Virus record (IMG/VR): IMGVR_UViG_2548876964_000024
Span: 1-27,437 of that record
DNA length: 27,437 nt
Source: a virus
Lineage: Duplodnaviria > Heunggongvirae > Uroviricota > Caudoviricetes
Strand: one strand, 5' to 3'
Positions 1 through 27,437 of this stretch are shown here, piece after piece. The position numbers and the translations under genes are program-made. How positions within the stretch are numbered: the first letter of the stretch is position 1; each line of letters begins with the position of its first letter. A model generated the notes under the pieces. That model searched no databases and was not told where the DNA came from. It saw only the letters and a list, made by a program, of their open reading frames with translations.

Positions 1-13
1 TTACCTGTTATGT

Positions 14-89
14 TGGTGCCGATTAACGGGATCGAACCGCTGACCATTCGCTTACAAAGCGACTGCTCTACCAACTGAGCTAAATCGGC
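14..89 (-). tRNA. tRNA-Thr (anticodon UGU), CCA encoded
   Basis: Reverse complement folds as cloverleaf: 7-bp acceptor stem GCCGATT/AATCGGC, T-loop TTCGATC, anticodon loop TTTGTAA (U33, anticodon TGT), 3' discriminator A + CCA. Differs from E. coli chromosomal Thr tRNAs as I recall them. Confidence 0.75.
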
Positions 90-93
90 AATG

Positions 94-180
94 TGGTGGG
101 GAGTGATGGAGTCGAACCACCCGAGTCGCAATGACAGTAGATTTACAGTCTACCCCGCTACCCCTACGGACTAACTCCCC
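94..180 (-). tRNA. tRNA-Tyr (anticodon GUA), type II with long variable arm, CCA encoded
   Basis: Reverse complement: acceptor stem GGGGAGT/ACTCCCC, anticodon stem GTAGA/TCTAC with loop CTGTAAA (anticodon GTA), long variable arm, T-loop TTCGACT, 3' ACCA. Confidence 0.7.
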
Positions 181-185
181 TAAAG

Positions 186-260
186 TGGCGATGGTGGGTG
201 GATTCGAACTACCGACCAGTTGGTTAACAGCCAACTGCTCTACCGCTGAGCTACACCATC
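186..260 (-). tRNA. tRNA-Asn (anticodon GUU), CCA encoded
   Basis: Reverse complement: acceptor stem GATGGTG/CACCATC, D-arm GCTCAGCGGTAGAGC, anticodon stem GTTGG/CCAAC with loop CTGTTAA (anticodon GTT), T-loop TTCGAAT, 3' GCCA. Confidence 0.8.
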
Positions 261-925
261 ACTTGCCGGGTACGTCTCCGGCGAGGGCTTCCACCTCCGT
301 ATGCTTTTCGGCGCACCGCGCCCTGGCTGCAATTCGGTAACAGGGGATGCATAACCCTGGCTTCCAGCGTGATTAGCGCCTTCAGCATGACGGGATATAC
401 CCGTAAATTCGTGGAACTGTACCCAAAGTGCTGTTAAGCACCGCTGTTACGCTGAAAAGAAAACGCAACAGGAAAGGACGCTGACCAACAGATGGCCCCT
501 TCTCGTTCATCTGGTTAATCACACCAGCGCCCTTACCTGTTGTGCCTCCCCGTTCCCTAATACACAGACGGGGACACTCTGCGGTCGATTTTTTGACGGG
601 GGACGACTCATACCCCATGGCATCTGGCTTCTTAGGCCGCTACCATCATCAGATCATCGTTTGCATTTACTTTAATGGTCAGTTTCTAAACCGCCGCAAA
701 GTCGCTAACCATGACGAAAACCCTGAAAAAAACGCCCACCCGAAGATGGGCAAACTGGACGCTCGTAACGCACTTCGGCGTTGCCACTTAGGCGCATGGT
801 CAACCTGGCAACTCGGTGGTTTGTCTGGGAGGACTAGGCCCAGCCATGCTTACCGCCGCGCCTGTCGCGGCTAACAGCTAAATCGCTCTATAAATCACGA
901 TTCATTGAGGTGATATTACACTAAT

Positions 926-942
926 AAATTTATTAGAGCAAT
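926..942 (-). promoter_or_regulatory. C1 repressor operator-like site (17/17 match to ATTGCTCTAATAAATTT on minus strand)
   Basis: Plus strand reads AAATTTATTAGAGCAAT, the exact reverse complement of the P1 C1 operator consensus as I recall it. Overlaps the dmt stop codon and lies upstream of the minus-strand tRNA cluster. Confidence 0.6.
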
Positions 943-3900
943 ATACCCAAAACGTCATGAGCTACACCTCGAGTGTCCCCCTTACAAGACACAGAACGTC
1001 TGGCAAAAAGAGGTTCCACTCTGAAGCCACTGTCATGATAAAGCTCTCTGATGTTTGGCGCGCCACTGTTAGTAATGAGAACCTTTGCACCTCGACGATG
1101 AGCATCCGTCAACAGAGACACCAGGCGTTTTTGCTCTTCAAACTTAAAGTCATGACCGGAATAGTTCGTGAATCCCTCTGTATTTGGAAGCGGTTCATAC
1201 GGCGGATCGCAAAAGATTACATCTCCTTCTCCGGCAGCTTCAATCACCGCTGCAAAATCACCGCATACAAACTCAGACCGCCCTTCCGCACCGAGGAAGG
1301 CTTCCATCTCCTGTAATGGGAAATACGGAGTTTTATACTTCCCATAACCGACATTGAACTCACCGGCCTGGTTGTAACGCGTCAATCCGTTAAAACAATG
1401 TCGGTTCAGGAACAAAAACGCCGCTGCGCGATGTAAATCATCATAGACTTGTTTGTTAAACGCATTCCGTACTGCCAGGTATCCTTCCTGTGTGTTGTAG
1501 TCCTGGAAGAAACGATGTGCCAGAGTGATAAGTGAATGCGCCTCGCGTTGCAGAGTCTTGTAAAAGTTAATCAGGTCAGCATTCACATCATTTAGCAGAT
1601 TTTCCTGGTATCCGGCATTCATGAAGACAGCTCCGCCACCAACGAAAGGTTCAATCAGGCGCTTCCCTTCTGGCAAATAGCGAAAGATTTGTTCCAGAAC
1701 ACCAAATTTTCCACCAGCCCATTTGAATATGGACCGTTCGAATTCTGCCGCTGGTTTAACTTTTCGCTCTTTTGTTTCACTTCCTTCTTTCTGCCGACAT
1801 ACGGCCTTAGTAATCCGATCGCCAATCCAGCGCATTACTGGTATTGCCATACTATTGCCGATCGCTTTGTAACGCGGTCCGTCAGCTGCAAGCATCGCGG
1901 CCTCTTCTTCGCTTAAATCTGGATAGTGATTGCGAAGGTATGCCAGTTCATCTGAAGAAACTTTTTTACGCTTTTCCGTCGGGATCAACGTATGCCCCTC
2001 AGGAAAACCTTGCAGCCTTTCACATTCGACAGGGGTAAGACGGCGGACAGCTACTTCTGCGTTTCTTACTTCATAGCAAACAGCTGTTGGATTTTTAGCC
2101 ATTAGAGATGGTGAAGTATTCTTAGTTGCAGCATGTTGTGTACCGCTCATACGCTCAGGAAAAGCCAATGTAACAAGATGCTCATGGCTTTCTTGCTCAC
2201 GTGCCCGCAATGTACCATGCCCTTCTGACCAAAAACCTGCTCCTGTGCTGCTAAAAACGGCAAGGTCAGTGGCATCTTTAAAATCTCTTGCCTTTACTGT
2301 CGATGCGGTTTCATCGTCAATATATTCCCCAAATGCTGCCATCCTGAAAGCGTTTACGGCTTTCGTCGATTTCATACCGGGTGGCATGTCAGCGTGTAGG
2401 CATGGATTTAGGCTTTCGCCACTGATTGCAGCGCCATTTGCAATAATGGCGGAAGCGATTTCCTTCTTTTTTCGGCTCGGCGCAATATTCCGGCGCACGC
2501 CTTCGAACTCAAAAAGTACCGTTGCGGGATCGAGATCTGTTCGAGCACTTGCGACAACAAACACGCGTCGGCGTCGTTGTGCCACTCCGAAGTATTGGGC
2601 ATCAAGGATTCTCCAGGCCACTTTTCGCTGCGGTCCATAAATACAACCACACTGCGGCCACTTTGGAACATGGCAACCGGTTTTGCCATCCCACCGCCAG
2701 AACGCGTTGCTTTTTCCTGATTCAGGTCGATCACCTGGTTCAAATGGCACATCTTCTCCAGCCAATCCGGCAAGGAAACATCCGAAGGCGTTATCTGCCG
2801 ATGACAAGACTCCTGGGACATTTTCCCAGACGATAACGGCTGGTTTGAGAAATGACTCAGCCCGTTTGTCGTCAATTGCATTTGCAAGCTCCACATACTT
2901 TAAAGTTAGCGCGCCACGCTCATCATCAAGCCCACCACGTAATCCCGCGATACTGAATGCCTGACAGTTATGGACCACCGCACCATTGAGGATATAGGAA
3001 TGATCACCTTCGACTTCTATGTTGTATACAGTATCTAGGCCTACCGATTTAAACTCTTTGACTGTTCGTAAAAGCATTCCATGAGCCAATCTTGATTTAC
3101 GTGACAATTTCTGCGGGCAGATTGTTACCTGATAATAATTCCGTTGATTTACCACGCGATCCTCGATCACTTTTTTGGGCTCAACTTCAATAAAGCTGAC
3201 CGAAGAAACATAACCACAAGTCTGTGACAACCCCGCAACGCCCCAAGCAAGCGCAGAACTAACACTATTAATTCTAAATCCCGCTTTACCACTTGGTGTC
3301 CCATCAGTATCAAGATAGCCTTGTAAAAACACATGACGCAATGGATGCGACATCACCCATGCAGGGATACGCTTAGCATGGCTTAACTCGCCAAAATGTT
3401 CATTAAGCCAATTGGCATAACACGTATCATTCAAGGTTACTTTGATGCTCCCTCGGATTTCGCTTGCCACGGAAAATATGTTTTCTGGTATGCGGCAATG
3501 AAACTTTCTCAATTTCTGGCAATTTATGCCAAAAACAACCGCCTTCTTAGATTTACCTCTCCATCTCCTAATATATCCATCGCCAACATAAGCGCCCGCA
3601 AGATACATAGCCTGTTCTTCAGACAAGAACCGAGAACAAATATCTGGAAATGCAATATTGAAATTAGTTAGAGCGCACCATTGATATCCCGGCATATCAC
3701 ATGCTGCTCGCCATTCCGGTTCAGACAACAACTCTCTCTTAAAATATGTGCCATTTTTCCGGGTGTTTTGGGCTTTCCACCGAACAGCCAGGAAGGGATG
3801 GTCATTGGTTGTTCTTATACCTAAAGGCTGCCCAACGGCATTAAGTAACCCCGTATTAGCTATTTTTGAACCAACTCTTTTTACTTGTTGTAACCGCCCG

Positions 3901-4220
3901 AGATGACTGACTACGTAATCACCAGGGCAAACATTTTCTATTGGTTTATAGCCATTTTTACAAAGAACCATATGCCCCGCGGTAAAACATGGTGTTCCCC
4001 CGACGAGCACGTCAGGGGATTCGATTTCCCCAGCCAAGACTTTTTTGGCAAGTTTTTTCATGTCGCCAAGGTTGGCAACATGGGGCCAGCGGAGCGCAAG
4101 AACGGCCGATGGAAAAGGCTCGATTTCAGCAAACCACGCCGGACGCATACCCAACGGTTCCCAGGCAATACTCGCGGCTTCAATTCCACTGCAAACAGAT
4201 CCATAGCACAGCTCTTTCAC
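933..4220 (-). CDS. dmt: Bifunctional DNA methyltransferase Dmt-like: N-terminal C5-cytosine MTase domain (interrupted by an intein) fused to C-terminal Dam-type N6-adenine MTase domain; 1095 aa, GTG start
   Basis: C5-MTase motifs: motif [12 protein letters not shown], Pro-Cys motif GGTP/C-QAFS split by the intein, ENV motif [16 protein letters not shown], motif [12 protein letters not shown]-terminal Dam motifs: [41 protein letters not shown] start overlaps the upstream gene stop (GTGA); SD-like GGAGAGG upstream. Confidence 0.85.
2967..3989 (-). mobile_element. Intein (341 aa; Hint splicing domain + LAGLIDADG homing endonuclease) inserted in the C5-MTase Pro-Cys motif of dmt
   Basis: In-frame insert begins Cys (CFTAGHMVL, block A), has block [11 protein letters not shown] (T-x-x-H), two LAGLIDADG motifs ([12 protein letters not shown] and [11 protein letters not shown]), blocks [23 protein letters not shown], and is followed by +1 Cys of CQAFS. 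Excision restores GGTPCQAFS and leaves a 754-aa protein. Confidence 0.8.
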
Positions 4221-5122
4221 TGCTTAGCCTCTCCGCCAAGGGCATTTACCAGAGCATCAACCAGGCACGAAATTTCACTGGTCAACAGGAAGAAATCTGC
4301 GTCCAGTCGCTGCGCAACATCTTCACTATCAATATCAGAGTTCTGCTCAAGCAATTCATCCGCAAATTTGACGCTGGTAAGGCTGAAGTTATGGTCCAGT
4401 GTAAATTTAATGCGGTTCTGCCAGTCGAGTGCCAACTTAGTGACGAGCTTGCCAGCTTCCAGGTGTGTGGAAATTTCATCGCTTCCCAAATCCTGCTTTT
4501 TCACTCGGGCAATACCGCCATCCTCAAGCACTGCCTTAAGTTCTGCCGCATCCCCCATTTGAAATCCCTGTGGAGCACTACCATCACGTACCCAGTCGGT
4601 CAGCGTTAATTCAATGGGATTTTCAACACTCAGGGGAACAGCAGGAAGAGAACCCAGAGACTTACGCATAAGCGCGAGCATATCCTCTGCCTGCCGCGCG
4701 CTGGCATTGATATAGATACGTTTAGTTGAACCGTCGTAGATCGCCTGGATAACAGAAAACTTTGAAAAAGCCCGTGGCAGAAGAGAATGCAGAACTTCGT
4801 CTTTCAGGGAGTCCTTCTCTGTTTTCTTCAGTTTACGCGCTTGTTCTTGCTCAAGTTTTTCAATTTTTTCTTGAATAGCTCGCTGGATAACCGGCGGGGG
4901 AAGAATTTTTGTTTCGCGCTTTGCTTCAACAAGGATAAAACCATTTCCATGCATAGCGATAACTTCAGAATTATCACCAAATGGCGATACAAAACCGAAC
5001 TTGGCCATATCCTGACTACCGCATGGCGTGAAAAGGATCATTTTCTTTTTATCTTCTAAGTCGGTCAGATCCGCCTCACGAGAAAGTTTATAAATAGTAA
5101 TGTTTTTCCAGTGCTTAAACAT
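4217..5122 (-). CDS. hrdC: RdgC-family recombination-associated protein (P1 HrdC-like), 301 aa
   Basis: Full-length similarity to RdgC as recalled ([56 protein letters not shown]). Start chosen at internal ATG ([13 protein letters not shown]) matching the RdgC N-terminus; 8-nt overlap with upstream ORF. Confidence 0.8.
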
Positions 5123-5462
5123 GTTGTAACCCTTGAATATCAACCACAGAAAGCTCGTCTTTGTAGAAAAAGGCCAGGTTGTGGCACCCCCTCGTTTGAG
5201 CGTATGAGCTGGGACCAATTTCGTTCTTCCAGACAAATGGCTTCAAATCCGTACGGCGAAGCATAAAAACGCGATTTATTCCGCTCTGATTCCCAATGAG
5301 GCAAAAGCCTTCTTTCACCTTGATAGCCTGCAAGTTGTCGAGTTCACCGCTGGTTACACGGCTATCGAACTCTTTGCGGCTTATTAGCTCCATCTGCATC
5401 TGACGACTCCAAACAAATGCCCATTGAAGGGCGATGGCTGAATGGTACCGAAAATACGACAT
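5115..5462 (-). CDS. Hypothetical protein, first gene of the C1-controlled hrdC-dmt operon (possibly uhr-like), 115 aa
   Basis: ORF with ATG at 5462 immediately downstream of the C1 operator at 5471-5487; overlaps the hrdC start. No recognisable domain. Confidence 0.45.
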
Positions 5463-5470
5463 AAAAAACA

Positions 5471-5487
5471 ATATTTATTAGAGCAAT
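5471..5487 (-). promoter_or_regulatory. C1 repressor operator-like site (16/17 match) in divergent promoter region
   Basis: Plus strand ATATTTATTAGAGCAAT, one mismatch to the reverse complement of ATTGCTCTAATAAATTT; sits 9 nt upstream of the minus-strand operon start codon. Confidence 0.6.
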
Positions 5488-5568
5488 TTTGCGATAAGTA
5501 AACGCCATACAGACCACAAATAACCTAAGTTAAAATAACGAAAATCAGAGCAAATAATTGGTGATGGC

Positions 5569-5853
5569 GTGGCAAGCATTGCAACAAAAGACAGCATTTG
5601 TTCGGGGCACGGAGGATTCCCATCCAGGCCTCCTGTAGAGAGTGAACCACTACTTAAAGTCAACGGAGTCGAAGTGTTAGTTGATGGTAAGCAATATGCA
5701 CCGCATACCGATGGAAACAGTACGCACGGTGGGCAAGCTATATCAACCAGGGCATGGTTTACCGTCAATGGTAAAGGGATCGTATGCGTTGGTGACCCTG
5801 TTTCATGCGGATCTACCGTAGCGTCCGGAGACGGCCTGGTTCAGGTAAGTTAG
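5569..5853 (+). CDS. Small Cys/His/Gly-rich protein with PAAR-like features (possible tail-spike tip protein), 94 aa, GTG start
   Basis: Repeated G-x-V-x-VNG / VGD-x-x-x-CG / GS-x-V elements (ICSGHGG, VNGVEVLVDG, THGG, FTVNGKGIVCVGDPVSCGSTVASGDGLVQV) resembling the PAAR / PAAR-like fold. Weak RBS; start uncertain. Confidence 0.4.
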   Translation: MASIATKDSICSGHGGFPSRPPVESEPLLKVNGVEVLVDGKQYAPHTDGNSTHGGQAISTRAWFTVNGKGIVCVGDPVSCGSTVASGDGLVQVS

Positions 5854-5861
5854 GAGATATC

Positions 5862-6650
5862 ATGCTGGAAAAAGACTACCAGTTATCCGCATATAAAAAA
5901 TTGGCCGCCGCCGGTGGGATGAAAACACCTGGTGCCATAACATCGGCACGAAACAGTGCTAACACAGCAAAACTGCTTGCAGAAGAATTGACCGGATTAA
6001 TTCTGGATACAATTGTCTATCCCGACACTATTACCAGCTATGTTTCAACGATCAGAACAACCACAACCGGCTTAACGAACATTGGAGAACTGGCAACTAA
6101 GCACGCGGACCTGTTGGCTGGTTATGCAGATCTGTCAATGCTGCTTCAACTCGATATTGGTTGGGATGTTTACTGCCGTGCTAATGAGCGAGAAGTTTCA
6201 GAACTGCCGATCTCTATTGCCATTGGTGATGTGAATATTACTAAATCGCTTGAGGACGCTGTTAACGCGCTTAATACATCAAGTTTAGTCGCTGCAATGG
6301 GGGAGATTAACCAGGCCCTTAACACTGGCTCAGAAAGCTCGTCAGGCTCTGGTTCAGGCGGCGGCACTGCCACTCCCCCACCAGCACTAACAGAAGAGCA
6401 AATTGAATCTCTGAAAGTAGCAACTGAACAGTTTGGGGTTGTTTTCAACCAGACAACAGCACCCACAACTGCGTTACAACAGCAGTATGAACGAGCGAAT
6501 GAAAGCGCCAACGTAGCCATAACTGCTTATAACCATGCTATCGGTACCGCGCTTGCGGAAGCATCAGCAAATAAGGCCAGCACAGCCAGCGCAGTCGCCG
6601 CTTTGGTTCCTGATTCTGTTCTTGATGAATTAAACAAAGCGGCACGGTAA
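5862..6650 (+). CDS. Hypothetical protein with Gly/Ser-rich linker (SESSSGSGSGGGTATPPP), 262 aa
   Basis: ATG at 5862 preceded by TAGGAGATATC; long ORF in a gene-dense plus-strand block; no recognisable catalytic motif. Confidence 0.5.
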   Translation: MLEKDYQLSAYKKLAAAGGMKTPGAITSARNSANTAKLLAEELTGLILDTIVYPDTITSYVSTIRTTTTGLTNIGELATKHADLLAGYADLSMLLQLDIGWDVYCRANEREVSELPISIAIGDVNITKSLEDAVNALNTSSLVAAMGEINQALNTGSESSSGSGSGGGTATPPPALTEEQIESLKVATEQFGVVFNQTTAPTTALQQQYERANESANVAITAYNHAIGTALAEASANKASTASAVAALVPDSVLDELNKAAR

Positions 6651-6689
6651 CAAAGGACTTCATTGATAATTTTTCTTCAGGAGGAAGAC

Positions 6690-7112
6690 ATGTCATTCTT
6701 TTCTACGTTAAAAACAGCTTTGTCTTTGAAGGAGAAACTTGCTGCTACTGGTGTTCTTGTTCTGATTTGCGCACTTGTTGGTGCTGGGTTTGCATGGGAA
6801 CGTCATCAGCTAAAGCAAGCCATGGAGAAAATTGGCAGTCTTGATCAGGCTGTTAAGGAACGTGATAAGTCAATAATGGATCTTAACCAGACCATTGAGA
6901 CGATGAACAAAGCAGATCAACATTTTCACAGCCAGGAAGTGAAAAATGAATCAGAACAAGCCAAGTATGCTGACAGGCAAATGGAACGAAAAGCAGAAGT
7001 TCAGAAACAACTGGTTGCGGCGGGTAATGTTCGCCAGCGCATTCCTGCTGACACTCAGCGGTTGCTCCGGGAGTCGATCAGCGAATTTAACGCCGACGCC
7101 GACAAAGGTTAA
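6690..7112 (+). CDS. i-spanin (Rz-like): N-terminal TM anchor plus periplasmic coiled coil, 140 aa
   Basis: ATG after AGGAGGAAGAC; N-terminal hydrophobic helix (LAATGVLVLICALVGAGFAW) followed by charged, helical periplasmic region; contains an embedded +1-frame lipoprotein ORF. Confidence 0.6.
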   Translation: MSFFSTLKTALSLKEKLAATGVLVLICALVGAGFAWERHQLKQAMEKIGSLDQAVKERDKSIMDLNQTIETMNKADQHFHSQEVKNESEQAKYADRQMERKAEVQKQLVAAGNVRQRIPADTQRLLRESISEFNADADKG

Positions 7113-7278
7113 CCACCCTGCCCCCAAAAGTGCGTTTATGTGCAGGATGCCAGAGTTTAGCAGTGAATATTTTGATGATCTGCCAGCCTATATCCTTGAT
7201 ACAGAAACGATGCTGATGGGGATTAACAGGAAGAATCGCAACGTTAATGATTACAACCGCGCTATCAGCGGTAACTAA
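7027..7278 (+). CDS. o-spanin (Rz1-like outer-membrane lipoprotein), overlapped architecture, 83 aa
   Basis: Signal peptide with lipobox MFASAFLLTLSG-C; Pro-rich mature region; starts inside the i-spanin gene in the +1 frame and extends 166 nt past its stop. Confidence 0.6.
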   Translation: MFASAFLLTLSGCSGSRSANLTPTPTKVNHPAPKSAFMCRMPEFSSEYFDDLPAYILDTETMLMGINRKNRNVNDYNRAISGN

Positions 7279-7289
7279 AAGGGATTTTT

Positions 7290-7682
7290 ATGTCTGATAA
7301 AGTAACAGTAAAGCAAACTATCAACAAAGCGACTTCAATCTACAAAATTGAGCAAATCACTGTTGGCAAGCCAGGATCTGAACAATACCGTCATGCTTTC
7401 GAGCTTGCCGATCAGCTTGGTTTAAAACACCCGGATTGCATCGAGCATGTATTTCCGACCTATGCTGATGAGCAATGTACTCATGTTCTTACCGAAGAGG
7501 ATTTTTTCAGCACTGAAGAACGAGAAGGCGTTGATCGTTGCATTGGTGTGATTTGCTCTTCAGTGAGTTATGAGTTATTCCCTAATGTCCATGAAAATGG
7601 TGGTATTGGATACCAATTTCTGTACGAAGGCGATGAGCTTAAATGTTATGAACATGGTCTTCTTATCGAAAGCGTAGAATAA
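7290..7682 (+). CDS. Hypothetical protein, 130 aa
   Basis: ATG after AAAAGGGA; ORF followed by an intrinsic terminator. Confidence 0.5.
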   Translation: MSDKVTVKQTINKATSIYKIEQITVGKPGSEQYRHAFELADQLGLKHPDCIEHVFPTYADEQCTHVLTEEDFFSTEEREGVDRCIGVICSSVSYELFPNVHENGGIGYQFLYEGDELKCYEHGLLIESVE

Positions 7683-7695
7683 TACCCTTCCTTCC

Positions 7696-7720
7696 AACCG
7701 GCTATGTTGGCCGGTTTATT
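7696..7720 (+). terminator. Rho-independent terminator
   Basis: Stem AACCGGC / GCCGGTT with 7-nt loop followed by TTTATT. Confidence 0.6.
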
Positions 7721-7724
7721 CAAC

Positions 7725-7959
7725 TTATCCACAGCATAGATCCAATAAACAGATCCTAAAGAGAACCTAGGAAGATCCAAAGAAGATCCCGGATCGCTGT
7801 AAGCCGCGCCATTTATGGCCTGAAATGGGATCAACATTGACTATACGCGATTTTATGTTGACTGTGCACGATTTATTGTTGACTGCACGCGATTTATTGT
7901 TGACTATACGCGACAGAAACATTGACTGTACGCGATTTTAGAGCCTGACTATTCACAGT
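7725..7959. other. Plasmid replication origin (P1 oriR-type): DnaA boxes, GATC heptamer repeats, iterons
   Basis: Perfect DnaA box TTATCCACA at 7725-7733; five GATC-containing heptamers (AGATCCA/AGATCCT/AGATCCC/GGATCGC) at about 7740-7800; five iterons; second DnaA-like box CTATTCACA near 7951. Confidence 0.7.
7837..7935 (+). repeat. Five direct iterons (core TTGACTRTRCRCGA) at ~21-bp spacing upstream of repA (incC-like)
   Basis: Cores at 7837, 7858, 7879, 7900, 7922, each followed by ATTT(T)A. Confidence 0.75.
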
Positions 7960-8015
7960 TGTTGATAACTGCAATCCAGATGACGCCAGGCCGCGCCACA
8001 TATGGAGAAACCACG

Positions 8016-8900
8016 ATGCCGGAAGAAAATAAAGGCTTCCTTAGCGTTGAAGAAGTTGCAGGAAATACAGGAGAAATCCACAGCCTGAAACCCAATAACA
8101 ATAGCACTATACAACCCATCGCTTTGTTGCGCTTAGGTGTGTTTGTGCCAACCTTAAAATCTACCAATGTGGCACTACGTCGCGGATCGTCAGTTACTAC
8201 AAACACAACGAACGCAACCGAAGAACTATCAAGCCTCAAAATTGTTGAGCAGGAAGGCTATGAGGGAATTGAAATTCATGGTCCACGCCTGGATATGGAT
8301 ACTGATTTTAAGGTGTGGGTGGGCATAACCTCCGCGTTGTTTGACTACGCACCTGATGATGACGGCATAATCACCCTGCCATTCTCCGAGTTTGCCGATC
8401 GATGCGGCTATCCACGTAAGCGCCTTTCAAAGGCGTTCCGTAAAAGTATTGATGACTCTCTGACACGCATTCAGCAGACAGTTGTCAAATTCCGCTTCCC
8501 GGCGGCAAAAGGTCATCTCAATAACATTAACGTCAACTTGTTGGCATATAGCAGCCTGAATACCGAGCTTGATGTTATCGAGATCCAGCCGCAGAAACAG
8601 CTATCTGAACTTTACTATGTTGACTATAAGCGAATCCTGAAGCTGAAGATGCTGGATAAGCTCGGGCGCAAAGAGACGGCCAAGGTACTGTATACATTCT
8701 TTGAGGCTCTACCCGCCAACCCGGCACCTGTCAGCATTGAGCGCCTTAGAGCAAGGCTTAATCTCAAATCATCCGTTAGCGTGCAAAATAGCGTTATCAG
8801 AAAAGCCATGAAAGATTTGGAAGCTATTGAATATCTTAAATTTTCAGAGATAAAAAACGGCAGGAAAATCGGCTTCCAGATCCATAAGCGCAATCCATAA
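8016..8900 (+). CDS. repA: Iteron-binding plasmid replication initiator RepA (P1 RepA family), 294 aa
   Basis: Similarity to P1 RepA as recalled (IQPIALLRLGVFVP, GPRLDMDTDFKVW, YTFFEALPANP); flanked by iteron arrays; start at ATG 8016 with GGAGAAA SD. Confidence 0.8.
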   Translation: MPEENKGFLSVEEVAGNTGEIHSLKPNNNSTIQPIALLRLGVFVPTLKSTNVALRRGSSVTTNTTNATEELSSLKIVEQEGYEGIEIHGPRLDMDTDFKVWVGITSALFDYAPDDDGIITLPFSEFADRCGYPRKRLSKAFRKSIDDSLTRIQQTVVKFRFPAAKGHLNNINVNLLAYSSLNTELDVIEIQPQKQLSELYYVDYKRILKLKMLDKLGRKETAKVLYTFFEALPANPAPVSIERLRARLNLKSSVSVQNSVIRKAMKDLEAIEYLKFSEIKNGRKIGFQIHKRNP

Positions 8901-8902
8901 TA

Positions 8903-9159
8903 TTGACTATATGCGATAGCGAGAAGTTGACTATAGGCGACATTCGTTGACGCTGGTGGATTTTTGCTGGCGTCAATATTCTGCAAGTCGCTATTGAGAT
9001 GGCTTTTAGGGTCATTTCATCGCGTATAGTCAACGTTTCTCCCGACAATATCTTACATAGTCGATCTTTGGTGGAGTTAAATCGACTACAGTCAACTTTT
9101 GACTGTAGTCACATCGCGCATAGTCAACTATTCACATTAACTTTCGCGCATAGTCAACA
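8903..9159. repeat. Downstream iteron array (incA-like), same core as upstream iterons, mixed orientations
   Basis: TTGACTATATGCGA (8903), TTGACTATAGGCGA (8927), degenerate TTGACGCTGGTGGA (8946), inverted copies TCGCGTATAGTCAA (9020), CGACTACAGTCAA / TTGACTGTAGTCA palindromic pair (about 9084-9110), TCGCGCATAGTCAA (about 9114 and 9146). Confidence 0.7.
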
Positions 9160-9192
9160 TTTGCGCGGTTCTCATCAAGCAGTGGTATTGAT

Positions 9193-10002
9193 ATGCAAGA
9201 AGAGAAACAACACTACCTCTACGTTCTGGTGCCGGAGAATGGAGATACTTTTAAAATCGGCATTTCATGTGGTCCATTGGCACGGTTTAAAGGGCTACAA
9301 GTGAGTCCCGATTTTGCGCTTTCACGGGTCTATCGTGGTACGCGTTTGGCAATAGTTAATCTTGAGCGGGCTTTACACGCAACCTTTTTCCCCTGGAATG
9401 CGCCGTGGGAGAAAAGCGCCGGTGGCGGGCATACTGAATGGTTTACACGAGAGTGTCTTGATAAGGTTTTGGCTCATATCGAATATCTAAATGATATGTG
9501 GGGAGGGATTCTCGAGCGCATTAAGTCGAATGATTTACTTCAGCGTCCAGTAGATGCTGCTCGCTCTTTCGAAAAAGAGCTGGATGTTACTTCTATCGTG
9601 ACTTTCAAAGATGACGCAGGAATGAGGGACGTGGCTTATGTCTCCATATCTGGCTATGAACCGGACGCGATCCGCGCTCAATGTGAATTGCTGAAAGCAA
9701 TGTTTATGCTTCGGACTAAATATCCCTGGGAGACAAGGCGGGTGTGCTTCCCTATGGAAGAGTTAACCGCCACCATTGATTCCCAGCTTTACCACGATAA
9801 TCCAGAGAAGTTTTTTAGCCTTTTAGCCGGTAATGGGCTTAACTGTGTGTCCGGGCTGGGGCGAAGTAGAATCCAACATGCCTCGCTCTTCGGTCCCTTC
9901 TTTTACGATCGACACGGGTACTTTGAGGCTGAACTTCCGGCGCTTACGCGTGCTATAGATACTATCGATTTCGAACGATTATTCGCTGCTCTTAGCAAAT
10001 AA
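9193..10002 (+). CDS. Hypothetical protein with N-terminal T5orf172 / GIY-YIG-like motif (possibly upfA-like), 269 aa
   Basis: N-terminus HYLYVLVPENGDTFKIGIS...LARFKGL resembles the T5orf172/GIY-YIG-like fold; lies between repA iterons and the parA operator. Confidence 0.5.
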   Translation: MQEEKQHYLYVLVPENGDTFKIGISCGPLARFKGLQVSPDFALSRVYRGTRLAIVNLERALHATFFPWNAPWEKSAGGGHTEWFTRECLDKVLAHIEYLNDMWGGILERIKSNDLLQRPVDAARSFEKELDVTSIVTFKDDAGMRDVAYVSISGYEPDAIRAQCELLKAMFMLRTKYPWETRRVCFPMEELTATIDSQLYHDNPEKFFSLLAGNGLNCVSGLGRSRIQHASLFGPFFYDRHGYFEAELPALTRAIDTIDFERLFAALSK

Positions 10003-10009
10003 CACTGAT

Positions 10010-10030
10010 GCCCCTGAACGGGGCTTTTTT
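10010..10030 (+). terminator. Rho-independent terminator
   Basis: GCCCC-TGAAC-GGGGC followed by TTTTTT. Confidence 0.75.
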
Positions 10031-10116
10031 GTGCCCTCCTTGTAACTCTCAATCGTGCAAAATGAACCAAACATGCAGAGAATGCTATGTACAAGCATCT
10101 GTGCATACATTATTAT

Positions 10117-10158
10117 TTTATGCAGCATTTTTAATTAAATTCAAAAATACAGCATAAA
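10117..10158. promoter_or_regulatory. parAB promoter/operator (imperfect palindrome, ParA autoregulation site)
   Basis: TTTATGCAGCATTTTT ... AAAAATACAGCATAAA imperfect inverted repeat (14/16) immediately upstream of the parA RBS. Confidence 0.55.
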
Positions 10159-10170
10159 GGATGGCTTTCG

Positions 10171-11367
10171 ATGAGTGATTCCAGCCAGCTTCACAAGGTT
10201 GCTCAAAGAGCAAACAGAATGCTCAATGTTCTGACTGAACAAGTACAGTTGCAAAAGGATGAGCTACACGCGAACGAGTTTTACCAGGTCTATGCGAAAG
10301 CGGCACTGGCAAAATTGCCTCTACTGACTCGAGCGAACGTTGACTATGCCGTAAGTGAAATGGAAGAAAAGGGTTATGTTTTCGATAAACGCCCTGCTGG
10401 CTCTTCAATGAAATATGCGATGTCAATTCAGAACATCATTGACATATATGAACATCGCGGAGTGCCAAAATACCGGGATCGCTACAGCGAAGCGTATGTG
10501 ATTTTCATCTCCAATCTTAAAGGCGGTGTGTCAAAAACTGTATCGACGGTTTCTCTGGCGCATGCAATGCGTGCCCACCCTCATCTTCTGATGGAAGATT
10601 TAAGGATTCTGGTTATTGACCTTGATCCGCAATCTTCAGCAACTATGTTTTTAAGCCATAAACACTCTATTGGTATCGTAAACGCAACATCTGCACAGGC
10701 TATGTTGCAGAATGTAAGCCGTGAAGAGCTGTTAGAGGAGTTTATTGTTCCTTCTGTTGTACCTGGGGTTGACGTTATGCCTGCGTCGATTGACGATGCC
10801 TTTATTGCATCCGATTGGAGAGAGCTGTGCAATGAGCATCTACCGGGTCAGAACATCCATGCTGTCCTGAAAGAAAATGTGATTGATAAGCTGAAGAGCG
10901 ATTATGATTTTATCCTCGTTGATAGTGGTCCTCACCTTGACGCCTTCCTGAAAAATGCTTTGGCCTCGGCCAATATACTGTTTACACCTCTGCCGCCAGC
11001 AACTGTCGATTTCCACTCATCGCTTAAATACGTTGCCCGCCTTCCTGAGTTGGTGAAACTCATTTCGGATGAAGGCTGCGAGTGCCAGCTTGCGACTAAC
11101 ATTGGTTTTATGTCCAAGTTGAGTAACAAGGCAGATCATAAGTATTGCCATAGCCTGGCTAAAGAAGTGTTCGGTGGGGATATGCTCGATGTCGTCCTCC
11201 CTCGCCTTGACGGTTTTGAACGTTGCGGCGAGTCTTTTGACACTGTTATTTCAGCTAACCCGGCAACGTATGTTGGTAGTGCTGATGCATTGAAGAACGC
11301 GCGAATTGCCGCGGAAGATTTTGCTAAAGCAGTTTTTGACCGTATTGAATTTATCAGATCTAACTGA
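10171..11367 (+). CDS. parA: Partition ATPase ParA (P1 type Ia, with N-terminal DNA-binding extension), 398 aa
   Basis: Deviant Walker A KGGVSKT, Walker B/A' motifs (ILVIDLDPQ, FILVDSGPH), extended N-terminal domain; length and sequence match P1 ParA as recalled. Confidence 0.9.
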   Translation: MSDSSQLHKVAQRANRMLNVLTEQVQLQKDELHANEFYQVYAKAALAKLPLLTRANVDYAVSEMEEKGYVFDKRPAGSSMKYAMSIQNIIDIYEHRGVPKYRDRYSEAYVIFISNLKGGVSKTVSTVSLAHAMRAHPHLLMEDLRILVIDLDPQSSATMFLSHKHSIGIVNATSAQAMLQNVSREELLEEFIVPSVVPGVDVMPASIDDAFIASDWRELCNEHLPGQNIHAVLKENVIDKLKSDYDFILVDSGPHLDAFLKNALASANILFTPLPPATVDFHSSLKYVARLPELVKLISDEGCECQLATNIGFMSKLSNKADHKYCHSLAKEVFGGDMLDVVLPRLDGFERCGESFDTVISANPATYVGSADALKNARIAAEDFAKAVFDRIEFIRSN

Positions 11368-11383
11368 GGAGTAAGAAACCCCC

Positions 11384-12385
11384 ATGTCAAAGAAAAACAG
11401 ACCAACAATTGGGCGAACCCTTAATCCTTCAATATTAAGCGGATTTGATAGTTCTTCAGCCTCTGGCGATCGAGTCGAGCAGGTATTCAAGTTATCAACT
11501 GGTCGCCAGGCCACATTTATTGAAGAGGTAATACCTCCGAACCAGGTAGAAAGCGATACCTTTGTTGATCAGCATAACAACGGGCGTGACCAGGCATCTC
11601 TTACGCCAAAATCATTAAAAAGTATCCGAAGCACTATTAAGCATCAGCAATTTTACCCTGCAATAGGTGTTAGACGGGCTACAGGGAAAATTGAAATTTT
11701 GGATGGTTCCCGGCGTCGAGCTTCTGCCATCTTAGAGAACGTAGGGTTGCGGGTTTTAGTCACGGACCAGGAGATCAGCGTTCAGGAAGCGCAAAATTTA
11801 GCGAAAGACGTTCAGACAGCATTGCAGCACAGCATTCGAGAAATAGGTCTGCGTTTGATGCGAATGAAAAATGATGGGATGAGTCAGAAGGATATTGCAG
11901 CCAAAGAAGGGCTGTCTCAGGCGAAGGTCACGCGTGCTCTCCAGGCAGCGAGTGCTCCGGAAGAATTAGTCGCCCTTTTCCCTGTGCAGTCGGAATTAAC
12001 CTTTTCGGACTACAAAACGCTTTGTGCTGTTGGCGACGAAATGGGGAACAAGAATTTAGAGTTTGATCAGCTTATTCAAAACATATCCCCGGAAATAAAC
12101 GACATCTTATCCATTGAAGAAATGGCCGAAGATGAAGTTAAAAATAAAATCCTGCGCTTGATAACAAAGGAAGCCTCACTACTCACGGATAAAGGTTCTA
12201 AAGATAAGTCCGTAGTTACTGAATTATGGAAATTTGAGGACAAGGATCGCTTTGCAAGGAAGCGCGTGAAAGGCCGTGCATTTTCTTATGAGTTTAATCG
12301 ACTTTCAAAAGAGCTACAGGAAGAACTCGACAGGATGATTGGGCATATCCTTAGAAAGAGCCTCGATAAAAAGCCGAAGCCTTAA
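11384..12385 (+). CDS. parB: Partition protein ParB (P1 type), 333 aa
   Basis: ParB-fold motif GSRRRAS, HTH region, C-terminal RKSLDKKPKP; immediately followed by parS boxes. Confidence 0.9.
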   Translation: MSKKNRPTIGRTLNPSILSGFDSSSASGDRVEQVFKLSTGRQATFIEEVIPPNQVESDTFVDQHNNGRDQASLTPKSLKSIRSTIKHQQFYPAIGVRRATGKIEILDGSRRRASAILENVGLRVLVTDQEISVQEAQNLAKDVQTALQHSIREIGLRLMRMKNDGMSQKDIAAKEGLSQAKVTRALQAASAPEELVALFPVQSELTFSDYKTLCAVGDEMGNKNLEFDQLIQNISPEINDILSIEEMAEDEVKNKILRLITKEASLLTDKGSKDKSVVTELWKFEDKDRFARKRVKGRAFSYEFNRLSKELQEELDRMIGHILRKSLDKKPKP

Positions 12386-12388
12386 ACT

Positions 12389-12480
12389 TTCGCCATTCAA
12401 ATTTCACTATTAACCTACTGTTTTTAAAGTAAATCCATCTAAAATTTCAAGGTGAAATCGCCACGATTTCACCTTGGATT
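12389..12480. promoter_or_regulatory. parS: parS centromere (P1 type: heptamer Box A ATTTCAC and hexamer Box B TCGCCA flanking a central AT-rich IHF-type region)
   Basis: TCGCCA at 12390-12395, ATTTCAC at 12401-12407, inverted arrangement GGTGAAATCGCCACGATTTCACC at 12451-12473. Confidence 0.8.
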
Positions 12481-12529
12481 TTACCTTCCTCCCCTACTCC
12501 CGAAAAAATAAAAAAATTGCTTGTCACGA

Positions 12530-12559
12530 GAAAGTCAACAAGTGACTTTCAATAAAATC
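12530..12559 (+). promoter_or_regulatory. Candidate late promoter: inverted repeat GAAAGTCA-N5-TGACTTTC followed by TAAAAT -10-like element
   Basis: 8-bp-arm inverted repeat at 12530-12550, TAAAAT at 12554-12559, about 50 nt upstream of the capsid gene; P1 late promoters are described as an inverted repeat plus -10 (recollection). Confidence 0.3.
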
Positions 12560-12609
12560 TCTTCCGAAAAGGGATTCACACAAGTGCCTTGTGTTTAAGG
12601 AAGAGTAAA

Positions 12610-14316
12610 TTGAGTAACTTACGCGAATACCAGAATCGTATTGCAGATATCGCAAAACGCTCTAAAGCTGTGCTTGGCTGGGCAAGCACTGCGCAGTTCG
12701 GTACTGATAACCAATTCATTAAAGATGATGCCGCGCGTGCCGCATCTATCCTTGAAGCTGCACGTAAAGACCCGGTTTTTGCGGGTATCTCTGATAATGC
12801 CACCGCTCAAATCGCTACAGCGTGGGCAAGTGCACTGGCTGACTACGCCGCAGCACATAAATCTATGCCGCGTCCGGAAATTCTGGCCTCCTGCCACCAG
12901 ACGCTGGAAAACTGCCTGATTGAGTCCACCCGCAATAGCATGGATGCCACTAATAAAGCGATGCTGGAATCCGTCGCAGCAGAGATGATGAGCGTTTCTG
13001 ACGGTGTTATGCGTCTGCCTTTATTCCTCGCGATGATCCTGCCTGTTCAGTTGGGGGCAGCTACCGCTGATGCGTGTACCTTCATTCCGGTTACGCGTGA
13101 CCAGTCCGACATCTATGAAGTCTTTAACGTGGCAGGTTCCTCTTTTGGTTCTTATGCTGCTGGTGATGTTCTGGACATGCAATCCGTTGGTGTGTACAGC
13201 CAGTTACGTCGCCGCTATGTGCTGGTGGCAAGCTCCGATGGCACCAGCAAAACCGCAACCTTCAAGATGGAAGACTTCGAAGGCCAGAATGTACCAATCC
13301 GAAAAGGTCGCACTAACATCTACGTTAACCGTATTAAGTCTGTTGTTGATAACGGTTCCGGCAGCCTACTTCACTCGTTTACTAATGCTGCTGGTGAGCA
13401 AATCACTGTTACCTGCTCTCTGAACTACAACATTGGTCAGATTGCCCTGTCGTTCTCCAAAGCGCCGGATAAAGGCACTGAGATCGCAATTGAGACGGAA
13501 ATCAATATTGAAGCCGCTCCTGAGCTGATCCCGCTGATCAACCACGAAATGAAGAAATACACCCTGTTCCCAAGCCAGTTCGTTATCGCGGCTGAGCACA
13601 CGGTACAGGCGGCGTATGAAGCACAGCGTGAATTTGGTCTGGACCTGGGTTCCCTACAGTTCCGCACCCTGAAGGAATACCTGTCTCATGAACAGGATAT
13701 GCTGCGTCTTCGCATCATGATCTGGCGTACTCTTGCGACCGACACCTTTGACATCGCTCTGCCGGTTAACCAGTCCTTTAATGTATGGGCAACCATCATT
13801 CGTGGCAAATTCCAGACTGTATATCGCGACATTATTGAGCGCGTTAAATCTTCTGGTGCGATGGGGATGTTTGCTGGTGCTGATGCAGCATCTTTCTTCA
13901 AACAGTTGCCGAAGGATTTCTTCCAGCCAGCCGAAGACTATATCCAGACTCCGTATGTTCACTACATCGGTACCCTGTTCGGTAACGTGAAAGTGTACGA
14001 AGTACCTGCTGGTATTTGTAAGAACTTAACGACAGAGAACATTCAGTTCAGCTCGATGGATGTGCTGTGCTACGTCCGTGATGAAAATCCGGGTAAAGCA
14101 GGCTTCGTGACTGGTGATGCTGTCCCGGCTATCCCGTTCCAGCATCCGACCACTCCGGCGCTGGTCAACCGTACCACACTGTGGGGTTCGGCTATCAACG
14201 ATATGCACCCACGCAACGGCGCTGATTACTTCACTCGTGTAACGCTGACAATGGCCAAAAAAGGCGGGCTTAACTTCATAAGCGGCGACACGATTGATGC
14301 CGGTGACTCTGAGTAA
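12610..14316 (+). CDS. Major capsid protein precursor (P1 gp23-like), about 568 aa from TTG start (ORF extends to 12589)
   Basis: Largest late ORF next to parS, as in P1 where gene 23 flanks par; SD AAGGAAG 6 nt before TTG 12610. Size fits a roughly 62-kDa precursor. Confidence 0.55.
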   Translation: MSNLREYQNRIADIAKRSKAVLGWASTAQFGTDNQFIKDDAARAASILEAARKDPVFAGISDNATAQIATAWASALADYAAAHKSMPRPEILASCHQTLENCLIESTRNSMDATNKAMLESVAAEMMSVSDGVMRLPLFLAMILPVQLGAATADACTFIPVTRDQSDIYEVFNVAGSSFGSYAAGDVLDMQSVGVYSQLRRRYVLVASSDGTSKTATFKMEDFEGQNVPIRKGRTNIYVNRIKSVVDNGSGSLLHSFTNAAGEQITVTCSLNYNIGQIALSFSKAPDKGTEIAIETEINIEAAPELIPLINHEMKKYTLFPSQFVIAAEHTVQAAYEAQREFGLDLGSLQFRTLKEYLSHEQDMLRLRIMIWRTLATDTFDIALPVNQSFNVWATIIRGKFQTVYRDIIERVKSSGAMGMFAGADAASFFKQLPKDFFQPAEDYIQTPYVHYIGTLFGNVKVYEVPAGICKNLTTENIQFSSMDVLCYVRDENPGKAGFVTGDAVPAIPFQHPTTPALVNRTTLWGSAINDMHPRNGADYFTRVTLTMAKKGGLNFISGDTIDAGDSE

Positions 14317-14376
14317 TCAGGGGAAGTTCTCCGTTTAACATAGCGCCCCCGTGCGGGGCGCATAACAGGGAAAGTT

Positions 14377-15966
14377 ATGTCTCAATATTCAATTCAACAG
14401 TCATTAGGTAATGCATCCGGCGTCGCGGTTAGCCCGATCAATGCCGATGCGACGTTATCTACCGGTGTTGCATTAAATAGCAGCTTGTGGGCTGGTATTG
14501 GCGTATTTGCGCGTGGCAAGCCGTTTACTGTTCTTGCGGTTACTGAGTCCAATTACAAAGATGTTCTCGGCGAACCGCTGAAGCCGTCTTCCGGCTCACA
14601 GTTCGAACCAATTCGCCATGTATACGAAGCTATTCAGCAAACGTCAGGTTATGTTGTTCGTGCTGTTCCGGATGATGCGAAGTTCCCGATTATTATGTTC
14701 GATGAATCAGGCGAACCGGCTTACAGTGCGTTGCCATACGGTTCTGAAATTGAACTTGATAGTGGCGAAGCCTTTGCTATCTACGTTGATGATGGTGATC
14801 CGTGTATTTCACCTACCCGTGAGTTAACCATCGAAACGGCAACAGCGGACAGCGCGGGTAATGAACGCTTCCTCTTAAAACTGACCCAGACGACTTCGCT
14901 CGGTGTGGTAACGATCCTGGAGACACACACTGTGTCTTTGGCGGAAGAAGCGAAAGATGACATGGGCCGCTTGTGTTATCTGCCTACGGCTCTGGAAGCC
15001 CGTTCTAAATATCTGCGCGCGGTTGTTAATGAAGAGCTGATTTCGACGGCGAAAGTAACAAATAAAAAATCGCTGGCGTTCACTGGTGGTACCAACGGTG
15101 ATCAGTCGAAAATCTCAACCGCTGCGTACCTGCGTGCGGTTAAGGTGCTGAACAATGCGCCGTACATGTACACCGCTGTTCTCGGCCTGGGTTGCTATGA
15201 CAATGCGGCGATCACCGCGTTAGGTAATATCTGTTCTGATCGCCTGATTGATGGCTTCTTTGATGTCAAACCGACATTGACGTATACGGAAGCGCTCTCT
15301 GCTGTTGAAGATACCGGTTTACTTGGTACCGATTATGTAAGCTGTGCTGTCTATCACTTCCCGTTCTCCTGCAAAGACAAATGGACCCAATCCCGTGTGG
15401 TCTTCGGTCTGTCTGGCGCGGCGTATGCGGCGAAAGCTCGTGGCGTCAAGAAAAACTCTGATGTCGGCGGTTGGCATTACTCACCGGCTGGTGAAGAACG
15501 TGCCGTCATTGCTCGTGCGTCAATTCAACCGCTGTATCCGGAAGATACCCCGGACGAAGAAGCAATGGTCAAGGGCCGTCTCAATAAAGTATCTGTGGGC
15601 ACCTCTGGCCAGATGATCATCGACGATGCTTTAACTTGCTGCACGCAGGATAACTATCTGCACTTCCAGCACGTCCCATCCCTGATGAATGCAATCAGCC
15701 GTTTCTTTGTCCAGTTAGCCCGACAGATGAAGCATAGCCCGGACGGTATTACTGCGGCTGGCCTGACTAAAGGGATGACCAAACTTTTAGATCGCTTTGT
15801 CGCCTCCGGCGCTCTGGTGGCTCCTCGTGATCCTGATGCTGACGGTACAGAACCGTATGTGCTGAAAGTTACGCAGGCGGAATTCGATAAATGGGAAGTA
15901 GTCTGGGCCTGCTGCCCGACTGGCGTAGCCCGTCGTATCCAGGGCGTACCGCTGCTTATTAAGTAA
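14377..15966 (+). CDS. Virion structural protein, possibly contractile tail sheath (P1 gp22-like), 529 aa
   Basis: Second large late ORF after the capsid gene; assignment by synteny with P1 (23-22-21) only; no motif confirmation possible. Confidence 0.4.
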   Translation: MSQYSIQQSLGNASGVAVSPINADATLSTGVALNSSLWAGIGVFARGKPFTVLAVTESNYKDVLGEPLKPSSGSQFEPIRHVYEAIQQTSGYVVRAVPDDAKFPIIMFDESGEPAYSALPYGSEIELDSGEAFAIYVDDGDPCISPTRELTIETATADSAGNERFLLKLTQTTSLGVVTILETHTVSLAEEAKDDMGRLCYLPTALEARSKYLRAVVNEELISTAKVTNKKSLAFTGGTNGDQSKISTAAYLRAVKVLNNAPYMYTAVLGLGCYDNAAITALGNICSDRLIDGFFDVKPTLTYTEALSAVEDTGLLGTDYVSCAVYHFPFSCKDKWTQSRVVFGLSGAAYAAKARGVKKNSDVGGWHYSPAGEERAVIARASIQPLYPEDTPDEEAMVKGRLNKVSVGTSGQMIIDDALTCCTQDNYLHFQHVPSLMNAISRFFVQLARQMKHSPDGITAAGLTKGMTKLLDRFVASGALVAPRDPDADGTEPYVLKVTQAEFDKWEVVWACCPTGVARRIQGVPLLIK

Positions 15967-15975
15967 GGGAATACA

Positions 15976-16791
15976 ATGAGCAAAAACTTTTTTCAATCCG
16001 GGGCATTTTTGGGGAATGGACTGTCTCGTTTCGCTTTGAACTCTGATCCTGTGCAGCTGATGGAGTCTGCCCGAGCAAGCGCCGAACCGCCAACAGATCC
16101 GGTTATTAATAATAATCCGGAACCGGCGGCACAGACTAACGATAACGTTCCATCTGCCCAGGCTCCTGAGCAAATCCTGGAAGGGAAAGACGGTAAAGAA
16201 TGGACCGTCGAACAGGCGCACCAGATGATTCTGGAAGCTGCAAATCGAAGTGCTATGCAGAATGCGTTGAGTGATGCGGCCGACGCCGTTTTCGCCTGGG
16301 CTGATAGCGGTGATCTGACTTTCGACTCCCTTGATGGTTTCGTTCAGGCTATCGCTGGTATCTCTGATGACGACGACTCCGAAGTTACAGAAGAACAGGA
16401 CGATGCCTATAACGAAGCATGGGCAAATGTTGCTGACTTCCTCGCAGCATGCGGTGTAGATGATGACCTGATCGAAGCACTGGCTGACGATGAAGACGAC
16501 GACGCAGCTGCTGATGTTGGTGCCTCTATCGCTGGTTTAGATAGCGACGACCGTGACGAACTGGAAGCGGCGTTTGTTGTTGCTGGCACTTCTGATGAAA
16601 TGCTGACTGAAGCATTTAAGAAGGTTGTTCGTAACGGTGAGATCAAACTCATCCGTAAACGCCTGCGTAAAAAACGTCTGACTGCGGCTCAAAAATCGGC
16701 GCTGAAAAAAGCGCGTCGAAAAGCCCAGACGGGTGCGGCAAAACTTGCCCGCAAAAAGTCAATGAAACTGCGCCGTAAGCGCCTTGGCTAA
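15976..16791 (+). CDS. Hypothetical virion-associated protein with highly acidic core and strongly basic C-terminal tail, 271 aa
   Basis: D/E-rich centre (LADDEDDDAAADVG, LDSDDRDELEAAF) and K/R-rich C-terminus (IRKRLRKKRLTAAQKSALKKARRKAQTGAAKLARKKSMKLRRKRLG). Confidence 0.5.
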   Translation: MSKNFFQSGAFLGNGLSRFALNSDPVQLMESARASAEPPTDPVINNNPEPAAQTNDNVPSAQAPEQILEGKDGKEWTVEQAHQMILEAANRSAMQNALSDAADAVFAWADSGDLTFDSLDGFVQAIAGISDDDDSEVTEEQDDAYNEAWANVADFLAACGVDDDLIEALADDEDDDAAADVGASIAGLDSDDRDELEAAFVVAGTSDEMLTEAFKKVVRNGEIKLIRKRLRKKRLTAAQKSALKKARRKAQTGAAKLARKKSMKLRRKRLG

Positions 16792-16826
16792 AGGAGGAGG
16801 CCGGAGAACTCCGGCCTTTAACTTGA

Positions 16827-17408
16827 ATGGCACCTATACCTTATGGGGTTTACAGCCAGGCTGACGGTGTATCGCCATTTCTGAAAGTTACTTTAACGAA
16901 CTCTCAGTACCAGGTTACCGGATATATCAGCCAGGGGGCAGCAATGAACATGGCCCAGAATTGGGAAGCGCCGTTTACCGGTATGTCCATGGGGTCTGTT
17001 GCTGGTGCCTTCAGTGGTTTTGCGCAGGTTGGTACTGAAACAACGTCGGTGGCCCGTTGGAACAGCTTAATGGTTTGGGAGGGGGGAACACCGCCAACTT
17101 TCACGCTGCCAGTAACTTTCATCGCTTTGTTTGATCCATTCACGGAGGTTTCAGGAGCTATCGCCGCATTGTCAGCGATGATTAGCCCGGAACTTAAAGA
17201 TGCCAGTATTGGTGGTCGAATCCCGGAGCGTGTGACGCTAAACATTGGTCGCCGGATCAACATCATTGATGTCGCCATCCAGGACTTAAGTTTTGATCTC
17301 GATGCGCCAAGGGACAGTAATGGATATTTCCTGAAAAACACCGTCAACCTCCAGTTGACCGGTTCTTCGATATATAACAGCTCCGATATTGTTCGGGCGT
17401 TCCAGTAA
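16827..17408 (+). CDS. Hypothetical phage morphogenesis/baseplate-region protein, 193 aa
   Basis: ORF in late block; start codon preceded by SD-hairpin arrangement. Confidence 0.45.
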   Translation: MAPIPYGVYSQADGVSPFLKVTLTNSQYQVTGYISQGAAMNMAQNWEAPFTGMSMGSVAGAFSGFAQVGTETTSVARWNSLMVWEGGTPPTFTLPVTFIALFDPFTEVSGAIAALSAMISPELKDASIGGRIPERVTLNIGRRINIIDVAIQDLSFDLDAPRDSNGYFLKNTVNLQLTGSSIYNSSDIVRAFQ

Positions 17409-17419
17409 AAGGATTTTAT

Positions 17420-17929
17420 ATGGGGCACAATAACACTAAGGGAAACCGTAAATTTATCAAGGGCCGCTATACTGCCAACGCGGCCAAAGGCGAACGACTG
17501 GTATCTTCTGAATTCCAGCTCACTTTTGCAGGTCATAAAGATATCAGCGTACTGGTTCGCACGTCGCAAATCCCTGAAATGACCCGCGAGGATGTGGAGG
17601 ACTATGGTCCGAATGGTGTGAAGTTCAACCAGCACGGACCAATTCGAAACTCTGGGGAAATCCAGGTCCAGTGCGTGGAGACTATCGAAGGCGATATTCT
17701 TCAGTTCATCAAGGATCGCATTGCGGCGAAGGACTATGTTGATATCACGATGGCTGCTACCCCTGAATCCAAATCTTCCGGGGTTAACGCTGTGACAAAA
17801 GCTGCTACAACAATTGAAATGTTGGACTGCAAAATCTACAGTGATGCAATCGACTTTAGTACCGAAGATGTGACTGCCGCTGTGCGCCCGTCACTCCGTA
17901 TCGTCTACAACTGGATTGAGTGGGATTAA
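17420..17929 (+). CDS. Hypothetical phage morphogenesis/baseplate-region protein, 169 aa
   Basis: ATG after AAAAGGA; followed by a strong intrinsic terminator. Confidence 0.45.
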   Translation: MGHNNTKGNRKFIKGRYTANAAKGERLVSSEFQLTFAGHKDISVLVRTSQIPEMTREDVEDYGPNGVKFNQHGPIRNSGEIQVQCVETIEGDILQFIKDRIAAKDYVDITMAATPESKSSGVNAVTKAATTIEMLDCKIYSDAIDFSTEDVTAAVRPSLRIVYNWIEWD

Positions 17930-17949
17930 GAGTCATCCCTTGTATTTTT

Positions 17950-17973
17950 AAGCTCCTTCGGGAGCTTTTTTTA
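17950..17973 (+). terminator. Rho-independent terminator
   Basis: AAGCTCC-TTCG-GGAGCTT followed by TTTTTTT. Confidence 0.8.
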
Positions 17974-18064
17974 TAACTATTTTATATAAACATGCATCGA
18001 TAACATTGTCTGGAGTTTTATGTTAGATTATTAATGTTCTAATAAACTACAATTATTGAGGTAG

Positions 18065-18697
18065 ATGTTTGTGCCTGTACTGTTAAAGGGGGACTCTAAA
18101 ATGGCTGTGATTCCAATGTCGTACTCCCCGGGTACTGTCGCTCGTCGATTTTCGATCCTGGACGGAGTTACCATCCAGGGTGTGCTTTACCAGGTTATAT
18201 GGGATTCCAAAACCCCATTTGCAGCTGTAATAGAGGCTGCGCCTTCTGTTATCGATGGTGATATGCGGCATAAGGTTGTCGCTACTCTTGAACTTCAACG
18301 TCGCCCGCAGCTTGAAGGCGTACTGGTAAGGAAGTTCTGGGAGGATAGCGATGTTGCCCAGATTGAAGGTATCGTGGTTGATGGAACTGTCCGGGATGTC
18401 GGTTTAGCTACTTTTGTTTACGAAACCGTAGCCTCAAAAGCTGGTGTTGTTTTGCTCAGTGATAATGAGCAATACGAAGGTGGAAAAGCTCTTTGGCAAC
18501 ATATCGCCCGTCGCTCTTCCGAGCTAAAAGTGTTTATCCTCGACACCGATGCCGCTCAGTATTACCCGTTTGACGGCGAACGTGTTTGCTATGACGGGGT
18601 AAGTATTCCTGAATCCGAGATATGGAGTGAACACCCAGATCGAAGTAAGCATGGGGTTGTTCTGGTCGCTGAATCCATAATTGGAAATGCGGCATAG
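18065..18697 (+). CDS. Hypothetical protein (possibly pmgF-like), 210 aa (alternative start at 18101)
   Basis: ORF after the terminator; candidate weak C1-operator-like site (13/17) at 18033-18049 upstream. Confidence 0.45.
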   Translation: MFVPVLLKGDSKMAVIPMSYSPGTVARRFSILDGVTIQGVLYQVIWDSKTPFAAVIEAAPSVIDGDMRHKVVATLELQRRPQLEGVLVRKFWEDSDVAQIEGIVVDGTVRDVGLATFVYETVASKAGVVLLSDNEQYEGGKALWQHIARRSSELKVFILDTDAAQYYPFDGERVCYDGVSIPESEIWSEHPDRSKHGVVLVAESIIGNAA

Positions 18698-18879
18698 CAG
18701 TAAAAAATTCCTTGCTCCTTAAAATGGGAGAGGGTTAATCTACGTATGCTAAGCATAGATATGGCCTCAGATTAATGTTAAGCGTCTTGCAGGACGCGTA
18801 ATGTTATCTGGGGCTTTCTTCTATCTGCTTTTCGGGTAATGCCTGAAGCAGATAGCCTCAAGCACCCGCAACGATTGTA

Positions 18880-19125
18880 TCAATGTCTGGCTTTTTTTCT
18901 ATAGAAATCACCAGGAAGGGTGAATATCCACATCAGAAGAAATGTTGCAGCAAACATGATCCCTAATGGCCAGACCGCGCCAAAGAAAATCCATACTAAG
19001 ATCTCCTCTGCTCGTTCTTTGCGGTCGATATCGACAAGCATTTTTCGGCTGATCATGTATACACAGAAGCCAATACAAACATATCCTGCAAAAGCGATCG
19101 CTAACTGTAAAAAATCAGATTGCAT
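18880..19125 (-). CDS. Small membrane protein downstream of repL (two predicted TM helices), 81 aa
   Basis: ATG at 19125 with GAGG SD; hydrophobic segments AIAFAGYVCIGFCVYMI and ILVWIFFGAVWPLGIMFAATFLLMWIF. Confidence 0.4.
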   Translation of the reverse strand: MQSDFLQLAIAFAGYVCIGFCVYMISRKMLVDIDRKERAEEILVWIFFGAVWPLGIMFAATFLLMWIFTLPGDFYRKKARH

Positions 19126-19175
19126 CTCCGACCTCAAACTGAAAACGCCTGGTGACTCCAGATTAGAGCAATCTA

Positions 19176-20021
19176 TCACCCTCTGAATCCTGCCGGTATA
19201 CCCCATTGTTCGTTATCTTTATTTTTGGCTAAAACCGCATTAAGAGCTTCGTTTACCGTCATGCAATGCGGCAGATTATCGAAGTTTGATACCCCGCCAA
19301 TATCAGGAGAACGCTTGTTCTTCAGGTAAGCATATTTCCGCGCTGCCGCCTCTACTTTCTGCTTGAACTCATGTTTTTGAGCGCGTTTTTTGGATAACCG
19401 CAGATTGTCAGCCTTTGCTTTTGCCTCAGCGATCCATGAAGTCAATTTTTTGAGTTTGGTCGTTCCGGCAGCGCCGGAAACTGATCTTTTTGTTTTTTTA
19501 AATTGTGACTTCTTATTCTTTATTGCCACGTCATCCTGACAGGGGGAGGGGGTATCATTTTGACATGGGGGTGTGGATAAAAAATTAAATAAAGCCAATG
19601 TCTTAGCGAGAACAGCTTTAACCTTGGTTGCCGCTGAAGAGATCTTTAATTTGCTTTCAATCAGCGCATTTTTGGCTTGTTGTGCGAAGGCCAAAAAGGA
19701 TGGTGTAAACCGGTACAGGTTAGCGCGACGTTCACGGTGATCGCCGATAACAATCTCTACAGACAGAATTCCTTTGTTTACAGCTTCACGGAATGCACGA
19801 ACGACGGTTGATTGGCTATAACCAGTTTCTGCCGCGATCAGGCGGTGAGGCTTGTGAATGAAGTATTCACTGGTTGTTGCCGCTAGATTTGCACATTGCG
19901 ACAGGATATGCCCGGCGCTACGGGATAGACCGGAGTGTGTTACAAAGCAGGCCAATTCATAGCCAGAAAAAGTAAAATCGCTCATCGTTATACAGCTCAG
20001 GAAAGTGACTTTAGCCAGCAT
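19176..20021 (-). CDS. repL: Lytic replication initiator RepL, 281 aa
   Basis: Position immediately downstream of kilA and sequence features of RepL family (HTH-like region TGYSQSTVVRAFREAVNKGIL; basic Lys-rich C-terminal half). Confidence 0.7.
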   Translation of the reverse strand: MLAKVTFLSCITMSDFTFSGYELACFVTHSGLSRSAGHILSQCANLAATTSEYFIHKPHRLIAAETGYSQSTVVRAFREAVNKGILSVEIVIGDHRERRANLYRFTPSFLAFAQQAKNALIESKLKISSAATKVKAVLAKTLALFNFLSTPPCQNDTPSPCQDDVAIKNKKSQFKKTKRSVSGAAGTTKLKKLTSWIAEAKAKADNLRLSKKRAQKHEFKQKVEAAARKYAYLKNKRSPDIGGVSNFDNLPHCMTVNEALNAVLAKNKDNEQWGIPAGFRG

Positions 20022-20050
20022 TACAATGCTGGTGGTTCTTACTACGTCTG

Positions 20051-20851
20051 TTAGCGCGCTGCCGCGACAGGTACCAGCACACCAGCATCAAGCAATCGCT
20101 TCATCAGCCACTGCTGACCTTTGCCGGTTATACGAGTCGTGAAAGAAATCCTGCTTCCATTGCTTGTATCGATCACGGTTTCTTTAAGGGTGAAATACCC
20201 ACGGGATATGTATTCTTGTTTGGGGACGTTCCTGCGTTCACCGGTTGCGATCAGAATTCCGTTATCACGCAACCAGGTGAAGAGATAGTTTTGGCCCAGG
20301 CCGAGCACTTTGGCATAGTTGCCGATTAGAACCCCGCTGGCGGTAGCAACGCGTTCGGCGAATTCGACTTTAGGTGCATCCATAAGCATTTTTTGCTCCA
20401 GCCGTTGCTTTTGCTCTGCCAGGTCGGCAGCCAAACGGAGAGCTTCAGGGAGACTCTGCGGAATAGCAGGTTGTAATCTTCCGGCTCGATAGTCGATAAA
20501 TGTCTGGTTTACCTTCAGCCGAAACGCGGGAGAAATCCAGCCTGCGTACTCCACAGCGAGCAATTCATGGGCAAAAGTGCCGCCGCCACGGCCTTCGAAC
20601 GAAACTATGCAATTCTGCATAGTTTCTTTTTCAAGCTCTTCGATGAGCTGTTTGGCTGACAGCGTTCTTAGCCATTGAGCTGGCGCTTTATGGGCACCGA
20701 GTCCGCTCGCTCTGTGTAGAGCATTAAGGTTGTAACGGCCAGCGTGGTCGGTCGTAATTTCAACACCACAAATAACAGGCAGAGTGGTTGAAGGATCGAC
20801 ATTTTGATGAAGGTTTGATATATTCATATCCGCATTGAATGTTTGTTGCAT
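20051..20851 (-). CDS. kilA: KilA (KilA-N domain plus antirepressor-type C-terminal domain), 266 aa
   Basis: N-terminal KilA-N-like region; C-terminal ~130 aa closely similar to the C-terminus of the adjacent ant product (IPQSLPEALRLAADLAEQK... vs IPQTLPEALRLAAELAEQK...). Confidence 0.7.
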   Translation of the reverse strand: MQQTFNADMNISNLHQNVDPSTTLPVICGVEITTDHAGRYNLNALHRASGLGAHKAPAQWLRTLSAKQLIEELEKETMQNCIVSFEGRGGGTFAHELLAVEYAGWISPAFRLKVNQTFIDYRAGRLQPAIPQSLPEALRLAADLAEQKQRLEQKMLMDAPKVEFAERVATASGVLIGNYAKVLGLGQNYLFTWLRDNGILIATGERRNVPKQEYISRGYFTLKETVIDTSNGSRISFTTRITGKGQQWLMKRLLDAGVLVPVAAAR

Positions 20852-20920
20852 TTTTTCTCCAAATTTGCATCAACCTTCAATCACCAGCTCGAAATGGTGA
20901 TTCTTTGCACTTAGAAAACG

Positions 20921-20937
20921 AAATTTATTAGAGCAAA
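20921..20937 (-). promoter_or_regulatory. C1 operator-like site (16/17), Op53-type, at the kilA-repL promoter
   Basis: Plus strand AAATTTATTAGAGCAAA, 70 nt upstream of the kilA start on the minus strand. Confidence 0.6.
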
Positions 20938-20982
20938 TTTTTCTAACTCGATCCAGATCGGGTTGGATGATCTGCTCAGAAA

Positions 20983-21008
20983 CCTGCCAGTTTGCTGGCA
21001 GGTTTTTT
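20983..21008 (+). terminator. Rho-independent terminator, plus-strand orientation
   Basis: CCTGCCAG-TTTG-CTGGCAGG followed by TTTTTT; lies between ant stop and the kilA promoter. Confidence 0.6.
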
Positions 21009-21014
21009 CTTTTG

Positions 21015-22403
21015 TTAACCTATTGCTACTGGTTTTAACAAACCAGCATCAAGTAGCTTGCGAGTTAACCACTGCTGGCCTTTACCCGTTAATTGGGGCG
21101 TCAGCCGTATCTGGTAGCCATTTTCATCATCCAGCACCACTTCTTTCACCGTGAAATACCCGGCGTTGATGTACTGTTGGCGCGGTACGTTTTTGCGCGC
21201 TCCAAAAGCCATGAGAATGCCATTCTGGCGCAACCATGAGAAAAGGGCGTTTTGCTTAAGTCCAACGACCTTTGCAAAGTTCCCGATCAGGATTCCATTA
21301 GCCACTGATACCCGGTCGGCAAAATCGACTTTAGGGGCTGCGGCCACCAGCTGTTGTTCCAACTGCATTTTCTGTTCTGCCAACTCGGCGGCCAGGCGCA
21401 AGGCTTCTGGTAATGTTTGGGGGATTGTGACCGGTTGCTGTTCTTTTTGCCGGAAGTAGCTGTCTTCCAGTTTTTCAAAGAATGCCCACGCTTGCTCTGT
21501 GTCTACGATCTTAGACATGCGTGCCGCTCCGCGTTCGGTCCAGAGTATTAAGGATCTGGTCTTGGGGGAAATTTGCAACTCGCTAAAAGATAGTCGCAAA
21601 CTTTTTATCTCATCTCCTTTGATTTTAAAGAAGTGTTTACCCTCTACAAATCGTTCTTCGTTGCGATTGTAGTTCTGCTGAATACGAATAGGTGTAGTGT
21701 CATACCCTCTAGCAAGAGTCTCGGTTGTCACGACGCGTACTCCCTGCCATTCCAGAACGGGAATTTCATCAGGCTGATTTTCAACATTTATAGGTTCCAA
21801 TGCCTGAATCATGGTTTGTAGCGAACGGCGGACCGCTTTTGACTCGCGCGCGGCAACTCGCAGGGCTTGTTTGTAGGTCATGGTTATGACAACCATAGGC
21901 GTACCGCCACCTGGTGGCACGGTTGCACTTTTTGTGTAACCGTCCTCACCTTCTAATTCGTCGAGTATTTTTTCGATGAATTTGTTGTTCCGAACCGCTG
22001 GTTCCCCACATAACTTACGCGCTTCATTGACCATCTTTAACAGTGTCTGGCTGTCGATTGTGTCTCCAGTGTTGGAGATAACATTCACAGCTGGTGATGG
22101 CGTAGCTGAAGCAACAGGTGCTGGTTTTTCAACATTCAAATTATTACCGGTCATTCTATGTGCCTCCTTTCTCATTTCTGCTGCCACTGTTGCGTAACGT
22201 AGACGTCCTTGTTCAATCAAATAATCCCTGATCTCGGCTATCAGTAGCCTGTTGATCACAGCCTTATCTGTTCGGGTATAAAAACGCCTGGTTATCATGA
22301 AATAGTTGGCAATTGCGCCGGGGATCTCCCGTGTCGGCATACAGGTTGTATGCAAAGCGAACGCTTCGGCAATTTCATTACGGGTGACGAGAGGTTTTTT
22401 CAT
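21015..22403 (-). CDS. ant: Antirepressor Ant (immI) with C-terminal KilA-C-type antirepressor domain, 462 aa
   Basis: Start ATG overlaps icd stop (ATGA); C-terminal domain paralogous to KilA C-terminus; synteny c4-icd-ant-kilA-repL. Confidence 0.65.
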   Translation of the reverse strand: MKKPLVTRNEIAEAFALHTTCMPTREIPGAIANYFMITRRFYTRTDKAVINRLLIAEIRDYLIEQGRLRYATVAAEMRKEAHRMTGNNLNVEKPAPVASATPSPAVNVISNTGDTIDSQTLLKMVNEARKLCGEPAVRNNKFIEKILDELEGEDGYTKSATVPPGGGTPMVVITMTYKQALRVAARESKAVRRSLQTMIQALEPINVENQPDEIPVLEWQGVRVVTTETLARGYDTTPIRIQQNYNRNEERFVEGKHFFKIKGDEIKSLRLSFSELQISPKTRSLILWTERGAARMSKIVDTEQAWAFFEKLEDSYFRQKEQQPVTIPQTLPEALRLAAELAEQKMQLEQQLVAAAPKVDFADRVSVANGILIGNFAKVVGLKQNALFSWLRQNGILMAFGARKNVPRQQYINAGYFTVKEVVLDDENGYQIRLTPQLTGKGQQWLTRKLLDAGLLKPVAIG

Positions 22404-22621
22404 AAAACCCCCTGAACGTCGGCAGAGAAGGGGAGGTTCCAGTAACTAAGTGAATTGCGCGAGTTAGTAGAAAAACGGGCAGTAAAAATGCAGGGGCCAT
22501 CAGGCAATTGAGAGCGTGCTTCGTCTTCAGTTGCTGCGATAACGAAGTGATAGTGTTGTTTTTGGCAGGAGTAAAAGCGCCAGATAAATTCAGGATGAGT
22601 AGGGGTAGGGATAGTAGCCAC
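22400..22621 (-). CDS. icd: Icd-like cell-division interference protein, 73 aa, GTG start, translationally coupled to ant
   Basis: 73-aa ORF matching the length of P1 Icd (recollection); SD AAGGAGG 7 nt upstream of GTG; stop overlaps ant ATG. Confidence 0.55.
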   Translation of the reverse strand: MATIPTPTHPEFIWRFYSCQKQHYHFVIAATEDEARSQLPDGPCIFTARFSTNSRNSLSYWNLPFSADVQGVL

Positions 22622-22639
22622 AATGGCAGCCTCCTTTTG

Positions 22640-22800
22640 CTAATTTAAGGAGCTACCGCGTGAGGTTCCAATCTCAATGGCGGTAGCACTGACTGGGTTG
22701 GAACTACCGGCGCAAAAGGGAACCGGCCTGCCTTTCGGCAGCCCAGCCAGCACTACCATTGATCTCGGAGCTATGTGCTACGTATGGCTGTGCGATGGCA
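22640..22800 (-). ncRNA. c4: Candidate c4-type antisense repressor RNA region (immI), exact ends not determined
   Basis: GC-rich structured, non-coding leader upstream of icd on the minus strand, downstream of an Op51-like operator; direct repeat TAGCTCC occurs near the icd RBS and about 115 nt upstream (as a1/b1 versus a'/b' target-type elements would). Confidence 0.3.
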
Positions 22801-22807
22801 TGACACA

Positions 22808-22832
22808 AAAAAAGACGCTTTTGGCGTCTGTG
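22808..22832 (-). terminator. Rho-independent terminator on minus strand inside immI leader
   Basis: Minus-sense AGACGC-CAAAA-GCGTCT followed by TTTTTTT. Confidence 0.6.
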
Positions 22833-22955
22833 TCGCCTTTTGCATTATCCGGGGTTCCAATCCCGGCATCCGTTTTACTAAGATGCCTGTTTAGGATAAA
22901 CCGAAAATGCATTAGCACGCAAGCAAGTTAATGTAGCATATGAAGCTAAAAAAAT

Positions 22956-22972
22956 AAAATAATTAGAGCAAC
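22956..22972 (-). promoter_or_regulatory. C1 operator-like site (14/17), Op51-type, at immI promoter
   Basis: Minus-sense GTTGCTCTAATTATTTT versus consensus ATTGCTCTAATAAATTT. Confidence 0.4.
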
Positions 22973-23021
22973 TTGCAACCATGTGAATTATTTCTCTGGT
23001 AACTAAAATGTATGAGTTTAA

Positions 23022-23047
23022 TTGATATGGGTCAAAGATTTTGACCA
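23022..23047. promoter_or_regulatory. Overlapping palindromes upstream of cargo gene A (putative operator)
   Basis: GGTCAAA-GAT-TTTGACC (23022-23038) overlapping ACCAT-TGC-ATGGT (23035-23047), about 75 nt upstream of the 23119 start. Confidence 0.35.
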
Positions 23048-23118
23048 TTGCATGGTGAAACTTTATGCTACAAAATGTTATTTTAAGGCGTTTTATCTGT
23101 GGCAGGAGATAGTTAATC

Positions 23119-23469
23119 ATGTCATCTGAACATGTTCGTAAAGGTGTAACAAATGCGAAATTCAATGAAGAGCAATCTAATATTCTCTTTATTGAAATAG
23201 GAATTCTGTCAATACTGATAGGTTTAATGTCTAAATCATGGTGGGCCTTTGGCGGTTCTTTTCTTGGACTGATTTTTAGTTTAAGAATAAAATTTCTGGC
23301 AATACCATTGATGATTGTATTTAGCTTAGTATGGGGAGCTATTGGCTATAGTATTGGTACTTTGTTTGAATCAACAGCAGCAAGTATTGTTTTGGGGGTA
23401 ATTGCTTTCCTGAGTGGTTTGGGTACTCATTTTGCTGCCGTGCAATGGGCAAATGATATTGCAGAATAA
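23119..23469 (+). CDS. Small polytopic inner-membrane protein (cargo gene A), 116 aa
   Basis: ATG after GGCAGGAGATAG; three to four hydrophobic helices; AT-rich codon usage distinct from flanking phage genes. Confidence 0.55.
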   Translation: MSSEHVRKGVTNAKFNEEQSNILFIEIGILSILIGLMSKSWWAFGGSFLGLIFSLRIKFLAIPLMIVFSLVWGAIGYSIGTLFESTAASIVLGVIAFLSGLGTHFAAVQWANDIAE

Positions 23470-23491
23470 TTACAGATAAGAAGCGAAAAGA

Positions 23492-23968
23492 ATGAATATG
23501 AGATGGTTTTTATTATTTGTATCGTTAGTTTCAGCAGGAACATTTGCAAAAATAGATCCTCTACAATGGAATGTAATTGAAGAGAGAGGGGGGAGAGAAT
23601 ATACAATCCATAATCATAATGGTGATAAGATAAGTTTTTTATGTGATATGGGATTCATGTATGGTTCACCAGATAGTGCAGGTAGTTTAGGCTTGTTGCT
23701 AAGTTCGTCGAATAATAAAAAAGAGTATAATGCTGACAAGAATAAAATAGTATTAACTATAGATGGTGAGCAATATCCTTTTAGCAATCTTGGATCAATG
23801 GTTGGAGATTCTTGGTGGTATGCCTTTTGGCAAGATGCAGCAGATTCAAATGCTAATGCGATCGATGCTTATGTTGATAATGAAAAAATTGCCACATTTC
23901 CTCTTTCTGGGCTAAGTAAATTATATCAACAAGCTAAAAACGATGGATGCTTAAAGCGCGGCGATTAA
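23492..23968 (+). CDS. Secreted/periplasmic protein with Sec signal peptide (cargo gene B), 158 aa
   Basis: N-terminal MNMRWFLLFVSLVSAGTFA signal peptide (A-x-A-type cleavage site likely after TFA); AT-rich. Confidence 0.55.
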   Translation: MNMRWFLLFVSLVSAGTFAKIDPLQWNVIEERGGREYTIHNHNGDKISFLCDMGFMYGSPDSAGSLGLLLSSSNNKKEYNADKNKIVLTIDGEQYPFSNLGSMVGDSWWYAFWQDAADSNANAIDAYVDNEKIATFPLSGLSKLYQQAKNDGCLKRGD

Positions 23969-23987
23969 TTTTATTGCAAATTTAACG

Positions 23988-24012
23988 TAACCCATAAAGC
24001 GATTATGGGTTA
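23988..24012. terminator. 10-bp stem-loop between convergent cargo genes (putative bidirectional terminator, no clear U-tract)
   Basis: TAACCCATAA-AGCGA-TTATGGGTTA. Confidence 0.35.
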
Positions 24013-24019
24013 CAAAATA

Positions 24020-24913
24020 TTAAGATGTTGTGTTATAACAGTCTGTTTCTTCAAAGCAATGGGTCAGGTTATTGATCACAGGTTCTCCTTTCTCGTGTCT
24101 GAGAATAAGAGAGCCTCCATTAGTAGACCATTTATCTGAAACAGCAACAAAATTACAGAAGCAGCTACTCCCTGAAATTTCTCTTGCAATTCTTATAAAA
24201 TGAAATGCTCTAACTTCGAGACCTGGAACAATTTGTCCAAGACATTCTCTCATTGAATCTTCATCAAAGTCTCCATTTATTATTCCTGAACAGATAAACT
24301 CATAATAATTAAGAACGAAGAACATATCATTACCTGCTGATATGTATTTATCATGGACCTTTTTATCTTTTAAATCTTTATCATTTGGGATAAGTCTTTG
24401 TTTGGCAATAATTTCATTTATGGTTTTTCTAAGCCCGAACGTATTCGCTACCGATGAGACTTTTTTGTGAAATAATTCACTGTTTCTTTGATTCATTAGT
24501 GTATTTAAGGTGTGTGATTTTCTTGCGGCTACTTTACTCACAGTAGCCTGAACCCACCACCCAGAACCAAGTAGCACAGAACTTATAAGTAAAGCAATTG
24601 TGGATTGGTATACATCACCATATAAATAATATAATATAAATACACTATATAGCGTTACACCAAAGATTAAAGCTATAATGGTAATCCCATCGTTTGTTTC
24701 TGGGTATTTTTTTGCTATCTTTTCCTTTATCGTTATGCTGATAAAGGCGGAGAAGAACGCAAACATTAAGAATGGTAAAACTTCATCGAGAGAAAAAGAT
24801 AATGTTTTCTTGATAATATCTTCTCGAGATTCAAATATCATGAAAAAAAGTAATGAGAGAAAAAAAGTTAAGTGAGTATATTTATGTTTTATGTATTTCT
24901 GTAAAGAATGCAT
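24020..24913 (-). CDS. Membrane-anchored protein: N-terminal 3-4 TM helices plus about 160-aa cytoplasmic domain of unknown function (cargo gene C), 297 aa
   Basis: Long AT-rich ORF convergent with genes A/B; hydrophobic N-terminal third; no recognisable catalytic motif. Confidence 0.55.
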   Translation of the reverse strand: MHSLQKYIKHKYTHLTFFLSLLFFMIFESREDIIKKTLSFSLDEVLPFLMFAFFSAFISITIKEKIAKKYPETNDGITIIALIFGVTLYSVFILYYLYGDVYQSTIALLISSVLLGSGWWVQATVSKVAARKSHTLNTLMNQRNSELFHKKVSSVANTFGLRKTINEIIAKQRLIPNDKDLKDKKVHDKYISAGNDMFFVLNYYEFICSGIINGDFDEDSMRECLGQIVPGLEVRAFHFIRIAREISGSSCFCNFVAVSDKWSTNGGSLILRHEKGEPVINNLTHCFEETDCYNTTS

Positions 24914-24923
24914 TTTAAATCCT

Positions 24924-24960
24924 AAAAAAATACGCCCATTAAAGGGCGTTTTATTGTTTT
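24924..24960. terminator. Bidirectional terminator-like hairpin (A7 - ACGCCC-ATTAAA-GGGCGT - T-rich) at edge of cargo module
   Basis: Stem 24932-24937 / 24944-24949 flanked by A-run upstream and TTTTATTGTTTT downstream; 19 nt from the gene C start codon. Confidence 0.5.
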
Positions 24961-24990
24961 ACTCAAAACAACCTGACTCAAAACAACCTG
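24961..24990 (+). repeat. Perfect 15-bp tandem duplication ACTCAAAACAACCTG x2
   Basis: Identical adjacent copies at 24961-24975 and 24976-24990. Confidence 0.9.
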
Positions 24991-25102
24991 ATTGTGTGAT
25001 AACCATATGATACTCCTCATTCCATCTACACTACCTACTCTAACTTAATGATACCATATTACTCCCGGACGGCAATATTCCCACTCAATGGACAAATGAC
25101 TA

Positions 25103-25710
<608 letters not shown>

Positions 25711-25720
25711 GGGGGCTGAT

Positions 25721-26332
25721 ATGGGGCTTAATGTTGCTTCAGTAAAGTCTTATGTATCTTCGGCATTAACGACGACATTATTTGGCTCCGGCGTTGGTGA
25801 GCGGGAAGTTGGTAAGCTGACGTCAATCATCATGAACAAAATGCTGTTCGCGCAAGGATGGCAGTTCTCTGTCGAAGTTGATGGTCTGGAGGGGGCAGAC
25901 TTCTTTGCTAAAGACATTACCTACCACGATTACAGCATCGAATATGAAACGATTAAAATCGGCGGAGGGAATATCCTTCAGCCAACGGAGCGTTCGCCTG
26001 GGCAGATAACAATGATGGTCAGGGACACTGTTGATGGCCTCGTTTTGGACTGGTTTAAGACGGCAAAAAGTCGGGTGATCAATCCTGACGGTACCGGGAA
26101 CATACCATCTAAATATTTGCTCAATGTGCGTATTTATCGGTTGCTGTCTTCCGGCTTAACCAAACTGGAAAATGAGATGACGGTATTCCCGGTCACTACC
26201 GGCGATGTCACCTATGCGCGGGATCAGGTTACGGAATTTAAGTCATTCCCAATGACCTTCGCATTGCACAGCACGTTTAACCAATCCTCAAGTTCTTTGG
26301 CTTCCCTTCTGGGCTTTAGTTTTTCTCTTTGA
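25721..26332 (+). CDS. Hypothetical virion protein, possibly tail tube (Tub-like), 203 aa
   Basis: Synteny-only guess (P1 sim - pmgC - tub - pmgB - sit order, recollection) and size of about 22 kDa. Confidence 0.3.
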   Translation: MGLNVASVKSYVSSALTTTLFGSGVGEREVGKLTSIIMNKMLFAQGWQFSVEVDGLEGADFFAKDITYHDYSIEYETIKIGGGNILQPTERSPGQITMMVRDTVDGLVLDWFKTAKSRVINPDGTGNIPSKYLLNVRIYRLLSSGLTKLENEMTVFPVTTGDVTYARDQVTEFKSFPMTFALHSTFNQSSSSLASLLGFSFSL

Positions 26333-26346
26333 ATTAAGGAGCAAGG

Positions 26347-27213
26347 ATGCTTTTACCCCTTTTCCCGCTACCATCGCGGCCAACTGAATTGATCCAGTTC
26401 CGTCAGCCAAATATTGCTGATGCGATGCGTTTCAACTCGATAACACCGGAGGAACAAGAACAACAGACAACGGCATATTTAAAAGCCTTGCTGGCTGAAC
26501 CCGTGAAACATGATCCCCTGACATGGACGGCGCAGGACCGGATTACCGCGTTATGGTGGATATTTACTGGCTCCCGTGAAACACCGGTCGAGACATTCAC
26601 CTACACCTGTAAACATTGCGGTAAAGAGCATTATTACGATTGTGATATGAATGCTCTGGCTGAAGATATCCAGGTCCTGGAAGTGGAACCTTTCATTGAC
26701 GATATTGAGGTGTCTGTAGAGGGAGTACCTTATCAATGGCGTATCGTGCCGCTTGATGGTTGGGCAATGGAAATGCTGGAGATGCGCCGTGCAGCATTGC
26801 CACCTGAAGACGACGCGGAATTCAAAGAAGCGATCGTTGATTTGCGTTTTTGGGAATTCGCTTATCAGTGTGAGCTTTATAACGATGTTAGTGGTACTCG
26901 TGAAGATCAGGCTGAGCGTCGTTATGAAACGATCAAACGGATGGCCATTGATACTGAATTTATGAAGCTGGCGGCACACATCCGGCTGGCTCATGAAAAG
27001 CTCGAACATGGTTTACCGTGCTACATCGATAAAGGCGAAATGCGTCTTCGTCTCCCGCCGCACAAATGCCCAAACCAGGATACAAAGGAGTCCACAGAGG
27101 GTGCGTACACCCGTCTGTGGGTGCCCTTTCGGGCTACCGACTTCATTCCACAGGTGGGGATTGAAAAGCTATCTGAACCGCCCCGGGTTTCCTGGAGAGT
27201 GTTTTATCTGTGA
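26347..27213 (+). CDS. Hypothetical phage protein with CxxC zinc-ribbon-like motif; 3' end replaced by IS sequence (native coding ends about 27173)
   Basis: ORF continues 12 codons into the IS terminal repeat (EPPRVSWRVFYL) before a stop; contains CKHCGKEH. Confidence 0.5.
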   Translation: MLLPLFPLPSRPTELIQFRQPNIADAMRFNSITPEEQEQQTTAYLKALLAEPVKHDPLTWTAQDRITALWWIFTGSRETPVETFTYTCKHCGKEHYYDCDMNALAEDIQVLEVEPFIDDIEVSVEGVPYQWRIVPLDGWAMEMLEMRRAALPPEDDAEFKEAIVDLRFWEFAYQCELYNDVSGTREDQAERRYETIKRMAIDTEFMKLAAHIRLAHEKLEHGLPCYIDKGEMRLRLPPHKCPNQDTKESTEGAYTRLWVPFRATDFIPQVGIEKLSEPPRVSWRVFYL

Positions 27214-27437
27214 ACTCAGGCTGCCAGATCATCGTTTCCGATGGAAGCATAATAAGCTTTTTCTGCTTCTGCCGGAGGAGTATGGCCCAGCCTTCCCAGC
27301 AATCGTCGATTGTTATACCAGTCCACCCACGTTAGTGTGGCCAGTTCCACTTCTGCACGGTTTTTCCAGCTCTTACGGTGTATTACCTCCGCTTTGTAAA
27401 GACCATTGATGCTCTCAGCCATCGCGTTGTCATACGA
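27174..27437 (-). mobile_element. IS3-family insertion sequence (IS629/IS1203-like terminal repeat), partial; continues beyond window end
   Basis: Terminal sequence TGAACCGCCCCGGGTTTCCTGGAGA at 27174 matches the IS629-group inverted repeat as recalled; adjacent transposase C-terminus on minus strand. Confidence 0.65.
27216..27437 (-). CDS. IS3-family transposase OrfB (DDE/rve integrase core), C-terminal fragment; N-terminus outside window
   Basis: C-terminal sequence SYDNAMAESINGLYKAEVIHRKSWKNRAEVELATLTWVDWYNNRRLLGRLGHTPPAEAEKAYYASIGNDDLAA typical of IS3-family OrfB. Confidence 0.75.
   Translation of the reverse strand, partial: SYDNAMAESINGLYKAEVIHRKSWKNRAEVELATLTWVDWYNNRRLLGRLGHTPPAEAEKAYYASIGNDDLAA

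What the first reader, a model, noticed from the sequence alone, without database searches (positions are those of the whole stretch)
2967..3989. Canonical intein with LAGLIDADG homing endonuclease inserted at the catalytic Pro-Cys motif of the phage Dmt C5-cytosine methyltransferase
The 1095-aa minus-strand ORF is continuous, but its C5-MTase motif IV is split: GGTP, then a 341-aa insert, then CQAFS. The insert starts with Cys (block [10 protein letters not shown]), has block [11 protein letters not shown], two LAGLIDADG motifs ([23 protein letters not shown]) and ends with blocks F/G ...[14 protein letters not shown] immediately before the +1 Cys. That +1 Cys is the catalytic nucleophile of the methyltransferase, so splicing chemistry and MTase catalysis would share the same residue. 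Removing the insert yields a 754-aa C5 + Dam fusion, close to the size I recall for P1 Dmt (about 750 aa). I am not aware of a described intein in a DNA methyltransferase of a P1-like phage-plasmid. It implies post-translational control of a methyltransferase and an active homing element in this lineage.
Basis: partly seen in the sequence, partly recalled or inferred. Interest (0 to 1): 0.85.

Follow-up and report, generated by a model that had tools for sequence, protein, structure and literature searches.

The report
Intein splitting phage P1-type Dmt methyltransferase
The DNA methyltransferase gene (dmt) of this P1-like phage-plasmid is interrupted, exactly at the enzyme's catalytic cysteine, by a real self-splicing intein that carries a homing endonuclease; it is a sound but fairly ordinary find, because it belongs to a large intein family that targets this same site in cytosine methyltransferases.

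Summary
The minus-strand ORF 933..4220 (1095 aa) is P1 Dmt (98.4% identical to reference P1 Dmt) plus a 341-aa in-frame insert (window 2967..3989). The insert lies between Pro and Cys of the C5-methyltransferase motif IV (GGTP|C…HN|CQAFS). It has Cys1, TxxH, His-Asn and a +1 Cys, and two LAGLIDADG motifs with both catalytic Asp. An AlphaFold model (pLDDT 90.9) best matches PI-SceI, TliVMA, PI-PfuI and PI-PkoII inteins. In PLSDB, 129 P1-like plasmids carry it and 363 have the uninterrupted junction. It is present in 152 of 5426 complete E. coli genomes, always full length.

It occurs in several dmt backgrounds and diverges less than its flanks. It is perfectly linked to a synonymous CCA (versus CCT) Pro codon at the junction. 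At least about 135 protein clusters (50% identity) from many phyla and viral contigs have related inteins at the same P|C…N|CQ site.

C-5 methylase inteins are already listed in an actinophage survey; I found no paper on the P1-family one. Splicing, endonuclease activity and any regulatory role are inferred, not shown. Verdict: real, new member of a known kind, moderate interest.

The parts
933..4220 (-). dmt precursor ORF (1095 aa, about 121.7 kDa, GTG start overlapping the end of hrdC/rdgC; stop 933-935)
   Evidence: annotated dmt in near-identical phage records
3990..4220 (-). N-extein: Dmt residues 1-77, C5-methyltransferase motifs I to the Pro of motif IV (…LVGGTP)
2967..3989 (-). Intein, 341 aa (about 38.3 kDa, pI 9.4), class 1, with LAGLIDADG endonuclease domain
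3951..3989 (-). Splicing block [14 protein letters not shown]; Cys1 (TGT 3987-3989) is the first nucleophile
   Evidence: conserved in homologues
3792..3821 (-). Splicing block [11 protein letters not shown], with TxxH (T61, H64)
3570..3605 (-). First LAGLIDADG motif [12 protein letters not shown] (catalytic Asp137)
   Evidence: D137/G138 at least 90% conserved
3297..3329 (-). Second LAGLIDADG motif [11 protein letters not shown] (catalytic Asp229)
   Evidence: Pfam LAGLIDADG_3 covers precursor 298-361
3180..3632 (-). Approximate extent of the endonuclease domain (intein aa about 120-270; alpha/beta core in the model)
   Evidence: secondary structure of the model; Foldseek matches to I-DmoI and I-SceI. 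Boundaries are approximate.
2967..3032 (-). Splicing blocks F and [16 protein letters not shown] / NGAVVHN; penultimate His340, terminal Asn341; block F position 4 is Asn323 (invariant in the family)
   Evidence: TIGR01443; alignment to Spl DnaX mini-intein C-terminus
2964..2966 (-). +1 Cys codon (TGT): second splicing nucleophile and, after splicing, the catalytic Cys of motif IV (PCQ)
   Evidence: aligns with the PCQ Cys of M.HhaI and M.HaeIII
936..2966 (-). C-extein: rest of the C5 module (motifs IV-X plus the target-recognition region), linker and Dam module
948..1739 (-). Dam-type N6-adenine methyltransferase module (precursor aa about 828-1091), not interrupted
   Evidence: Pfam MethyltransfD12 191.9 bits, TIGR00571 248.8 bits

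Best explanation
The 1023-bp insert is a bona fide class-1 intein with an embedded double-motif LAGLIDADG homing endonuclease, and it has invaded the dmt gene of a P1-like phage-plasmid.

Inferred mechanism. The gene is translated as a 122-kDa precursor in which motif IV of the C5-cytosine methyltransferase module is split (GGTP / CQAFS). The standard four-step splicing reaction then follows: an N-S acyl shift at Cys1; trans-thioesterification onto the +1 Cys; cyclisation of Asn341 assisted by His340; and an S-N shift. This releases a 38-kDa intein and an 83-kDa Dmt with PCQ restored. The +1 Cys therefore serves first as a splicing nucleophile and afterwards as the methyltransferase's catalytic nucleophile. 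The C-terminal Dam module is not interrupted and may work even in the precursor.

At the DNA level, the free or embedded endonuclease is expected to cut intein-less dmt alleles at the motif-IV coding sequence when two P1-like elements meet in one cell. Repair would then copy the intein in (homing).

Shown here: anatomy, fold, exact insertion point, presence/absence polymorphism and family membership. Inferred: splicing, DNA cleavage and homing.
For: Anatomy and insertion point:
- There is a clean 341-aa gap against reference P1 Dmt, with 98.4% identity in the exteins.
- The splicing residues C1, T61xxH64, H340-N341 and C+1 are all present. They are conserved across homologues down to 28% identity.
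- Both LAGLIDADG Asp residues are present.

HMM and fold evidence:
- Pfam LAGLIDADG_3 and NCBIfam intein_Cterm score above their cut-offs.
- The AlphaFold2 model has pLDDT 90.9 and pTM 0.88. Foldseek top hits are PI-SceI (E 4e-18), TliVMA, PI-PfuI and PI-PkoII, followed by I-DmoI and I-SceI.
- The in-silico spliced protein regains a contiguous C5-MTase match (profile 5-119, 123 against 102.5 bits). Its junction aligns with the PCQ of M.HhaI and M.HaeIII.

Mobility signature:
- 129 intein-positive against 363 uninterrupted plasmids in PLSDB.
- 152 of 5426 complete E. coli genomes carry it; every copy is full length and at least 98.7% identical.
- All 32 translated copies are intact.
- It is found with both long and short target-recognition variants of dmt and with two N-extein haplotypes.
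- The intein is 1.5% diverged where the N-extein is 5.6% diverged.
- dN/dS is 0.19-0.43.
- GC is lower than in the host gene.
- Linkage to a synonymous flank change is complete. All intein-positive alleles read CCA (6 + 26 loci, 85 exact 39-mers). Intein-less junctions read CCT (158 + 200 records), and none with CCA was found.

Wider family:
- About 135 of the 150 best 50%-identity clusters have P|C…N|CQ.
- This includes a Dmt-like C5+Dam fusion at 56% intein identity and a mini-intein at the same site.
Against: - No experiment shows splicing or cleavage.
- Pfam Hint_2 is just below its gathering score in this copy (28.1 against 28.4), and Intein_splicing is far below (17.7 against 35.8).
- Block F position 4 is Asn, not the usual Asp.
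- The -1 residue is Pro. Pro is among the slow -1 residues for N-terminal cleavage in one tested intein (PMC11842431). From my own knowledge it blocks cleavage in some engineered inteins. Splicing could therefore be slow or conditional.
- dN/dS rests on only 5-15 substitutions per pair.
- The strict CCA/CCT linkage is equally compatible with a single old invasion spread by ordinary recombination.
Confidence: 0.9

Rival explanations
1. The intein still splices but its endonuclease is no longer active. The element would then persist and spread only by vertical descent and ordinary homologous recombination among P1-like plasmids, not by homing.
For: All intein-less alleles differ from intein-positive ones at the base next to the insertion point (CCT against CCA). 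Present-day empty sites might therefore not be substrates. Intein copies differ by no more than 1.5%, compatible with one recent origin. Some family members have lost an endonuclease Asp (P0009) or the whole domain (P0019).
Against: Both catalytic Asp residues and the whole domain are intact in all 32 translated copies, with no frameshift or deletion, and all 153 places in E. coli genomes are full-length ungapped matches. The intein sits in at least two N-extein haplotypes and both TRD types. It is less diverged than its N-extein flank. Co-conversion during homing would itself produce the CCA linkage.
Confidence: 0.3
2. The insert is a decayed or non-splicing Hint-type insertion that simply inactivates the C5 module. 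It would be tolerated because only the Dam module of Dmt matters to the phage.
For: P1 needs GATC methylation at pac (PMC12707154), while a C5 activity of Dmt is only 'perhaps' in the P1 annotation. The sequenced reference P1 itself carries a private G74W change in motif IV, suggesting the C5 module can be dispensable. Pro at -1 and Asn at block F position 4 are unusual. Decayed relatives exist: E. fergusonii lacks Cys1, and Mannheimia has a truncated C-extein.
Against: Every splicing residue is conserved in this copy and across a family reaching 28% identity. Pro-1 and Asn-F4 are family-wide, so they are adaptations rather than decay. All C5 motifs of the exteins remain intact at 98% identity to intein-less alleles. 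dN/dS is below 1.
Confidence: 0.07
3. The insert is an integral, domesticated domain of a longer Dmt variant (for example a DNA-binding or nuclease module acting within the methyltransferase) and is not excised.
For: LAGLIDADG folds have been domesticated elsewhere; WhiA appears among the fold matches. Public annotation treats the 1095-aa protein as a single methyltransferase.
Against: It splits the catalytic PCQ motif, which would leave the C5 module non-functional unless it is removed. Intein-less alleles are the majority. The terminal splicing residues would not be conserved in a domesticated domain.
Confidence: 0.02
4. Assembly chimera or sequencing artefact.
For: None.
Against: The identical structure is found in hundreds of independent complete plasmids, genomes and viral contigs.
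Confidence: 0.01

Closest known systems
Full-length class-1 inteins with LAGLIDADG endonuclease (PI-SceI / Sce VMA1, TliVMA, PI-PfuI, PI-PkoII)
   Same: Same two-domain architecture and fold (Foldseek E 4e-18 to 2.5e-09). Cys1, TxxH, His-Asn, a +1 Cys and two LAGLIDADG motifs are present. It is inserted at a conserved catalytic site of a nucleic-acid or nucleotide enzyme.
   Different: Sequence identity is only 11-17%. The host protein and insertion site differ. The -1 residue is Pro, and block F position 4 is Asn instead of Asp. At 341 aa it is smaller than PI-SceI (454 aa) and has no obvious extra DNA-recognition region.
Inteins of actinobacteriophage DNA methylases (DNMT-1/2 in N6/N4 methylases, PMC5050341 and PMC9957025; C-5 methylase listed in bioRxiv 10.1101/2025.01.02.630785)
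   Same: These are phage-borne LAGLIDADG inteins in DNA methyltransferase genes, with a patchy distribution and evidence of transfer between divergent host genes.
   Different: The described cases are in actinophages and mostly in N6/N4 enzymes. The text I read does not state the insertion site of the C-5 cases, so identity of site is untested. The present one is in an enterobacterial P1-type C5+Dam fusion.
The C5-methyltransferase motif-IV (P|CQ) intein family found here in metagenomes, genomes and viral contigs
   Same: Same insertion point, same termini (P|CF…HN|CQ) and 28-56% identity over the full length. Examples include P0022 (a C5+Dam fusion), a Mannheimia haemolytica prophage-like copy, and copies in Metarhizobium, Chloroflexota, Clostridia, Mesorhizobium and Neisseria.
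   Different: The P1-family copy forms its own tight cluster (at least 98% identity internally, no more than 56% to the next relatives). As far as I could find, the family has no published name or description.
Bacteriophage P1 Dmt (AF234172, 754 aa)
   Same: The exteins are orthologous: 742/754 identical, same gene order (hrdC-dmt-tRNAs), same C5+Dam fusion.
   Different: Reference P1 has no intein, reads CCT and not CCA before the Cys codon, and carries a private Gly-to-Trp change in motif IV.

Membership tests
Class-1 intein (Hint fold, canonical four-step splicing) | In-frame insertion absent from otherwise orthologous alleles, with exact restoration of the host motif on removal | tested here: met
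   341-aa clean gap against P1 Dmt. Removal gives GGTPCQAFS and 754 aa. There are 363 uninterrupted junctions in PLSDB.
Class-1 intein (Hint fold, canonical four-step splicing) | N-terminal nucleophile (Cys/Ser/Thr at position 1) and block B TxxH | tested here: met
   Cys1; T61-N-D-H64; conserved in homologues.
Class-1 intein (Hint fold, canonical four-step splicing) | C-terminal His-Asn followed by a +1 Cys/Ser/Thr | tested here: met
   …VVHN|C. TIGR01443 scores 28.8 bits against cut-off 15.6. 116 of about 150 relatives share P|C…HN|CQ.
Class-1 intein (Hint fold, canonical four-step splicing) | Block F with Asp at position 4 and His at position 13 | tested here: inconclusive
   By my hand alignment, the block F histidine is present (DHSY) but position 4 is Asn323, invariant in this family. 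Whether Asn substitutes functionally is unknown.
Class-1 intein (Hint fold, canonical four-step splicing) | Hint-domain profile match above curated threshold | tested here: inconclusive
   Hint_2 scores 28.1 bits against cut-off 28.4, and Intein_splicing 17.7 against 35.8, in this copy. Homologues at the same site score 33-48 bits on Hint_2.
Class-1 intein (Hint fold, canonical four-step splicing) | Hint beta-fold | tested here: met
   Model pLDDT 90.9. Best PDB matches are full-length inteins, plus Prp8 mini-inteins for the splicing part.
Class-1 intein (Hint fold, canonical four-step splicing) | Autocatalytic excision and extein ligation | not testable with these tools
   Needs expression, western blot or mass spectrometry.
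LAGLIDADG (dodecapeptide) homing endonuclease, single-chain double-motif type | Two LAGLIDADG motifs, each ending in a catalytic acidic residue | tested here: met
   LAGAYVGD137G and LQGYLDTD229G.
LAGLIDADG (dodecapeptide) homing endonuclease, single-chain double-motif type | Profile match and alpha-beta-beta-alpha-beta-beta-alpha fold | tested here: met
   PF14528 scores 29.9 bits against cut-off 22.5. Foldseek matches to I-DmoI, I-SceI and I-OnuI-type enzymes. PI-PkoII endonuclease region aligns in sequence.
LAGLIDADG (dodecapeptide) homing endonuclease, single-chain double-motif type | Site-specific cleavage of the intein-less allele and homing | not testable with these tools
   Only indirect evidence: patchy distribution, several host-gene backgrounds, lower divergence than flanks, and linked flank polymorphism.
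C5-cytosine DNA methyltransferase (host module) | Motif IV PCQ with catalytic Cys, plus ENV, QxRxR and GNS motifs | tested here: met
   In the spliced sequence: [23 protein letters not shown] and IGNSM. PF00145 scores 123 bits. The sequence aligns to the PCQ of M.HhaI and M.HaeIII. Enzymatic C5 activity of Dmt was not tested.
P1 Dmt orthologue (C5 + Dam fusion) | High identity over the full length and conserved neighbourhood (hrdC upstream, tRNA cluster and ban region downstream) | tested here: met
   98.4% identity over 754 aa. hrdC/rdgC is at window 4217-5236 and tRNAs at 14-260.

The most novel reading that the evidence does not exclude
The intein is more than a passenger. Because it splits only the C5 module and leaves the Dam module intact, and because its scissile bond follows a Pro (a slow -1 residue in a tested intein), splicing could be slow or conditional, for example dependent on redox state or DNA. 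That would delay or gate cytosine methylation relative to adenine methylation during P1-type infection or lysogeny. Independently, the whole P|C…N|CQ family would be a natural source of inteins adapted to a -1 proline.
Probability: 0.12. Interest if true: 0.65.

Novelty: new member of a known kind. Interest (0 to 1): 0.4.

Why it matters
P1 is a model phage and a workhorse of E. coli genetics, and P1-like phage-plasmids are common carriers of resistance genes. About a quarter of the P1-like plasmids in PLSDB encode a Dmt precursor that public annotation labels only as a 'Dam family methyltransferase'. Size, domain and activity predictions for these proteins are therefore off unless the intein is recognised.

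The copy gives a genetically tractable E. coli system for studying three things: intein homing between co-resident phage-plasmids; splicing with Pro at -1; and a shared splicing/catalytic cysteine.

The wider point is that motif IV of C5 methyltransferases is a heavily used intein insertion site across bacteria and phages. In the papers I could search, this is at most listed in surveys.

Tried and rejected
1. Sequence-only search of the PDB with the insert gave only weak hits (Spl DnaX C-terminus E 0.0015; PI-PkoII E 0.024). I relied on the predicted structure and fold search instead.

2. The Pfam Intein_splicing and Hint_2 scores of this copy are below threshold. I did not use them as proof.

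3. I first took the window to be phage vB_EcoM-Ro157c2YLVW because the dmt match printed as 100%. Direct comparison shows 1 mismatch in dmt and 99.6% identity over 18 kb, with rearrangements beyond. The window is a close relative, not that record.

4. I considered that the Trp in the P1 motif IV (VWGTPCQ) marks a homing-resistant allele class. Rejected: 199 natural P1-type plasmids have Gly there, so Trp is private to the sequenced P1 reference. The class-wide differences are synonymous (GGT ACG CCT or GGA ACA CCT, against GGA ACA CCA).

5. I looked for an intein-less junction carrying CCA, which would be a precise-loss or naive susceptible site. None was found in PLSDB.

6. Literature searches for an intein in P1 dmt, in P1-like elements or in C5 methyltransferases found no description of this element. 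The hits for 'C5-methyltransferase' concerned intein purification tags. The Novikova 2015 survey text mentions no methyltransferase.

7. More distant relatives (22-30% identity) sit in other host proteins (SPD|C…|CTHFS-type proteins, ribonucleotide reductase-like QLSA|C…|CFV). I excluded them from the same-site family.
Full report
**1. The observation**

The window has a continuous minus-strand ORF at 933..4220 (1095 aa, GTG start). Translating it and locating the quoted strings places the insert at precursor residues 78-418, which is window 2967..3989. These are exactly the coordinates given. The flanks read …LVGGTP | CFTAGHMVL … NGAVVHN | CQAFS…. The insert has 42.7% GC, against 49.1% for the rest of the ORF.

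**2. The host gene**

The ORF matches dmt of P1-like phages. It has one mismatch to Escherichia phage vB_EcoM-Ro157c2YLVW and is 99.1% identical to RCS47.

Reference P1 (AF234172) matches only outside the insert. In a protein alignment, the 754-aa P1 Dmt shows a single clean 341-residue gap between the P and the C of PCQ, and is 742/754 identical elsewhere.

Pfam and NCBIfam find an interrupted C5 methylase module and an intact C-terminal Dam module. When the insert is removed in silico, the N-terminal C5 match becomes contiguous (residues 8-135 on profile 5-119) and the score rises from 102.5 to 123 bits.

The restored junction aligns with GFPCQAFS of M.HhaI and GGPPCQSWS of M.HaeIII. By established knowledge of C5 methyltransferases, the Cys of this motif is the catalytic nucleophile (Cys81 in M.HhaI). 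The intein's +1 Cys is therefore that residue.

**3. The insert itself**

Sequence profiles:
- LAGLIDADG_3 scores 29.9 bits (cut-off 22.5).
- Hint_2 scores 28.1 bits (cut-off 28.4, just missed).
- Intein_splicing is weak.
- NCBIfam intein_Cterm scores 28.8 bits (cut-off 15.6), with weak partial matches to intein-containing RNR, GyrA, RFC, RtcB and DnaB models.
- Sequence search of the PDB gives only weak hits, to the C-terminus of the Spl DnaX mini-intein and the endonuclease part of PI-PkoII.

Structure: an AlphaFold2 model built on an alignment with 11 homologues is confident (mean pLDDT 90.9, pTM 0.88, no segment below 50). Its best PDB matches are full-length LAGLIDADG inteins: PI-SceI (E 4e-18), TliVMA, PI-PfuI, PhoVMA and PI-PkoII. 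Free-standing LAGLIDADG enzymes (I-DmoI, I-SceI) and Prp8 mini-inteins follow.

The splicing residues of a class-1 intein are all there: Cys1, T61xxH64, His340-Asn341 and Cys+1. Both LAGLIDADG motifs keep their catalytic Asp (D137, D229).

Two details deviate from the textbook consensus. Both are family-wide rather than signs of decay:
- The -1 residue is Pro.
- Block F position 4 is Asn (N323, invariant in the alignment).

**4. Population picture in P1-like elements**

Counts:
- In PLSDB, 129 plasmids carry the 1023-bp insert at 95% identity or more.
- A 200-nt probe across the empty junction finds 495 plasmids, 363 of them uninterrupted. About a quarter of P1-like plasmids are therefore intein-positive.
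- Among 5426 complete E. coli genomes, 152 carry it. There are 148 places on plasmids and 5 on chromosomes. Every match is full length and ungapped, and listed identities run from 98.7% to 100%.
- Thirty-two copies that I translated (6 + 26) are all 341 aa without stops.

Backgrounds: the intein occurs with the long target-recognition variant of dmt (3288 nt: this window, RCS47, E. albertii CP117656) and with a short one (3042 nt: OP279344, CP099884, CP149165). Both variants also exist without it (2265 and 2019 nt). It occurs on two N-extein haplotypes (GTC GGG GGA ACA CCA and GTG GGA GGG ACA CCA).

Divergence: between this window and the E. albertii allele, the intein differs at 15/1023 sites (1.5%) and the N-extein at 13/231 (5.6%). 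Pairwise dN/dS of the intein is 0.19-0.43, on few substitutions.

Junction polymorphism: the last Pro codon is CCA in every intein-positive allele examined (85 exact 39-mers). Empty junctions read CCT in 158 (GGA ACA CCT) plus about 200 (GGT ACG CCT) plasmids. An empty junction with CCA was not found.

These patterns are what a homing element with co-conversion would leave. They do not exclude a single invasion followed by recombination.

**5. The wider family**

A search with the insert alone finds relatives at 47-52% identity in other C5 methylases, at the same GGTP|C…HN|CQ position. It also finds 29-32% relatives, and a mini-intein of about 150 aa at the same site.

An exhaustive phmmer search of 1.84 billion cluster representatives gives 186 clusters at E ≤ 1e-30. 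Of the roughly 150 best, about 135 have Pro at -1, Cys at 1, Asn at the end and CQ after it. The closest outside the P1 cluster (56%) is again a C5+Dam fusion.

Species genomes with same-site copies include Metarhizobium, Mesorhizobium, Chloroflexota, Clostridia, Neisseria and a CPR bacterium. Many IMG/VR viral contigs carry them too. More distant relatives (22-30%) sit in other proteins and were not counted.

**6. Mechanism**

The best-supported account is the canonical one:
- Translation gives a 121.7-kDa precursor with a disabled C5 module.
- Class-1 splicing through Cys1 and Cys+1, with Asn341 cyclisation, releases an 83.4-kDa Dmt and a 38.3-kDa basic intein.
- At the DNA level, the LAGLIDADG domain cleaves the motif-IV coding sequence of empty alleles, followed by gene conversion.

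Shown: the architecture, fold, site and polymorphism. Inferred: the chemistry and the mobility.

The Dam module is downstream and uninterrupted. P1 depends on GATC methylation at pac (PMC12707154), so the phage's essential methylation may not depend on splicing at all. Pro at -1 was among the slow residues for N-terminal cleavage in one systematically tested intein (PMC11842431). Conservation of Pro in the whole family argues that these inteins cope with it, but slow or conditional splicing remains possible.

**7. Comparison with what is known**

Inteins in phage DNA methylases have been described for mycobacteriophage N6/N4 enzymes (PMC5050341; PMC9957025). A 2025 actinophage survey lists C-5 methylases (IPR001525) among the invaded proteins.

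I found no paper mentioning an intein in P1 dmt, in P1-like phage-plasmids, or at the PCQ motif. The library lacks most subscription journals, so absence is not proof.

Public records call the protein 'DNA methyltransferase' or 'Dam family … methyltransferase'. Some relatives carry automatic names such as 'Hint domain-containing protein' or 'DOD-type homing endonuclease domain-containing protein'. Insertion next to a catalytic nucleophile of a DNA-metabolism enzyme is the normal habit of inteins.

I therefore rate this a new member of a known kind.

**8. Verdict**

The claims of regulation and of ongoing homing are plausible but unproven, and the novelty is more modest than it supposed. Interest 0.4.

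Noticed in passing
L001 (AF234172 P1) codon 74 of dmt; corresponds to window 3999-4001: The sequenced reference P1 has TGG (Trp) in the conserved GGTPCQ motif IV. All intein-positive alleles and about 199 natural P1-type plasmids have GGG (Gly). This is a private G74W change of the laboratory P1 and could cripple its C5 module.
   Followed up: partly
window 9193-10002 (+): A 269-aa ORF annotated in relatives as GIY-YIG nuclease / T5orf172 lies between the parA and replication-gene homologues. It is present in 12 P1-like phage records, with no match reported in reference P1 or P7. It may be a second mobile nuclease gene with a patchy distribution.
   Followed up: partly
L009 (E. fergusonii pRHB38-C01_2, NZ_CP057105) 439-520: Next to an IS91 transposase, the N-extein and roughly the first 8 residues of the intein (including Cys1) are replaced by unrelated sequence. 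This copy cannot splice, yet it is annotated as a 1031-aa methyltransferase.
   Followed up: partly
L002 (OP279344, 'P1 isolate del res del mod'): A laboratory 'P1' record carries the intein and a shorter, unrelated target-recognition region in the C5 module (dmt 3042 nt). The dmt locus of this isolate therefore differs from the classical P1 reference.
   Followed up: partly
window about 1900-2500 (target-recognition region of the C5 module); L002, L007, L008, L010: Two alternative target-recognition cassettes (long and short, about 82 aa difference) circulate in P1-like dmt genes, independently of the intein. This implies different C5 specificities.
   Followed up: partly
P0010 (Mannheimia haemolytica, seen on 578 contigs): A 47%-identical intein is intact, but the C-extein ends 20 residues after the +1 Cys (CQSDKGG…). 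This is an apparently decayed methylase gene still carrying a complete intein.
   Followed up: no
P0019 and P0009 (metagenomic relatives): P0019 has a mini-intein of about 150 aa at the same P|C…HN|CQ site, lacking the endonuclease. P0009 has Asn for the penultimate His and Asn for the second LAGLIDADG Asp. These are stages expected in an intein's decay cycle.
   Followed up: no
window 14-260 (-): A cluster of three tRNA genes (Thr-TGT, Tyr-GTA, Asn-GTT) lies downstream of dmt. The Tyr gene is 87 nt.
   Followed up: no
window 17972-25091 against NC_050153: The window is 99.6% identical to phage Ro157c2YLVW over the first 18 kb. Beyond that it has insertions and rearranged or more divergent segments (93-99%), so it comes from a related but different P1-like element.
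   Followed up: no

Follow-up and report, generated by a model that had tools for sequence, protein, structure and literature searches.

We found that the open reading frame at 5569..5853 (+) is almost certainly upfC of a P1-like myovirus (Punavirus) and that it encodes the PAAR-fold protein at the tip of the tail spike. The open reading frame lies in a window, that is, the whole stretch of DNA that was analyzed, of 27,437 nucleotides. The initial annotation, made from the letters of the window, had proposed a PAAR-like spike-tip protein such as those of myoviruses. Profile matches, the predicted fold, invariant ligand residues and published cryo-EM work all bear out this proposal, which confirms that a PAAR spike tip can be recognized from the sequence alone. 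The role of UpfC as a spike tip was already known: upfC has been named since 2004, recognized as encoding a homologue of T4 gp5.4, and deleted, and its product has been solved in the virion. The identity of UpfC, its fold, its ligands, its position on the spike and its non-essentiality are established by the solved structure, by homology or by published genetics. In addition, we infer that UpfC has a conditional role in penetration and that a second protein, UpfB, docks on it.

We compared positions 5300-7300 of the window to sequenced phages. This region was 99.7% identical to Escherichia phage vB_EcoM-Ro157c2YLVW in a full-length match, 98.1% identical to a recent P1 isolate, 95.6% identical to the P1 reference NC_005856, and 95.0% identical to P7. 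Transfer of coordinates from NC_005856 placed upfC (P1_gp066) at 5569..5853. The product is a Punavirus UpfC orthologue. Its sequence is near-identical, its length and start are the same, and the gene order uhr/Odmt - upfC - upfB - ppfA/mlp - upfA is conserved, also in the closest relative, vB_EcoM-Ro157c2YLVW. Compared to P1 UpfC (P1_gp066; PDB 9VYI chain A), 92 of the 94 residues are identical, and the only differences are P45Q and S86A. The P1 gene has the same length, the same GTG start, the same neighbors and the same upstream C1 operator. The phage that was imaged is a P1 isolate, whereas the phage in the window is a P1 relative, closest here to vB_EcoM-Ro157c2YLVW.

The open reading frame had been suggested to be unannotated. 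This is correct for some records, including that of the closest relative (MH160767), which is without an upfC call. It is not correct for the P1 reference, in which upfC, with a note of 31% identity to T4 ORF 5.4, has been present since 2004. The RefSeq product name for P1 upfC is 'PAAR motif of membran proteins'. We also noticed several irregular records. An identical upfC gene is uncalled in one Salmonella assembly (L003), UpfC homologues in many NCBI records are named 'alanine racemase', PDB 9F4B deposits the T4-like counterpart of UpfC as 'Phospholipase', and PHROG 281, although a virion protein, is categorized as 'moron, auxiliary metabolic gene and host takeover'. That is, upfC is still missed or misnamed in many records.

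UpfC matched PAAR profiles and known PAAR structures. The protein from the window matched PHROG 281 ('PAAR motif') with an E-value of 5e-31 and Pfam PF05488 (PAAR_motif) with an E-value of 1.5e-5; the latter match, at 25.5 bits, is 1.5 bits short of the gathering cut-off of 27. All of the aligned UpfC homologues (28/28) matched PF05488, the best with an E-value of 2.4e-21. Thus the PAAR profile check proposed in the initial annotation came out in favor of a PAAR protein. In a sequence search of solved structures, the best match was 9vyi_A, deposited as 'UpfC' (E 1.2e-59, 92/94 residues identical). The same search matched UpfC to T4 gp5.4 (5iv5/4ku0; E about 2e-7) and to the Vibrio cholerae PAAR protein VCA0105 (4jiv; E 3e-5).

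Structure prediction, which had also been proposed, gave a PAAR cone. The AlphaFold2 model of UpfC, made from a 28-sequence alignment, is all-beta with a pLDDT of 96.6 and has the conical PAAR fold, with three beta-hairpins around a pseudo-threefold axis. Using Foldseek, we found that the model aligned to solved P1 UpfC (9VYI) with a TM-score of 0.97 and a deviation of 0.7 Å. The TM-score was 0.91 to c1882 (4JIW_D), 0.89 to VCA0105 (4JIV_D) and 0.87 to T4 gp5.4 (4KU0_D), and the Foldseek probability was 1.00 for all four structures.

Three His residues and one Cys near the apex of the cone are predicted to bind a metal. His14, His46, His53 and Cys80 of UpfC do not vary among 28 homologues, the most distant of which is 39% identical, and each aligns with its counterpart in T4 gp5.4. 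The codon for His14 (5608..5610, +) aligns with the GH of T4 gp5.4, that for His46 (5704..5706, +) with the His of 'EHT', and that for His53 (5725..5727, +), in THGG, with 'THGG'. The codon for Cys80 (5806..5808, +), in DPVSCG, aligns with 'DPISCG' and is part of an invariant block, D76-P77-x-S79-C80-G81-S82. The literal Pro-Ala-Ala-Arg tetrapeptide is absent from the UpfC sequence. Candidate equivalents of the PAAR motif are F-P18-S-R20, A-P45-H46 and D76-P77-V-S79. Among the 28 homologues, R20, D76, P77 and S79 are invariant and P18 is nearly so; P45 varies, being Q in P1.

Published work on P1 places UpfC on the spike. In a 3.2 Å map of the baseplate, UpfC was built manually, with one monomer on the gp5 trimer (PMC12810830, 2026; PDB 9VYI). 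In a separate report, UpfC forms the tip of the gp5 needle in an AlphaFold2 multimer model that was placed in the map (preprint bioRxiv 10.1101/2025.07.21.665459, 2025). Gonzales et al. 2022 had found an HHpred match between UpfC and T4 gp5.4, and their ΔupfC phage formed plaques normally (PMC9024508). UpfC was undetected by LC-MS/MS of purified P1 virions, which the authors attributed to there being one small copy per virion (PMC9024508). Deletion or knock-down of P1 upfC and upfB left plating unaffected (PMC9024508, PMC10695390), and upfC, upfB, upfA, ppfA and mlp all scored as non-essential in a CRISPRi screen (PMC10695390). That is, plaques form without upfC in the laboratory.

The T4 counterpart has also been studied. 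T4 gp5.4 binds iron through a His3Cys site, and the substitution H14A abolishes binding to the gp5 spike (PMC12407873). Injection of DNA into deep-rough LPS mutants requires T4 gp5.4, and gp5.4 and UpfC are the only pair of T4 and P1 tail proteins detectable by BLAST (PMC12407873). By analogy with T4 gp5.4, UpfC is probably important when DNA is delivered into hosts whose envelope is altered.

The mechanism best supported by these data is as follows. One copy of UpfC would sit with its flat base on the blunt end of the trimeric beta-helical gp5 spike, at the center of the baseplate. His14, His46, His53 and Cys80 would form a tetrahedral metal site that holds the tip of the cone together. Capped in this way, the gp5 spike would be sharpened, with UpfC as the metal-stabilized point of a membrane-piercing device. 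Upon contraction of the sheath, gp5 and UpfC would pierce the outer membrane in front of the tail tube and would then be shed. UpfC may also be the docking point for UpfB, with three trimers on the tip.

UpfB is encoded by the next gene downstream (5862..6650, +), and appears to be a 262-aa all-alpha protein with a Gly/Ser linker. In the AlphaFold2 model of UpfB, 11 helices are arranged in two blocks, with a disordered Gly/Ser linker (residues 159-169) between them. The predicted structure had only generic helical-bundle similarities to known structures, and profile searches indicated that the UpfB family is small and narrow. The initial annotation had upfC overlapping the start region of the next open reading frame, and we found this to be the case. 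The upfC stop codon TAG (5851-5853) shares bases with the Shine-Dalgarno sequence of upfB, AGGAG (5852..5856, +), which is 5 nt upstream of the upfB ATG at 5862. From this arrangement, upfC and upfB are predicted to be translationally coupled.

The start of upfB is different in the P1 reference. There, upfB starts at ATG 5805 and encodes 281 aa; this start is inside upfC, with a 49-nt overlap that covers the Cys80 codon. We favor ATG 5862 because all of the full-length UpfB homologues start at the methionine encoded there (MLEKDYQL or MLSTTNQL), because the PHROG 1559 profile aligns to UpfB residues 1-262, and because AGGAG is 5 nt upstream. In addition, an exhaustive profile search gave 88 representative UpfB clusters whose alignments start at residue 1, and the record of the closest relative, vB_EcoM-Ro157c2YLVW, uses the 262-aa start. 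The true start of upfB is most likely ATG 5862, which would make the reference gene 19 codons too long (5805..5861, +).

We compared the upfC-upfB region to that of more distant relatives. In a Salmonella phage-plasmid (L004), UpfC is 68% and UpfB 44% identical to the proteins from the window, and in a metagenomic relative (L007) the values are 56% and 28% (E 1e-24 for UpfB). In both, upfC and upfB adjoin and appear to be coupled, with the junction TAAATTATG in the former and TAATG in the latter. The link between upfC and upfB is kept down to 28% identity of UpfB. In both relatives, the upfC-upfB block is followed by a spanin-sized gene and is just upstream of genes for capsid and sheath, and the repA-par module that is in between in P1 is missing. 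As a separate observation, the ATG of the upfC homologue in the Salmonella phage-plasmid comes directly after a terminator-like hairpin and T-run (CCCACAG-N11-CTGTGGG-CTTTTTT; 5668..5712 of that contig), and there is no Shine-Dalgarno sequence visible before this ATG.

It is possible that UpfC is mainly an adaptor, an explanation that we think has a real though less than even chance of being correct. In this case, UpfC would bring UpfB, as an envelope-active cargo or a shield, onto the spike for delivery into the host envelope, much as effectors are carried by the PAAR proteins of type VI secretion systems (T6SS), and sharpening of the spike would be secondary. The initial annotation had raised a PAAR-type adaptor for a cargo protein as an option. 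Part of this has gained support: a 'tripod' of three trimers on the spike tip has been assigned to UpfB, although by fitting an AlphaFold3 model in medium-resolution density (PMC12810830). The two genes adjoin, with predicted coupling, in the window, in P1 and in both of the relatives described above, even where UpfB is only 28% identical, and they are in the same cluster in more distant relatives. UpfB itself is predicted to consist of two helical-bundle domains with a flexible linker, which would fit with this explanation. Based on the medium-resolution fit and the genetic linkage of upfC and upfB, we infer that UpfC could be the docking site for UpfB. We favor the notion that UpfC is the sharpening tip of the spike and that UpfB docks on it.

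A broader version of this idea is more tentative, and we consider it somewhat unlikely. UpfC and UpfB may form a conserved module, a PAAR protein plus a docked helical-bundle protein, specific to P1-like phage-plasmids. Nine copies of UpfB on the tip might act on the host envelope, and the module might be essential only on particular hosts or in particular envelope states, as T4 gp5.4 is on deep-rough LPS mutants. This action could be membrane insertion, contact with a receptor or with the periplasm, or protection of the tip. Docking of UpfB on the tip has already been proposed (PMC12810830). If true, the UpfC-UpfB module would be the phage counterpart of PAAR-borne T6SS cargo.

The genes around upfC in the window are not those of the tail. 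As described in the initial annotation, upfC is followed on the plus strand by the gene for a 262-aa protein (UpfB) and then by a spanin pair, PpfA and Mlp. By coordinates from P1, ppfA (6690..7112, +) encodes an Rz-like i-spanin, elsewhere named 'outer membrane lytic protein Rz'. The overlapping gene mlp (6946..7278, +) encodes an Rz1-like o-spanin lipoprotein with a lipobox-like LTLSGC and is the 'Rz-like spanin' of P1. Further downstream are upfA, oriR/repA and parAB, and upstream, on the opposite strand, are uhr, hrdC and dmt. The location of upfC away from the tail genes, also remarked on before, is confirmed. Within the window, the tail genes closest to upfC are 22, 21, pmgG and bplB, and the repA-parAB plasmid module lies in between. 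The spike gene, gene 5, is outside the window, ~10 kb from upfC across ban, the tRNAs and dmt.

In more distant relatives, the homologue of upfC is next to a spike gene. On one contig (L010), a gene for a gp5-like spike (36% identical to P1 gp5, E 9e-39) is followed 4 nt later by the start of a gene for a 94-aa UpfC homologue. Next come four genes, including one for a methyltransferase, then a UpfB homologue, and then capsid and sheath genes. The layout is similar in a second distant contig that bears UpfB. In a P2-like tail cluster, without UpfB, a 41%-identical UpfC homologue is encoded between a gpV-like spike and gpW/gp25. Because distant relatives have the UpfC homologue next to the spike gene, this canonical order, spike then tip, is likely ancestral, and the scattered layout in P1 would therefore be a derived rearrangement. 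That is, the separation of gene 5 and upfC in P1 is probably specific to this lineage and not a sign of a different function.

It is very improbable that UpfC, as a moron or a host-directed PAAR protein, works with a bacterial T6SS and is not part of the virion. The location of upfC, between replication and methylation genes and lysis genes and away from the tail genes, would fit with such a role, as would the category of PHROG 281 given above. Homologues are also named as T6SS proteins in several sources, including 'Zn-binding protein involved in type VI secretion' at JGI. However, a role of this kind is contradicted by the solved structure of the P1 baseplate, into which UpfC was built (PDB 9VYI). 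UpfC scored 37.4 bits against the NCBIfam profile NF033420 (T6SS_PAAR_dom), below its cut-off of 124, and has no effector extension. Moreover, homologues are encoded directly after phage spike genes, and all of the close homologues are on contigs the size of phage-plasmids (~80-100 kb). Based on its score and on its genomic context, in which the neighbors are genes of phage P1, UpfC is not a T6SS PAAR protein.

Several lines of evidence indicate that upfC is a real gene that is read from the GTG. As initially described, a GTG-initiated open reading frame of 94 codons ending in TAG is present at 5569..5853 (+), and its translation contains ICSGHGG, VNGVEVLVDG, THGG and FTVNGKGIVCVGDPVSCG. The protein had also been called rich in Gly, Val, Cys and His. 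This is so for Gly (14 residues) and Val (12 residues), but Cys and His are only modestly enriched (3 residues each). GGTGAT (5560..5565, +), 3 nt upstream of the GTG and identical in P1, reads as Shine-Dalgarno-like; it is complementary to the 3' end of 16S rRNA, which suggests that it works as a ribosome-binding site. We found 71 UpfC homologues with an E-value of 1e-3 or less in a search of 5.8 billion proteins. Nearly all of the 71 are 94 aa and are encoded on contigs of 80-100 kb from Enterobacterales, which is the size of P1-like phage-plasmids. The first methionine and a length of ~94 aa are common to all of the 28 aligned homologues (28/28), and distant homologues (relatives with 56-68% protein identity) have ATG at the same start codon. 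Thus, the gene and its start codon are kept in related phage-plasmids.

Nucleotide changes within upfC also fit with a protein-coding gene. Between the window and P1, 14 of the 16 nucleotide differences in upfC are at third codon positions, and an excess at third positions was also seen against relatives with 56-68% protein identity. Judging from the codon changes relative to P1 (14 synonymous and 2 non-synonymous), upfC is under purifying selection. There is essentially no chance that upfC is a spurious open reading frame with a PAAR resemblance due to Gly/Val-rich composition: it is short, starts with GTG, is uncalled in two annotations (MH160767 and L003) and is overlapped by an antisense open reading frame of similar length (5478..5768), but this notion is refuted by the match to 9VYI, by a confident fold prediction that matches solved structures, by the mostly synonymous, third-position differences from P1, and by the 71 homologues, with their conserved length and invariant ligand residues.

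We also looked for regulatory sequences upstream of upfC. A scan for promoters and terminators around upfC found 3 promoter-like sites, compared to 3.2 in shuffled sequence, that is, no excess. A candidate upfC promoter, TTAAAA-17-AATAAT (5530-5558), is weak, and because such sites were no more common than in shuffled sequence we did not count it as evidence. The operator Odmt (Op68) for the C1 repressor, which belongs to the divergent promoter Pdmt, is at 5471..5487 (-), 82 bp upstream of upfC. It has one mismatch to ATTGCTCTAATAAATTT and is annotated in P1. The window has 5 sites similar to C1 operators, compared to 0.16 expected. Two of these overlap at the 3' end of dmt (915-931, +, 2 mismatches; 926-942, -, exact) and correspond to the bivalent operator Oban annotated in P1. 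Others are at 20921-20937 and 22956-22972.

Several other features of the window are different from those in the P1 reference. Dmt (933..4220, -) is 1095 aa, compared to 754 aa in P1. The difference is an insert of 341 aa (residues 78-418; about 2967..3989 of the window) that starts with Cys and ends with VVHN, followed by Cys. The insert is exactly inside the catalytic motif GTP-C-QAFS of the C5-cytosine methyltransferase half. It matches the Pfam families Hint_2 and LAGLIDADG_3, and its flanks are 96-99% identical to P1 Dmt. The insert resembles an intein that carries a homing endonuclease. When phage records were searched with its DNA (query 2970-3992), it was found only in Ro157c2YLVW, the P1 isolate OP279344 and RCS47. 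A literature search found nothing relevant on an intein in Dmt.

The window also has additional genes. Three tRNA genes, for Thr(tgt), Tyr(gta; 87 nt) and Asn(gtt), are at 14..260 (-), whereas the P1 reference has only tRNA-Asn and tRNA-Thr at the same place, 2 nt apart. The phage in the window therefore has an extra tRNA-Tyr between Asn and Thr, and this tRNA is also annotated in Ro157c2YLVW. An open reading frame of 269 aa with a T5orf172 domain (RefSeq: GIY-YIG nuclease family protein) is at 9193..10002 (+), between repA/incA and parA. In the P1 reference, the gap between incA and parA is about 270 bp and is without an annotated gene. The open reading frame was found with 98.8-99.6% identity in 12 records of P1-like phages, including GenBank/RefSeq duplicates (RCS47, SJ46, JL22, phi456 and others), and the same search gave no match in the reference records of P1 and P7. 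One possibility is that a mobile nuclease gene was inserted in the plasmid maintenance region. Lastly, an open reading frame of 297 aa at 24020..24913 (-) has a DUF4760 domain (E 6e-14).

The spike tip of T4 is among the closest known systems. Like UpfC, T4 gp5.4 (PDB 4KU0, 5IV5) is a monomeric cone of ~95 aa on a trimeric gp5 beta-helix, has a His3Cys site at equivalent positions, and is also non-essential in the laboratory. In contrast, the two proteins are only about 29-31% identical. There is no known UpfB-like tripod in T4 (PMC12810830). Gene 5.4 of T4 adjoins gene 5, whereas upfC is ~10 kb from gene 5 in P1, and P1 gp5 lacks the lysozyme domain.

T6SS PAAR proteins cap a beta-helix of the VgrG/gp5 type, as UpfC does, and some of them are adaptors for attached proteins. 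VCA0105 from V. cholerae and c1882 from Escherichia coli (PDB 4JIV, 4JIW) have the same conical fold as UpfC (TM ~0.9). UpfC differs from them in its context, which is a phage virion, in being without an N- or C-terminal effector extension, and in having degenerate equivalents in place of literal PAAR tetrapeptides.

Two other phage proteins are similar to UpfC. The spike tip of Klebsiella phage KP1/Lilla1 (PDB 9F4B chain BA) matched UpfC with an E-value of 3.4e-11 and a TM-score of 0.93. The spike-tip PAAR protein gp163.1 of phiKZ (PDB 6P1Z) matched the UpfC model in Foldseek with a TM-score of 0.69. Both were solved, as was UpfC, in baseplate or spike complexes. They are from T4-like and jumbo phages, and their spike partners and genomic contexts differ from those of UpfC.

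Follow-up and report, generated by a model that had tools for sequence, protein, structure and literature searches.

The window analysed here is the whole of a 27,437-nt stretch of viral DNA (Caudoviricetes; IMG/VR record IMGVR_UViG_2548876964_000024), and its positions 22622-22972, read on the minus strand, most probably serve as the control leader of c4-icd-ant, an antirepressor operon of the immI type in a P1-like plasmid prophage. The features of the locus are collected in Table 1. As in a P1-type immI locus, c4 is followed by icd and a translationally coupled antirepressor gene, the start of ant overlapping the stop of icd (ATGA), and from 22594 onward icd and ant are about 95% identical to P1. 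A first-pass annotation had described the region as an immI-type leader with a C1-operator-like site, which was borne out, and had pointed to P1/P7 c4 RNA for comparison; at the sequence level the leader is no homologue of P1/P7. Similarity to P1/P7 starts at query positions 537-540, corresponding to window positions 22591-22594 inside icd (95.8% identity to P1 from query position 537), and a sequence search with the leader as query detected no nucleotide similarity to P1 or P7 upstream of ~22594, so that leader and c4 lack the sequence homology of a P1-type immI locus. The leader is ~88% identical to those of phages D6 and JL22 and is joined within icd to P1-type icd/ant.

Table 1. Features of the c4-icd-ant locus, in window coordinates
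Feature	Position	Strand	Description and basis
C1-repressor operator-like site	22956-22972	-	14/17 consensus match; positional counterpart of P1 Oc4/Op51
Promoter-like element	22893-22922	-	-35 TTGCGT 22917-22922, 17-bp spacer, -10 TATCCT 22893-22898; predicted, conserved in relatives
IsrK-family leader RNA	22806-22886	-	Rfam isrK RF01394 match 22808-22886; three-hairpin fold
a1	22854-22861	-	ATTGGAAC; upstream copy of c4 target, in loop of leader hairpin 2
b1	22836-22843	-	GCAAAAGG; upstream copy of second c4 target, exact complement of c4 loop b'
Intrinsic terminator of leader RNA	22806-22829	-	Stem 22813-22829, U7 22806-22812
Upstream TAGCTCC copy	22767-22773	-	5' flank of c4; not conserved
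c4 antisense RNA gene	22676-22763	-	Rfam C4 RF01695, 76.7 bits
39-codon ORF	22640-22759	-	'ash family protein' in RefSeq; starts at invariant AUG at c4 5' end, stop UAG 22640-22642 abuts b2
b'	22712-22719	-	CCTTTTGC; loop of c4 hairpin 2
a'	22698-22704	-	GTTCCAA; single-stranded junction of c4
Alternative hairpin	22652-22687	-	Covariation in 66 sequences
a2	22665-22672	-	ATTGGAAC; target copy in icd mRNA, just 3' of c4
b2	22633-22640	-	GCAAAAGG; target copy overlapping icd SD AAGGAGG 22630-22636
Predicted SD-sequestering hairpin	22625-22657	-	GGUAGCUCCUU 22647-22657 pairs with AAGGAG-GCUGCC 22625-22636
icd-like gene	22400-22621	-	GTG start, 73 aa; NCBIfam phage_ICD_like 51.5 bits; P1-type from ~22594
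Antirepressor gene (ant)	21015-22403	-	462 aa, ORF6N + KilAC; Pfam ANT and ORF6N, ORF list

This leader allele is of the 'IsrK-C4' type, which it shares with phages D6 and JL22 and with lambdoid prophages, with the Rfam isrK and C4 families matching in tandem. The tandem is likewise present in JL22, D6 and Stx phage F039 (both ncRNAs annotated), in Gifsy-1, and in 15 of the 19 C4 copies from 18 diverse viral contigs, and at least 80% of this particular leader allele is carried by 218 PLSDB plasmids and by 190 of 5,426 complete E. coli genomes. Its carriers are P1-like plasmids of E. coli and Salmonella, in their hundreds, and some of the host strains are O111. The RefSeq annotation of this plasmid calls neither RNA, having instead a 39-aa 'ash family protein' within c4. 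All components of the locus, that is a terminated leader RNA, a c4 antisense RNA and c4 binding sites, are of known kinds, and the locus is an ordinary additional member of known RNA families that reveals no new kind of system.

Structured RNA had been predicted from the terminator to the icd start, with a c4-type RNA between two copies of the heptamer TAGCTCC, and both expectations were confirmed. These 184 nt gave a fold z of -4.07 (-5.36 for the whole 287-nt leader), and the Rfam C4 model matched between the two copies at full length, well above its gathering score of 45 bits. An alignment with P1 c4, which is annotated as a 77-nt RNA, puts the predicted mature species at ~22679-22757. The c4 fold, a long closing stem enclosing two hairpins, is kept by compensatory changes: over 66 sequences 99.3% of the cells were paired, as compared with 31-51% in slid controls, and 16 of the 27 pairs had changed on both sides. 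Two segments, the b' loop and the a' junction, remain exposed and are complementary to the downstream sites at the ribosome-binding site. An invariant AU before GG stands where the annotation of P1 c4 puts its mature 5' end, which we take to be the RNase P cleavage site, with GCCA at the 3' end; processing of c4 by RNase P is reportedly covered in the literature of Citron & Schuster and of Hartmann.

The leader RNA ahead of c4 matched the model of isrK, a family of Hfq-binding RNAs, at full length with 58.5 bits (gathering 50). It has the two 5' hairpins and the rho-independent terminator of that family, laid out as hairpin 1 (~22866-22886), the a1-presenting hairpin (~22849-22865), the b1 linker and the 3' terminator, and the middle hairpin can pair with the downstream orf45/c4, its loop a1 being complementary to a'. 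Among 46 aligned leaders hairpin 1 was 97% paired, with all six of its six pairs changed on both sides, and the terminator stem was 95.5% paired. The intrinsic terminator that had been noted earlier was recovered by a terminator scan as AGACGCCAAAAGCGTCT followed by U7, with a hairpin energy of -7.9 kcal/mol, and 68 of 81 related loci have a terminator with a perfect stem in the interval from b1 to c4. This 'internal terminator' is the 3' end of the isrK-family leader RNA, the Salmonella member of which was shown by experiment to have both a terminated sRNA and a read-through mRNA form (PMC4825925). This supports the earlier suggestion of a separate short transcript, to which read-through is to be added.

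The Rfam c4-a1b1 model (RF03163) reached only 18.1 bits on the window (22846-22899), below its gathering score of 46.7, whereas it passes in P1 (51 bits), Gifsy-1 (48 bits) and the related loci L054 and L059. These passing matches overlap isrK matches, and in P1 the annotated a1/b1 region carries an overlapping sub-threshold isrK match of 35 bits that includes the hairpin and U-run. Because its score lies below gathering and its passing relatives overlap isrK, the window leader is not filed under RF03163, although it has the c4-a1b1 layout, with a1 in a hairpin loop followed by b1, and works like c4-a1b1.

The real c4 target sites in this leader are ATTGGAAC and GCAAAAGG, not TAGCTCC. The 7-nt core TTGGAAC shared by a1 and a2 is the exact complement of a' in c4, and b' is exactly complementary to both b1 and b2. 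The corresponding repeats, GATTGGAACC (22853-22862 and 22664-22673) and GCAAAAGG, had been missed by the first-pass annotation. Co-variation was evaluated in a set of 81 non-redundant loci, in which a match of at least 7 nt to the a' of the same locus was found for 90% of the a1 and 98% of the a2 elements, compared with 1.6% and 1.3%, respectively, for the a' of another locus; for b' the corresponding values were 74% (2.2% for another locus) for b1 and 94% (5.1%) for b2. These 81 loci held 16 a-types and 29 b-types in 41 combinations, and between P1 and P7 all six a/b elements differ coordinately. The a1:a' duplex could also be related to published genetics. Table 1D of PMC4825925 lists the compensatory pairs G28A/C162U and G31A/C159U in Gifsy-1 IsrK, and when +1 is set at the start of the Rfam isrK match the published numbering fits and both pairs map, in our analysis, to base pairs of the a1:a' duplex. 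Energies computed for c4-target duplexes and co-folds were uninformative, as the programs do not model loop-loop kissing and chose alternative pairings.

The proposal that c4 has the two TAGCTCC heptamers as its self and target sites has, in our judgement, next to no chance of being right. The heptamer does occur twice, 118 nt apart (the second copy at 22649-22655), and the copies flank c4 with one of them near the icd ribosome-binding site. However, c4 contains no GGAGCUA, and the best duplex with TAGCTCC (-6.8 kcal/mol) falls inside a c4 stem. The repeats are also largely not kept in relatives: among 73 non-redundant related loci just 4 have the pair, and variation of the upstream copy extends into the closest subgroup, where it reads TAGCTCA in JL22, L025, L063 and L110; outside that subgroup it is absent. 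Repeated 7-mers are moreover expected by chance, with a mean of 3.5 per shuffle of the 351-nt region; the 11 observed owe their excess to two longer repeats, the one containing ATTGGAAC and GCAAAAGG itself, which fit c4 exactly and co-vary with it. The TAGCTCC repeat plays no part in c4 recognition. We also considered the upstream copy as an extension of the c4 basal stem that would hide a2, UCCGA pairing with UUGGA of a2 in the 184-nt fold; this was rejected, since members of the subgroup already differ in this segment and no corresponding complementarity is seen in the other subgroups.

For the downstream TAGCTCC a better explanation is that it belongs to GGUAGCUCCUU, one arm of a local hairpin whose predicted partner is the icd SD. 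This hairpin appeared in the minimum-energy and centroid folds of both the leader and the UTR alone; its sequence is kept only within the D6/JL22 subgroup, and the other subgroups sequester the SD with a different partner. The predicted probability of the SD being unpaired was 0.19 in the window, with a median of at most 0.04 across 66 loci. Since the icd SD is predicted to be paired even without c4, c4 may not be the only block.

The alignment of 66 sequences further revealed a previously unremarked alternative hairpin, in which the 3' strand of c4, GCUACCGC (22680-22687), pairs with GCGGUAGC (22652-22659), thereby excluding the c4 closing stem and presenting a2 in an 8-nt loop closed by GAG/CUC. 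In this hairpin 96.4% of the cells were paired, against 28-56% in controls with the partners slid by 1-3 columns, and 9 of the 11 pairs had changed on both sides. Together with the exclusion of the c4 fold, this may point to a structural link between the folding or processing of c4 and the presentation of its target. A relay in which a freed c4 3' strand would form the alternative hairpin and so release the icd SD was not supported: over the 66 loci the predicted unpaired probability of the SD was 0.12 both for c4 plus UTR and for the UTR by itself, and 0.08 once the 5' strand of c4 had been taken away.

With regard to transcription, the C1-operator-like site reported earlier is present, with 14 of the 17 positions of GTTGCTCTAATTATTTT agreeing with ATTGCTCTAATAAATTT, the consensus of the C1 operators of P1. 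A scan of the whole window allowing up to 3 mismatches gave 5 matches with 0.16 expected, and four matches elsewhere in the window are better than this one, those at 926-942 and 20921-20937 having 0-1 mismatches. In JL22-type relatives a better operator (15/17, 2 mismatches) is spaced equally from c4, at about -215, and the Oc4/Op(c4) operator annotated in P1 and P7 lies on the same strand with a similar spacing. The c1 gene is absent from the window, and with 3 mismatches in the operator-like site control by C1 is uncertain. From the predicted promoter the +1 would lie near 22886, as the counterpart of P1 P1c4/P51b. Its -35 TTGCG and -10 hexamer are kept in place both in relatives of the JL22 and D6 types and across the alignment of 46 leaders, and in P1 the annotated P1c4 -10 directly precedes the start of the isrK/c4-a1b1 matches; the TTGCGT/TATCCT pair was not listed by a consensus promoter scan. 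Because a promoter scan between the terminator and c4 found no separate c4 promoter, we assume that expression of c4 relies on read-through.

The main product of 22640-22759 could, according to its PGAP/RefSeq annotation, be a small 'Ash family' protein rather than an RNA, and we consider this reading very improbable. The 39-codon ORF, the counterpart of Salmonella orf45, scores 33 bits with Pfam Phage_ASH (gathering 26); all of 66 loci retain the AUG at the 5' end of c4, and its frame is open for at least 35 codons in 89% of these, as compared with 50% and 14% for the other frames. Against a protein product stand the strong covariance-model score of the RNA and the 16 compensatory pairs, which keep the RNA pairing and not the peptide. 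The Pfam match is furthermore limited to profile positions 49-87, which is the c4 segment, NCBIfam has no family for the 39-aa ORF nor for most of the neighbouring proteins, and in P1, the c4 of which is annotated as an RNA product, the same frame is cut to 14 codons.

Taken as a whole, repression by c4 counteracted by a decoy is in our view the likely explanation of the locus. Transcription would start at ~22886 from the promoter downstream of the C1-operator-like site, with a second, operator-overlapped promoter being probable. The first ~80 nt would form an IsrK-family RNA having a1 (AUUGGAAC) in a hairpin loop, b1 in a linker and a modest terminator, so that terminated transcripts would yield a small RNA mimicking the c4 target. 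Read-through transcripts would carry c4, presumably excised by RNase P as in P1, which would fold with b' in a loop and a' in a single-stranded junction and pair with a2 and b2 ahead of icd. As b2 overlaps the icd SD, translation of icd would be blocked, and the antirepressor gene would be blocked together with it through translational coupling. The short leader RNA, or the a1/b1 part of a read-through transcript, would pair with a' and b' and thereby counteract c4, and how tightly the antirepressor is kept off would depend on how often transcripts terminate relative to reading through. Of this scheme, our own analysis provides the family membership, the positions, the complementarity and co-variation of the six a/b elements and the conservation of the terminator; expression, processing and outcome for this element are what we infer. 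The P1/P7 records describe c4 as an antisense RNA acting on annotated a2/b2 sites, and for Gifsy-1 it is reported that the RNA exists in a terminated and a read-through form, that a1 pairs with a' and that the short RNA activates translation of the antirepressor (PMC4825925). Two points in that report fit less well. The passages concerned with activation explain it in Salmonella by remodelling of a silent mRNA and translation of orf45, not by titration of a free c4-like RNA, and constitutive STnc1160 (the c4-like RNA) made IsrK toxicity stronger, not weaker (PMC4825925), which does not fit a simple model of c4 as repressor and IsrK as decoy.

Those Salmonella findings lead to a cis-acting switch with upstream-ORF coupling, which we regard as possible but doubtful for the window and which can hold together with the decoy mechanism. 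The read-through mRNA would here be silent by its own structure, with the icd SD and the c4 5'-end AUG sequestered; the leader RNA would act in trans on the embedded c4 and open the 39-codon ORF, and ribosomes ending at its UAG would unfold b2/SD, re-initiate at icd and continue to ant. Such a switch is shown for Gifsy-1 isrK-orf45-anrP (PMC4825925), where the orf45 AUG is the c4 AUG. The invariance of that AUG, the preference for its open frame, the stop of the window ORF only 18 nt before the icd GTG and the predicted pairing of the SD in almost all loci agree with it as well. On the other hand, P1 has only the 14 codons and yet an annotated antisense c4 with an a2/b2 target, the invariant AU before GG falls exactly at the annotated mature 5' end of P1 c4, compensatory substitutions in the c4 stems change the encoded peptide, and the IsrK authors found the nucleotide sequence of orf45 but not its amino-acid sequence to be conserved, as reported in PMC12197685.

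It is also conceivable, although unlikely, that the locus uses P4-type transcriptional immunity, in which c4 would pair with a1/b1 (and a2/b2) on the nascent transcript and favour termination both at the leader terminator and further on. As a c4-dependent attenuator, the terminator would switch off icd/ant and make c4 regulate itself, with the short RNA as a by-product. From c4 to b2 the sequence shares 70.5% identity with the immunity region of phage P4, only 6 nt separate b1 from the conserved terminator stem downstream of it, and IsrK has been described as a structural homologue of P4 seqA, with STnc1160 possibly acting like CI RNA on the IsrK terminator (PMC4825925). However, Salmonella IsrK supplied in trans activated translation of the antirepressor 139-fold and transcription only 8-fold, and mutant IsrK was inactive in trans (PMC4825925), so that in Salmonella the short RNA is itself a regulator; the P1 record, moreover, annotates a2/b2 for 'repression of translation of icd, ant mRNA'. 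An additional effect on termination would be compatible with both of these counter-points.

Returning to the decoy mechanism, we tentatively propose a broader reading that may well not hold, namely that the module is a three-RNA switch with a combinatorial address code. It would comprise a leader sRNA (a1 + b1), c4 (a' + b') and an mRNA site (a2 + b2), with two independently exchangeable words and the terminated IsrK-like RNA as a dedicated mimic of the c4 target. If so, Salmonella 'orf45' and Pfam 'Phage_ASH' would be translations of c4-type RNA genes, and the Rfam isrK and c4-a1b1 families would merge. Knowing the true a/b words allows cross-regulation of antirepressors among P1-like plasmids and lambdoid prophages to be predicted, and with it the immunity and induction of these elements. 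The analysis also connects three literatures that are usually separate: P1 c4 with a1/b1, Salmonella IsrK/orf45, and P4 CI/seqA.

When compared with the immI region of P1/P7 (Op51/Oc4, P51a/b, a1-b1, c4, a2-b2, icd, ant1/2), the window has the same order of elements: a C1 operator or operator-like site precedes c4 by ~200-215 nt, a1 occupies a hairpin loop and b1 the linker after it, and a hairpin plus U-run stands ahead of c4. Both also have the same c4 fold, with a2 immediately behind c4 and b2 at the icd SD, and coupling of icd to ant. They differ in the a/b words, which are TTGGAAC/GCAAAAGG in the window, TTGACAG/GTTAGTG in P1 and TTAGCAG/GATTGTG in P7; in the leader, which passes the isrK model in the window and the c4-a1b1 model in P1; and in the length of the ORF from the c4 AUG. 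In addition, sim of P1 is replaced in the window by a low-GC cassette, and Ant is an ORF6N-KilAC chimera.

The Gifsy-1 isrK-orf45(STnc1160)-anrP locus (Hershko-Shalev et al. 2016, PMC4825925) has isrK and C4 in tandem and in the same order ahead of the antirepressor, as in the window, together with the same a1:a' pairing, for which the proof by compensatory mutation is that of Gifsy-1, a leader terminator for which read-through was demonstrated in Gifsy-1, and an ORF from the c4 AUG. Gifsy-1 is, however, an integrated lambdoid prophage that has neither icd nor a C1 operator, its b2/SD lies directly before anrP, and its a/b types, UUGGCGU and AUCACCG, differ from those of the window; the description of the locus in that paper treats the c4 sequence as orf45 and does not treat a2/b2 as targets of a c4-like RNA. 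Closer in sequence are D6/JL22 and, at ~70% leader identity, Stx phages such as F039, all having the identical b type, the same terminator, the c4 scaffold and the downstream TAGCTCC. In D6 and JL22 each of the three copies of a reads TTGAGAC instead of the window's TTGGAAC, a difference that predicts heteroimmunity at the a site, and D6-type loci are without the C1 operator.

The P4 immunity system (CI RNA, seqA/seqB/seqC), finally, shares a homologous scaffold over c4-a2-b2 and, like the window, has complementary sites on either side of the processed RNA; a putative ash gene is annotated over the same stretch of P4, and its name is also that of the Pfam 'Ash' family matched by the ORF inside c4. 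P4 immunity consists of premature transcription termination of the replication genes (PMC4825925) and, unlike the model preferred here for the window, does not act through the ribosome-binding site of an icd/antirepressor mRNA.

Using the Rfam models on the whole window, we found that the immI leader with its c4 RNA had been recognised correctly in the first-pass annotation. The recognition words of c4 (a' and b') and their target copies in the leader (a1/b1) and before icd (a2/b2) were located with a rule read from the P1 GenBank record, which annotates a1, b1, c4, a2 and b2; this rule puts a' in the junction ahead of AACCC and b' in the hairpin 2 loop. A scan of IMG/VR with a c4 core pattern gave 81 non-redundant loci for analysis, where a stretch of 7 nt or more complementary to the locus's own a' or b' stood at the expected a1, a2, b1 and b2 in 90%, 98%, 74% and 94%, respectively, versus 1.6%, 1.3%, 2.2% and 5.1% with the words of other loci. 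These loci held 16 a-words and 29 b-words in 41 combinations. All six elements also differ coordinately between P1 and P7, which fits a role of the a/b sites as putative specificity determinants. The c4 fold was 99.3% paired in a 66-sequence alignment (A1), where 16 of the pairs showed changes on both sides. Some viral contigs had two c4 modules about 0.5–1.3 kb apart with differing a and/or b words, such as TTCGCAG/GATCAAGG and TTGGAAC/GCATACGG in contig L026.

Features of the immI region and of the remaining window, with double c4 modules of two compared viral contigs
Feature	Position	Strand	Remarks
tRNA genes Thr-TGT, Tyr-GTA, Asn-GTT	14-260	-	three, clustered
C1-operator matches	915-942		inverted overlapping pair; 0 and 2 mismatches
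C1-operator match	5471-5487		1 mismatch
sok antitoxin RNA	18693-18867	-	Rfam, 97 bits
281-aa ORF in repL position	19176-20021		ORF list
KilA-N/KilAC protein, after antirepressor	20051-20851		Pfam domains
C1-operator match before kilA-like gene	20921-20937		Op53 position; 1 mismatch
Antirepressor, 462 aa	21015-22403	-	Pfam ORF6N + KilAC; ATGA overlap with icd stop
icd-like gene	22400-22621	-	GTG start; NCBIfam phage_ICD_like, 51.5 bits
b2, GCAAAAGG	22633-22640	-	overlaps icd SD AAGGAGG (22630-22636)
39-aa 'ash family protein' CDS	22640-22759	-	RefSeq/PGAP; wholly inside c4 + a2 flank
a2, ATTGGAAC	22665-22672	-	
C4 antisense RNA	22676-22763	-	Rfam, 76.7 bits (gathering score 45)
a', GTTCCAA	22698-22704	-	
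b', CCTTTTGC	22712-22719	-	
Terminator	22813-22829 (stem), 22806-22812 (U7)	-	terminator scan; -7.9 kcal/mol
isrK	22808-22886	-	Rfam, 58.5 bits (gathering score 50)
b1, GCAAAAGG	22836-22843	-	
a1, ATTGGAAC	22854-22861	-	loop of second leader hairpin
C1-operator-like 17-mer	22956-22972		14 of 17 consensus positions
Small ORF, low-GC block	23119-23469	+	hydrophobic stretches
Small ORF, low-GC block	23492-23968	+	hydrophobic N-terminus
DUF4760 protein, 297 aa, low-GC block	24020-24913	-	
IS3-family transposase fragment, window end	27216-27437		RefSeq name IS1203
Double c4 modules, L026	9643-9796 and 10955-11108		
Double c4 modules, L123	3056-3209 and 3535-3686		

The repeated TAGCTCC (22767-22773 and 22649-22655), earlier taken for the self/target sites of c4, had to be rejected in that role. 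Its complement GGAGCUA was searched for in c4 and was absent, 4 of 73 unique loci had both copies, and repeated heptamers are expected by chance (3.5 per shuffle of the 351 nt), the real excess of repeats being due to GATTGGAACC (10 nt) and GCAAAAGG (8 nt). The upstream copy reads TAGCTCA in phage JL22 and three further close relatives, and the downstream copy is kept only within the D6/JL22 subgroup. The latter sits in GGUAGCUCCUU, which was paired with AAGGAG-GCUGCC, the icd SD, in every predicted fold; in other subgroups the SD is predicted to be sequestered by CUCC or UUCC right after a2, and its median predicted unpaired probability was at most 0.04 in 66 loci. The c4 3' strand can also enter an alternative hairpin (22680-22687 with 22652-22659, minus strand; columns 79-115 of A1), which has an inner GAG/CUC stem and shows a2 in an 8-nt loop; its 3' arm, GCGGUAGC, takes in the first four bases of the downstream TAGCTCC. 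This helix was 96.4% paired in the 66 loci, compared to 28–56% for slid-partner controls, and 9 of its 11 pairs had changed on both sides; it is mutually exclusive with the c4 closing stem. As a simple relay for SD release the hairpin failed, being unsupported by the predictions of unpaired SD in the 66 loci.

The internal intrinsic terminator is present as proposed, and it is the 3' hairpin, a modest one, and U-run of a known sRNA family, isrK; the leader failed the c4-a1b1 model (18 bits). The claim of structured RNA 3' of the terminator was borne out, the 184 nt there being predicted to form a much more stable fold than their shuffles (z = -4.07; whole leader, z = -5.36). Hairpin 1, the a1 hairpin and the terminator were 97%, 88% and 95.5% paired in a 46-sequence leader alignment (A2), including compensatory changes, and 68 of the 81 loci had a perfect-stem terminator between b1 and c4. 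GACAC and GUGUC bracket the terminator (22799-22835, minus strand; A2 columns 92-137) and could pair across the U-run; this bracket was 77% paired in the 46 leaders, with GGACA and UGUCC as the P1/P7 counterpart, and this longer stem could arise only where transcription has read through the terminator.

Rfam lists isrK (RF01394) with no clan and c4-a1b1 (RF03163) in clan CL00128, and a 2025 review keeps IsrK and c4 as separate items (PMC12197685). Matches to isrK and c4-a1b1 were found to overlap in L054 (5157-5244), L059 (839-927), Gifsy-1 (L128, 34240-34329) and P1 (L001, 921-1015), where the annotated a1/b1 region matched c4-a1b1 with 51 bits and the overlapping stretch gave a sub-threshold isrK (35 bits) including a hairpin and U-run before c4. 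Both families match the same DNA and describe a single element: the a1/b1 leader, either including its terminator or lacking it. Directly upstream of 15 of 19 C4 copies, from 18 diverse loci, isrK scored above threshold.

This arrangement could be compared with published experiments on Salmonella Gifsy-1 (Rfam isrK 34240-34316, C4 34131-34214), for which the numbering of Hershko-Shalev et al. (PMC4825925) fits exactly with +1 at the isrK start. On this count A107 is the orf45 start codon, and that codon is the AUG at the 5' end of c4. As G28 and G31 lie in a1 (UUGGCGU, 26-32) and C159 and C162 in a' (ACGCCAA, 158-164), G28A/C162U and G31A/C159U, the compensatory pairs published there, are a1:a' base pairs; a2 is at 192, and b2 (AUCACCG) lies over the anrP SD. 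The same paper showed that IsrK occurs as a terminated sRNA and also, by read-through, as the 5' portion of an isrK-orf45-anrP mRNA, that this long mRNA is translationally silent, and that antirepressor translation rose 139-fold with IsrK in trans; an analogy to P4 seqA/CI and a processed form of the c4-like STnc1160 RNA are mentioned there.

The best-supported model is a c4 block combined with a leader mimic. c4 would block icd at a2/b2, and through icd also ant, and the leader would bear a mimic of the a2/b2 site; termination would yield free mimic RNA counteracting c4, and read-through would yield c4 and mRNA. A simple decoy, however, agrees poorly with the finding, in PMC4825925, that constitutive STnc1160 made IsrK toxicity in Salmonella stronger and not weaker, or with the SD being predicted closed even without c4. 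c4-dependent termination as in P4 would be compatible, and so would a Salmonella-like coupling via the 39-codon ORF inside c4. The latter gains from the AUG at the c4 5' end (22757-22759) being invariant in 66 loci, its frame having no stop for 35 codons or more in 89% of them (other frames, 50% and 14%). In about two-thirds of the loci it continues in frame into the icd-like gene (...EAAIMATV); this could yield an Icd extended at its N-terminus, or could follow from fixed spacing. The ORF matches Pfam PF10554 Phage_ASH (33 bits, profile positions 49-87), a family that may largely be translation of c4/CI-type RNA genes.

Reading the minus strand over 22300-23300 together with the ORF listing gave the gene order of a P1-type immI/lytic-replicon block. 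RefSeq gives two 'incomplete' pseudogene fragments for the antirepressor although its ORF is intact, and its C-terminal KilAC is a close paralogue of that in the next gene. The sok match implies a hok/sok-type post-segregational killing locus adjoining the 281-aa ORF. A low-GC block at 22800-25200 (33–36% versus about 47–52% around) occupies the P1 simABC position and may represent a cassette with an accessory or exclusion role. Plasmid p08_4347-1 of E. coli O111:H8 has the same leader at 100% identity; the remainder of that plasmid stretch has P1-like content (par, rep, dam methylase, tRNAs), and neither c4 nor isrK RNA is annotated in its RefSeq/PGAP record. The element is common in E. coli plasmids: 218 PLSDB plasmids carry the leader at 80% coverage or more, as do 190 of 5,426 complete E. 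coli genomes, and it is nearly always plasmid-borne.

The C1-operator-like 17-mer upstream of the leader was present as claimed, as a predicted site, and the window held five such sites with at most three mismatches versus 0.16 expected. In JL22-type relatives a 15/17 operator stands equally far from c4, and D6-type relatives have none; P1 and P7 have an annotated operator on the same strand at a similar distance. BLAST similarity to P1 and P7 starts at 22591-22594, inside icd, downstream of which icd/ant are about 95% identical to both; the leader and c4 are not P1-like in sequence. Upstream of this junction the icd N-terminal codons (MATIPTP...), SD, a/b sites, c4 and leader are of the D6/JL22/Stx-phage type, and identity over the operator-to-icd stretch is about 88% with JL22 and D6 and about 70% with many Stx-converting phages, one of which (F039) has both ncRNAs annotated. 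Operator, leader, c4, target sites and first icd codons together form a regulatory cassette, a mosaic unit to which a P1-type icd/ant is joined, and the cassette seems to be exchanged as a unit with the first ~10 icd codons. Judged by sequence, the element is a member of known families with an a-word distinct from that of D6 and JL22: it pairs TTGGAAC with GCAAAAGG, whereas these two phages have TTGAGAC with an identical b.
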